Shown here: piece by piece, positions 1 to 64,000 of the stretch | Layout of the letters: every line of letters starts with the position of its first letter | How positions within the stretch are numbered: the stretch's first letter is position 1 | Assembly: GCA_973895155.1 (NCBI GenBank) | Contig: OZ316892.1 | Span: 24,003,971-24,067,970 of the forward strand | Length of the DNA stretch: 64,000 bases | DNA from: Marsupella aquatica | Taxonomy: Eukaryota > Plantae > Marchantiophyta | Direction of reading: 5' to 3' | The notes under the pieces: model-generated | What the model saw: only the letters and a program-made list of their open reading frames with translations | Database searches by the model: none | What the model was told of the DNA's origin: nothing | Position numbers and translations under genes: made by a program

Positions 1-1035
1 TGTTCCTGCTTTGCTGCCTTGAAAATCCAAAATTTCCTCAACAAAATTAAAGGATAAAATACAAACAAGGGAGGATCACAAAGAACAAGTGTTCATTCAA
101 AGCCACAAAATAAACAAAGCAAGAGGATAAATCTGATTCATGTTGCATGATTAGATAACGGCATATTATAGCAGCATTATATATACTTTCTTGGTCATAA
201 TTCAAGACTAATAATTATGTTCAGGAGATTTAAGGGGCAAAGAGGGCGGAGGGAACTTTAGGTCATGGGTGATGAAACTTGGGGAGTTAACTCTATTTTC
301 ATTATTACAGGTAGATATTTTTGAGGTAGCAAACTTACGCAATAAGATATTTCACTAGTCCTTACGTTATCTATATTTTAAAATTTAAAATTTAATAATT
401 TTTTTGTACGTTATCTTTCATTTTGATAGCTGGTGGAATGATTCTTGACGCACTTCATCACTACTTGACGAATCTTTTGTTTATTAGGACAATTATGGTT
501 CCATGAACCTTTGCAATCATTCACTGGAAGGGCGCCATAAATTGTGAAGATTAAAAAACACTTTTCTTAACTGGCCCTCACATTTAGGTCAATTATTGTT
601 TTGTGATGTTATTCACGCTTTACTCATCCCCGTCCTCATCAGCCCAAAGAAATTAAAAAACAATGTTTGACAAACCACTAAGATGGACCACCATCACCCA
701 GTCTGACCATTTTCAAATGTTGAAGTGAACTCGAATGGTACTGTTTCTTTGTATAATTAAATGACCACACAATGGATTTCAAAAAGCTGATTTGAGTTGC
801 ATGGTAAAACATTTTAATCCATCCAAGCATCAACTTTGCCAAGTTCAAGTGATACCTGTTAGTAGATTGTAGCTTTTATTGAGTCTTATTTAGTGGTAGT
901 CGTGTTTACGTTTCACTGAAGTAAAATTAAGACACATAATAATTCAATTGATGGCTAAGAAGAATCCCATTCTTAAGGGCTCCAGAGTTCTTGTTGAGAC
1001 TTTTGTTTGTTTTATTATAGACAGTTATTTCATTA

Positions 1036-1424
1036 CCACCATCTTTCCCCAAACACAGCGCTCGGGAGTTTATTCAAAAATAAAATTTTTTTAGGTCTCC
1101 ATAAGATAAATATTTTTTCTTCAAACACAGTGCCCGGCGTTGTGTTCAAATTTTGGTGTTGTGTTTGAGTTCGACACTCTCGAGATTTGACCCTAAACTG
1201 TTATACATTGAGCACAAGTAATAAAAAATTCAAGAATCATGTGCGAATGCAAATTTACATTCAAACACAAGGTCAATATTCAAACATAATGCCCATTTTC
1301 AAACACAAATCCTGAAAATACAAAAAAAATGAAAACACATTGATAGTCAAAACTTGAATCCAACACCCCATGGCCCACTATTCGAATACAAGGCCATGAC
1401 ATTATGTTTGGATGAAAACGGTAG
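1036..1424. mobile_element. Non-autonomous TIR element (MITE, Mutator-like by TSD length)
   Basis: Exact 10-bp direct repeat TATTTCATTA at 1026-1035 and 1425-1434. Imperfect terminal inverted repeats: CCACCATCTTTCCCCAAACA versus the reverse complement of the right end, CTACCGTTTTCATCCAAACA. Internal CAAACAC sub-repeats; no ORF. Confidence 0.65.
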
Positions 1425-3686
1425 TATTTCATTAGCCTCTTTTAGGACTCAATCTTGCTGTTCACTGGTGGTTTGTTGCCTCAGAAACCATTTTCTTTTA
1501 AAAAATCATCATAACATATGTTCGTTGACCTGATTTTCTCCCTTGGGAATGTAATTTATTTATTTATTACTGAAACAAAGGGCCTTCCTTCGCCCAAAAT
1601 AGCTTTCCTTTCCGTGCATAGTTTTGGGAGTCACCTTCCTGCCAAACATGGAAAAAACACAAACAATTTAAAAAGGTCCAAGTGAAGGAAGTTGATGCTC
1701 GGACGGATCAACACAATGAACATGTCTGCATTGAAAGGAAATGTGCAAAGTGAGTCAAAAGTATTGTACAGTGGTCCATCCAAGCTTCCTGTCAAACATT
1801 GTGCAGGTCTATTGGAGATGTTTAAAGGGAGCCTGAACCTACTAGCTCAGTTTTTGGAAACAATCCCTCCCATATTAACCTAGTGGATGTATATAAAGTC
1901 CAGATATATGAAACTTTTGTAGAAATGGCATAAGAAATCCCAAGGACTACAGTTTTCAATAGATATGTATATTTTTTGAGTGGGGTATTTTTTTAAGGTG
2001 AGGGTAGGGGTAAAACCCAAAAATGAAGGTCAGCCTTCCCCAACATATTCATATACCCAGTAGCCCAATGCAAGTCCGTTGTTGTTCACTTGCAGCCATG
2101 TTGTGGTAACAGAAGTGTCCTCATTGCCACGGGTGTGACCCAGTGCCTCTTGCTGACTGGTTCACAAGCCCTCTGCACCTCTTCGCCCCCTGCAAGTGAT
2201 AAATCCCCACTGCTGGCATTGAAGCTGCTATATTGTTGTAGCCCTTTTTGAGAGATTGAATGATCAGGAACCCCATTATTTAAATTGGACAGTCTGGAAA
2301 AGCATGCCCCCAAAATACTTTGTATGACCTTTTTTTTGGCAGGATTATCTATGATAGATGTTATGTTGTCTATACTTATTGTTTTTGGCTGAATAAAGTC
2401 AAATCCAGTAGACATTGGGACCTGGGGGTAGCCTTGGTAGGGTATTGTATTTTATGCATAATATATAAATATATTCCAGTGTAAGAGACAAGCAATATAA
2501 ATGTTTTTGCCATTCAGGCTGGGGCTGTTGGGCTTTTTGTCTCTTTGGCTGTTGGCTCTTGAGGTTTCCGGGTTCTTTCCTTTGTTTCCCCCCTTCATTG
2601 GGTTTTGGCCTTTGGGATATGTCTCCCTACAAGGCCCTTGTGTTAGAAAATATGGAGGCAAGACATTTGTTCAGTGTCATGTGATCAAAGGGGCTCTTTG
2701 ATGTCCAATAGCTGTCCATTAGCTGCTCTTTTGGTCCGATATCTGCGTGCCATCCCCATTTGTGTGGGACCCGCGTAAAACTCTAATTGATTTATCACTA
2801 TGAGAAAAAAACAAAAGTCCAGAATATTATTCTCCTGTTCTCATTTTTAAAAATTTAGAAACAATGCATACATCGAAAAGTCAGTGTCTACGCCAGGATG
2901 CTTAAAACATTCTTAACATTATTGCATCATAAATTCTTTCTAGATTTCACAAGGACCCCAAAATATTCTGCTGGTGGGGCTCAAAATTTCCTGTTTAATA
3001 TATAATTGGGCTACGTTTTTCGATAGCTACGGTAGGGGTATCCTGTATCAAATATGTACAAGATTTAGCACAAGAGACGCGCAGAAAATACAGAGGCCAT
3101 ATGTTTGTTTGGACTTCGGACGTACTCTATAATGTATGATCAAGGACCTACTGACAATACTTTTTGACCTTTTTTTGGCAGTTTCTGGCCAGTACCAACC
3201 ACCAAGATGACTACCCTTCCTTGTCGTGACACAGGAAATTAGAAGTGTAACTTTTTAGCCCTATCTGCCAAGACCAAGGGATGGCTGTTATCTATTTGTC
3301 TAAGGATCAAACCACCATATGTCTTCATTTCTTAGTTTGCCACTAACTTGGAGACTAAGGTAAAGTGAAGCCATTGTCAAGTTGCTTCTCCCCTAGTGCA
3401 GCTTTGCTTGCGCTTTGGTAGTTACCCTGCCTGCCTGTCCAGTATAAAGATTGCTAGGCATTTATTCTAAGGTCTAAAAGTTACTAATGTAACCATAATT
3501 GAGGCTAACAATAGTCGCTACTTTATTAAGTTAGACTTGCTACACATTATATGTCCAAGTAATATTTGCATGGATAGGAGGAACTATAATTGATTTATTG
3601 AACAAGTTGAGAGATACAGGAACTTTTGCCCAAACTTTTGTAAGTTGGGGAGACAAGATATGGCTGATGAGCCTAGAGTACAGTCT

Positions 3687-4330
3687 TGGGGTCCTTACTA
3701 TATAGAGGCCCCCCATCACCCACCATGACTGTTTTTAAGCCTTAGACCCTCTAAAATATAAGAATGTTTTAAAAAATTACCCCTACAAAGTTGAAATATT
3801 TTTGAAATAGTCCAAAAATTTGAATAAATGACCCGCAAAAGGACCCTAATATTCTTACAACACTCAAAATTTGATATATTCACATGACCCTAAAGTTCTT
3901 CGAAAATTTTAAATTTTTTTCCATTACAACCCGGGTTACAACCAACAAAACAACCATATTTTTAGTTGCACATGATGTGCCAATTTTGTGTATTAAGTGA
4001 AACCCTTGAGACTACAATAAAGTTCTTGTATAATGTTCCCTATGTAGATAGCCTCATTTGAAATAATTCCAATCACATATCTTTCTACGTTGATTACTTG
4101 TTTGTTAGTTGTTCATGGGCATACATAGTGAATATCTTCTAAGTCTTTCCTCAAAACCAATAAAACAACGATATTCTTCATCTCACATGATGTGCCAATT
4201 ATGTGAAAGTGAAACACTCTAGAATACAATAAGCTCTTGTATGTTCCTCTCTAGGTAAATTCATTTGAAATGAACCACATATCTTTCTGTGTCAACTATT
4301 TTTTGTTGGATGTTCATGTGCATGCTGTTG
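3687..4330 (+). repeat. Dispersed repeat (second copy at ~61371-61655) with an internal ~215-bp tandem duplication
   Basis: ggggtccttactata...cccatcacc...ggaccctaatattcttacaa...ctcaaaatttgat...cacatgatgtgcc...aagtgaaac recurs at 61371-61655. Segments 3940-4150 and 4157-4330 are similar to each other. Confidence 0.6.
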
Positions 4331-4609
4331 TAAATGTCGCCTTGGCTCAACAATGATGTCTCTAGATCAATGTGGATATATGAGTTGGCAACTGCATCCT
4401 TCTATTAATTGTGTAAATTGTCTTGCAGCCTTGGCCTTTGACACTGTTTTCCCATTTGAGGTCACAAATTTAATGGCCAACTCCCACCACTCTTCTTGGG
4501 TCCTCCCACTTGCCATGTCACCATATATAAGCGCCGAGCTGTTGCCAACTTCCCACCACTCTTTCTGTAGAGGTGGTGGATATAATTCCAAAGAGCAATG
4601 AGGGGGCAA

Positions 4610-5087
4610 TGAGCCTAAGGGGGTTACAGCCATGGCCCCCAAGCGGCCATGGATTAACAAGCGTAAGTGTGCCAACTGTAGTTTCACTCAATTTATAGCC
4701 AGAATCAACAAGCATATGCCCTCAACATAGTTTCACTCTATTTATAACCTGAAAATTGCGCCTGAAATTGGAGAGCCCTCAGGAGGGCTAGCCAAGGGGG
4801 TTATAGCCATGGCCCCCCCAGCTGCCATGGATTAACAAGAGCTGAGTGTACTAGTTTTACCTAGCTCATAACCTGAATCAACAAGCATATGCCCTGTGTG
4901 TAGTTTTACCTTTATTCATAACCTGAAATTTACGTCTCAAATTGGATATTGGACTAAAACTCATAACCTTCAAGCCCATCTTACAGGGGGTAATGAACAT
5001 GGCTCGGGCTAGTCTAGGGGGACTCAAACTCATATTCTCATAAGTAACCTTCAAGCCCATCCTACAGGGGGTAATGAGCATGGCTCA
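4610..5087. repeat. Local imperfect duplications
   Basis: gcc(t)aagggggtta(c/t)agccatggcccc...ccatggattaacaag at ~4611 and ~4790; taaccttcaagcccatc(t/c)tacagggggtaatga(a/g)catggctc at ~4964 and ~5045. Confidence 0.7.
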
Positions 5088-6773
5088 TTAGCACCTATTA
5101 ATAGAAAGACACAAGAAAAAAAAATACACTAGGGGTTTAGGGTGCCAAATACACACCTAGTAGAGTTCGTGGGTGGCTTTTGGTACTGGAGACGAACGAG
5201 CGAGGACGACAACTGGAGGAAGACAAATTCCAGAGAGAATGTGGTTATGGAGGAGTGGACAAAGCTTTCAGATCGAGGACAGCTTATTTCTGTGAGGAGA
5301 TACGGCCACCAGAGAATGCGGTTGTGGAGGAGTCGACAACGCTTTCAGATCGGTGAGCATGATAAATTCCGCCATCGAAGAGTCCTTTTGCAGAGTCAAA
5401 CACAAACTGATCAAACTCGTAGACCACAAGACCGCCCATTGCATCTTTTGCCTGTTCGCTCCAGCGTTAGGAGCATCGAGTTTCGATACGGGAGCTGCAA
5501 ACAAAATATCAAGGGAATTGATGATCGAAAGGAAGCTTCTTGGATCGATTACTGTGCATGCATGCAGACAAGCCGGAGTGCCAGCCGAGACGCCAGCCCA
5601 CCACTGTATCTAGCTCCTTTCTCCTAGCTGCTGAGACCGAGGGCCATCTGGAGAAGGAACATCGTTCACTTGAGCTCTCGCTTGAGCTTTAGTGGATAAC
5701 AACAATAAGAGGGAGTCGAATTCGAGCGACCGCTCGCCTGTTCTTCGGAGAACGAATTCTTGCCATTACAGCTGAGTGGAAGTAGTGCCGAAGGCAGGCC
5801 TTCCTCTTACAGCTATGGTAGAAAGCGGATGTATACTATTAATTGTAGTTGGGCGGTACGGGATGATCATGCATGGCGAAGGAACGTCTTGAATGGAGGT
5901 CAGGAATTGCGGTCAATCATTCGTGGTGATCAACCGGATGTTGTGTCATTCAACTAGCTATTCTCTCCAATTGCTCTAATTGTCCCAGCTCAGGTGTTGT
6001 GAGTGAAGGCAACGGAAAAAATTTTGCCGACCTGGAACTTTTGCCACACGACGAGGTTAATGAGGCCAAATCCTTGCAGGGAATGATGAGGCGTTCAATG
6101 CGGAGCAAAGATAGATTGGAATGCGGGTTAAATATATCCCTGGCATTGCGACTTTGAGGTCCTTATGATCGAGAAAGGGAGCTGCACAGTGGAAATAGAG
6201 AAAAGTCCATTGCAACTGGTTCAAACAAAGCAAAGGAAGACTTGCTAGATCAGCTACAAGGAGGAGGTTCGAGGGTACGTAGTTGGACATCTCACAAAAC
6301 AGGCTACACGCTACAGTATAGGTATCGATCTTTTATAGCTCGTGCTACAAAGCGCGCTCAGCAGCACCTCAGGCCCATTATCTCTGAATTCGAAGCGTCA
6401 GCATTACCGATCACAGTTTCAATACTTGTTGGAAGCCTTTGGGCGGCAACGACCGGCCTGTCTGCAGTATGAAGACAACAGTTGAGAGTTTGACGTGTGG
6501 AAATGAATCTCAAGTTGAACTCTGAAAGCCGAGTAAGATTGCGCACAGTTCTGGCCTAATACAATTGAAGAAGAGTTGCAGCTGCTGCAGGTGGAGCCGT
6601 ATGGGAACGACAGGATGGTTTGATACGGCGTCCTAGCTCTTACAATGGTCCTTGCGTCGACGAGTAGTGGACCTGAACTTAAGTACATTGTTTGGAGCAA
6701 GGATCGGTCGTTACGCACTTCAGATTCTAATTACGCTGGTCGAGCTGTGTCACAGATGACTTTCGAGAGGAAC

Positions 6774-9700
6774 ATGGATCGCGGATCGTCTTATCTCCTG
6801 CTGTTGTGTCTGCTTTTTGCCCTCCTCTCATCGTTGTTACCCTCTTCTGGAGCTCAAATAGTTTCACCGACTGATAAGAACGCTCTATTGCTATTCAAAA
6901 AGTTCGCAGACGAAGGTGGGATGCTGAGTTCATGGATCAATAAAACTGATCCCTGTACGACATGGCAAGGCATTCGGTGTACCGTTATAGTCAGTGGGGG
7001 GGCCGCACGGGTGACTAAGGTCCTTGTTTACAGTTCACAGCTGAACGGAACTATTCCGGAGAAGTCGTTGGGCAATTTGACAGAATTACGAATGTTGGAC
7101 TTGTCAAATAATTCGTTCAGTGGACCGCTTCCGACTGATTTGAATCATCTTAACTTAGTGCAGTTTCGGGCTCAGAATTCTTCTTTTTCCGGCTCATTCC
7201 CTAACATATCTACGAATAGTACGAAGCTTCTTAGGCTGTATCTGTCAGGAAATAATCTTAGTGGTCAGATTCCTCCTCTTACCGGTCTACCGAACTTGAT
7301 GGAATTGGATCTCAGTCATAATTCTTTCCAAGGAAACTTTCCTTCCCTTCCTGTAAGCGCTAATTCTAGTGGCCAATCGCTGAAAAATAGCATTCCGGTG
7401 CCTTCTACATCGGTCGCAACAAGTACAAAGCTTACTTTACTGAACCTATCAGGCAATAATTTGAACGGTTCAATTCCTAATCTGACCGGTCTGCAGAACC
7501 TGGCGACATTGAATCTTAGTCATAACGCTTTTAGTGGACTTGTTCCTACTACCCTTCCTTCCAGCCTTACTACTCTTGATCTCAGTTTCAATGCGTTGAC
7601 AGGAAGCATCCCGTCCGACCTGGCAACCAAGTTTCCAAATGCCTTCCAAGGAGATGCTGGCTTGTGCGGGAAACCAACTAACAACTCATGTGCTCCACCT
7701 CCTGCATCTGCGGGCTCTGGAAACAGCAACTCGACCCCTGGACCAACTAGCTTGCCAACTAGTGGACATTCATCCTCCTCATCAGGGCTCAGCACTCGAA
7801 ATGCAGTATTGATTGCTGCGGGTGCTGTGGTCTTAGTTGGTCTAATACTTGGTGCTGTGAAATACTTATCGTCGAAAAGAGCAGAGAAGAGTGTTCCGAA
7901 GAAAGCTGCTCCAGAAAAGAGCGGTGATAGCAGCGCTGGGATCGGCATGTCATCCATGGGAGGCGATTCTGACAGATCTAAACTTTCTTTTATCGACGAC
8001 AATCAGCAAGGATACGATTTGGAAGACCTGCTCCGTGCATCTGCGGAGATGTTGGGGAAAGGCAGCTTCGGAACTGCTTACAAAGCTGTCATGGAAAGTG
8101 GAATGATAGTTGCTGTCAAACGACTGAGGGATGTCAAAGACGTCCGAAGAAACGAGTTTTCTCAGCACATGACATTGCTGGGCAGGCTGAAGCACCCAAA
8201 TGTCGTTCCACTGAGGGCGTACTATTATGCAAGGGAGGAGAAGCTTCTCATCTACGACTTCATGCCGAATGGCAGCCTATTCTCGCTGCTTCATGGTAAG
8301 CTCCGACTTTCCAACAAATCAGACTCGTGCCTACAGAGGGAGTAAGTTGGTAATGTAGTATACCTTATTATGATATGATGGTGTCCGTGCAGTCTTTCTT
8401 CTTGATTAGCAAAGCCTTGTGGGGGCCATTGGATACATAGTTTTGATTCTCCTATGTATGAGTTTTCATCTAAAGCATTTCAGGATTCATAGAGAAAATA
8501 TTGTAATCTTCGGCTATTCCACCTACTACTTGGAAGCAGCTTTATAGAAGACCACGTACTGCAATCTTCGGCGGGGTTTTCGGTTTATTGAGAAAAATAT
8601 TCCTGTCTTTGAATTCTCCATCGATGAAAAGGGTATCATATAACGTTGCTAACATTTGAGAGAAAACTGCAGTAACTGAACATTTGGATTTAATACTGAT
8701 CACGATTTCATGACTAATGTTATTTTTCCGATTGGGGAATAGGAAGCCGAGGTCCGGGTCGCACTCCATTGGAATGGCCTGCACGCCTCAGCATTGCTCA
8801 GGGCGTTGCTAAAGGCCTCACATATCTGCACCAGGAATGCGGCCAGAAGATTCCTCATGCAAACGTCAAGTCTTCCAACGTCCTCATGGGAAAGAAATTC
8901 GAGGTCTGCATATCAGACTTCGGTCTCGCGCCACTCATGCCAGCACAGATTGCATCACAGCGCATGGCCGGTTATAGAGCTCCGGAATACAGTCAAGCCA
9001 GAAAAATCACATACAAGGCGGATGTGTATAGCTTCGGAATTCTTCTTTTGGAACTGCTAACAGGTGCGTTGTCACACTTGGAGAATTAATTGCTGCGTTT
9101 TCATATGGAATCACTCCAAGTGGTTATAAAATTGAAACAATCAAATTTATGGAGGGCAACACGGGGGGCAACATTGTGAATCTTCCTATCTGCATGCCAT
9201 TCTACTTGAAACGTGACAAATACATGTTCATTGCCTGAACACATTCAAAGACAGCAGTTTCTAGTTATTTTTACGACCTTGGCAGCCTTCGAGGTCGTGC
9301 TGCATAACAATTGTTTTTGCACAACGACGGAGTACGTTTACTGGCAGGGTCGATCACGAACTTCTCGATCAGGACACCAAATTTGATAGCTCCCAGAAAA
9401 TTATGGTTAAAATTTATCTTACGATTCTTTGATGGTTGACTGAGCTCAGGAATATTGGTTACTGATGCAATCAGTAGCTATAGAAAACCAAAATGTCAAG
9501 CTCATCATACGCTTCTTGCATGATTCGATCGATCTGTACTGTGACTTTCTGAAGTACGTGAGAGTACATAGTAATTTTGTGGGCTTCTCTGCTGAATGAC
9601 ACAGGCCGACAGCCGGCGCTGTCTCTCAGTGACAACGGCCTGGACCTCCCCAAGTGGGTACACTCAGTGGTGAGGGAGGAATGGACAGGGGAGGTATTCG

Positions 9701-9927
9701 ATCTAGAACTGAAGACGTATCTGCACGGGGAGGAAGAGATGGTGGCTCTGCTTCAGGTTGCTATGAGGTGTGTGGAGCCCAAACCTGACCAACGCCCTGA
9801 TATGGCTGAAGTTGTGAGGCTGCTCGACGACATTCGACGGGGAGAGTCTGTGATCGACTCTGAGTCATATCAGTCCCATTCGACTGAAGGGGACTACTCC
9901 AGCCTCGACTTGCCTCAAAACACATGA
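6774..9927 (+). CDS. LRR receptor-like kinase, LRR-III type (RLK902/RKL1-like, probable inactive kinase). Exons 6774-8295, 8743-9063, 9605-9927
   Basis: Signal peptide ([18 protein letters not shown]), LRRNT (W..C..WQGIRC), plant LRRs, GLCG cap, Ser/Pro linker and TM ([19 protein letters not shown]). Kinase motifs: [38 protein letters not shown] (no HRD), [34 protein letters not shown] introns keep frame. In-frame upstream ATGs exist at 6645 and 6756. Confidence 0.93.
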
Positions 9928-12900
9928 CATCGAGGACATCTTGTAAGCCTGCGGATCCCCATTTGACGTACGTCAAGTCCCTTTTCGCATTCATGTCAAT
10001 TCTCTTTTCGCATTCGTCGGTCACTAACAAGTTAAAGGCTCTCAGAAGGTGCCCTCATATGCAAACACAAAGCTGGGTTAGGCGATGAGTGAATTCCGCA
10101 ATATACTCTCCGAACAGTTCGAGCTTTAATAAGAAGTCTGTGTAATTAGGCACATAGAAACTTGTGTTGATGTGAAACAAGAGAATTTAAAAGCCAATGG
10201 AACAAGGCTAATTAATGAAAGAATCTGATAAATCACTCATATCGCGTTCACGATAGGAATATTGGTTACTTTTTAGTTCCGTTCAGTTGGAATGTATGAT
10301 GATAATCCTCAGGTCGCGTGCGAGATTTCAAGGATGTGTGGTGTATTTCGTTAATGTTAGAAAGAACGTTCGTTTCAGTAGACGAAGATGCCAATGTTAT
10401 TGAATCTTGTGAAACATTTTCTTGCAGCCTCGAAACACGCGAGAAGAGTCACAAGGGGCTCCACCAAAGTTTAGCAAGAAAGTTGTATCAGTCGGCACGA
10501 TCGAGGGTACAATCCTGAAGCGTTTTCGCAACAACACAGGATTATACATCTCCAGAATGCCGCTTGTCAATTGAATTTCATTAACATGAGCTCGGGAGAC
10601 AGGAAAGTACAGATTCCGGAAATTTTTTCAACGGATCCAAGTGATCAATTGTTTTTTGCCAAGGTATTGAGTTGCCTGCCTAACAAACCAGCTGGAGCTT
10701 TGCATCGTCACAGAGGCCAGGCAACCATCTAGTAGTTATAAGTCCTATAGCTGATCATGATACTTGCATCAGTCTCATTTACATGGTGCTGTGGACAATG
10801 CATCGTTACCCTCGTGGTCTAAAAATGGTAGGATACACGTTTGCCCGTAATAAAGTAGATACGTGATTATCGGATTCTTTTCTCCATCATTCTGTAAAGA
10901 TATGGCCCACGGCTGAGAACCCTGTCCACCCTCAATTTTCCAGCTTCAATAGATGGACCCACGTAGCCCTTCGTGCTGCAGAAATAATGCGATCAGCCTC
11001 AGGCACAAGTTGCAGTCTGAGTATCATAGCTCACGTCGAAATCGAGATTCTGCCATGCGTTGTTTTCGTCAGTCCCTGAACGAAGACCGGCGTCTGAATC
11101 TGACTTCAGTACCACCGAAGCGTATCACGTTGCCTGCAGCCGGCCGGTCGGGAGCGGATTCTCAAGTTCTTTGAAAGACACCAATCGATGTATCGGAGCA
11201 GCCGGCCAAGTAACTCGATGTGGGGTCCTCCAACGTGCTGCAAGCTCGAGACGTGACTGTGATCAGGGCGAGCGAGGATCAAGAGAACCCATCGTTCTCG
11301 TCCAGCCAGATGGTGCCCAACGCTGTGTTTGTGTGTCTCTTCTCTTGTGGCCTCCGTGACCGCAAGAGAAGAGAATTGGATCACAATCCACTGGAAGAAG
11401 GGTTATTTCGGTGATCATACCAAAAATAATCCAAGCTTGGCAGCTTCTGATTCTTGCATCTGGGATAAATCTGGCGTTGCAGTCAATGGGATCGAAGACC
11501 AGTGCTTCATGATTCTGTTCTCACTGCACACTCTTTGTCCTTCCACCTGGCGGAAGATGGAAGCTCTCTCAGTCTAGGTAACCTTGGAGACATCGAGACA
11601 ATTGTCTCGTTGGACGTGACCTCTCCACCACAATCCTAATTTCGTTGAATGCTTCTCTTGGTTCCTCCGCCCTGTTCTGTGATACAGTTGGTCCTAGACG
11701 AACAAACATTGACTATTATTTGTTTCCATAGTTCTCTCCTTCAATCATGGGAGCCCTGGAATAACTTGCTTTGATGGGAGTACAAAATCGTTCTCCTAGA
11801 TTGTTATCATTTATTTATTTATTTATTTACTAATTTTGTATCTCAACAGATACGCATTGAGCGTTGGTTTCTTCAAATTGGCTTGGTTTTTTCAATTGAG
11901 AGCCAGTAGGGCTTCATAACTTGTACTGAGAGATTCTGCCTTACTGAGTGATAGTGAGTGAGGGTCTGCAATCCATGTTCCTCGCTTAGTTGCTCTCTCC
12001 AGTAGATGTGGACCATTAGATCATCACACAATGTTTTTTTGGAAACTTTGCAATCAAGATGGAAAGGACAAAATAACATGTGTCTAGATAGAAACTCGAC
12101 TAAACAGAATATTACAATGGAGAAAATGCAAAAGATGACATGATTGTACAAAGAAGACAAAAAGCAAAAGATGTACAAAAAAGACGAGGGCCAATGCAAA
12201 CCACAAAAACCTACTGTAGAAAGAAGGAAAACTAGCCTGAGCATCACTAGTGATGATCTAATGATCCACATCTAGCTAAGTTTGCAGGATAGTGGGATAT
12301 GGATGTTGTCTAAGCGGCCAAGCCTCTATGGAGCCGGGTTAGTGTTCATTAATAGAGATCTAGCATGGATTGTCCAGGCTTTGAGCAGATGGTAAGGTTG
12401 TTGCAAATCAATTGAGTAATCAACCGCTACTCAAAGAAAGCTGCATGCATGTACATGATTGTGCAACATTCCAACAAACACATATTAAGTAGTTAACACT
12501 AGGCTAAGATCAATGTAGTCTACTAGTAAATTATATACTACTGACACATCTAGCCTCAATCAAGTACATGACTTTGGCTTATATTAACTAGCAAGCTAGC
12601 CGGGGTGTCCTTTGCAATGAGGCTTCTAGAATATTAAAATCGTATTTATTAGCAAAACTTAGTCATTGAGCTATGCTTCTTCCATGTTAAGTATGTTTCT
12701 TCCATATTAGAGTTGAATCACCACACCTAAATCTGAATCTCATTGTTCCCTTAAGTCAAACTATCTTACTCACTGGGGCGGGGAGTTTGGATACTACATC
12801 TGTTGTAAGCAAATTTCTAATGGGCTGGAATAGCTTGTCAGTATGGCTCTTGCCATTATCTAGTCTCCCAAATATGTCAATGGAGATGTCAATACTAGGG

Positions 12901-15289
12901 ACTTAGGGCCAGGGATGAAGCTATCTTATGACACTTGTTCTGCATACCTATTTATCATCCTTTTGCTGTTGCCACCCACTCTTGTGAGTTGTTGTTTGCC
13001 CCAGCTTGCTTGTGATTTTGCTATCTTGATGAGATCATATACAAACGGCTGGCTACCACAACATCAGCTAATGTATGCTTGTCATCTCCTACCTTCCATG
13101 GTGAGAGATCAGCACATAATCTTTGCAATGGAGTTAGTACCAGAAAAATCAAGCACTGTCCACCTCCCGCCACACCTAAGTATATAATTAAAATACCAAT
13201 CTAAATCCTGAGACTACCTATGCAATAGCATCTCTCACAACATCATGATGAACTACACCTGTCCAATGCAAACATCCAAGATATTAGACCCATGTGTCTC
13301 ATCCCAAGGCTTCCCACATGTGTCTATAAGGTAATCCTGGCATACAAAGATGTGCGGTTGTCAAAATCTCCTCTAAAGATCCTTAACTATCTTAAACTGC
13401 AGGTACCAATATATTAAAGTAGCTAAGGCTCAAGCTCCTATATTTAGAGCATCTGCTACAAATAATGAGCAAAAGGTATCAGCACCTATATTCATGAATC
13501 TAGACTAAGTACCCATAGACATCTGGGGCCCCCTCCAATGAAAAGTGATTGATTTTTAGGGGAGTCCACAACGACCTACTCTACCACCGTGACTAGGGCG
13601 AGGGAGCCTGGTATTTAAGTGTACATTGAGTGTGAAAAAAAACATAATTACACATATAAATAACCAAGACCATCAAGATACCTGAGTAGAATGCACCAAA
13701 CTAAGTTGCATGATGCATATTAATAAGGAATGCCAGATACCAATATATGGCAATAAATCCTAAACTAAGTTTACTATGGTAGGCTACCAGGCTCCTGAAG
13801 GGTAAAGTGAGTTGAGAACCAAAATCCAACTCCATGCCTCGCTCCATGCCTATTCAAATGCTTCCATAGGGGCAAAGCGAAAAGAGTATCAAGAGGGCTG
13901 TAGTTGGGACTACATTTGTTGGGGACGTTGGCAGTGACCCCTCTTTGGTGACAAGGGAGGGATATGCCAACCCAACCAGAGTCTGGCCATGTCTGGTAAG
14001 TGGGATCTTTCCTTAAGCTCTCCTTGGTCTTGTGAGGCAGCCAGCATGATTGAAAGGCTAGACTAGATGATGTTAGCACACATTAACATGATTGGGTCAC
14101 ATAGAGGTCTGCTGATGATGTTGTACAGGTGGGGTTGATATTTGGTGTGAAGATTTAATTAGTCTTGGGTCGCAAAGGTTATTGTTTGGTGGCCGCGCAC
14201 AGGGCTGCGCATTGTTGAGGGCCCCCAGGTCCGCTTTCCATCAAGTTCAGTCTGGCCCTTTGGCCTGTCCCTTGGTTTTGGTTTCTTAGTTTGTGTTTGC
14301 TGGTTTTGACTCAGGTCCTTTCTAAATGCATTTGGCACACTCACCTCTTAACAAACAAATAAAATTTATTGAGGTTGATCTTGACAAGGTTGAGATTCTG
14401 TTATTTATTTTGCAAACATTTGGTAATACATTCCATCTGTCAAGAACTGCCACCCTCCTGCAAGTGGGGGCAATCAAGGCTCCAACAGCCCAGCGCATAG
14501 GGGCTTGTCATTGGGGCAGAGGATAGTACTGTTCTCTTTGGTCCTCCCTTTCTGTATGTTTTTTTCATAAATTATATAAAAATGGAGTAATTTCCAATAC
14601 AAAATTAGTTCGAGGACCCCTTGGTTAATAACTAGGTTAGATGAAGTTTGATGTTAGTCAACATGTTGGAGTGCTAAGAATTTCATATTGGAATATGTTT
14701 GAGGACGAAGATGAGAGTCAGGACAAAAATAGTAGACTATTCGTGGTATTAGCACAAACATTCCCTTGGTAAATTACTATGTTCATACAACCCTTAATTA
14801 TGACATTCAACAGAGTCCATGCAATTTAGTGTTAAAGAAGCCAACGGGTTTCTTGGGTTCCCTTGGTATTCCTAGTAATTATGTTAAACTAAAGGTATCT
14901 TACATTCCCTTGGTATTCCTCTATCCATAGTAGCCTAAAAGTTTCTTACATTATCATAGAAGTTGAAGAGTTCATTCTTGCATGGTTATTTCAGATGTTT
15001 GCTGATCAAATAGATTTTTTTTTAATTACCAGAAAACACTGATATATCAATGAAAACCTATCCAAAGGTCATCTTTTACATGTGTTTATCCATTTCTTTG
15101 TATATTTGAAGTGTTATTTTCAGTTTTTCATTATTTTTACAGTTACAAGGGTAAATTATTTTTCTTTGTCTTGCCTCAAACACAAATAGTCATGTTTGGT
15201 TCTTCTTGCATAACTAATTATAATTGTTTTTGTTTGTGACCATTAGTGTTGATATGGTTGCACATGCTTCCAGGGATTTTGGAAGGAGA

Positions 15290-15729
15290 TGTAGAGGTTA
15301 ACTCAGTCTTGGGTTGAACTATGGTTAGGATGTTAACTCTAACCTTTGTAGAGGTTAACTCAGTCTTGGGTTGAACTATGGTTAGGATGTTAACTCTAAC
15401 CTTTGTAGAGGTTAACTCAGTCTTGGGTTGAACTATGGTTAGAATATTAACTAGGGTTAGAGTAAACCCTAGTTGAAGAGATTGATCCTTATCTCTTCAA
15501 CTTGTATGTGGTGTGAGAACACACACAAGAGAGTTCTCAAGAGAGAACACAGGGATATAGCAAGAGATGAGAGCTTGAAGAGATGAGAGCTATGGTGATG
15601 CTTGAGTACACACATAACCGCTAATAAAGCTTGGTCTTCTCGTGGACGTAGCCAACCTTGAGGCGAACCATGTAACTATTGAGCACGTGCATGTTTGGAG
15701 TGTTTTTCCTGATCTGATTTCTCCCCACA
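15290..15729 (+). repeat. 5' LTR (440 bp) with 3 copies of a 57-bp unit (last one partial)
   Basis: Starts TGTAGAGG and ends CCCCACA. Units start at 15290, 15347 and 15404. Confidence 0.95.
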
Positions 15730-15731
15730 AT

Positions 15732-15743
15732 TGGTATCAGAGC
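15732..15743 (+). other. Primer binding site complementary to the initiator tRNA-Met 3' end
   Basis: TGGTATCAGAGC, separated from the 5' LTR end by 2 nt. Confidence 0.92.
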
Positions 15744-16901
15744 TCAGATTTTTTCAGTCGATTAGGAACTCCATAGAACTTGCTTCAAGCAAAGCGAACA
15801 GCGGATGATTTCCTCTTCAAAGCGGAGCTATTGGAAGAAGATCGGACTCAATCTTCTCACAAATGTGGAGCACACAACCAGGGGCTCATTTCAGTGGAGC
15901 AATGAAGGCCTGAGGTCAAAAACGGAAACAATTGTAAGTGACAGTTTTCAATTTACGTTATCGGGCAAGAGATAAGGTCAATTTCTCAGATCAGTCTTTT
16001 TGATTGTTCTATCGGGACTTGAAACTGAGACACACTTGAGCGCCTCGTCTTTCTAGACGTGTCGATATCAACATCGCTGGATTTCGTCAAATGGTTGAGA
16101 AGTAATCTTAATTTTAATTCTCGTTTTTTTTAGCTCGAAATTTTGGCTATGGCGGATAACTTAATATCAGTCACTTTCAACGAATCGTTTCTCCCTCATT
16201 ACTCCACCGTTTTGCGAGTTCTTTATATCTATCTTGATGCCCTTGAAGTCTAGTTTCTGAATCTGAAATCAGAATTGGATTTCGTCAAAAACTGAGACGG
16301 GAATTCGAGTGAATCCGCCGAGGGGTACTTTCTGCCGCGAGTAGTCGCGACTTCCACGGACGCGCGAGGAGGTCGAAAACTTCGAGGAGGCCTTTTAGGG
16401 CTCGACAGGGCTCGGGCAGGGGGAAGTGCCCCCTGTGAATTTCCTCCACAGGGGCTGTACAAGGGCGGACGGAATTTCCCGAAAAGATTCTTTTTCCAGA
16501 GGCTTAAATTTTTACCGAAGGTCAAAGATTCCGAGCGGCAAACAAAATCGAATCAACTTCAACTTTTGGAGAGGTGTACTTGGGGAAGCTAGGCAAGCAC
16601 TGGTGTGCTCAATTTTGGAAACGCATACTAGTGGAGTCTTTGGCATAAAAGATTCCCTCGAGGGGTATTTATTTCATTTTTTACCCCCTCCGGTCAGAGT
16701 AAAAATTCTCGGCACTCGAGAGTCCGTTTCACAAACCGTTTTCAGCATTTGGAGCGTTACCTTGTGGGCTACACACAGGAGTGATCAGTTTCAAAATTCA
16801 CCAACTTTCATTTTTGGCCTTATTTTCACACCCCGCATCTGAGCATTTGACGTTTATTTCTTGTTGGAAGGCAACTCCACACTACATTTGGCATTCTAGC
16901 G

Positions 16902-19900
16902 ATGGCGACTACTAGGATTGGAGGTCAAAGGTTTGAGGTGGAAAAATTTGATGGTCGGATGGACTATACAATGTGGGAACGTAACGTGAGGGATGCACTT
17001 AGGGCGATGGGCCTAGGCAAGGTACTAAGATCTCAACCCAAGGAGATGGAAGATGATGATTGGCATGATCTTCAGGATCAAGCGGTAAGCATTGTTGGAA
17101 TGTACCTGAAAAACAATGTGAAGAAGCAGTTCGAGGAAAAATCAACACAAACGGTGACGGACTTGTTTCAAGCATTGTGCAACAAGTACTACAAGAAGGA
17201 GATGTCAAACCGAATGTATGCAAGCCTGAAGCTCATGCAATTCAAAATGGCTGATGGAGTCAAGATTCAAGATCATATCGATCAGTTCAATGATCTTGTG
17301 GTTGACCTAGAGAATTTGGGGGAGCATTTGAGCGAAGAAAAGAAAGCCTTACAACTCTTGAACTCAGTACCACCTTCGTACCAATCTTTGTATCGAGTTC
17401 TTCTATTCCGTGATAAGACAACTATATCCTACAATGATGTGGTGAGTGCCCTGTTGACCGATGACATGCAGTCTAAGTTGGTTTCTTCAGCTCATCCTAC
17501 CTCAACCTCATCATCAACAGCACTGTTGGTAGAAAGAGGCAAATCAAGGGAGCCATCTCATGAAAACAAAAGGTTTAACCCACTTCCCATGGAGCGAGGA
17601 AGGTTCCACGACCGATCTTTTGGTAGGAGAAGGTTTAGATCCAGATCTAGATCTCGATCCAAATCACCATCCAAGTCTACTCGTGAGATAAAGTGTTGGA
17701 AGTGTGATAAAGTGGGCCACATGAAGAAGGATTGTCGCGTCAAAGACACATTCAAGGAAGTTGCCGGTTCTTCAGCCCAAGTAGTTGTTCGAGAAGAGGA
17801 TAGTGAAGGATTTGCATTGTGTACCACTTCCCAAGTTGAGGATTGTCAATGGATTTTGGATTCTGTTTGCTCGTATCACATGTGTTATATGCGTGAATTT
17901 TTCTCATCCTACACTCCTATCAACGGATCTGTTTTGATGGGAAATAATCATTCTTGCAAAGTTTTAAGGATTGGATCCGTAAAGATTCAACTACCTGGTG
18001 GCAAGTACTGTACTCTATCAAATGTCAGACACATTCCAGAAATGTGTAAGAATTTGATTTCTCTTGGCTACTTGGATGCGAAGGGTTATCAATGGAGTGC
18101 AACTGATGGGGTGTTAACAGTCACGCATGGATCAACTGAAGTTCTTATTGGCAAGAGGAAAAAAAATATCTATGTCTTGGAAGGCACCACCCTTCCTGTC
18201 GAAGTCAATTTGGTCACATCTCAGGAGGAGAAAATCAATTTATGGCATGCTCGGCTTGGTCACATGAGTGAAAAAAGTTTGGAAATTTTACACAAGCGAC
18301 ATCTTCTACCAGGATTGCAAGCATGCAAGTTGAGTTTTTGTGATCATTGCATTGTCGGCAAGAAAACAAGAACTCCATTTCCGACTGCTATTCATCATTC
18401 TAAAGTTGTACTTGAGTATATTCATTCCGATGTGTGGGGTCCTGCTCCGGTTTCCTCACATTCAGGAAAACAATACTATGTATTGTTTATCGATGATTAC
18501 TCAAGGTTTGTTTGGATTTATTTCATTACCCATAAGTTTGAAGTGCTTTCCATCTTCAAACAATGGGTAGCTCAAGTTGAGACACAGTCTGCAAAGAATG
18601 TGAGATATCTACGATCAGATAATGGTGGTGAATACACCTCTGGCGAGTTCAACATGTATTGTGCAAATAAGGGAATTACTCACCATCTCACAACTGTGTA
18701 CACTCCTGAGCAAAATGGTGTTGCTGAGCAACTCAACCGCACATTGTTGGAGCGAGCAAGGAGCATGTTGAGCCACTCTAAATTGCCACAAATCTTTTAG
18801 GCGGAAGCTGTGAACATTGTTGCTTATCTAGTAAATCTCTCTCCTAGTCGAGCAATTACTTACAAAACCCCCTTTGAGTTATGGCACAATCGACCTGTTG
18901 ATTATTCAAAGCTTAGGGTTTTTGGTTGTGAAGCATATGCACATGTTCCTAGCAACAATAGGACTAAGCTAGATTCTAGAGCCCAGAAATGCATTTTTCT
19001 TGGTTATCAGCGTGAAGTTAAAGGTTATCGGTTGTGGGATCCAGTTGATTGCAAGTTACTTGTTAGTCGGGATGTATCCTTCAATGAAGAAAAATCATTG
19101 AAGGAGGGGGAGATAGATCAATTCCCTACTACTAACAAAGAGCAATCTCCTCCTCTAGAGGATTTAAGGGGAAAGGATGTGTCAGATGAAGAATATGTTG
19201 ACACCACTGTAAGGCAAAACACACTACAATCAGATCAGCCAGAGTCTTCAGTGCGAAGAGGAACTCGCAAACATCAAGCCCGAGAAAGGTATGGAACTTG
19301 GCTTCCTTCTGATCAAGTGGATTTGGATGAAGAATCTATTGATGCATTGGTGACAGAAGATGGAGATCCATCCTCATTTCGAGAGGTCCTAGCTTCTATG
19401 GAGAAGCAACAATGGCAGGCGGCGATGCGCATGGAAATGAAATCACTTCATGATAACAAGACTTGGGAACTCACAAGTCTACCTAGTGACAAGCAGGCTG
19501 TTGACAGCAAGTGGGTGTATAGAAAGAAAGATGGACCCACGGAGGATGCTGAGAAGATATTTAAGGCTCGGTTGGTAGCCAAGGTTTTACTCAACAGAAA
19601 GGTATAGACTACAATGAGGTTTTTTCACCCATAGCAAAGCATTCAACAATACGTTTGCTATGTGCTCTTGTAGTTTTATTTGATCTAGTTTTAGATCACA
19701 TGGATGTTATCACGGCATTCTTATATGGATCATTGGATGAGGTGATTTACATGAGGCAACCAGAGGGTTTTGTACAAAAGGGCAAGGAAAATTTGGTATG
19801 CAGATTGCTAAAATCCTTGTATGGATTAAAGCAGAGCCCAAGGCAGTGGAACAAGCGTTTTGATAAATTTTTGAAATCGCTTGGATTTGTGCGAAGCATG

Positions 19901-20935
19901 TACGATCCATGTGTTTACATCAGGCGTGTGAACAACACAGGTTTTAAGTTTGTCATCCTTGTACTTTATGTGGATGACATGCTCATTGCAACAAAGGATA
20001 GGGGCGAAGTTGATAAGCTTAAGGCCCAACTCAGTTTTGAGTTTAAGATGAAGGACTTGGGCACAGCCAAGAGGATCCTAGGCATGGAGATTGTCAGGGA
20101 TGTGAACAAAGCCAAACTTTGGTTGACGCAAAAAAGATATGCAGAGAAGGTGCTCTCAAAATTCAACATGGCAGATGCTAAGGCTGTGAGTGTTCCTTTG
20201 GCAAGGCATTTCAATATTTCTGCAGCATTTTGTCCATCGGATGCAACAGAAAAAAGTTTGATGTCCAAAGTTCCTTATGAAAGTGCTGTGAGCAGTTTAA
20301 TGTATCTCATGGTATGCACCCGACCAGACATAGCTTATGCCGTTAGCAAGGTAAGCAGATACATGGCAAATCCAGGAAAAATCCGTTGGGAAGCAGTGAA
20401 ATGGATTTTGCGCTACATCAGAGGTTCCACTAAGAAGGGTTTATTGTTTGATGCAAGTTCAAACAATATGAAAGTGCTTCAAGGTTATGTGGATGCAGAC
20501 TACGCAGGTGATCTGGATAAGAGGAGATCAACAACTGGATATGTATTTACACTTGCTGGTGGATGCATTAGTTGGAAGTCTACTCTCCAAAAGTGTGTTG
20601 CAAAGTCTACTATGGATGCCGAGTATGTAGCGGCAGCAGAAGCAGCATCAGAGACCATTTGGTTGAAAAAGCTTGTCAAAGAGATGGGCTTATCACAAGA
20701 TTCTGTGTATCTTCATTGTGACAGTCAAAGTGCAATTTACACTGCCAAGAATCAGGTGATGGATGGCAGGGTAAAGCACATTGATGTCCGCTATTATTTC
20801 ATCCGACAGGCATTATCGGATGATGAATTTGAGCTTGTCAAGATTGATGGAAAGCTTAATCCAGCGGATGCTTTTACCAAAGTATTAGACTCCAATAGTT
20901 TTTCAAGGCATTGTAATTATTTACAAATATTGTAA
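16902..20935 (+). pseudogene. Copia gag-pol polyprotein, disrupted
   Basis: Gag (VEKFDGRMDYTMWE), zinc knuckle CWKCDKVGHMKKDC, protease WILDSVCSYHM, LWHARLGH, integrase D-D-E (HSDVWG / RSDNGGE / NGVAE), RT LYVDDML, RNase H YVDADYAG. TGG>TAG stop at 18798-18800 (F*AEA) and a 1-nt deletion near 19583 (AKGFTQ). Confidence 0.93.
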
Positions 20936-21112
20936 ATAGAGTTAACCAAGAAAATGTCTCTATATGAGTACTCCATCCGATGGCTTATCGGCTACGGCTT
21001 AGTTCTAGTTAACCCTTGCATTAGGGGGAGGGCCTTTTGGCCTTACTGTCTTGAACTTCCCGCGGAGGAACTTGTAAGGAAAAGACAATATTATGAACCC
21101 TCCCAAGACGTG

Positions 21113-21127
21113 AGTCAAGGGGGAGTT
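21113..21127 (+). other. Polypurine tract
   Basis: AGTCAAGGGGGAGTT immediately before the TG of the 3' LTR. Confidence 0.85.
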
Positions 21128-21795
21128 TGTAGAGGTTAACTCAGTCTTGGGTTGAACTATGGTTAGGATGTTAACTCTAACCTTTGTAGAGGTTAACTCA
21201 GTCTTGGGTTGAACTATGGTTAGGATGTTAACTCTAACCTTTGTAGAGGTTAACTCAGTCTTGGGTTGAACTATGGTTAGGATGTTAACTCTAACCTTTG
21301 TAGAGGTTAACTCAGTCTTGGGTTGAACTATGGTTAGGATGTTAACTCTAACCTTTGTAGAGGTTAACTCAGTCTTGGGTTGAACTATGGTTAGGATGTT
21401 AACTCTAACCTTTGTAGAGGTTAACTCAGTCTTGGGTTGAACTATGGTTAGGATGTTAACTCTAACCTTTGTAGAGGTTAACTCAGTCTTGGGTTGAACT
21501 ATGGTTAGGATGTTAACTAGGGTTAGAGTAAACCCTAGTTGAAGAGATTGATCCTTATCTCTTCAACTTGTATGTGGTGTGAGAACACACACAAGAGAGT
21601 TCTCAAGAGAGAACACAGGGATATAGCAAGAGATGAGAGCTTGAAGAGATGAGAGCTATGGTGATGCTTGAGTACACACATAACCGCTAATAAAGCTTGG
21701 TCTTCTCGTGGACGTAGCCAACCTTGAGGCGAACCACGTAACTATTGAGCACGTGCATGTTTGGAGTGTTTTTCCTGATCTGATTTCTCCCCACA
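21128..21795 (+). repeat. 3' LTR (668 bp) with 7 copies of the 57-bp unit (last one partial)
   Basis: Units start at 21128, 21185, 21242, 21299, 21356, 21413 and 21470. The remainder is near-identical to the 5' LTR. Confidence 0.95.
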
Positions 21796-21978
21796 GGAGA
21801 TTCCCATGGGGTCCATAAAGAAGTGAGCTTGCTGTAAACTTGAACCCAAGCCAGGATGGACCACCAGGTTGGACATAGTCCTCCCGTGGACCACATTTTG
21901 CATTGATCACTACTCCATGGGAGTTTGGGGCCCATAATTTGATGATTATGAGTACTAAAATCATTTTTAGTTTTGTGC

Positions 21979-22055
21979 CTGCAAGGCAACTAGAGAAGGA
22001 GGAGACACTTAAGACACTGCAAGGCAACTAGAGAAGGAGGAGACACTTAAGACAC
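21979..22055. repeat. 38-bp exact tandem duplication
   Basis: ctgcaaggcaactagagaaggaggagacacttaagaca x2. Confidence 0.85.
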
Positions 22056-22999
22056 AGAAGCCCAAACATTAACACAATTAATGAAAATAATCTAATGAAA
22101 TTACCCCTTTGCATTTGATGATGAAAAACTCAACCAAATGGTATCTAGTTTACGTACTCTTCTAGCATATCCCCAACACTACAACTATTTGACCTTATGA
22201 AGCCTCTGGGAGCAGTGTTATGGCCTAAACCTCGGTGACACCCCAATATGTTTATCTGGAATAATTTAAAGGCACGTGTTTCGAATAGTATGTCTTTATT
22301 CTTTAATTGGTCCTTTTCCTGTATAGTCAAGTAAACTTCAAAGGCCAAAAATGGCTCTTGGATTTCCAGACATGAGAACTGCTCTATGTGTGCCTTTTGG
22401 GTCATTGACCAATCCCAGCAGGCCAGTTGAATAGACCTGAAGTTCACCAGACTCATTCAATATGGGAAAAAAATTAATGTTCCTACGTCTATCATTCTCA
22501 TTTATTAGAACCTTGGATAAACTGTGGCCACCTACCAAGTTATTACAATTATACTCAAATTTTGGGAAATGTGGGCCATGGGGTTTCAACAACCAACCTT
22601 GTGGTCCATGGGGGCTTCAAAAAAACTCAGACTTTAGAATCTTATCTTTACTAGTAAAGTAAAACTCAACCTTGAAGACACCTTAGTTGGCACTTGCTTT
22701 AATTAGTCTTGGCTTAAGATTCTTCTAAATCCACTCTTCAAAAGCGCAGCACTAGACAGAGACCAAACGTAAGATCAAAGTTTCTAAGGCCTCCGAGATT
22801 AGAGTTTAAGCTACAGAACTTACTGTAGCTGAAATTCATTGGTGGCAATGTACATAGCATACCAATTAAAGCATTATTAAAGCATTAATCACAAAAATGA
22901 AAGGATCAATACCTCTACAGTAGGATTGTAGGAATCAACCAATTGAAGGAAAATCCTACACGTTTAACTCGGGATCTGAGCCATCTCCAATTATGACCT

Positions 23000-25281
23000 C
23001 AATATTTGGACCCAGTCATGACTCGTTCATCCGGATCTTAATCACGCGCAACTCTTTCGAAGAATCCGTGTCAAAATGACCTTCCTCCCGTCCTTTAACT
23101 TACTGCCATCAGATCTTATTAGAAGCAATTCTTTGCTGACAGGAAGCATCCAGCCTCACCTGGCAAGCAAGTTTCGAAGGAGATGCCCACTAACAATTCA
23201 TGTTCTCCAGCTCCTTCTCCAGCTCCTTCTCCAGCTTCTTCACCAGCTCCTGAACAGCTTCATCGTCAACGTTTCAGAGCAGTAGCAATGCAGTATTCAT
23301 CGCTGTGGGTGCTGTGGTCGAAGCTTTACAATTTCTGTGTTGTGAACCACTTCTCGAAAAGACATAAGAAGAGTGTTACGAAGAAAATTCCTTCAAACAG
23401 GTCGGTGGTCCATAGCAGCGCTGGGGTCGACAGACAACCTTCCACGGGAGGGGATTCGGAGAGGCTTTGCTTTGTCGACGAGAGTCAGCAACAATTTGAT
23501 CTGGACGATTTGCTGCATGCATCTGCAGAGATCATGGGGAGAGGCAACTTGGGAACATCTTACAAAACTGTAATGGAAAGTAAAACGATGGTTTCCGTCA
23601 AAAGACTAAGAAATGCCAATGACATTAGCGGAGACGAGTTTTCTCAGCATATGGAATTTCTGGGCAAGCTGAAACACCCAAATATCGTTCCACTGAAGGC
23701 TTACTATTATGCAAGAGCGGAGAAGCTTCTCATCTACGACTTCATGCCCAATGGTAGCCTATTCTCGCTACTTCATGGTAAGCTTAGAGTTTCCACTTTC
23801 AGACTCTTGCGTGCAGAGGGAATTCATTTTGTAATCATAGTTTTGATGATCGAGATCCGTGCAATATTTTTTTTTTAATTAGAAAGCCTTGTGGAGCCAT
23901 GGGATGCGTACTTTTCATTCTCCGACCTACGAGGTTTTCATCTACAGCTCATTATATATGCGCATTTCATTCATCGAGAAAATTTCGTCATCTGTTAGTT
24001 CTCCATCTGTAAGCTAGGAGAACTTTATAATCTATGGGTTTAAGTCTATTAGTTCAACTTCTCCTTCTCTGAACCGAGTGACATACTTCTTCCTAAGAAC
24101 AAAAAACAGTAGCTAGTTGCTTTCTAATTAGATGGAGTGTTGATCACAAGTTTGTTTTTCCGATTGGGGAACAGGAACCCGAGGTCCAGGTCGCACTCCA
24201 TTGGAATGGCCTACACGCCTCAGCATTGCTCGTAGCGTCGCTAGAGGCCTCGCATATCTGCACCAAGAATGCGGCAAGAAAATCCCTCATGGAAACATTA
24301 AGTCCACCAACATCCTCATGGGAGAGAACTTCGAGGTCCGCGTATCAGACTTCGGTCTCGTGCTACTCATGCCATCACAGATTGCGGCACAGCGCATGGC
24401 CGGTTATAGAGCTCCAGAGCACAATCATGCCCAAGAGATCACATACAAGGCGGATGTGTATAGCTTCGGAATTCTTCTTTTGGAACTGCTAACAGGTGCG
24501 AGCTATTATACTGAGTGAATTAATAATTTGGTCCGTCTGCATCTGGAACCCCTAGGATTCCCAAGTCGATTGCGGGGTCGATTGATGATATACACTTGTA
24601 ATCACATTTATGGACCGCAACGTACACTGTCTGCATGCATTCATTGCTACTTAAAATGTGACTCAATGCTTTGCGGGATGCTTTGAACAACAGCAACTTC
24701 TAGTCATCCGTGATCGAGGTTTTTTTTCCACAACCGACGGAACTTACTGTTCATTAAACTGTTTTGACTACGAAATTCTGGGAAATTGACAACCTAGTTC
24801 AAGGATGTTCTAGTTAGGAGTAGATGAAGATGTTGTACTAGTTGGCTGAGCTCATTGAGAATAACTGACCACTGAGTCAATCAGCAGAGAAACCCAAATT
24901 TTAAACTAATGCACAGTTCATTTCATCAAAAGTACGTTTCGTGAATGATTCGATTTTTATTGTCACTTTCTGAACTAAAGACATAACTAAACTTGTGCGT
25001 TTCCTCTGCTGGATGACACAGGCCGGCAGCCGGCGCAGTCGATCCGTGACAATGGACTGGACCTCCCCAAATGGGTACACTCAGTGGTGAGTGCGGAATG
25101 GACGGGGGAGGTGTTCGATCTAGAACTGAAGTCGTATCTGCACGGGGAGGAAGAGATGGTGGCTCTGCTTCAGGTTGCTATGAGCTGTGTGGACCCCGAA
25201 CCTGAAGAACGCCCTGAAATGACTGAAGTTATGGGGCTGCTCGGAGGCATTCGAGGGGGGCGCTCTCGAGTTTACAGCTAA
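23000..25281 (+). pseudogene. Paralogue of the LRR-III RLK: decayed ectodomain and TM, intact kinase exons (open from 23183-23777, 24175-24495, 25022-25281)
   Basis: DNA similar to 7540-9850, including intron ends and the same intron positions. Kinase motifs FDLDDLLHASAE, HGNIKSTN, SDFG, GYRAPE. LRR remnants at 23000-23180 carry deletions. The TM-coding segment (AATGCAGTATTCATCGCTGTGGGTGCTGTGGTC) is out of frame. No signal peptide found. Confidence 0.8.
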
Positions 25282-25659
25282 GAGCTAGCTGTGGAGCCTA
25301 AATCTATTCTATACTTCTCAGTTCAATTTTAATGTTCATGATCTACTCCCTAGATTGAGACCATACTCATATGCAAAAACATTATTTGGTATGAAATGGA
25401 CGGGCATGGGAGTCTAGTACAGATAAGCCCATCCTTGTGCATAGGCACGGATACTCGGGCTAGTATGTATAAGAGAAATGGAGTGCATTGAGGCAGACCT
25501 TGCTGGAGGATCAAAAAGGTTCCGGTTATGTAAATAGAGGTGACACGGAAAAAATTAAACAAAAATTAATCACTATTTCCCATTCATTTTTGCCCCATCC
25601 ATGTTCTGTGTCTGTACTCTCACTTTCACTTATGCCCTTAGTTACAGCCAACTTGCATG

Positions 25660-25703
25660 TGGCAGCTCTTAAAATGGCAGCCCTCAAAATGGCGGCCCTC
25701 AGC
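25660..25703. repeat. 15-bp x3 tandem repeat
   Basis: (g/a)tggcagctcttaaa / atggcagccctcaaa / atggcggccctca. Confidence 0.6.
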
Positions 25704-28304
25704 ACTTGCAAAAGGAGAGGGGAAAAGTAGATCTGCTGCCCTGGAATGTGTCAAGTGCACAAGGCTAGTCGCATCTCTCCGGCCCCTGAAGCTTATGCAG
25801 GGCACACTTTGGCTTATCATGGACTTTGAGGTTGAGAATGATCTCAAGGGCCAGAAAGTTTCTGACCCTTGCCTTTGGAACTCCAAAAAATTTGCCATTA
25901 GGCCTGGCACGGGACGGGGACGGGGTTCGGGCATGTAACTGTAGCTCACTTATATGCCAGAATTCCTCAGAGCTGCTCACATGGAAGTTGGCTCTCAGAG
26001 TTACTATCTACCCTTATCCTCGGTTTTGGTGTGCACTCTCACTTTCAACTATGTCTTTAGAGTTAGGGTCTAGAGACCTCACTCTAGAACAGTAGGTCCA
26101 GGTAGTAGTTTTGATTGCCATTATGGACTTATAGATGAAACCATAGACACTTGTACTCCATATGGCTAGCCAGTTCATAAGAGGCAATGGTTTATATAAT
26201 TATATTCAAAGAATATTATGAATCTGTTGACTTTTCCACAACGGATAAGTGATCATTTTGCACTATTCTGCGGTTTGTATTAATGCAAGGAGGGCTCCCC
26301 CAAACAACAATTATGTAAGTGCAAAACCCTCTAAAGGGTACATGCACTTGTGGGTAAAAGTACAAAACCTATGTGCAATTCTTATCATAAGTGCATATCA
26401 TTTTTATGTAGTTTACAGTTACAAGACAGTTGAAAATAGGAATCTATACTCCCATGCATGTAAAGTGGATTGGTTTAGGGAAGGGCCCAACAATCCTACA
26501 TGACCAATGACATGGAAACCCCTTATGTTTTTTTTATGTTTTTTTTATAATTTTCACATTTACCAGCCACACTTTAGGTTTGAAAACAACCTATTTATGT
26601 AAAGTGATTTATAAGCTGGAGCAAAACTCATTGCAGGAACTGCACTTTTAGGGATTATGGTTGCCACACTTTTCCCCTTCTGACTCCCTTCGATTCATCT
26701 GATAGGTGGACACAGTGTTTCCTACTCAGAATGACGCTCTACTGATTAATGCAGATCACCCAGAGAATGTTCAGATAACCATGATTGGCTGCTTCTGGTA
26801 CAGGAAGATCTCTTTGTCATACCAGTAGTGAATGATGTCATCCGTCTCTCCATAGGACCTTTAAAGTGCGTCATAGTTTACCTCCTGTGCCCTCTTTCAA
26901 CGGTTCTATTGGATAGTTAGAAATCATGTGTGCTGCAATTCAAACTATGTAGATGGCAGATGCTGGGCTCAGAACGCCTCTGTTTCAATTTAACGTTCAC
27001 CTTAGAAAAGGGAGGAATCTTGAGCAGAGAACTGGGAGGTGGTTTTCAACCCGGCTAGTTGAAGCTTAACAATGACAGTAGCGTTACGTAATGGCTCCAG
27101 TGCAGCAGATTAAAGCTAGTTGTAGCTTGAGAATAACAGTAGCGAGTAGGCAATGACTCAAGACAAATTAACGACTACACCGAACATGTTAATCGGAAGG
27201 TTTGAGTGCTGTTGTCGAGGAATTGCACAAGTAGCCAAACATGTGAACCGGAAGGTTTTGAGCGCTGCTGTCGAGGACGAGTAAGCTGCAGAAGGTGAAG
27301 TACCAACTGGTTGCCCACGACAGGCGCTTGAGCACACAGAGAGGTCCGATTCTAATTTCACATACATGTGGCTTGCTACAGTCCAGTCTAACGAGGACTA
27401 TGTGATTCAACAGATCGATTTCAGTGTGATTCAACAGATCGATTTCAGTGAGTTTTTCCTACCGGTTCAACCTGTCCACCAATAGCTGTTTGGTCCTGTG
27501 GATGTCACATTTCCTGATCGACTGTCCTGTGGTTCAGGTTAGAAATACATGAGCAGAGTGGACTGATAGTTGACGAATTGATCAAAGAGAACAGTTAGGA
27601 GATCTGTTGTGCGTGTCTCTACGTCTAGGCTGGAGAGAATGTCCTTTGATTGAGAGCTTTCAGAGGGCACTTCTACTTCTGGCAATCAAGATTTGTGATC
27701 TTTGACGATGTAGTCTTGTGGTCACTTGAAATCCACTGTGTAGTCTAGGAAGTACAAAAAAAAACGGAGAAATGACGACTGATCCCTGCCAAGTTACGTC
27801 TCAAATGTTATACGCTCTATTGCTTGTGCGGCTGGACGAGGAAGGAGCATCATGAAAAGGAGAGTCGTACGATAAAACAGAATGGTTGTCGGATTACGCC
27901 TCGAGGAGCGGAGACACTCGTGTTGAACGTGTTGAAACCTCTCGATCAGGTCCATCGACGACACCATGACAATCATAGGGTCTATTCTCATATCGGAAGA
28001 CATTGTGATCCACGAAACAGATGATAGTCAAGAACAATGATCTGGGTTGATATCCCCGTAAAATTGTGTTCAAATAATTATCCGACCCACAATGAAAGAT
28101 AAACCAATGGGGACAGTGAAATTCTCCACCAAGTCTTGAGACCCTCTGTATAGGAGAGTCTTAACCCAAATACGTCGAAATGTCAACAAATAATTCGAGG
28201 AAGCTCACAATGAGAACTTCCTCGCCTACCGAGAGTCTCAAATCACACATACACCCGACATCAATATTCGCTGCCTGCAAAGAGAAAGCTACTCAAGTCG
28301 TCTA

Positions 28305-29290
28305 TTACTGTCCGGGCTTCTTCACGATGAAAGACACCACCTGCACTTGCTTCACGTTGTCGAAACCGATGACGCGGATGAATGCGTTGGGGTACTCCTT
28401 CTTGCAGTTATTGACCTCAGAGAGGACCTGGCCAGAGTCCTTGGCTCCGAAGAGGGGCAACTTCCACATGCTCCAGTACCTGCCATCATAGTATCCGGGC
28501 ATCGTGCAGGCCGTCTGGGACACAACACCGCTCTTGTCGAACTCGATGGCGGGGATCCATCCATTGCTCAAAAGGTAAGCGACCTGCTTCTCGATCTCCT
28601 CATCCTTGAGGGGAGGCAAGTAGGAGAGGGTCTCGAACTTAGTGTTGGTCTCTGGGTTCACCACCTGCACAGTCACGAGAGCATCACCATCGACTCTGTC
28701 ATCTTCACATTCTTTCCTCAAGTCATCTCCAGATTTTCTCTAATAGTTGAACTTTAAAGTCTCTCTTGATCCCCACAAGCACAATGCAATCCACGAAGTC
28801 ATGGCCTTCTCGAACACATTGGCTTGAGAGCTGATAAGATGATCCACAGTAGAATCGAGACATCGTCAAATACTCAAATGTAGACATTGCACTCCTACTC
28901 GCAGTTACCGACACTGGTCAGATCAGCACATCCACATTATTGTGTGTGAACCCACATCGTCCAGTGAGGACATTCACGGCAACGAAACTTCACACTCTGG
29001 CCATCAACAACACCAGAGAGTACTTTCACAGTAAAGTCACAGCAAAGTCACACTCTCACAGTAAAATCAGAGAAAGGAAGCTAAAAAAAGCAGCAGAGGC
29101 ATACATTGAAGGCCTTGACACGGCTGCCATTGCTGACGGTCTTGCTGGCCCACTGGAGGGGGGCAGCGACCCGGCTCTTGAGCAGGGAGCTACCTAGCTG
29201 GACCCTGGAGCTGGAGGAGGTCGAGGCAGCAGTGGAGGCGCTGAGCGCGACCACTGGAGCAGCACAAAAGGTAGCGGTAGCGGAGGCCAT
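28305..29290 (-). CDS. rbcS: Rubisco small subunit precursor. Exons 29290-29105 and 28664-28305
   Basis: Ser/Ala-rich transit peptide ending SNGSRVKA. Mature motifs [47 protein letters not shown]. Phase-0 GT-AG intron near the mature N-terminus, the conserved land-plant rbcS intron-1 position. Confidence 0.96.
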
Positions 29291-29844
29291 AGCTGCAGCT
29301 AAACTGAGGTTGCAGAATTCGTGCTCAGGAGTTCACAGTTGAGAAACAACTGAATTACTGATCATGGAATGAGGAGCGAGATGGGGAGTACCCATAAATA
29401 AAGCTCCAGCTGCATGGCAAAGGTGCATGTTGGGTGTCTTCTGCTCTCATTTCTGTCCACCCAGGGTGGAGAGAGTTGTGGGCCACCATAGCCAGCAGCT
29501 AAGGTGGGGTTTGGTGGGGTCTCCTGGCGGTGTAGTCCACCACCCAGAATGGATAAAATTGTGGATGAATCCTCTCCAGAATGAGGTTCAAACAGAGCCA
29601 TTGCATCAGATTGAAGCAGAAGAGGCCATCCAAGGCTCCAAAGGACCAAACTCTTCTGGAGTATACGTTGGCTCACTCTGTCCATCTGTCATTTTTGTTT
29701 TTTGTTTTTACTCGTCCCAATTTTAGTGAAGGTCCGATGCGCTCTGGATCCACCATTGAACTCTCATCTGTGGACCCTGTATTTCAATTCTGTCTATTTA
29801 TTGAAAGCTCAAACAGGGTCCACAGAGCTTTCAAAATAAAAAGA

Positions 29845-29932
29845 CATGAATTGCAAATATAAGAATACTTGAATCGCAAATAAAAGAATACATGAATTGC
29901 AAATAAAAGAATACATGAATTGCAACTAAAGA
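29845..29932. repeat. ~23-bp x4 tandem repeat upstream of rbcS
   Basis: catgaattgcaaataaaagaata units. Confidence 0.75.
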
Positions 29933-29959
29933 ATGTTCGTAAAAACGGACGAACCCCTT

Positions 29960-30005
29960 CTCATCTTATCTTATCATATCTCACCTCATCTCATCTTATC
30001 TTACA
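29960..30005 (-). promoter_or_regulatory. Cluster of I-box (GATAAG) motifs upstream of rbcS
   Basis: Minus strand reads TAAGATAAGATGAG...ATGATAAGATAAGATGA, giving three GATAAG about 680 bp upstream of the ATG. I-boxes are classic rbcS light-response elements, but the tract could simply be a pentamer microsatellite. Confidence 0.35.
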
Positions 30006-31192
30006 TTTAGTCAAACTTCAAGTTGAGGTCCTTTGCCACGCTGGTTTGTCTGTATCGTTAGGTGTTGGATTCTTCCTTGTAGTAATTTGGGTGATAAAAT
30101 TTTGGTCCTTGTTTCCATCTAAAGAAAAGACCACTGACTCACCCTTTTGGGAAAAAAGACCAATTTACTAAAGAAGGTCAAACAAAGTGAAATGGAGTTA
30201 AAGCAAAAGAGGTCCAAGGAGAACTTACATCAAGTCCCAAAGAAATTGCAAACACCCCCACACTTAGAAAGAGTAACAAATAATAGATAAAGATTTACCA
30301 CTACAATAGTCCCCATGAGCTAATGGTCCACAACTAGTGTCATCACCAGATCTGCAAGTGGAATATTAATGTCCATTAGGAAATAAGTCTCTATGGAGGC
30401 AAGTTAGATCCCTCAATCCTTTAAGGGCATTGCAGAGAAGGGAATATATCTGTGGAATATGAATGTCTTCTAGTAAATAAGCCTATGTCGAGACAAGATC
30501 CCTTAATCCTTTAGGGGCATTGGAGAGAAGGGAATATATCTTCCAAATGAAAGTATTGATCTCAACAAAGACAGCCAAAGGAATTAGTCAGAAGGTATGA
30601 TATCCGTGAATATTTTACACTGTCACAAAAAACTGATTTCTATTGATCCCATGCAAGCTTACGAATCCTATCAAAGCAACGGTTTGGGATGGAGATCCCA
30701 TCCTAGCTTATATCTAAAATAAATAAAATCTACAAAAGCTTTATAAACAAAGCCCAAAACAAAGGAGGAAAGAACTTGCACTGTTAAAACAGTATGTGTA
30801 TAGATCAGGAGTCACTGGAAACAAAAGAGTTGTGATGCATGCAAACAGTTCAAGTGAAGATATTGTCATGTTTAAGTTCCATACAATCATGACGGATTGG
30901 GTCTTCTTTAGATTTTATCCCGAGTGGATAAAAGGTAAGAACCTCTCCAATCTAGATTTGATTGGCGTAGGGCCATTGAATCAGGGTTGATGGACAAAAT
31001 AAAACCAACCACGCCATCATTAAAAGTATAAAGGACCATGGAAAAAGTAACTCAACGCTAACAGAGGATAGAAACAGACTAAAGTGTAGTGCACTTTTTC
31101 ATTTATGCAAAGAATCCCCCAAACAAATATCCCAAAAAGATCCCATATATTATTTCTCAGGCAACCAATGTCCCAGATGCAGATTTAGTTAC

Positions 31193-31234
31193 TACACCTA
31201 GAATCACACCTAGAATCACACCTAGAATCACACC
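31193..31234. repeat. 12-bp tandem repeat
   Basis: (CACCTAGAATCA) x3. Confidence 0.8.
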
Positions 31235-31236
31235 AG

Positions 31237-31809
31237 TGTAGTTGTAGATTTGTATGTCTTATTTTACCCTCTTTCTAGGTTTTCGGGGTTTCCAGTTGCC
31301 CACTACTTTTGAGTTTGGTGTTTGTCCCCTCTTTGTTAAGGATTGTTCTTAGTCTTGTGACTCAAAGGTTACTGCACTTAGGCTAACCACAGTTAGGGTC
31401 TTAGCTAAGGTTAGGTTAGTCGTGTGTGACTTGTATATACCAGGGCTAGTGTAAGCCGCTAGTGTGGTGTGCTTACTCATTTGTAACGGAACAACTTGAG
31501 GAAGAGGGAGAGAATGTGTGTTCATCTACTCTTGAAGTAAAACTTGAGTGTTCGTGTGGACGTAGCCTTGGAGAAGAGGTGAACCACGTAGAGATTGTGT
31601 TGACTACGTGTGCATGGAATGAGTCATGGTTGTATAGTCGTTACGAATATCGTCTTAGTTCAACACTCTTGGCCTATTTTCCTTTTACCTCTATGTTCTT
31701 TGTTTGGCACTTTTCAGTAGCTATTGGCCCCTTTTCCCTCTCGGGCTACCAAACATTACCTTTTAGGATCTTTAGGGGGGGGTGGCTTTTCGAGAATGAC
31801 CCCACAACA
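31237..31809 (+). mobile_element. Solo-LTR-like remnant of a copia family
   Basis: Starts TGTAG and ends CCCCACAACA. Shares GTGGACGTAGCC...GAACCACGTA with the intact LTRs and has TTGTATATA at ~31431. No TSD recognised, so boundaries are uncertain. Confidence 0.55.
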
Positions 31810-31849
31810 AATTAAGGGTTTCCAAGATTTGCTGTTTAGATTTCAACAG

Positions 31850-32895
31850 CATGTATCAAGGGACAGGTCCGTTTTTACTTGAGATTGAAAGATCACTTGT
31901 ACAAGGACTTCTCTATCCTATGTGGACTGAAACAGGTCTCCCAAAATGCCCAATGGTGGCTTTACAAGACCTTGGGGGCATTTTTCACTCTCTTTTTTGT
32001 CTCCAAGATCTGATCAGAGCCATCCATTTGGGAGAAACATCTGCTGTTCACTTTCAACCAAACCTGTTACCAATCCTAAATGGAATGAAGTGGGGCCCAA
32101 TTTTGGCTTTTGTCCTAGACTTTAGACCACCTCTGTTGGAGGTCTCTTCTTCTGGACCCTTGGTCCACTCCTATTTTGCATTAAAAAGGAACCCACAAGT
32201 AAATCATAAGATTTTTTCTCTTGTCACATCTTGAAAGACTTTTGCCAAAGAATACATGACATTCAGGTGAAGTGGGTTCTCAATCTGTCTTTCAGCAAAT
32301 TAATCTAACACCAGTGGCTGCACTTGGCTTTACAAGACCTTGGGGGCAATATAAGAATTCTAAAATGCTTTTAGCCCCAGGACACTATATTTAGAGTGTG
32401 CAAATGGCCCTTCAGTTTGCTTTGGTGGAAAAACCTCCCAAGTGTCCCCAACTTCTTGTAAAGCCCTGCAAATATGTGGACAGTGTCATTCTGGTCAAAG
32501 CATAGACCACCACTCGAGCTACTACTTTGAAAGGACCTCTTCCTTAGTATTGGGAAGCTTATGGACCAATGCCAATCTTAAACCGACACTGTCCCAGAAG
32601 CTCTAGGAGGACAAAAGGGTCACTTTTGTTCACCTTTCTATTTGTTGAAAGCATTATTGACTAGTTGTGGTGGCCTCCATCCACCAGATTTTGAAAATGG
32701 ACAGGCTGGGATGGTTTAAGGCTAATAAGGACTTGTTTCTGCTTACCTTTATCATTGATAGTTTGAGCATATTTACAAGAGTGGATTGGGAGATTGATGA
32801 ATTACATTTTTATGTCTTTACATGGTAAGAACACTCTCCTGACTCATCAGTATTTTGTCTTACTAAGGATTTTTGCTATACATTTGATTTTCCAT
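31850..32895 (-). mobile_element. Highly degraded LINE reverse-transcriptase remnant
   Basis: Minus-strand KCIAKILSK...FLPCKDI near 32810-32885 resembles the L1-type RT motif YKIIAKIL...FLPGR.I. Many stops. Confidence 0.3.
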
Positions 32896-33176
32896 GTGCC
32901 ATCACAAAGTGCATCACTTGTATAATTTAAATTTTGGCACCCCTCTCATTTTGGCACCCATCTCTTTCTGGCACCCCAATCTTGCTATTCTAGAGATCTC
33001 CTTTCCCCCTACATTTAGTATTCAATACAGCGAATCCACCCCCTTTACCAAATTTTATGGTATTTCTGTTAATTAGAGCGAGAGCCAGGGAGTATCTTCT
33101 GTGCACAATTTTTTTTTGATTGAGTGTCAATATGGCAAGTGAAAATCTGTACCTTATGTGCACAACTTTCAAGACT

Positions 33177-33362
33177 TGTAAAATATGGTGATCAATCCAA
33201 GACAACAATTGAAGTTTTGGGCATCTGCACTCGTGAAGTGATGAATGACGAGGATTTAAGGTATTTCTCCCACATTATGTAAAATATGGTGATCAATCCA
33301 AGACAACAATTGAAGTATTGGGCATCTGCATTCGTGAAGTGATGAATGACGAGGATTTAAGG
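33177..33362. repeat. ~100-bp tandem duplication
   Basis: tgtaaaatatggtgatcaatccaagacaacaattgaag...gacgaggatttaagg at 33177 and 33278. Confidence 0.85.
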
Positions 33363-34540
33363 TTTTCGTGAGTAACCTGCAATACTCTACAGGCAGTCCA
33401 TTTCGACCCACATCTCATTGAGCACTGTATCTCAAGCCTGTAGCTTGGATGGGTTAGTTGGTGAAGGCTGCGAGGATGATAAGGGAGCTGGCAGATATGG
33501 GAGAGTGACAGCGGTGGTACTTCTCTCTTGATCTCTCGGTGTCAGATGCGTTCTACACCTAATGTCACATAACCACAAAAAGCACTACTATAATCAAATT
33601 TCGCTTGAAATATATGTGGGTTGCAGCACAAGGTTTTTGGGTGAACAAGGTTGTGGAATTGTAGTGGGAGAGCTAAATTTACTTGAGAACTACTGTAGGT
33701 TCAGCCAAAGACTCACAATGTTCGAATTACCATCAGTAAATTGGGTCAGACGAGGAATCAAAGCACGGAGGACCCGCATGTCTACAATGGATTTCCAAGG
33801 CTCCAAAGCTCCTCCAAAGGTTGTCATATCTATCATTAGTTTAGTCGTGGCTGGAAACATGCCATTCAAAGTCGCCAGGTCTAGTTTGGTGGAGTACAAG
33901 CTCATTCTAACAGGTTTGTTCCGATGATCAATCTCATTTCAGAAATTGTCTGTCAGAGCGTATGGTTTCAGGAAGAGAAAAATCTTTAAGTCAGCTCCGG
34001 TGATCCCACATTTCTATGTGGGAAAATGAAGTTCGGGCAACTGCATCTAATGTAGATGATGAAAACTATGAATCGGAAGAATGAACATGCTTGCCGGCCC
34101 ATCCGATACATATGACTGCAAAACCAATTTCCCAAGCACTTCTCAAACTCACTAGACATCACTTTACTAGGGTATAGCTCTTTTCTATAACACAATGGCC
34201 TTGCTGCATCTATCTACTACTGAGATGTCTACCTGTGAAAACTACGACACAACCATAATCTCCGTCTATCAAAAGGCCGAGCCCAACAGCTGTAAACTGA
34301 AAACAAAACTAGGGCATTTCAAGAATAATGGCCACACGATTGTTTCTACTCTTGGAAACAGCCACCATATCAGTGGCCTGACAAGATTAATAGCACAAGA
34401 AATCCTTCGAAGCGAGTAGTTATCAAGGAATTAGACGAAGGCTCCTCCAATGGTTTTGGCTTAGGAAGAACGAACCTTTGTCGAGCTTGCACTTACAAGA
34501 CGCGTATGTCTTCCACACAAAACGCCACCTTGTTGCTTGC

Positions 34541-37500
34541 TCACAAGGTCCAAGATGATCTCAACATGAAAGCAGGTATCTGTGTGTCTTTGTCAAGGAT
34601 ATAAACAAGTCCTGGTTGGAGACTGAATCCCCGTCCAGCTCTTAATTTGACGAAGGCCTCCATTTGGAACTGTGAGGAAGAAGGGTCAACGGGGCCATTT
34701 GTAGGAGACACAGATCCATCTTCACCCCAATCGTCACGCTTTCTCCGGCCCATACTCAACCCCCAGTGCACATTTGGCCCTGAGGACTTTGCCAGGCTCA
34801 AGTTCCACTGGAAGTCCTTCCTCTCCAGCTCTTCTAACCACTCCGCCCGTTCTACTTGTGCCCAGCCTCCAATACTGACATTCCCGCCCAGATCCACCTC
34901 TCCAGAAAACGCCACTGACTGCATTGAAGTTCCACCATTACCAAGTAGGCCCCTGCTTTCTGCGTCAGGGCTCCAATGATCTCGCTCCGGGGTACGTACC
35001 TGAGACAAAAACGAGGCACTGCTCGAGGTGGGCAGCAGATCATGGAAAGTGAAGGTACCAGTAGGCTGAGTAGGTCTTGTGATCGTTTTACAGTACACCA
35101 TTGGTCCCATTTCACTCCAGTGAAATCCACTGGACGAAGGTAGAGGGGGACTTGGCCATAGGTCATTCACAGCGGACATTGAAAAGACCATATGCTCACA
35201 CGGCTGGACCATGATTTGTGCAAGTGTGCTGAGACACAGAGGACCAGAGATAAGCGTATCGAGAGCCCTGTTTCCCCATCCCGAAAGAAACTGTGACATG
35301 GATAACATCACACTGTTGCTCCTGAGGCTTGCTCCAATTGCAGACCCTCGGCAGTGTTGATACATGGTTGGGCCACTCCCAGCGAAACTTGTGAAAGCTT
35401 GTCCCTGATTCACAAATCAAAGCCGGTAATAGTTGATACCCTTATCATAAGACGTATGTAACAGATTGGCTGAGGTTCTCATCCAGCTTCAAAACCGATC
35501 ATGAGTTATCGAGAAGGAACAGGAGAATCACTAACCTGCAAGTGGTTGACGGTCTCTGCCATGTCGCCTGCCTTGGCCCCTAGGGGAGCAACCGCCAGGG
35601 ACAGTGCGTCATTGATTTGAGCCACGTAGCTGATTTTCTGCAGACTGATAGGCCCTCCAAGAATACTGCTATCAAGTTCTCCGGAGGCTTGCCCCCCAAC
35701 ACCGCATTGAGTGGTCAGCAAATCATTCTCCCTCACTGGAGTTTCAAATGTGAATCTAACATCCAACCCAGTCAGCAGCCCCGCGTGCTGCAGGGAATTC
35801 CGGGCCAGATTAGTGGTAAGGTCGTCCACAAGCACGTACGCACCTCCTGCGTTCACCTCACCTTTCAGTGTAGTCTTCAACCCACCCGCCAAACCATCCC
35901 CTGACTTCTTGCCACGCCCAGCTCCTGTGTAATGCTCTAGTTTCTCAAGACGTTCTCGAATCTTCAACAGATCTGAGAAGGCTTCCCTCTGCAACCTCCG
36001 CAGTGCACCTGTCTGCATCGATACGTGGAAGTGAAGACATACAATTAATACACGAAAAGGACACAAAATCGCATCTCTTATAGAACCCAATCAGTGCAAA
36101 TTCAGGAAAATTACAGGGTTTCACATCAAAAATCCCAGATCGTATGAACGGAGGACATAACCATGGCATTTCATCTGCAGCTCCTGAGTTTCAACAGGAG
36201 AACCAAAAGAAGGCTTCATAAATCTGAGCCCTAAATCCACGATAGACGGTAAAGCATTGTGACCGAATGCCTCTGCCTGTTCATCCGATTCAATTGTTTC
36301 TAGGTGGCACTTTCATATGGGCAGTCCCTCATTTAACGGGTTCCTCTACCTCAATTCTTCCAGTAAGGAGCATTTTCTTTGATACAACAAAGCCTGCTTT
36401 GAACCTTTTTGCGCGGAGAAACATCTAAAAGATAGGAAGCTCAAATTCGCAACACAGAGAAAAACGAATTTCTGCTAAATGCACAAGTTGACAAGGACGC
36501 TAGACTTGCAGTTGAGAGACGTGCCTCGGAACTTTTGGCGACACCATGTTCAGTTGTTGGGTCTTTGATCATCTGCAGCGTCCGATTAGCAACTTCAGCG
36601 ACCAACTCCCTTTTCCCATCGTCGTCGCCAGATGGTCCTCCTGTTCCCGAGTCTGCTCCACCTGTCTTCTTTCCAGCAAAAGCGTTGACAAGCCCACCAA
36701 GCCAGCTAGAGAAATCCATCCCCTGCTGATGACTCTTAGACTGCTTGCCTTTGCCACCTTCCTGGGCGAACCCCGGAATTTCAGTGATTTTCCCCCTGAT
36801 GGATGAGAACTCCTGAGGAAATTGCTGTGAATCCCTACCCGTCGTGCCATGGACGTGGAAGTAGTCATCATCCCCCCTGAGAGGAGCCTTGCTGAATTCA
36901 TTGCCTTGCCCATAATTCTGATGATAGTGCTGTGGCTGCTTGCCACTGGGAATATGGGTGCTGCTAGGATTGTATTCGGTGCTTCTTCCCATCATCGGAA
37001 AGGCTGCATCTCTTCCCCGACTCTCTTGAAAGTTATTCCCAGAGCCTTCAAGAGAAGAAGGGGGATTGGAAGAACGTTCTTGCGCTCTGCCATCTCCACC
37101 AGCAAAGAAAGGATCCGGCTGGTTATAGCTCCGCGCCATTGGCTCCCGAGGGCCCTCCCTCATGCCATCAAAGGCGACCTCGGCAGCTGAATAGTGGCCC
37201 TGCTTGGGAATGTGCGAGGGAATGTGATGTGCCTCGTCCGGCCCTCTGGCCATCCTCCCTCGGCCTCCCATTCGTCCTCCAATGGGTGCCTCACCATCCA
37301 TAAACTCTCCAGCAGCATTGCTCAAAGAAGCCAGAGGTCTGGCTGGCAGCCTGCCCAAAATTCTCCTCCGAGTGGTGACTGACCTGGGGATGTCTTCTTC
37401 CCGTTTCGTTCCTGGCCCATAGATAAGATCTCCGAAAAAGCTTTCTCCACTACTTCCTGGATCAAACCCTCCATTGTCTCCCCCACCCCCACCACCAGAC

Positions 37501-38216
37501 CCAGATGGAGGTTGTTGCCCATTCCCAATACTACGCCCAATGGAAGCTTGGGCACTGCCAGATTCAATCCCCTTCACAGCCACAGCTGCAGATGTGAGGC
37601 CCACGCTGCCAACAGCATATAGCCACCAACCTGCACCAGCATGAGGACCTCTCTCTGGCACACTACCGTCTCTAGACTCCTCATTATTATTATCGTCGTC
37701 TCCTGTTGATGCCCTAATTGTAACATACCGCCTTCCTTCGCCTTGAGCAGGGCTGGAAGCTAATTCTATGCATATTGATGAATCCTTTCTTGTCTCATTT
37801 CGCAGTTGAGGACCATCATACGGAAAGTTCTTGCCCAGTAGACATCCAGCCAACTTATTGGGGCACTTGGGACCCGATTTGGCGAGCTTCTGAGCAGCTG
37901 TGGTGAGGGTGTATTGATTCCTGTTCAGCTTCTGCGAGGAAATCTCACGAGAGGGTCCCAACTCGTGGTGTTTGATCAGGAGACAGGAGAGGCGTGGGGG
38001 CTGCAGCTGGGGGCTCTTTCTCAACCACTTAATGGTAGACTTTGTGGTGAAAGACCTTTCCCCTTCGAATAGAACCACAAGCTCCCCATCAAGGCCCCGT
38101 GATTCGGCCGATGTCAATGCAGCAGGCGCAGCAGCGTTCCGGGTCTTTCGGTTTGCTAAGGAAAGAGATGATGATGGCGATGGTGGCCGAGGAGAAAATT
38201 TTAGATGTAAATCCAT
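34541..38216 (-). CDS. ~1010-aa protein: plastid-type leader, long disordered region, coiled coil and predicted beta-barrel resembling cyanobacterial SomA/OprB-type porins. Exons 38216-36525, 36012-35536, 35404-34541
   Basis: Three long ORFs joined in frame by a GC-AG intron (GAG|GCACGT...TGCAG) and a GT-AG intron. Motifs LRRLQREAFSDLLKIRERLEKLE, TTLKGEV, VRFTFET...DLLTTQ and C-terminal QMEAFVKL...SLQPGLVYI...MLRSSWTL. The start codon and first donor are inferred. Confidence 0.75.
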
Positions 38217-39269
38217 CCCGAGGAGCAGCCTCAAAAAGTTAAAACTCGGAAAAGGACTACTTGGCAATTACCTCCGGTACGCTTGAAGAGCCTCACCCGA
38301 TTCCGAGTGGTGGTTGAGTTGCAGCAGCAGGCTGGCAACTGACCACAGCTCATCCAAATTCCCAGCAACCTCAGAAAGGTATCTTTGATTGTCCCAGAGC
38401 ACATTGCATCGAACCCCACCTTTAGAGTCCATTCTCCTTCCTAGACAGAACCTGAACAAAGAAAACGGGGTTCGGCCGTGAAAGCGTCAAATCCTCAAGT
38501 TCCTCCTTTCCTACCTGTATGACACATGGTAAGAACTGGAATATGAACTGGAAACTTCTACACAATCTCTGAAATACGGACGACAGCGACCTCGGGGTCG
38601 AGAGGTCATCACGTGCATTAAAGGAACAGGAACAGAGGCGGATCAGTGATTGAAATCTATTTTGAGATGATCCGTCCCTTTCCAAGATAAAAAGAAGCAC
38701 CAGCAAGGTTGCTCCAGATTGGATAATGAACACCACTAAATCGATGAAGACTGCCAAACATCAACAAATACAACAGAGGCATGGAAGAAAACCCTCAACG
38801 TGGTCCCAAAAGAGGTCCTCTAAGAGGCTCAGCCCCCAAAATGCTACACCACAATGCAAAGGCATACCACGACCAAGTCATCCTCATTATCATCGGCGGC
38901 AGCAGCACAGGAAGAAGAAGAACAACGAAAGAGACAATAGAGTGGACATTTGTTGCAACGCAACTCACCGAATGCCGGCCAAAAGAAAATCAACCGCTGA
39001 AAGCTACCGATCACGAGAAAAATCACAAAATTTTCCACCATCGCAGAAAAGCAACCAAATGTGTTGCTAACATGCTAATTGGCTGGCAGAGTGCTGTTCC
39101 GCTACTCTCTCCCCAGTCCCTCCCTTGTTACTGGGCAACAAGATCTCAGCGAGGTCCGTAATAATTGCTACATCTGCAAATCTCGGACGTAAAGACAACT
39201 ACAAAGCGGATCACCCAATCACAGCTCTGTCCACGCCGAATCCTAACTTTTCCGCTTCTGCTTCTACGA

Positions 39270-39639
39270 AAGGCTCCAAAACACCAAAACCCTGCCTCTG
39301 AACTCTGAACGCTCTGAAGTAAAACTTTAGTAGACAAAATGCTCCGCAAGAGGCGCAATTTCAGACGGTAACGGAAACCGAAAGCAGGTGAAGAGACTCA
39401 CAACATGGAATAACAGTGAGTCCGAGGGATTGTGAAGTCGGATTCACCGTGTTTCCACCAAAGGCTCCAAAGCACCAAAACCCTTCCTCTGAACTCTGAA
39501 TGCTCCGAAATAAACCTTAGTGGACAAAATGCTCCGCAAAAGGCGCAATTTCACACAGTGGGGACAACCGAAAGAAGGTGAAGAGACTCGCAACTTGGAA
39601 TACCAGGGAGTCCGAGGGACTGTGGAGTCAGATTCACCG
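39270..39639. repeat. ~190-bp diverged tandem duplication upstream of the porin-like gene
   Basis: aggctccaaa(a/g)caccaaaaccct...gctccgcaa...gaagagactc...gattcaccg at ~39270 and ~39461. Confidence 0.85.
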
Positions 39640-42226
39640 ACATCGCTAGATTCAACGGCAGTTTTGAGTACAGATTTCGAATGTGAACTGATGAACCCAC
39701 AACCCTAAAGAAACGAAGAAGGTGAATCGAAAACGCCAGAGGTACAATTTGGCGGGGGAAGTATTCGAAGGGAGGGTGCGGTTTCATGCTGATCCCAAGG
39801 GCTATCCGCCCTCAATTCTCAGGTTCTGTGGACCTCCAGCTCTCTAGTCTACTAAAGACCCTGGGTACATAACCTGGTCCATGTTTAGGGAGCCTTACTT
39901 TAGAGGTTGGTAAGAGCATCTCCACCCGGACTCGCCCTGCAACCTCCATATGTTGCAAAGAGCAGCTGTTTTGGCCAGCGAGCCCCCCACCGCCACCCAG
40001 CTAGCATCCTCTATAAGGTTGCAGGCTCCCCTAAAATTGTTCACCCCAACCGCTACATTTGGTAGAGTTGGCAGTCGGGGGCTCCATTTGAGCAACCCAG
40101 TCCCAATGTTTCCTGGTGTGTTTTTTACTTGGTACGACGTTGCTTACGAAATGGGGGCTTGTTTTGGGGGGCTGGGGGTGGGGATTGCCTTCAGTTGAAC
40201 TTGGCCCCTAAACTCTTTGGGCCTGCAAGGGACCTGCCAAATTTTGCCGATAGCGGTGGTGTTCCGTCAACTGGTGGAGATACTCTAACCGCATCAGTTA
40301 TCAGCGATCTGGTTGGATTAGAAAATGCTGTCAGTCACTCCCATCAGCCACTCCCATCGGCCAAATTCCCTCTTGGCTGGCCTCGTTGAATGACTTTTTG
40401 CCTTAACACCCTCACTGAGCTGGAAAATTTCCACTTGACTGACCTTGCTGAGCCTCTTTTTCACTCAATGGCCTTGTCAAGTAAACATTCCCAGGGAAAA
40501 AAATACACTCACCTAACCTAGCTGAGTCACTTTTTCACCTTGACAGTCTCCAGGAGCTCTCTCAATGGCCTTGTTGAGTAGGAAGGTTCCATATGCAAAC
40601 AACGGATGGGAGCAACTGACTAGTGATACGGACAACTAATAAGTGATGGGGTTGTGACACTGCACTGTTTAGAATTTTACTATAGTGCCTTTTGAAAGGT
40701 GTGAAATCACCAATTGAAACTACCCTCTTTTTGAACTAATCAAATATGTTACCCCTGTTCCAGTACACAGTCTAACCTGGGGATGGAACTACTGGCAGAA
40801 TTAATCTTTGTTCCTCATTCTGGTCTTGTCTCCACCTTCTGTGCCATATGGGTAACCTCATTTGTATGGTTAACCATATGAATTAGTTTTAACTCATCTA
40901 CAATTGTAGGGGCAATTCAGTCATTTACTTTGAAAATGAGGATCATAGGTAGGTGGTGTCTCACCGCTGCCAGGGTTAGTAGAAACTCTCCAAGAGCGCT
41001 TGGTCACAAAGACTTAATTAACACTTGTGCCCATCTCTCACATGGTGGTTTATGTGTATTTGTGACAAATGTATAGATTGAACATATTTATTCCATTAAA
41101 AATATATAATAAAGAGAATAAAATAAAAGTTTTCCTCCAATCATGTGGGTGTGCTTGGACTCTCCAACGCGGTGACCGCTATTGCACATCCCCACTATGT
41201 CATGCCAACAACAACATTTTCACATGAACATATTGATGACAGTTTTGCAACAACAACCACCCAACCAATATCTTGCAATCACAAACTTGACTCCACAAAT
41301 GACCCAGTCAGAACAATAACACTTTTGTATCTCACTTGCAATTCTAAAGTTAGATCAAATAAATTACCCACTTGCAACGACAATTGTGTAACACACAAGC
41401 ATTGAAAATATGGTCATAACAACACCATGATCACCATGACAATACCATTGCAAGGACACATAACATACCTCAATAACTTCTTTGCCTTAGCTCAACACCA
41501 TGGTCACAACAACCACATGGCCACAACAATTTCATGACCATGATGGAAAATGGTCACAATGACACATAATAGGTCTTAATAGCTTTCTTGCATCACCTGA
41601 ATTTTCTTGCTTCTTCTCCATGTCTTTTCCTTTACTCAACATCTTCGTCTTGCATCAAGATCTTGGCCCCTCCTCGACATTTTGCAACACACAGGCATTG
41701 GGCTAGTGATTTCTATAAAGAGTGACTAGTACAGGAATGAAAGGGCAATGAGTGCACCTACATTCAATGACAAAAGAGAGAGAAGAATCAAAGAACTTTA
41801 GCTTGATTCTTAACTTTACACTCAATAATACATATGACAAAAAAGAAAACAACCCTACACTCCCTCTTAGAATCAAGTAAAAACAGAGATTCTATGCAAA
41901 GACATATCATACCTGAATTTGATACAAGTAAATGAATTTCAATCTAGCAAATTTCAAGATTTTGTCTCCTCTACAAAGAGATATCCTATCTAGATTTAGT
42001 GCTCAATTTCTCATTCATGGAGTGAAGCTCCGTCCAGTAGTGCAAGTTTTCAGGTACTTTATTGCTCTCATAAAATAATTGTGAAACGGACTAGAGAGAT
42101 TCAGGGCACCATCTCATTCCCCCAACCATTCCCCCAACCATCTCTCCTTCACATCACTGTCCTCCTCTTAATTGCCCAATTGGATGCAGCTGGTCATTGA
42201 AAAGCAACCCCTCCTTTTCTTCTGAA

Positions 42227-42495
42227 GACAGATAGTGTTCGTACCAGATAGTGCCCACTGACTGCCTAAAACATTAATTTCCTGGATCTTCAGTGTTGAT
42301 CTAGTGTTGTTCACTAGACAGATAGTGTTCGTACCAGATAGTGCCCACTAACTGCCTAAAAACATTAACTTCTTGGATCTTCAGTGTTGATCAAGTGTTT
42401 ACCGGACGGATGTTGATCTAGTGTTGTTCACTTAGAGACAGATAGTGTTCGTATCAGATAGTGCCCACTGACTGCCTAAAACATGAACTTCCTAG
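42227..42495. repeat. ~90-120-bp x3 tandem repeat
   Basis: gacagatagtgttcgtaccagatagtgcccactgactgcctaaaa at 42227, 42317 and 42437. Confidence 0.85.
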
Positions 42496-42899
42496 ATGCA
42501 CGTCTAGCTGTCACACGAGCACGTAAAAATTAATAGGCCAACCCTCGGGGACATGGTCTTCATCCCTCAGGAACTGAGGAGCAGTTTGATCTTAGTTTTG
42601 TGGCTAATAGGGCGTGAGTGATGAAGGGAACAGATAACTCCTTACATACAATTCGCGTAGGCCATCCAAGCATGTGTTCTATGTCTTCTGACAAGCCTTG
42701 CCAAGACTCAACACCGACAATGCAAAGAACTCAAAACCTTAGAATAACTGAAATTTGAGTGATGCTCGTGGCGGTATGTCAAATCACTTGTACTGCTTGT
42801 AGACACAATCATATGTACAAGACTGCGGTGGTTTACTTGGGACAAGATTCTTATCTCATGCAAGATTGTTCTTTATCCTAATCAGGCTCCCTTAATTTG

Positions 42900-44950
42900 C
42901 GTGCTTCTTTTGCTGGCTACTATGGTTCCATCACTCAGTTTGCACTGTGTCGATTGTCCCAAAGCGTCCTTCTCCTATTCGTGCACTCTCAGCAAAGTTG
43001 TCTGTAGTCTTCTTTAGCTCCCGAAGTGGCACTAGCGTACACTCTCCATCGCCATGTTGCAGCCGCACAACTTCCCATGGCTATTTGTTAGGTGTCCGCC
43101 AATTGTGAGCAACAACACCCACCATTGTACACAAAGTCCTCAAGAATAAACTTGGAGACATGGATTTAAGGGAGGACCACGAAGTCCAGCCATGTCAGCA
43201 AAGATGTCTGGATTAAAGAAGCTACTGTTTGGTGTATAGTAGAAAGAAATCCTGATAAATTGTTGTTGTGACACAGCAAACAGTCCTAGTAGTGGAAGCA
43301 TAAAGATACTTTTGGGAACAGGTCCACTCAAATCATCGCTAGAAGATACAAAGTTAGAGAGATCGTAAACGCGAGACATTGAAAAATGACCCAACCATCT
43401 TCAAGGGACTGTTGCTGAGATTCAAATCTTGGAGGTGAGATAGCTTAAGGAAGCATCTATTAGGAACAGGCGTTCCCAAAATGTTCTTCCCTGCAACCCG
43501 AACTTCACTCTAAGGTGACCCTCAAAGCTACACTGAACGACATTAGAATTGGCCGGTGTCTCCAGCATAGTCGGTCAGATCTAGACAGGAATGGCTTCTG
43601 GTTTGGTCCAGTGAAGCTTGTTGTAGTTCAGGTTCATCCATCTCACTCTGTTGCGTACAGTCACATCTGCAATTTTTGAGAGGTCTCATGTCAAGAGACT
43701 GTTTTCTAGTCGACACTCGTATATGTTCGCCAAACCAGGTCCCCCGAGAAGGGACATTGACTACGTCTATAGATAGATGATTATTCTGAACGCACAAAGT
43801 GTGGATGGTCCTAACATATCCACTAAAGAGCTTTAAGGGAATGGTCTAGTCAACTTATTGTGGCTAAGATCAAGGAAAGCAAAACAGTAATAGCTGGCAG
43901 CATTAACATGGATGCCACCAATAACCTGGAGATTTGTGTTTCAAATTAAGGGTAGCACAGAAATTGAATTGAGCCCCGAATTGAGCCTGTGCCATATCGG
44001 TAAGAATTGTTCCCCTGGCTTGTTTGTTGAAAACCGCCGTCATAACTGTTCCCTGGCTTATTTGGAGGAAACCACCCTCATTATTTACGCTTTAACGAAA
44101 AAAATCGAAAGGGGATCCCCCTGACAATCGGTTGGAGTGCATGTTTAGGCACTCCAAGTTGGGATCCATCTACTATGACAATTTTGCCCAACTTACAGTA
44201 CCTAAATATGTCCTCTAGCTAATTGGAGGAAAAGCTCCATAGAGCAATATTTGCACCTACAAACCAATGTTAGACGAAGTGTGTAACCCAGTCGTCGTCG
44301 AGCTTCAACTGGACAGGATTTTTCATGTTTAGAAGAGCAAGAATTGGGCCCCTCAAATGCTAACGAGAAAGACCTACAAAGACAAGACTAGCAGTTCGCC
44401 CAAATCTAAAAATGGGCCAGAAAGACGGTTGTTAGCCAGATGAAGCAACTGGAAATTCTCCAGGCCACGCAATATGGGGACCTCACCATAGATATGGCTC
44501 TGCTGAAGGGAAATATACCACAGCCTCCGGCAGGCAGAAATACTTGCTGGTGCAATGCTCATCATTTTATTCAATTGGATCTGTCATCCAGCCAGTTCAG
44601 TCTAGTCAAATAGTAGACACCCTCTGGAAATGCGTTGAAAGAGTTGGATGAGAGATCCAGATGGGTAAGTCCAGTCAAACTCCCGGTCCCGTATACTGAA
44701 TCAAACTGGTTCGATGACAGGTCCAATTGACGAACATCTCAGAGGTCAGACAATGCAGAGACAGTAATGGAAATCCCGCTCTCGGTCTCGAAATTCGCCC
44801 ATCCCGAAAGATGATGCCTAAGCGCACGAATCCCTGTTACTCGCATTCCAATCCAGGCGTTCCTGCCCATATCCAGCGTTCTGTGCTTTCGAATCTGAGA
44901 AAGCTGCCAACATCGCGGCTCCTTGGATTATGACCAGCATCGATCCACTT
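42900..44950 (-). pseudogene. Decayed LRR receptor-like kinase pseudogene
   Basis: Minus-strand fragments in correct order: LRRNT-like LAAF...LDW...SCA* (~44820-44930); QLDLSSNQF...LTGLTHLDLSSNSF (44600-44735); LLHLANNRLSGPF (~44430); LSGPVP...AGLRGPPLNPC cap (43150-43335); kinase start ELKKTTDNFAESARIGEGRFGTI (42950-43025). Stops and frameshifts throughout. Confidence 0.8.
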
Positions 44951-45517
44951 GCCCCAACAACAACATCCAAATCAGTAATCCTAAAAAGCTTCAAAGTAAG
45001 GCTGAACATCTCGACGCCATACCACCTGCACCGTGTAGATTGAACTCGTCCTGAAAAGGTTGAGACCCAGATGTACAAACACCCATATATCTGTTGAAGC
45101 TTGTCAGCCAGACAGCCACTATGTAAGTATCGATTGAGGGTTGTATCGGATCGGTCCTGAGAGGAGAGGAGATCGAAGGTCAGTTTCGGACTGTAGCCAA
45201 GGCGATTTCTCGTCTCGATACCGTCTACGCTCAGCTAGTCCTTTGTTTAGATTAATATGCTCTGATATCATCGGTGATCGAGAGAACCGATGCTGTACAG
45301 TGTCGAATAGTCAAGAGGACTTGGAAAGACTCGAGGAGTGAGATTCTGATCATTGTCTCAAATCCGCCGTGACTCAATCTTCATTGGGCAGACCACCTGT
45401 GCTGCTTTGTCCTCACTCCGAAGAATCACCCCGGCCGCCACTTAGCTCTTCGAAAATGATACTCCCATGGACCGAACATACAACGCAGCAAAGTTACTTG
45501 ATACGCAACAGTCTACA

Positions 45518-46040
45518 TATAAAGTTTTCGAGCTTCAAGAGAAACTAGTTTAGTGAGAATCTAATTAGGAGCTGATATAAAGTTTCAAGCTTCATGAGAA
45601 GCTTGTTTAGTGAGGATCTAATTATGGACCTCTGAGAAAGTTTTCAAGCTTCATGAAAAGCTTCTTTAGTGAGGATCTAGTCAAGAAGCTGATAGAAAGT
45701 TTTCGAGCTTCATGAGAAGCTCCTTTAGTGAGGAGCTGATAGAAAGTTTTCAAGCTTTAGGAGAAGCTTCTTTATTAGTGAGGATCTAATTAAGGGGATG
45801 ATAGAAAGTTTTCAAGCTTTGTGAGAGGCTTCCTTAGTGAGAATGTTTTTTCTTTAAGGGGAAATCCGTGAAATCTCACTGAAAGAGAGCCAACAGAAGC
45901 CAGGTACAACTTTTGACCCCAAGACCTATGAGTCCCTACTCAAACTCTCACACAATCACACAACCATGTATGCTTCCTCAGTGACAATCTAGTTAGGAGC
46001 TGAGAGGAAGTTTTGAAGCTTGTTTAGTGAGGATCTAATC
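45518..46040. repeat. ~58-bp minisatellite, about 6 tandem copies plus one detached copy
   Basis: gatagaaagttttcaagcttcatgagaagcttctttagtgaggatctaattaggagct-like units at 45518-45842 and ~45980-46040. Confidence 0.85.
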
Positions 46041-46539
46041 ACAGCTGAAGAATGCCTGAAACCCCAAAGAAAAAACCTGTACAATGGGTTTTTTTTCTTG
46101 GTGCTTATTATGTCATTTGTGCTAAGAAAAAGATGCTAGGAATATTATTTTCCATAATTTTACTATATTAATTTCTGACAATCATCTCACCCTACATTTA
46201 AGGATGACAATTGGATTCTGGCTAAATGGCTTATGGCTGGTTCCGAGCTGAAAAAAAGGGGGAAAAAAAACCAGAATGCCTGGTGACGGCCAATTGAGCC
46301 AAGCTAAGGCCAGAGTGGGCATGCACAGTCTAATGTTTAGTGCAATTGTGGTGAATGTCACCTTATGTGAACGAGAAGAGAAGACGCTAGCATTCTACTT
46401 TTCCTAGATTAATTTCTGACATCCACCAGATCTCCCTATATTTGGGGATGACCCTTAGATTCTCACTAATGGGATCTACAGCTTGGTGCAAAACTGCCTA
46501 GTGGAAAACAAAAAACCTAGCAATTTTTTGTTAAAAGTG

Positions 46540-47060
46540 ACGAAGGCAGTTAGAGAGGAGGAATCTAGAGAGTTTTTGTCACTAAAAAATTAAATCCTGC
46601 TCCCATTGACAAAGCCCCTCGACCATGCAACCCCATGAGTCGTGATACCTTCTCACCTTTACTCATTGACGCCCATCTTGTTCTCAAAAAGTTCTTGGTA
46701 AAAAAGTTTGACCTTCAATATCTTCCTTATATCTAACTGAATTTGCTCTTCTTGGTCTTGTTAGAAGCGGGTTGGAAAAGATCTTCTGACAGGTATAATA
46801 TCTCTATGTTCCATGAAGGATTGAGAGAGAGTTTAATTTCTAAATATTGCTCCATTGTTCACTTTCCACATGACTCCAAGAGTTTTTGAGCAGGTAGCTT
46901 TGACATTAAGTGGCCCTGTCTATATCTACAGAATGTAAGTTTTGAGGTTTCTTAGACAAGGTTTGGAAGGCCTTTGCAATCAACCTAATATAGTTTAATT
47001 TCATTGAAAATGAGATACCTTCAAAATTCCAACCATAATTGTCTTGGTTTCTTGTCACAT
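46540..47060. mobile_element. LINE ORF2 fragments in opposite orientations
   Basis: Plus strand PIDKAPRP (~46602-46625) resembles KAPGPDG. Minus strand KVKLFYQELFE (~46681-46715) resembles V..FY..LF. Confidence 0.3.
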
Positions 47061-48800
47061 TTCACTCATGAGTGTTATATGCACTATAAGAATAGAAAAC
47101 AGAGTTTTGCTACAACAACTTTTAAGTACTTTGCCACTAAAGATATTCTAACTGAAATGAAAATACTGCCACAGTTTTTTTTTGCATTTCCAAATGTGCC
47201 ATGGTTTTGTATATGGATGTCAAGTTCACCAACATTAGCAGGGGCACTATATACTACATCTGTGGCATATTTGTGAATACATTAAAAGCAGTACCAGTAT
47301 TGTAAAAACATATTTAGTGGCAATGTACTTAAGAGCTGTTTGCTACAATCCATCTGGGCTGAAAAGTCTATGCTAGCATTTTGGTAATATGGAGGTCCAT
47401 CCTCCATTCAGCATCACCTTGATTCATTCATTTGTTAGAAAGAACATACAAATATATATTACACTGCCAAAGGACAAAATCACCAAGTTATCAGGAGACA
47501 GGACCAAGAAGGCAGGACCCAATAAAGATGAGAAAACATAGAAACTACACCAAATCAAAGAGAAATCAAATGATCAGAACTTGAAAACCTGCCACCCCAG
47601 TCCCTAGCCTCTAGCCCCTGCAATGTTCCACAGGGCAACCAGCCTGGTACCATGCAGCCCTAGTGTCCCTACCAGCCTATTTTTTAAAGGTTTTTCCCTT
47701 TGTGCCATAGTGGCTAATGTCTTCTGTTGTGAAGTAGAAGATTCTAGAAATATTTCTTATATAATTTTCTTAGACTAATTTATGAACATTGGATTTCCCT
47801 AGATTTTAGCAGAACCATCAGATTCTGGCAAATGGGGTGTATGGCTAGGTGGGAAAGTAGGAAAAAAACCACTTGCTAGTTTTGGCCAAAAGTGGTTGAT
47901 ACTTTCTAGAGGGGTGGAATCTGGCACTCCCTTCCCTTCCCTTCTTCTGGTCACCAGGTTGTAGGGTGTGCTTTGGCATCCCAAAGATTTCCTTGTGTCC
48001 TGCACAAGGAGGGCAAGAGGCAGGCAGGAAGGAAACTTTTGGGGTTACACCAGGGAGTCTCAAACCTTGGAGTCTCAAACCTTGGAGTTGCGGCAAAAAA
48101 AGACTCCACAACTATGAGTTTTGGTCACAGTTCAGGGTACTTTGGTGTACGCCACTTTTTTCCCAGGAATCTGTTGCTGACCACGATCGGAGGCAGCAGC
48201 GTGACATTTGAGACGCCCTATTTGATCTCAAAGTAGCCCCAAGTGTAGTTTTACTCTATTTATGACCTAAAAGTTACACTTGAAATTGGATAACCCTGGA
48301 GGCCAGGTAGCAAAGGGAGCCAAAATCTCATAAATTCCAGACCAAGGTGGTAGGGGCTAATGGTTCATAACCATCCACAGAATTACAAAGAAAAAAGCAC
48401 AAAACATGACATCCAAACCCATCGTCCAGGTTTTGATGGTGGGGGGTTGGGGGCAAGGAACAAGATCCATGAAACCCTTTAGCAAAAAATCCTTTGTCTT
48501 GGTTTGGAAATCCTTCTTGAACCCTAAAGCTTTGCAGAGGAGAAGAGCGATGGAGCAGAGTGAATTCTGACTAGAGCTCTGGATCTCTACTGCAGAATTC
48601 CCACTCTGTGCGAAAGTGGAGCGACGGGAAATTCATGATTGTGAATGAATTGTACGCGATGTCTGTTCCGCAATTTTCTCGTTCGCCATTGCGCATCGTG
48701 TGCTGAAAGAATGGGAGCTTTTGATCCCTATTTGGTCTGCTCCGGGCATGGCCGTGACGGACGGAGGTCGATCTGATCAGACTGATTGGCCTCTAGGGCG

Positions 48801-51800
48801 ATGGCATTCTGGTGTCGACGTGCGAAGCGGGGAGTGAGCTTCGTTCGGAGAATTTCCATCGCAGCAGAAGTACGTCCCTCTGTGTCTCCATCAGGCGATT
48901 TTTGTCGGTCTTCGACTCCGGACTTGAGATTTTCCCAATGGCCAAGAGGAGGAGGAGCAGCTCAGGACAGTTTTCCCTTGCAGCAGCGCAGACATGCTGC
49001 GTTGGATATAATGCAATGGTCGCAATGGAGGTGTTTCGCGTCTGATAGCTCGGTAGGAGGGGCTGCAGGTACTCCGGAGAAAGAGCAGAAGATCGATCTG
49101 GCTCTGTATCCGCCATCTCTGGTGAGGAATTTCTCCATAATTGCGCATGTGGACCACGGAAAGTCGACATTGGCGGACCGGTTGTTGGAGCTCACGGGGA
49201 CGATTCGGAAAGGGCATGGACAGCCTCAATTCTTAGACAAGCTACAGGTTCATCATGACTTACATCTACTCCACTCTTTCCTCAATCGGAATAGTAATTA
49301 TTGAATCGTAATCCATTTCATCCATTGAATGCCATGATGGCCCAGGATTAAAATCTTTCATTTTTAGCTTGCAATGTGACGACAGCAAATTTTAGATGTA
49401 GCAGTGAGTACGAGGTCAAATGTGAAACATTTTAAGAAAATAATCAATGAAGTCATTTTACGAATAAGTTAACAGAAGAAGTGAGAAGAAAGTAGCAAAT
49501 GACGAGTTCACTGCGGGTGCGTAGTGTCAGCCAAATTAAGAATTGTGACAACATAATTTACCTGTTCGCCTTCCACATTTAACTCCTATTGAAGTAAGAA
49601 CTGCAATGAAGGTAATATACTTGTTTGCCTACCACCCTGAATTTTCTGTCAAAAGGAAAAATAATAATATTCACTTTAACTTACCGTGAAAATTTGGATG
49701 AACTCACGGGAACATGCCAGTGAGCTTGACCTGGGATGGTTGTAACTTTTAGATGCAGCAGTGAGGACTGAATGGAACGTGAGTATGTAAGGAAACAATA
49801 AGCTCGGTTAATATACGTAGGACTTGTGAAGAGACCAATTAAGAAGACAAGGAACTTTTATGAAGTGCTGTCATCCCCCTAAATGACCTCTGCGGCTACT
49901 AATTTGAACTGTCTGTCAAAGAAAGTTCTCTACTCAATTGAAATTATTGTGAACTTGCTATAACGTCAAGAGAACAATCGGTCAAGTGAATGATTGTATG
50001 TTTGCTTCAGGGAATGAGTTTAGTGGCTGACAAAGTGTGAATTGACTTTTGGCATTCAGGTGGAGAGGGAAAGGGGGATAACAGTGAAAGCGCAGACAGC
50101 CACAATGTTCTACAGCTACAATCGTGATGGCAGCACAGTGTCGGATGCCACAACCCAAAGATATCTTTTGAACTTAATTGATACACCGGGTCATGTAGAT
50201 TTCAGCTATGAAGTATCTAGATCTCTTGCAGCATGCCAAGGTGTACTTCTTCTCGTAGACGCTTGTCAAGGAATTCAAGCGCAGACGGTTGCAAATTTCT
50301 ATCTGGCATTTGAAGCGGAGTTGTCTATCATTCCAGTCATTAACAAAATTGATCAACCCAATGCCGATCCGGAGCGTGTGAAAGGGCAATTGAAGGCAAC
50401 TTTCGACATTGATCCCGAGGATGTTCTTCTAACTTCGGCCAAAACTGGGGAGGGATTGGCACACATCTTACCTGCTGTGATAGAGAGAGTATCTGAGCCA
50501 AAGGGGCGTCCTGGTTCCCCTTTGCGCATGCTTTTGCTGGACGCATATTACGATGACTATAAGGGCGTTGTTTGCCATGTTGCTGTGGTGGATGGAGCTT
50601 TGAAGAAGGGAGAAAAAATTGCATCAGCATCATCAGGGCAGACCTACGAAGTCACCGATGTTGGGATACTTTATCCCGACCTGACCCCCACATCTACGCT
50701 GTTAACAGGGCAGGTGGGATATGTGGTTACTGGCATGCGTACTACTAAGGAAGCTCGAGTGGGAGATACTTTGCATCATGCACGCCTCCCTGTCGAGTCA
50801 CTTCCGGGTTAGATTCTCAAATTGCAGACTTTCTCTTTCAAAAGTGAAATGGCCTCGATCAGGAACTGGGTTTAGTCTATAGGAATAGGCTTGATGATTA
50901 CCGGTGGGGAGTTTCACGGATTTGGGTTTGGGATCAGTAAAGACATCGACTCAGATGTGCCTTCAATTTATTTGCTTACGCGGGTCCACAGTAAGCATCG
51001 TTTGTTTTCATCATCACGATGCTTACTGTAGATGCTTTCCATTTTGTATCTGACAATAGAGATTCTCTGCTTTGATCCGATCTGCTCTGACAGGATTCAG
51101 GCCAGCCAAGCACATGGTCTTTGCGGGCATATATCCTGCGGATGGATCTGACTTCGATGCTCTCAGTCACGCCATTGAGCGGCTAACCTGTAATGACGCC
51201 AGCGTATCAGTTGCCAAGGAAACCAGCGGGGCATTGGGGCTAGGGTTTAGGTAAGTGCCAGGTGGAAATGATGAATTTTTTAATCTCCAGAATTTTTACC
51301 TTGCAACATAATTTGTCAAGAGGGTAGACGGATATTGTAAAAAAATTCAGAAGGCCAGTCTTCAAGCTGAATCTCGTGAAAGACTCATCTGTTTTTTCAT
51401 CAGGTGTGGTTTTCTTGGCCTTCTTCACATGGATGTGTTCAATCAGCGGTTGGAGCAAGTAAGCGTCTTTTGTTACCCTATGTCTCTCCCATGGATTCGT
51501 CATGGACATCCCTTTTGGCGACTTAAGTATTGAGTTCTGTGTCCTTGCTCTGGTTAGTTGAAAGTTGAAACATACCGATTCCTGCAGATGTTTAATTTCT
51601 GCAAGAGTTGTTTACTCGAGCTAAGTTATATTCAAGAAATCTGAGTCTGACAGCCATGGCTCCAGGAGTTTGGAGCGCAGGTTATTTCCACAACTCCGAC
51701 GGTGCCTTACTTATTTGAGTTTGCTGATGGAAGGTAAAAGGATGTTCGTCTTTATTCAAGTTTTCATGTGTTCACTTCTGACAGAATATTAATTACGATT

Positions 51801-53943
51801 TTCCAAGAGTTTTATCGAGATGTTTGACAACAGTTTGAACTGTCAAATAACCGAAGGAAAATTGATTTTGAAACCTTTGAAACAGCTGAAACATTTGTTG
51901 ACGTAATTTTGTTGATCTTTTGGCAGCAAGGTGAATGTACAGAACCCAGCAGCCCTCTCTTCAAGCCCTGGGAAACGAATTCTGGCATCTTGGGAGCCTA
52001 TGGTTACAGCAACCATCATTACTCCTAGTGAGTAAGCCCGCTCTTCTCTTTCGATCCCTGTAACCAATGGCTTTTCTTAATAACTTTGCAGTTTTACCCA
52101 TGATGACACTTTCTATTGAAGTTCATTCCTAACGTGATCTTGCTCAAGTCGTTTATTCCTGGTCTCAGAGATCTTTTGGCGGATGCTTATCTTAGCATGT
52201 ATCAGTACACCTGCTGTCAGAGTATTAGTTTAAGAGTCTGCTGTTCGTGTGCTTAATTTTGCAGGTATGTCGGCAGTTTAATGACGCTTTGCTCAGATCG
52301 AAGAGGAGAGCAGTTAGAGCACACCTTCATTGATGGGTAGGTGTTTCCAGTTGAGTCGATCCGGCACTTGGTAGCTGGCCATGTTGGGACTGGGTTTTAA
52401 ACACATGACACCAAAGAGATGTATATCCATCTGTTAAGGTGGAGTATGGTTTTCACGATATGTTGTGTTTGATGAAACAGGCAACGAGTGATGCTGAAGT
52501 ATAAACTTCCTCTGCGTGAAGTTGTGATTGATTTCTATAACGAATTGAAGAGCATCACATCTGGCTATGCTTCATTTGACTATGAGGAATCAGGGTACTC
52601 TCTTGATCTATTTCGTTATTGCATTCATTCACAACAGTGTGCTTTGCTGCCATATCCATACCTTCGCTGTCTGTCAGTTCAGCTGACTGAAATATTCTGA
52701 TGAGTGCAAGACATTACTTGGAACATGTTTGTATTGATGGATGGCCCATTCGATGACAGGTATGATAAGTCAGATCTGGTTAAACTGGACCTCATGCTGA
52801 ATGGTGAATCTGTGGACGCCCTGGCAACCATTGTACATCGCTCCAAGTCTCAGCGAGTTGGTCGTGAACTCTGTGAGAAGCTCAAGAAAGTTCTGGACAG
52901 GTTCGTCTTTTCAAATTTCGTGAACACTTGCCTATTTATCGGAAGATCTCAGTTACACTCTGTTTGTACGTTTTAGTAGTAGTATTCAAAACATTTAATT
53001 CCATTTTGTTATAAATACTTGCAGGCAATTGTTTGAAATTGCAATACAAGCAGCAATTGGCTCTAAAATTGTTGCACGTGAGAGGTAAAAAGGCTTTTTC
53101 AAACTTTTATAGATCATACTCCTTTTTCTTTAATGGTTCAACGTATGCGTATGTGCACTTAGAAGTAGATAAGAACTTTGTAGCGTTCGACTGGTTTCTA
53201 GTTCCACCAAAAGTACAAAAGACGTCAGCCAAACCAATGAAATATAGAAAGATATGTAGCAAAATTTTATGTCCAAATCCAACTTTTCAATGCTTATCAG
53301 GGTTTCGCATAAAAAATCCTCACCTTGTATTGAATAATGAGGGTCAATCTAATCGAAGTATTGGAAGATGAAAAACTCAAAAATCTATGTCCAATTTCAA
53401 CTTGATGTCATCGGGCTTTCGTAGTAAATTCTCCAGCAACATAATATGATAAATTTCAGTTTTTTTAAATATTATTATCATCAATAATTAGCTCTGATAA
53501 AACCAATGATCTCTAAAAATGGTTTTCATGAAGTCTGGGGATTTCTTGTAATGAGTTTCTCAAGTTTGTACCGAATTGGACTTTTAAATTGGGACAGAGG
53601 GAGCAATAAGTTGTTGTGAATGTTCAGATTCTAAAAATTCCCCGTGCTTTAGTCCTCAATTCTTGTACTTAACCTTGTGGGGTTGTTAAAATGCTGTTTC
53701 CAGTAATCGAATTGAAGAGTGAACCTCGTGAACATCTGCTGTATCCCCCTCTGACGCTGTTTGGATATCTTTTGCAGTCTATCTGCCATGCGAAAGAATG
53801 TGTTGGCAAAGTGTTATGGAGGAGATGTCTCACGCAAGCGTAAGCTGCTGGAAAAGCAAAAGGAAGGAAAAAGAAGGATGAAGCGAGTGGGAAATGTCGA
53901 CATTCCTCAAGAGGCCTTTCACACGTTATTGAAGAATTCGTAG
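48801..53943 (+). CDS. GUF1: Translation factor GUF1/LepA (EF4), mitochondrial type. Exons 48801-49247, 50060-50807, 51094-51250, 51404-51458, 51666-51733, 51927-52031, 52265-52336, 52481-52594, 52760-52900, 53025-53084, 53778-53943
   Basis: Arg-rich presequence; [22 protein letters not shown]; [11 protein letters not shown]; [10 protein letters not shown]; INKID; [16 protein letters not shown]; C-terminal [27 protein letters not shown]. All introns are GT-AG and keep frame. Confidence 0.95.
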
Positions 53944-56118
53944 ACTGTGTCCATCGTAGGTTTATTATATGGTTGGGAGCTGGAAGCGCAAGTTGTGCAG
54001 AATATTCAAGTTGGTATCTTTGTACCTCAATTTTATGTTTCCAGGTCCAGAAGATTGGAAGGTTCGGAGGGTATGTGATCATGGGGATGAACTGTGTCAT
54101 CGCATAGTTGGTCGTTGGTGCACTGCTTCAGTAGGCTTCCACTGTACCTTCAAGTCAAGCCCATTAACAGACAACATCGGTCTCCTGGTTAGTAACTGCT
54201 TGCGTACCATCATGAATCAATCACCTTTGAAGTAGCTTTACGATTAGAGAAGAGGTAGCCTTGTGAATAGGTTTGTCCAAATTCAGCTCGGCTAAATTTT
54301 GTCCTGCCTGTGGATCGTAGGGTTTAGTTGTACCATCAGCTTAGTTGTACCATCACCTGAGAGCGTCTATAAGATTTGAAGGGTCGGGTAGAGTACTTTG
54401 AGAACATGAAAAGAATTTGAAATAGTGAGGTCTCCTGGAAGATCTGATCGAAGTATTTTGGTTTGCAGATGAACTCGATCAGCAACTTCGAGTGTAAGAC
54501 CCTTTAGTTTGTCCTTGGCATTGGTTTGTTCACAATGTGTCCTTCATGAAAATTGGTAGTTTCCATTGTAAGTTTCTTTTGGTTTGGTTATTCTTTGGGG
54601 CCAATTTGGCAGTGCTACAACTCATGCCACCTGTGATGTAACTCTAGACGGAAGCCAAGACCACTGTAGGTGCAGTCCACTGTCTAGAAAATGCTAACTA
54701 AGAGCATGATATATGGCACAAATCCACACAGCAACCCGACAGCTACAATAGCTAGTTTGTGTCTTTCAAGCCCCATTTAGAGTCTCGAAGTCTCTATTCT
54801 ACTCATAAAGAAATGGAATGGCGGAGTGCTTAGTCAGTTCGGTCTAGTATCACAGTTCTACTACTTACATTACAAAGACTCATAGTCTGGTTTCAGGTTG
54901 CATTTTCCTACGGGAATTGGATTATTATTTGCAGGTATATTCACTATGACAACAATCCCACTTTGAAACCTGGACCTCCACTTGTCTCTAAGGATTCCAA
55001 CCCAATGCGAGGAAGTACATATCCAATCCGAAACCAATCAAAGGTAATTTTAGCAAAACTTCGCTGACTAACACGAAGCAAACTATTTTGTGCCTGCGAT
55101 GGCAAAGTGTTAGCTTGGACTCGAAAGGGAACTTCTGTATTCAAAACCAACAGATGTTAAAACAAATTCAGCAAACAAGTTCACCAGGCCCTGCTCCCCA
55201 CTTCTTAACACAATTATCTACAATCCTTCCTTTGAAAGATAAAATCTGGGTGATGAACAAGGATCCGCGGCCTATGATCCCTATGTGTGCAATGGCAAAA
55301 TTCAGGATCTACCTGCCTATGATCCCTACACGTCCGATGAAGGCCAATCCATATCCCAGTAAACAGCGGATCCAGTATCCACGAGTCTATGATCCTTGAA
55401 CGTCCAATGGCAACCTCTGACCGAGAAGGCCATCCCATGTCTCAATGGACAGCGGAGGTTGGCGAGCAGAAAGCCATGGCAAACATGGGCACGGCAACTT
55501 CAACAGGAAAAAACCATGAGCCTTAGGACGGTCCGGAAAGTCATTTCCTCGACACTGGCGACTCACCAGTATCCGATAAATAGCACGGCCACTTCGGCCA
55601 CAGGGTTGGTAACTGGATAGTGAAAGATTCTGTGAGACCAAATCAGATCAAATTTTCCAATTACCGTTCATTAAATAAGGGTTACAAATTGAGGATAAAG
55701 ACAGATTTTGGGTGAGACCAAAACTCAAAAATTTACCAATAAAATTCAATGGAATACAGACCCGAAGCCCCCCATTTGGAAAACCTTCACACTGCTATAA
55801 CTACAAGTCCGAGCTAGATTAACCAATCTTGTTAATTCTCCAGGAGCCACTTATTCCATGATAGAGCAATGAGACCTTTCAAACATACAATGAGTAATCC
55901 TAAGTACTATCCACAACCATTCAGAATTGCCCTGTCAAGGAGCTGAAAGTAGGCAAACCACTGTAGGTACTTAAGTCATACCAGGACCACTTTTTTACAA
56001 GTGAGGCGTTTTCAGTGGAGCGCAAGAATGCAAAGAGACTTAAGCGGGAACATACTGTCCTACAACGAGAGGTGCTGCGCTTTGTCCCACGACAAGTTCA
56101 ATCATAAATTCCGATGAT

Positions 56119-59100
56119 TTACAGGTACACTTCCTTCTCCAAAAGCTTTAGAACTTCAGCCTGGTTGTTGAGCTTTGCAACATCAATGGGTGTCTTCCCA
56201 TCCAAATTTCTTAGAGTCCTGCAAGGTTCCAGACAATTTATTTGTATGTTAGTCGCCATACTTGACCAGCAACTTCAACCCAGGAAATATGATCTAAAAG
56301 ATTAAGACAAGGGATACGATAGCGAACGGCATTTCAGAAAATTATCTGGCTCCTCTCCTAATCAGATTCTTCTCCTAATCAGATTCTTCTCCTAATATTA
56401 CGGTCACAGTAATAAAGCTTCTCAGAAGGGCAAGACGTACACAGCAGCCCCATTCTTGAGCAACAGCTCCACACACTCTTTTCGCCCATAGCCTGCAGCG
56501 TAATGCAATGCGGTGTTGTTGTTCTTGTCGAGAGCATCCACAGTTGCTCCAGAATCGAGAAGAACTTCAACGCATTTAGTCTGGAATGCACAAAAGCAAG
56601 GCATGTCATCAAAACCCAGACGGAAGACAAGGTTGATTATTCATGAGAATGGGACAGAGCATTCCAATCAAATGCAGGAAAACAGTTTTCATACCTCGCC
56701 ATAGCCTGATGCAAAATGTAAGGCTGTGCGGCCTTCCGGGTCTTTCTCATCCTTATCCGCACCTTCTTGAAGGAGTATCTTAAGGGCCTAGAACAGACAG
56801 AGGAGAGGCTACAGTTAAACGACCGTTTCCCAATTATAGATCTCGCAGGCCTTACCAAGCGTAACAGCACAGTTGCATTCACGGAGACAAGAATGGATCC
56901 TCGCCAGGAGTTGTTGTAAGATTCAAATTAGCAAGTAAACAATTTCGATCAGTTCGTACATATCAGGAATAGATTGTACCTCAGTGTCACCGGTGCTGGC
57001 AGTGAGGTGAACTGTAAGGTCTTCCTCATCCTCTTCGGCACCCTCTTCCTCGTCCTCTTCTTGTGCAGTTTCACCGGCAAGACTCTCTTCGCTACCAGGG
57101 ACTCCAACGCCCATAGCTCGCCCCAACTTGCTTAGAACGACGGGATCATTCCAGTACCTGAGTGTGATATTATCAACGGTCATTTTTCAAGGGCCTAGAA
57201 TAATCTTCTATGCAAACTCGGGGTCATTAAAGAACAGGTGAGTATAGAGTTACCATCACCATAACTCACGAATCACATTAACAATTAATAATCCAGGGAA
57301 GTTTTTCAAGAGTAGTGCTTCCATCCAACGCTAAGTCCTGCATATGACTACAATTGCACGGTTGCTGAATTCTGACATGAACCGAACGAGTTCTGGCAGA
57401 AAGTATGTAAAACCCCCTCACTTCATCATAGCTGCAGGGCCTCCGGTCTCGATCTCTTCCAATACAGGCTTCAGAGCGGGATCTTCTCGCACTTGGGCCA
57501 TACGTTGTTCTAGCTGTTGCTTATGTGCAGGATTTGAAAGATTCTGTAACATTCCAGACATGGCTGGATCCTGCAATGCATTCAAGTACATTGTCACGGG
57601 ACTGTCCTCATAACTTTGATCTAATTCATCCTTCCCTAAAGAAGAACGATACTTACTGGTGATAATGCAGTATACATCACATTAATTTGAAAAGCCAAAG
57701 TAGACTGATATCAACATTATGAACAACAAACTTCTAGACTCCCCTTGTTTGAAATAATTGATGGCCGCCCTTAGCAATATTGAAAGACAAAAGAGGCAGG
57801 GATTAGTGCCCATTTGACTACGGTACCACAGAACAGCACCGGCATGATTGTCATCGATTGATGTTAGGAGTCTTTAAGAAGATAGAAGGCTGACCTGCAT
57901 CAGGGCATTGCCAAGACGCTCAGCCATGTTCATGAACTGGGGGTTCTGCATAACTTGCTGCATGGCATTGATGTATTGATTTGTATCCAACTGTGGAACT
58001 CCGTCATTCCCTACATTCTGCACACTTCGCTGCAGCTGTTGTGCCATTTGATTGAACGCTGGGTCCTTCGCTATCTGCTCAGCCATCTCTTTGATGCTCG
58101 GGTCCTGCAAAAGAACAACGTCAAGCAGCAAAACCAGTCAACAACCTCATGCTAGATGAATCCATGGGGTAATTGCATTACTTGATAGGAAGTCAATCAA
58201 CACACTGCAGCTCATTCCTTATGAATAGTTTACAGGCTAAAACACTAGCTGCTACCAACAGATTTCATCGCCATACGATTTTCGCTCACGGTGGAATCCT
58301 CTCAAAAGGCTACGGCCAAAAAACCTTTACTGTTTGAATGCAAGCGACAAATCATTCACACTGCTGCCGGAGATGCTATAATTTGCCTGATACTGTCTGA
58401 TAAGACAAAGGTAATGGAGTAACAGCCTTACATTCAAGAGGCCAGTCATTGCGGAGAGATCGAAAGCATTCGGGATCCCAGCCTCCTCCGTACCCTCTGC
58501 ACCGGGGGTTGGTGCAGCGACAGGGGCAGCAGTCTCCTCTGCAGCCTTGGTCTCATCTGCTTTCACTGCACAATCATAGATTGAAAAATTGAAAAATTAA
58601 AAAACTGAGCAACAGCTTGAAAAGGACTCATACACTTGAATCAGGACCACGGGAACAGACTGTAATCACTTCCGCCACAGGACGTTGCAAAGATATATTG
58701 AAGCAGACATCGACCATAGATACGCATCCGAGGAACAAATCCGCGCAACAATCGAACACTTTCATATCACGAAGCCAATATATACCGACAAGGCCATTTC
58801 GGCCCAGGAAAAACGAAATCATCATGCCCAGGCGAAGCTCATTTTCGAAGGACGTAATTTAGAAAAAGGAAAAATCCAGGAGAAAACAGGACATCTAGTT
58901 CTATCTCAACAACGAGCAAGATATGCCGTCCGTTCCAACAATTTCCATGTGGACTGATGTAGAGTTCGCTGCAGAAATGAACAAAGGGATTTTCAAGTCA
59001 TTCAGGAAAACTCCGGAATGCCACGTATTACGCCAAAGGACGAATTCAGCATACGACCGACGTGCTCACAAAGGCTCTGCAGAAATTCTAATCTCCAGCA

Positions 59101-59906
59101 TTAAAAAAAACTCGCCTGTTAATAAAACCGTCAGACATCGCTTTCCCGTTCTCACAAAAATCCAGATCCCTCGAGACACCAGAATTTAAACCCTAGCACC
59201 AAATGATGTCTTCGGCAAGCGCTCTGCGACTCTCTCCATATCATCCAAGCAGCACCAATATAGACAGCAAATTCATGCATCCGTTTACTTCACACCGCAA
59301 ACTAGACTATCAAGAGACCATCCAAGAATGTCTTCATGAAACCAGTACACCGCAACAAATCCTCCTCCCACCGCATCCTTACATGCGACTCTAAAGTCCT
59401 CCCCCACCTCTAGCGAAACCAAGGCGCGCCATGCTCTGCCATGGCCTCTCTTCCGACGATTTTCTCAGACCCTTTCCACAACACGCAACCCCAAAAAGCA
59501 GTACACGGCGGTCCCATCCATGTCCGCCCCACGCAAAACTGGGACTGCAACTCTTCCCAGAGACAAACTTCCCTCAACCACTAATAACATAAAATAACCC
59601 AAAGCACCCTAATGCATAATATCCATCCCCGAGAGGCAGTGCCGCAGTATCAGACACAAAAACTCCCCTCGTAACTCTCCTCCACCACAAACTTCCTTCC
59701 ACTATCATCTAATAAAGTAGAGCGAAACACTCTAATCCATCATATGCAATCAACCCGGTCAATCCAATCAACCAACAAACCCGACGCAGTCCCTTCGCAT
59801 ACATGCACACACTCACGCACACGAACAAACGACGCGAGCGAAAAACGGCAGCGAAACCAACCCAACCCAAACCAAAACAACACGAACCTGGAGCAGCAGA
59901 CGCCAT
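56119..59906 (-). CDS. AKR2: Ankyrin repeat protein AKR2 (chaperone for organelle outer-membrane proteins). Exons 59906-59888, 58565-58432, 58104-57895, 57570-57422, 57157-56980, 56787-56695, 56580-56441, 56218-56119
   Basis: [30 protein letters not shown]; [13 protein letters not shown]; acidic linker; ankyrin repeats ([37 protein letters not shown]); ends LLEKEVYL*. The 19-nt first coding exon (ATGGCGTCTGCTGCTCCAG|GT) is inferred from phase. Confidence 0.92.
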
Positions 59907-60177
59907 CGCTGCAGCAGCAGAACGTCTTCGCGTCAATCCTCCTCCTCTCTCCGCCCCTCGCTTGCACTCGCGATCAACTCACTGTCTCCGTCGCTTCGTC
60001 TCTCCGTCTCTCCGCGTGTGAAGCAATCTCTCCAGCAATACTCTCTCGTCTCTCGTTCTCTCGTCTCTCTCGTCGCTCTGGTCTGTCTAGTCTCTCTCTC
60101 GCGCTTCCTATCTCCGCCCACAGTTCCTTTCTATCCGTCTCTCTGCTCTATCTTCCGCACTAAGTAACGACGATTTG

Positions 60178-62960
60178 ATGACTCTTCGCCCTTCCAATCC
60201 AAACCTGCTTGGCTCCCTTTGCTTTCTTTCGCTCCTTCGCCTTTCCCTGCCTTTCCCTGCCTTTCCTGCCGCTTTTGCTGCACAGCACTCACACCAGACC
60301 AGACCAAGACCAGACCAGAGCAGAGCAGAGCAGAGAGACCAGAGCAGAGCAGAGCCTATTGCACGGCAGAGCAGAGCCGAGCAGAGGCGTTTGTTGCTGC
60401 CAAAGCGTGACTCCAGGTACTAACGGACGGAATGACGAGCTGATAGACGGAATGTATATTGTACAAGGGGAGTGACTGGACGGAATGATTACCTTGTACG
60501 CACGGTAAAAAACATTTTCTGGTTTTTTGGGTTTTGCTAGGGTGGTGAATGTGACCTTGTGTGAGGACGAAGATGCTGAGAATATTACTTATCTAAAAAC
60601 AAGGCAGGTGTGACTCTGGGTACTAATGGATGGAATGACCAACTAATCGACGGAATGTTTGTTGTACAAGGGGAGTGATTGGACGGAATGATTACCTTGA
60701 ACGCACTGTAATTTTTTCCAGGTTTTTTTTTTTTGGGTTTTGCAGGGTGGTGAATATGACCTTGTGACTGGACGGAATGATTACCTTGAACGTCTAGTAA
60801 TTTTTTTCAGGTCTTTTGGGGGGTTTTGCTAGGTTGGTGAATGTGACCTCACCTTGTGTGAAAGAGAAGATACTAAGAATATTATGTATCTAAAAACAAG
60901 GCGTGACTCCAGGTACTAAGGGACTGAATGACCAACTAATAGGCAGAATGTTTGTCGTACAAGGTGAGTGACTGGAGGGAATGATGACCTTGAAGGTAAA
61001 GCAATTTTCACGGTTTTTTTTTTGTTGTTGCTAGGGTGGTGAATGTGACCATGTGAAAAGGAGAAGAATGCCTCATATTTGCTCCTTAGCCTTTGTTTCA
61101 GCCAATGCGAGACAAACAATGAGGTACCAATGGACAGAATGACTTCATGGACAAAATGATGGACGGAATGTTTATTGTATAGGGTGAGCGACTGGATGGA
61201 AATATGACCTTTAAGGTAAATTTATTTATTGGTCTTTTCTTTTTTGTGAGGGTGGAAAATGTGACTTGTGTGAAGGAGAAGATGCTGAGAATATCACTTA
61301 TATTTAAACATTTGACATTAATTTGGGACCATTAGATCTAATTTGCCATTAGATGTGAAGGAGCTAACTCGGGGGTCTCACTATATGGATGCCTCCCCAT
61401 CACCTGTGATGTTTTTAGGCCTCGGACCCCCTAAAATGTAAGAAAAAAATATTTTCAACCCCTATAAAGTTAAAATATTATTGAAATATTCCAAAATTTG
61501 GTTATAAGGACCCTAATGTTCTTACAAGTCTCAAAATTTGATTTAAAAGGCCCTATTGTTCTTCTCAGAAAATTCTTGTCTTCCCTTTGAACCAATAAAA
61601 TGACCCTATACTTCGTCGCACGTGATGTGTCATTTTTGTGGAAGTGAAACCCCCAAGGAGCTAACCCAGATTAATTTCTAAAACCCACAATAAAAAACAA
61701 TGGCATTGTGATAAATAGAAAAAAATCAGTGGCAATGTACGTATTATGCCAAAACATTCAGTGACAATGTACAATTTATGCCAAAAAAGTGTGGTAATGT
61801 AGTAAATTCCAGTATCTGATTTTCTTTGATTGATTTCTGATCATAAGATCTCCCTGGATTCTAAGGATGACTGTCAGATTCTGGCTAATCGGGTCTATGG
61901 CTTTTATTCAGTGAGGTGGAATTTGATGTATTTTTGCCACCAAAAAATAATGACATTCTGATGACTCCTTGCCCTTCCAATCCAAACCTGGTGCTCCCTT
62001 TGATCCATTTGGTCCTTTTGCGTTCTCTGCTACCAATGCGCATGGCTCAGGTACCAACGGACAGAATGACTTCACAGACAAACTGATAGTAAGACAGAAT
62101 TTTTGCTGTACGCTTTGAGTGACTGGATGGAATGAAGACCTTGCAGGAGGCCTGAAGGTAACGTAATTTTTTGGTTTTATCTTTTATGCTAGGGCGGTGA
62201 ATGTGAATTTGTGTGAAGGTGAAGATGATATTCTTTATCTAATGTTCCTAGATTAAGGATGACCGTTGGATTCTGGCTAATGGGGTTTGTGGCTAAGACT
62301 GTTTAGTGAGATAAATTTTGATTTCCGCCATGCAAAACTAATAACAATATGATGACTATTTTCCCTCATATTTTTCCTTCCAATCCAAGCCGTTTGCTCC
62401 CTTTGATCCATTTGCTCCTTTGCCTTTGCTGCTACCAGTACCCGTGACTCGAGGTACCAACAGACCAGATGACTTCACGGACAAACTGATAGAGTTTCAT
62501 CAGTCATAATAGTCAACCTGAGAGATGAGCTGTTTGTTTTCCATGGTGAATGACTGGATGGAATCATGACCTTCAAAATCAGATTCTGGCTAAAGGGGTC
62601 TTTGGCTAGGTGGGAAGTTGCTATTAGTACACAAATGTTTTTGTCCTCTCTCATATTGTTGGGGAACAGTTAGCCACAGGTTTAAATAATTATCACCTAG
62701 ACAATTAGGCATCCAACCGGTTATTGCAACAACCCAATGCCTGGTTTTTTATGGCAAAGCCAGACTTTTCAGTGAGGGTGTAATTTGGCTAGATTTTGCC
62801 ACTTAAAAATGGACTATTCAATGACTCTTTGCACTTTCAATCCAAACCTACTGCTCCCTTTGATCCCTTTGCTCCTTTGCATGTGTTGTGCCTTTGCTGC
62901 CACTTTTGCTGCTAATGCTAATGCATGACTCAAGGTACCAACTGACATAATGATTTCACA
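60178..62960. repeat. Complex array of diverged copies of the AKR2-proximal upstream sequence
   Basis: atgact...cttccaatccaa-type block at 60178, 61961, ~62350 and 62821. The aggtac...gga(c/t)(g/a)gaatgac block occurs at ~60415, 60620, 60910, 61120, 62050, 62450 and 62930. ggtgaatgtga(c/a) recurs. Confidence 0.8.
60295..60386. repeat. AGACC/AGAGC pentamer microsatellite
   Basis: accagaccagaccaagaccagaccagagcagagcagagcagag... Confidence 0.8.
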
Positions 62961-63112
62961 GATGTACCGACAGGGTGTTAGTCCAAACAGAAAGAATAAT
63001 CATTAGATGTAGTGAATGAATGGACAGAATGTTGGCTTTGAGGGGTCAACTAGCAAAACCATATGTTACTATGTCAACCCCAAAATTTTAAAAAATTACT
63101 GAATTACAACCA

Positions 63113-63395
63113 TCTTACTTTAAAAGGGCCAAGTGAAATCTACTTTTAAGAGCCTAGGTCTAGAGTGAAACCTCTAGACCGTAACTCTATGGTCATCATG
63201 TGCATGGGAAAAACTCATGACATGACTATGATGTATGTCAACTGGTACATGCAAGTATTTTACATCTTACTATAAAAGCGCCAACTGAAGTCTACTTTTA
63301 AGAGCCTAGGTCTAGAGTGAAGCCTCTAGACCGTAACTCTATGGTCATCATGTGCATGGGAAAAACTCATGACATGACTATGATGTATGTCAACT
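63113..63395. repeat. ~152-bp tandem duplication, each unit containing a hairpin
   Basis: Units start at ~63113 and ~63265. GGTCTAGAG-N6-CTCTAGACC perfect inverted repeat at 63157-63180 and 63309-63332. Confidence 0.85.
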
Positions 63396-64000
63396 AGTAG
63401 CTGCGAGTATTTTCCATTCAAAAAATATGGGCATTATGGCCCCACCATAACATATGTGCATAGAAGATGGATGTGCATACAAAAAGAGTGATGTGCACAT
63501 AAAGGAGAATGGTATATTATATATGACTATTAAAATGATGAATTTTTATCATTTCATTAACCTTCAAAGAATATGAATAGAGAATATATTTTGATAATAT
63601 TTTTATTGTCCTCTCCGCTATTCATGTTCAAAGAACGGGTAGTCGGGGCTAGTACAGACAGAATATTGGTTCTATGCATGTGGTGAATGTGTAGGATAAC
63701 CCCTGGCCTGAAATCATTAATGGGATGTAAGCCTTGAGGGCGAGAGGGTTACAGCCATGGCTCAGAACAGGCCATGTGTTAGCAAGCGTACCCCAACTCT
63801 TTACCACATACAATTCTGAAATTTTGAAAGACTTGGCAAGGCTGGCTAGGGATAATCAAACTTGGAACCCTGGCCAGGCTGGGAAGGGGTTATGGCTAGA
63901 GACCAAGAAAAAGGAGGGGGTACAAATGGATGGAATGATAACTTGAGGGATGAAATGATGGAACATTGCTTCTATGACGAATCGTTGGAACCATTTTTTA

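Follow-up and report, generated by a model that had tools for sequence, protein, structure and literature searches.

The locus described here raises the question of what a porin-like gene does in nuclear DNA of Marsupella aquatica, where it came from, and in which membrane its product would reside. It lies in a window of 64,000 nucleotides (the whole stretch of DNA analysed), which is judged to be plant nuclear DNA since it contains introns, a copia element and an LRR receptor kinase. The gene is placed on the minus strand at 38216-34541 and is built of three exons that, when spliced, give a single open frame of 1010 aa. The feature originally noted (34541..36012) corresponds to exons 2 and 3 only, and exon 1 is additional. 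We suggest that the protein descends from cyanobacterial porins, that it has lost their SLH domain, and that it forms a trimeric stalked barrel, likely a narrow passive pore of the outer envelope for small solutes or inorganic ions. A probability of about 0.65 is given to this reading as a whole.

Exon 1 (36525..38216, minus strand, as are all features of the gene given below) encodes 564 aa that make up a long N-terminal extension. Its start codon is probably the sole Met within the first 305 residues, with an in-frame stop directly upstream. The exon is covered by contigs of X1, a run from a related organism guessed to be RNA, and is similar to the full-length Riccia protein P0059 (E 6e-14). 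An intron near 38270 was ruled out, as the X1 contig is continuous there and shows no joint. Further along the gene follow intron 1 (36013..36524; 512 nt, GC-AG), exon 2 (35536..36012; 159 aa), intron 2 (35405..35535; 131 nt, GT-AG) and exon 3 (34541..35404; 287 aa and the stop). Splice joints of both introns were found in X1 contigs; at the joint 36012/36525, the sequence between is marked by the tool as not known. Exon 2 comprises the coiled coil, predicted strands 1-5 and the start of loop 3, and exon 3 the rest of this loop, predicted strands 6-16 and the C-terminus. The nearest protein is from Riccia sorocarpa, with 59% identity between exon 3 and Riccia P0001.

The original prediction described a coiled coil in exons 2-3 followed by strands up to a C-terminal LRSSWTL, together with four motifs in the same order as in cyanobacterial SLH-porins. 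Both features are seen in the minus-strand translation, and each motif aligns with the cyanobacterial motif named. The coiled-coil motif (35935..36003) matches the stalk helix of cyanobacterial SLH-porins, and it is followed by the first-strand motif (35877-35854), the second/third-strand motif (35763-35704) and the last-strand motifs (34666-34610 and 34564-34544). Upstream of the coiled coil, a helix at 36567..36614 shows a low-confidence alignment with the terminal helix of the cyanobacterial SLH region.

Likeness to the SLH/OprB porins of cyanobacteria (SomA/SomB) was assessed by profile-profile comparison, in which the C-terminal 446 aa align over their full length. For this, a set of 84 full-length plant and algal cores was thinned to 50 and compared with 78 porins, mostly of Nostocales, giving an hhalign probability of 99.13% (E 5.5e-19) and an alignment that stays collinear from the coiled coil through to the final residue. 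The reversed alignment reached 0.52% and five of five column shuffles 0.05-0.16%. Against a broader set of 45 porins the probability was 99.78% (reversed 0.83%), and a mostly angiosperm alignment compared with cyanobacterial porins gave 99.34%, so that the proposed likeness holds at the family level with 99.1-99.8%, and controls below 1%. Separate segments match as well: the barrel without the coiled coil (98.25%, reversed 0.09%), the exon 3 part (96%, reversed 0.25%), the last third (90%), and the coiled coil by itself (90%, reversed 3.7%). The coiled-coil motif belongs to the best-conserved parts, with three positions kept in 50 of 50 sequences. Identity in the plant-cyanobacterial profile alignments is only about 18%, a value that would also fit generic barrel similarity, or a donor among non-cyanobacterial bacteria with an OmpM-type porin. 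The match of the coiled coil, which is not a barrel, speaks against both of these explanations.

Searches with curated models lead in the same direction. The iron uptake porin model por_somb (NCBIfam NF033921), a comparison suggested originally, found matches in 4 of the 10 first homologues. At E<=0.1 it matched 16 of 21 homologues, with a best E of 5e-13, and at E<=0.01 it matched 27 in a set of 38 drawn from the best 150 of 314 representative matches. It was the sole model among 18,950 in NCBIfam to be matched repeatedly at low E, which again argues against generic similarity. All plant scores are below the curated cut-off of 100 bits (best 48.5; Marsupella exon 2 12.1 bits, E 0.054), and exons 1 and 3 alone gave no match to this model. 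None of the 38 reaches the cut-off, and the scanned sequences are thus not members of the bacterial family. Compared singly with the cyanobacterial porin profile, the spliced Marsupella protein (E 0.064) and its Arabidopsis homologue At1g11320 (E 0.023) match weakly; since the Marsupella protein is weak on its own, the case for homology depends on family profiles. The same profile matched 74 of 249 proteins at E<1e-3, in a set that contains fragments and near-copies, and none of the 249 when reversed.

The proposed search with Pfam OprB (PF04966) came out differently, with matches in 0 of 38 sequences at E<=0.01, while a cyanobacterial porin used as control was matched at E 6e-68; nothing else relevant was found in Pfam for the three exons or the homologues. 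Absence of an SLH domain, as predicted, agrees with a best E of 0.32 to the cyanobacterial SLH profile and 0 of 38 matches to Pfam SLH, in searches that matched their positive controls. Sequence searches of the PDB matched no chain.

In the opposite direction, 301 genomes from the cyanobacterial phylum were compared with the plant profile; 50 had a match and the other 251 had none, at most four candidates being scored per genome. All 30 loci examined among these matches are SLH-porins. Among 72,556 plasmid records, two were matched at E<=10, both weakly (E 0.03 and 3) and both being cyanobacterial porin genes, and in the E. coli K-12 genome nothing was matched at E<=1, its porins included; these results too count against generic similarity or another donor. 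For At1g11320, cyanobacterial OprB porins form the nearest named clusters in the ESM Atlas (0.93, with 182 features in common).

We consider homology to cyanobacterial porins nearly certain, the gene being a descendant and not a member of the por_somb family. The cyanobacterial SLH/OprB porins (SomA/SomB, Slr1841, Slr1908) share with the plant protein a collinear layout, running from coiled coil to final strand, and the same predicted order of 16 strands. The plant protein differs from them in lacking SLH, scoring below the cut-off, and being nuclear and intron-containing. Their C-terminal residue is F, whereas in the plant family it is usually L.

Regarding the fold, AlphaFold2 was applied to Riccia P0001 with 24 sequences and predicted a helix (residues 3-61) and 16 strands, with pLDDT 73 and pTM 0.66. 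The corresponding model of a cyanobacterial porin has a long helix and a 16-strand barrel (pLDDT 78). Both follow a common order of five strands, a helical loop, four strands, a long loop and seven strands, and this concordance of loop positions is a further point against generic barrel similarity. As the original prediction had anticipated, the Riccia homologue is modelled as a beta-barrel. Foldseek matched it to OmpT, chitoporin, OmpM1 and OprB (E 1e-10 to 3e-8). In VIA, the best 13 matches are porins with nearly tied values at the top (Z 19.7-21.9), among them OmpM1 (Z 21.1, with 267 aligned at rmsd 3.1) and OprB (Z 20.3, with 245 aligned at rmsd 3.0), followed by maltoporin (Z 17.8) and Omp85-type barrels (Z at most 15.5).

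These structural matches single out neither OprB nor OmpM1, and OmpM-type proteins are described as widespread in Terrabacteria (PMC10628300), both of which would suit a donor other than cyanobacteria. Weighed with the profile results, generic similarity or such a donor is nevertheless a very improbable explanation, and descent from cyanobacterial porins is preferred. OmpM1 of Veillonella parvula (8BYM) is a structural parallel in that it combines a coiled-coil stalk with a 16-strand trimeric barrel (PMC10628300), the architecture predicted for the plant family. OmpM1 keeps its SLH and tethers the cell wall, unlike the plant family, which is without SLH and shares 8% identity with it.

Trimer formation was modelled with three copies of residues 76-407 of P0312 (Erythranthe), an angiosperm member and not the Marsupella protein, in a construct comprising the barrel only, with the stalk outside. 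The model scored 0.63, compared with 0.00 for the best of three controls, with contact agreement of at least 86% and partner pLDDT of at least 72, and its interface is formed by strands 1-5 and the last strands. In calibration with two copies, microbial self-pairs reached this mark in 21 of 30 cases and single chains in none of 23; eukaryotic self-pairs reached it in 17 of 29 cases, and in only one of the seven without an older solved relative. The P0312 score supports a trimer as a prediction and may stem from resemblance to solved porin trimers. Based on homologues, the family is predicted to form trimers of a 16-strand barrel that carries a coiled-coil stalk, and such a trimeric barrel in the outer envelope appears highly probable.

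The Arabidopsis member of the family is NP_172599/Q9SXB7, that is At1g11320, also termed UP1. In pairwise comparison with it, Marsupella exon 2 is 40% identical and exon 3 24%, with E values of 1e-17 and 5e-27 in the two comparisons. PIA58738.1, the representative of BUL16 ("barrel of unknown localization") in the COB preprint (10.64898/2026.07.15.738633), is our P0326 and is matched by the plant-family profile. The plant family is therefore BUL16, and the Marsupella protein is orthologous to At1g11320. BUL16 was described there as having 16 strands, the number predicted here for the Riccia homologue, and as restricted to Magnoliopsida, without a location, whereas the family as delimited here reaches ferns, bryophytes and algae. 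Its named members are found in angiosperms, Taxus, Welwitschia, ferns, mosses, Riccia and Closterium, and among algae also in Mesostigma, Chlorokybus, Tetraselmis, Cymbomonas and Myrmecia. The range of the At1g11320/BUL16 family is thus green plants, beyond angiosperms.

A quick tree of 53 rows, including cyanobacteria and streptophytes as originally proposed, tracks plant phylogeny. Marsupella and At1g11320 proteins fall into the same clade, Riccia is the sister of the Marsupella protein (support 99; 61% identity in the tree alignment), and seed plants form one group (support 100). This order is consistent with vertical descent; as cyanobacteria are the sole outgroup, the choice of donor is outside the scope of the tree. 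The porin gene of the plastid ancestor would have reached the nucleus prior to the diversification of green plants.

The original prediction assumed that this link had gone unrecognised, which was wrong. In PMC3045335 (2011), SomB was recognised as homologous to At1g11320, with an HHomp probability of 100%, and a chloroplast barrel was favoured. The core link has hence been in print since 2011 but was overlooked, and what is new here is the BUL16 synthesis, the range in green plants, the trimer prediction and the description of a Gly-rich extension. The main text of the COB preprint has no occurrence of OprB, At1g, Q9SXB7 or NP_172599, and the main text of PMC8836251, with zero matches for At1g11320 but likewise for At3g57990, is uninformative. 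In the literature searched, with most subscription journals outside it, no paper unites the SomB, UP1 and BUL16 threads or tests function, and no conductance or mutant data for the plant protein were found.

With respect to location, a different membrane (mitochondrial outer membrane, both organelles, or the inner envelope) has to be considered. Transmembrane barrels are known solely from outer membranes, which counts against the last of these. A mitochondrial location was left open in PMC3045335, where a beta-signal match was at the same time judged not genuine, and the COB preprint was unable to assign a location. The supplement of PMC6601204 (2019) files At1g11320 under "Inner Envelope Membrane", cites TAIR as "mitochondrion, plastid", and notes "no similarity to characterized protein". 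Against these entries, the same study places UP1-GFP unambiguously in the chloroplast envelope, resembling the outer-envelope protein SFR2, with an enrichment factor of 8.0, and its supplement gives 100% envelope for At1g11320 in AT_CHLORO. UP1 has also been employed as an envelope marker (PMC13263057). We therefore hold another membrane to be improbable, if somewhat less so than the alternative donor treated above. Of the plastid outer-envelope channel proposed originally, the envelope part stands for the Arabidopsis orthologue, on proteomics and GFP (PMC6601204), and the outer membrane and the channel remain predicted.

Database labels of At1g11320 and some orthologues name a GDSL esterase/lipase, and a preprint (10.1101/813725) uses this name for At1g11320, reporting that it leaves the envelope in cold. 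We reject a GDSL lipase identity: no scanned member, including P0090 of the Arabidopsis cluster, has a GDSL family match, and structure prediction gives a porin barrel instead of an alpha/beta fold, which effectively refutes it.

As a predicted barrel of the plastid envelope, the protein is of the same broad kind as OEP21/24/37/40 and TGD4. Its distinctness from these and from Toc75/OEP80, as originally claimed, is supported, and COB sets BUL16 structurally apart. For the OEP21/24/37/40 proteins, a preprint reported finding no cyanobacterial sequence matches (10.1101/2025.06.18.660430), while the At1g11320/BUL16 family has clear ones.

In the proposed mechanism, the barrel would be inserted into the outer membrane with its stalk toward the intermembrane space and would assemble as a stalked trimer. 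By analogy with Slr1841 and Slr1908, for which permeation of inorganic ions or iron is known (for Slr1841, Kojima and Okumura preprint), the trimer would pass small solutes or ions. The wall-tethering half of the ancestral role has probably gone along with SLH. A conducting pore is the probable outcome, and a selectivity for ions or iron, drawn from the same analogy, is doubtful.

A protein of the same ancestry and fold could instead serve as a tether or scaffold, its stalk holding a partner in the intermembrane space, the inner envelope or plastid peptidoglycan, with the pore closed or incidental. The long N-terminal extension is present in lineages that have plastid peptidoglycan, which we count for this alternative, as we do the high conservation of the coiled-coil motif. 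The bacterial relatives are dual tether-channels (PMC10628300; Kojima and Okumura preprint), and At1g11320 is of low abundance in leaf envelopes, with 7 spectra in 2 of 3 envelope samples (PMC6601204 supplement). The loss of the wall-binding SLH, the poor sequence conservation of the extension and the retention of the complete barrel throughout angiosperms all argue in the opposite direction. We regard a tether as unlikely, and prefer the pore.

The 2020 preprint of Kojima and Okumura attributes about 80% of cyanobacterial outer-membrane protein to Slr1841-type porins, holds that present-day plants have not conserved them, and derives a model of early endosymbiosis from this loss. For OEP21/24/37/40, the 2025 preprint cited above left open whether ancestral channels were lost or diverged. 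The At1g11320/BUL16 family, as a surviving porin descendant, bears on both. An ancestry is supplied for BUL16, together with the envelope location already in print, and the annotation of At1g11320 as a lipase is corrected. With one Arabidopsis gene and bryophyte orthologues, channel function, plastid metal entry and polyGly sorting can be tested directly. The surprise is lessened by the SomB link printed in 2011. More tentatively, green plants may retain all three core barrels of the cyanobacterial outer membrane, namely Omp85 (Toc75/OEP80), LptD (TGD4/LPTD1) and an OprB-type porin; the last would be the sole solute pore of the envelope whose cyanobacterial pedigree can be traced, and would let iron or other ions cross the outer envelope. 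In seedless plants and algae it would also be a second polyGly-sorted outer-envelope barrel, whose signal was dropped by seed plants.

The extension itself differs markedly within the family. It spans 567 aa before the coiled coil in the Marsupella protein, with a Gly-rich stretch, compared with 40 aa in At1g11320. Downstream of a Ser/Pro/Ala-rich, transit-peptide-like start lies a hydrophobic segment (aa 196-214; 37575..37631) of putative role, followed by a glycine-rich stretch of 9 Gly in 12 aa (aa 239-250; 37467..37502) that resembles the polyGly of Toc75. Toc75 has a transit peptide, then a hydrophobic segment and then polyGly, a similar order; polyGly is its envelope-sorting signal and is described as apparently confined to this protein (PMC5147994). 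As an Omp85 protein, Toc75 differs from the plant family, which resembles porins; furthermore, the Marsupella extension is far longer, and its cleavage and sorting function are putative. By this analogy, the Gly stretch may play a Toc75-like sorting role. In seedless plants and algae the precursor would then be imported by means of a transit peptide and the glycine-rich signal, the latter being lost in seed plants.

A set of 31 seedless and algal sequences was inspected for these features (12 named or Marsupella, the others placed by tree position or resemblance). At least 90 aa precede the coiled coil in 30 of the 31, and at least 6 Gly in 12 aa are present in 27, compared with 22% of shuffles. 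Among angiosperm-profile matches (101 scored of 110), none has a 100-aa extension or a Gly stretch, and the median extension is 40 aa. The stretch is missing in Chlorokybus, Myrmecia, one Sphagnum model and one moss-clade protein, and likewise in Taxus P0016, whose extension is 246 aa long. P0106 carries 8 Gly in an extension of 74 aa. In chlorophyte-clade homologues, the Gly stretch is positioned upstream of the hydrophobic segment.

Intact members of the porin family were found in each of the parasitic plants Orobanche, Striga, and Phtheirospermum (homologues P0303, P0341, and P0027), of which Orobanche is non-photosynthetic. The job of this family is therefore probably not tied to photosynthesis. 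In another homologue, the 1331 aa long P0096, a retroelement RNase H-like block sits in the N-terminal part, and this protein is probably a gene-model fusion. A cyanobacterial ancestor, as for the BUL16 porin family, might by analogy be traceable also for BUL22, another plant barrel without assignment, described with 22 strands and a plug in the COB preprint (10.64898/2026.07.15.738633).

In the Marsupella porin gene, intron 1 (36524-36013, minus strand) has a non-canonical GC donor. Just upstream of the exon 1 frame, a 54-codon ATG frame (38432-38268, minus strand) ends with a stop that is in frame with it, and possibly represents an upstream ORF in the gene leader. The contig of a related organism (run X1) spans this frame, and no joint was found in it across 38432-38268.

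Other protein-coding features noted in the window, all on the plus strand, are an LRR receptor-like kinase exon (6624-8345), a second kinase-domain fragment (23123-23878), and an EF-Tu-type GTPase divided between two ORFs (48786-50812). A Ty1/copia-type retrotransposon with gag, integrase, and reverse transcriptase in three ORFs (16851-20935, plus strand) is disrupted, both by a stop codon and by a change of reading frame. Inspection by eye disclosed a direct repeat of ~ 83 bp at about 33179-33363, in two near-identical copies ~ 100 bp apart. Two nearby segments (33841-33883 and 39322-39449) have matches in many further contigs, which suggests that they are dispersed repeats.
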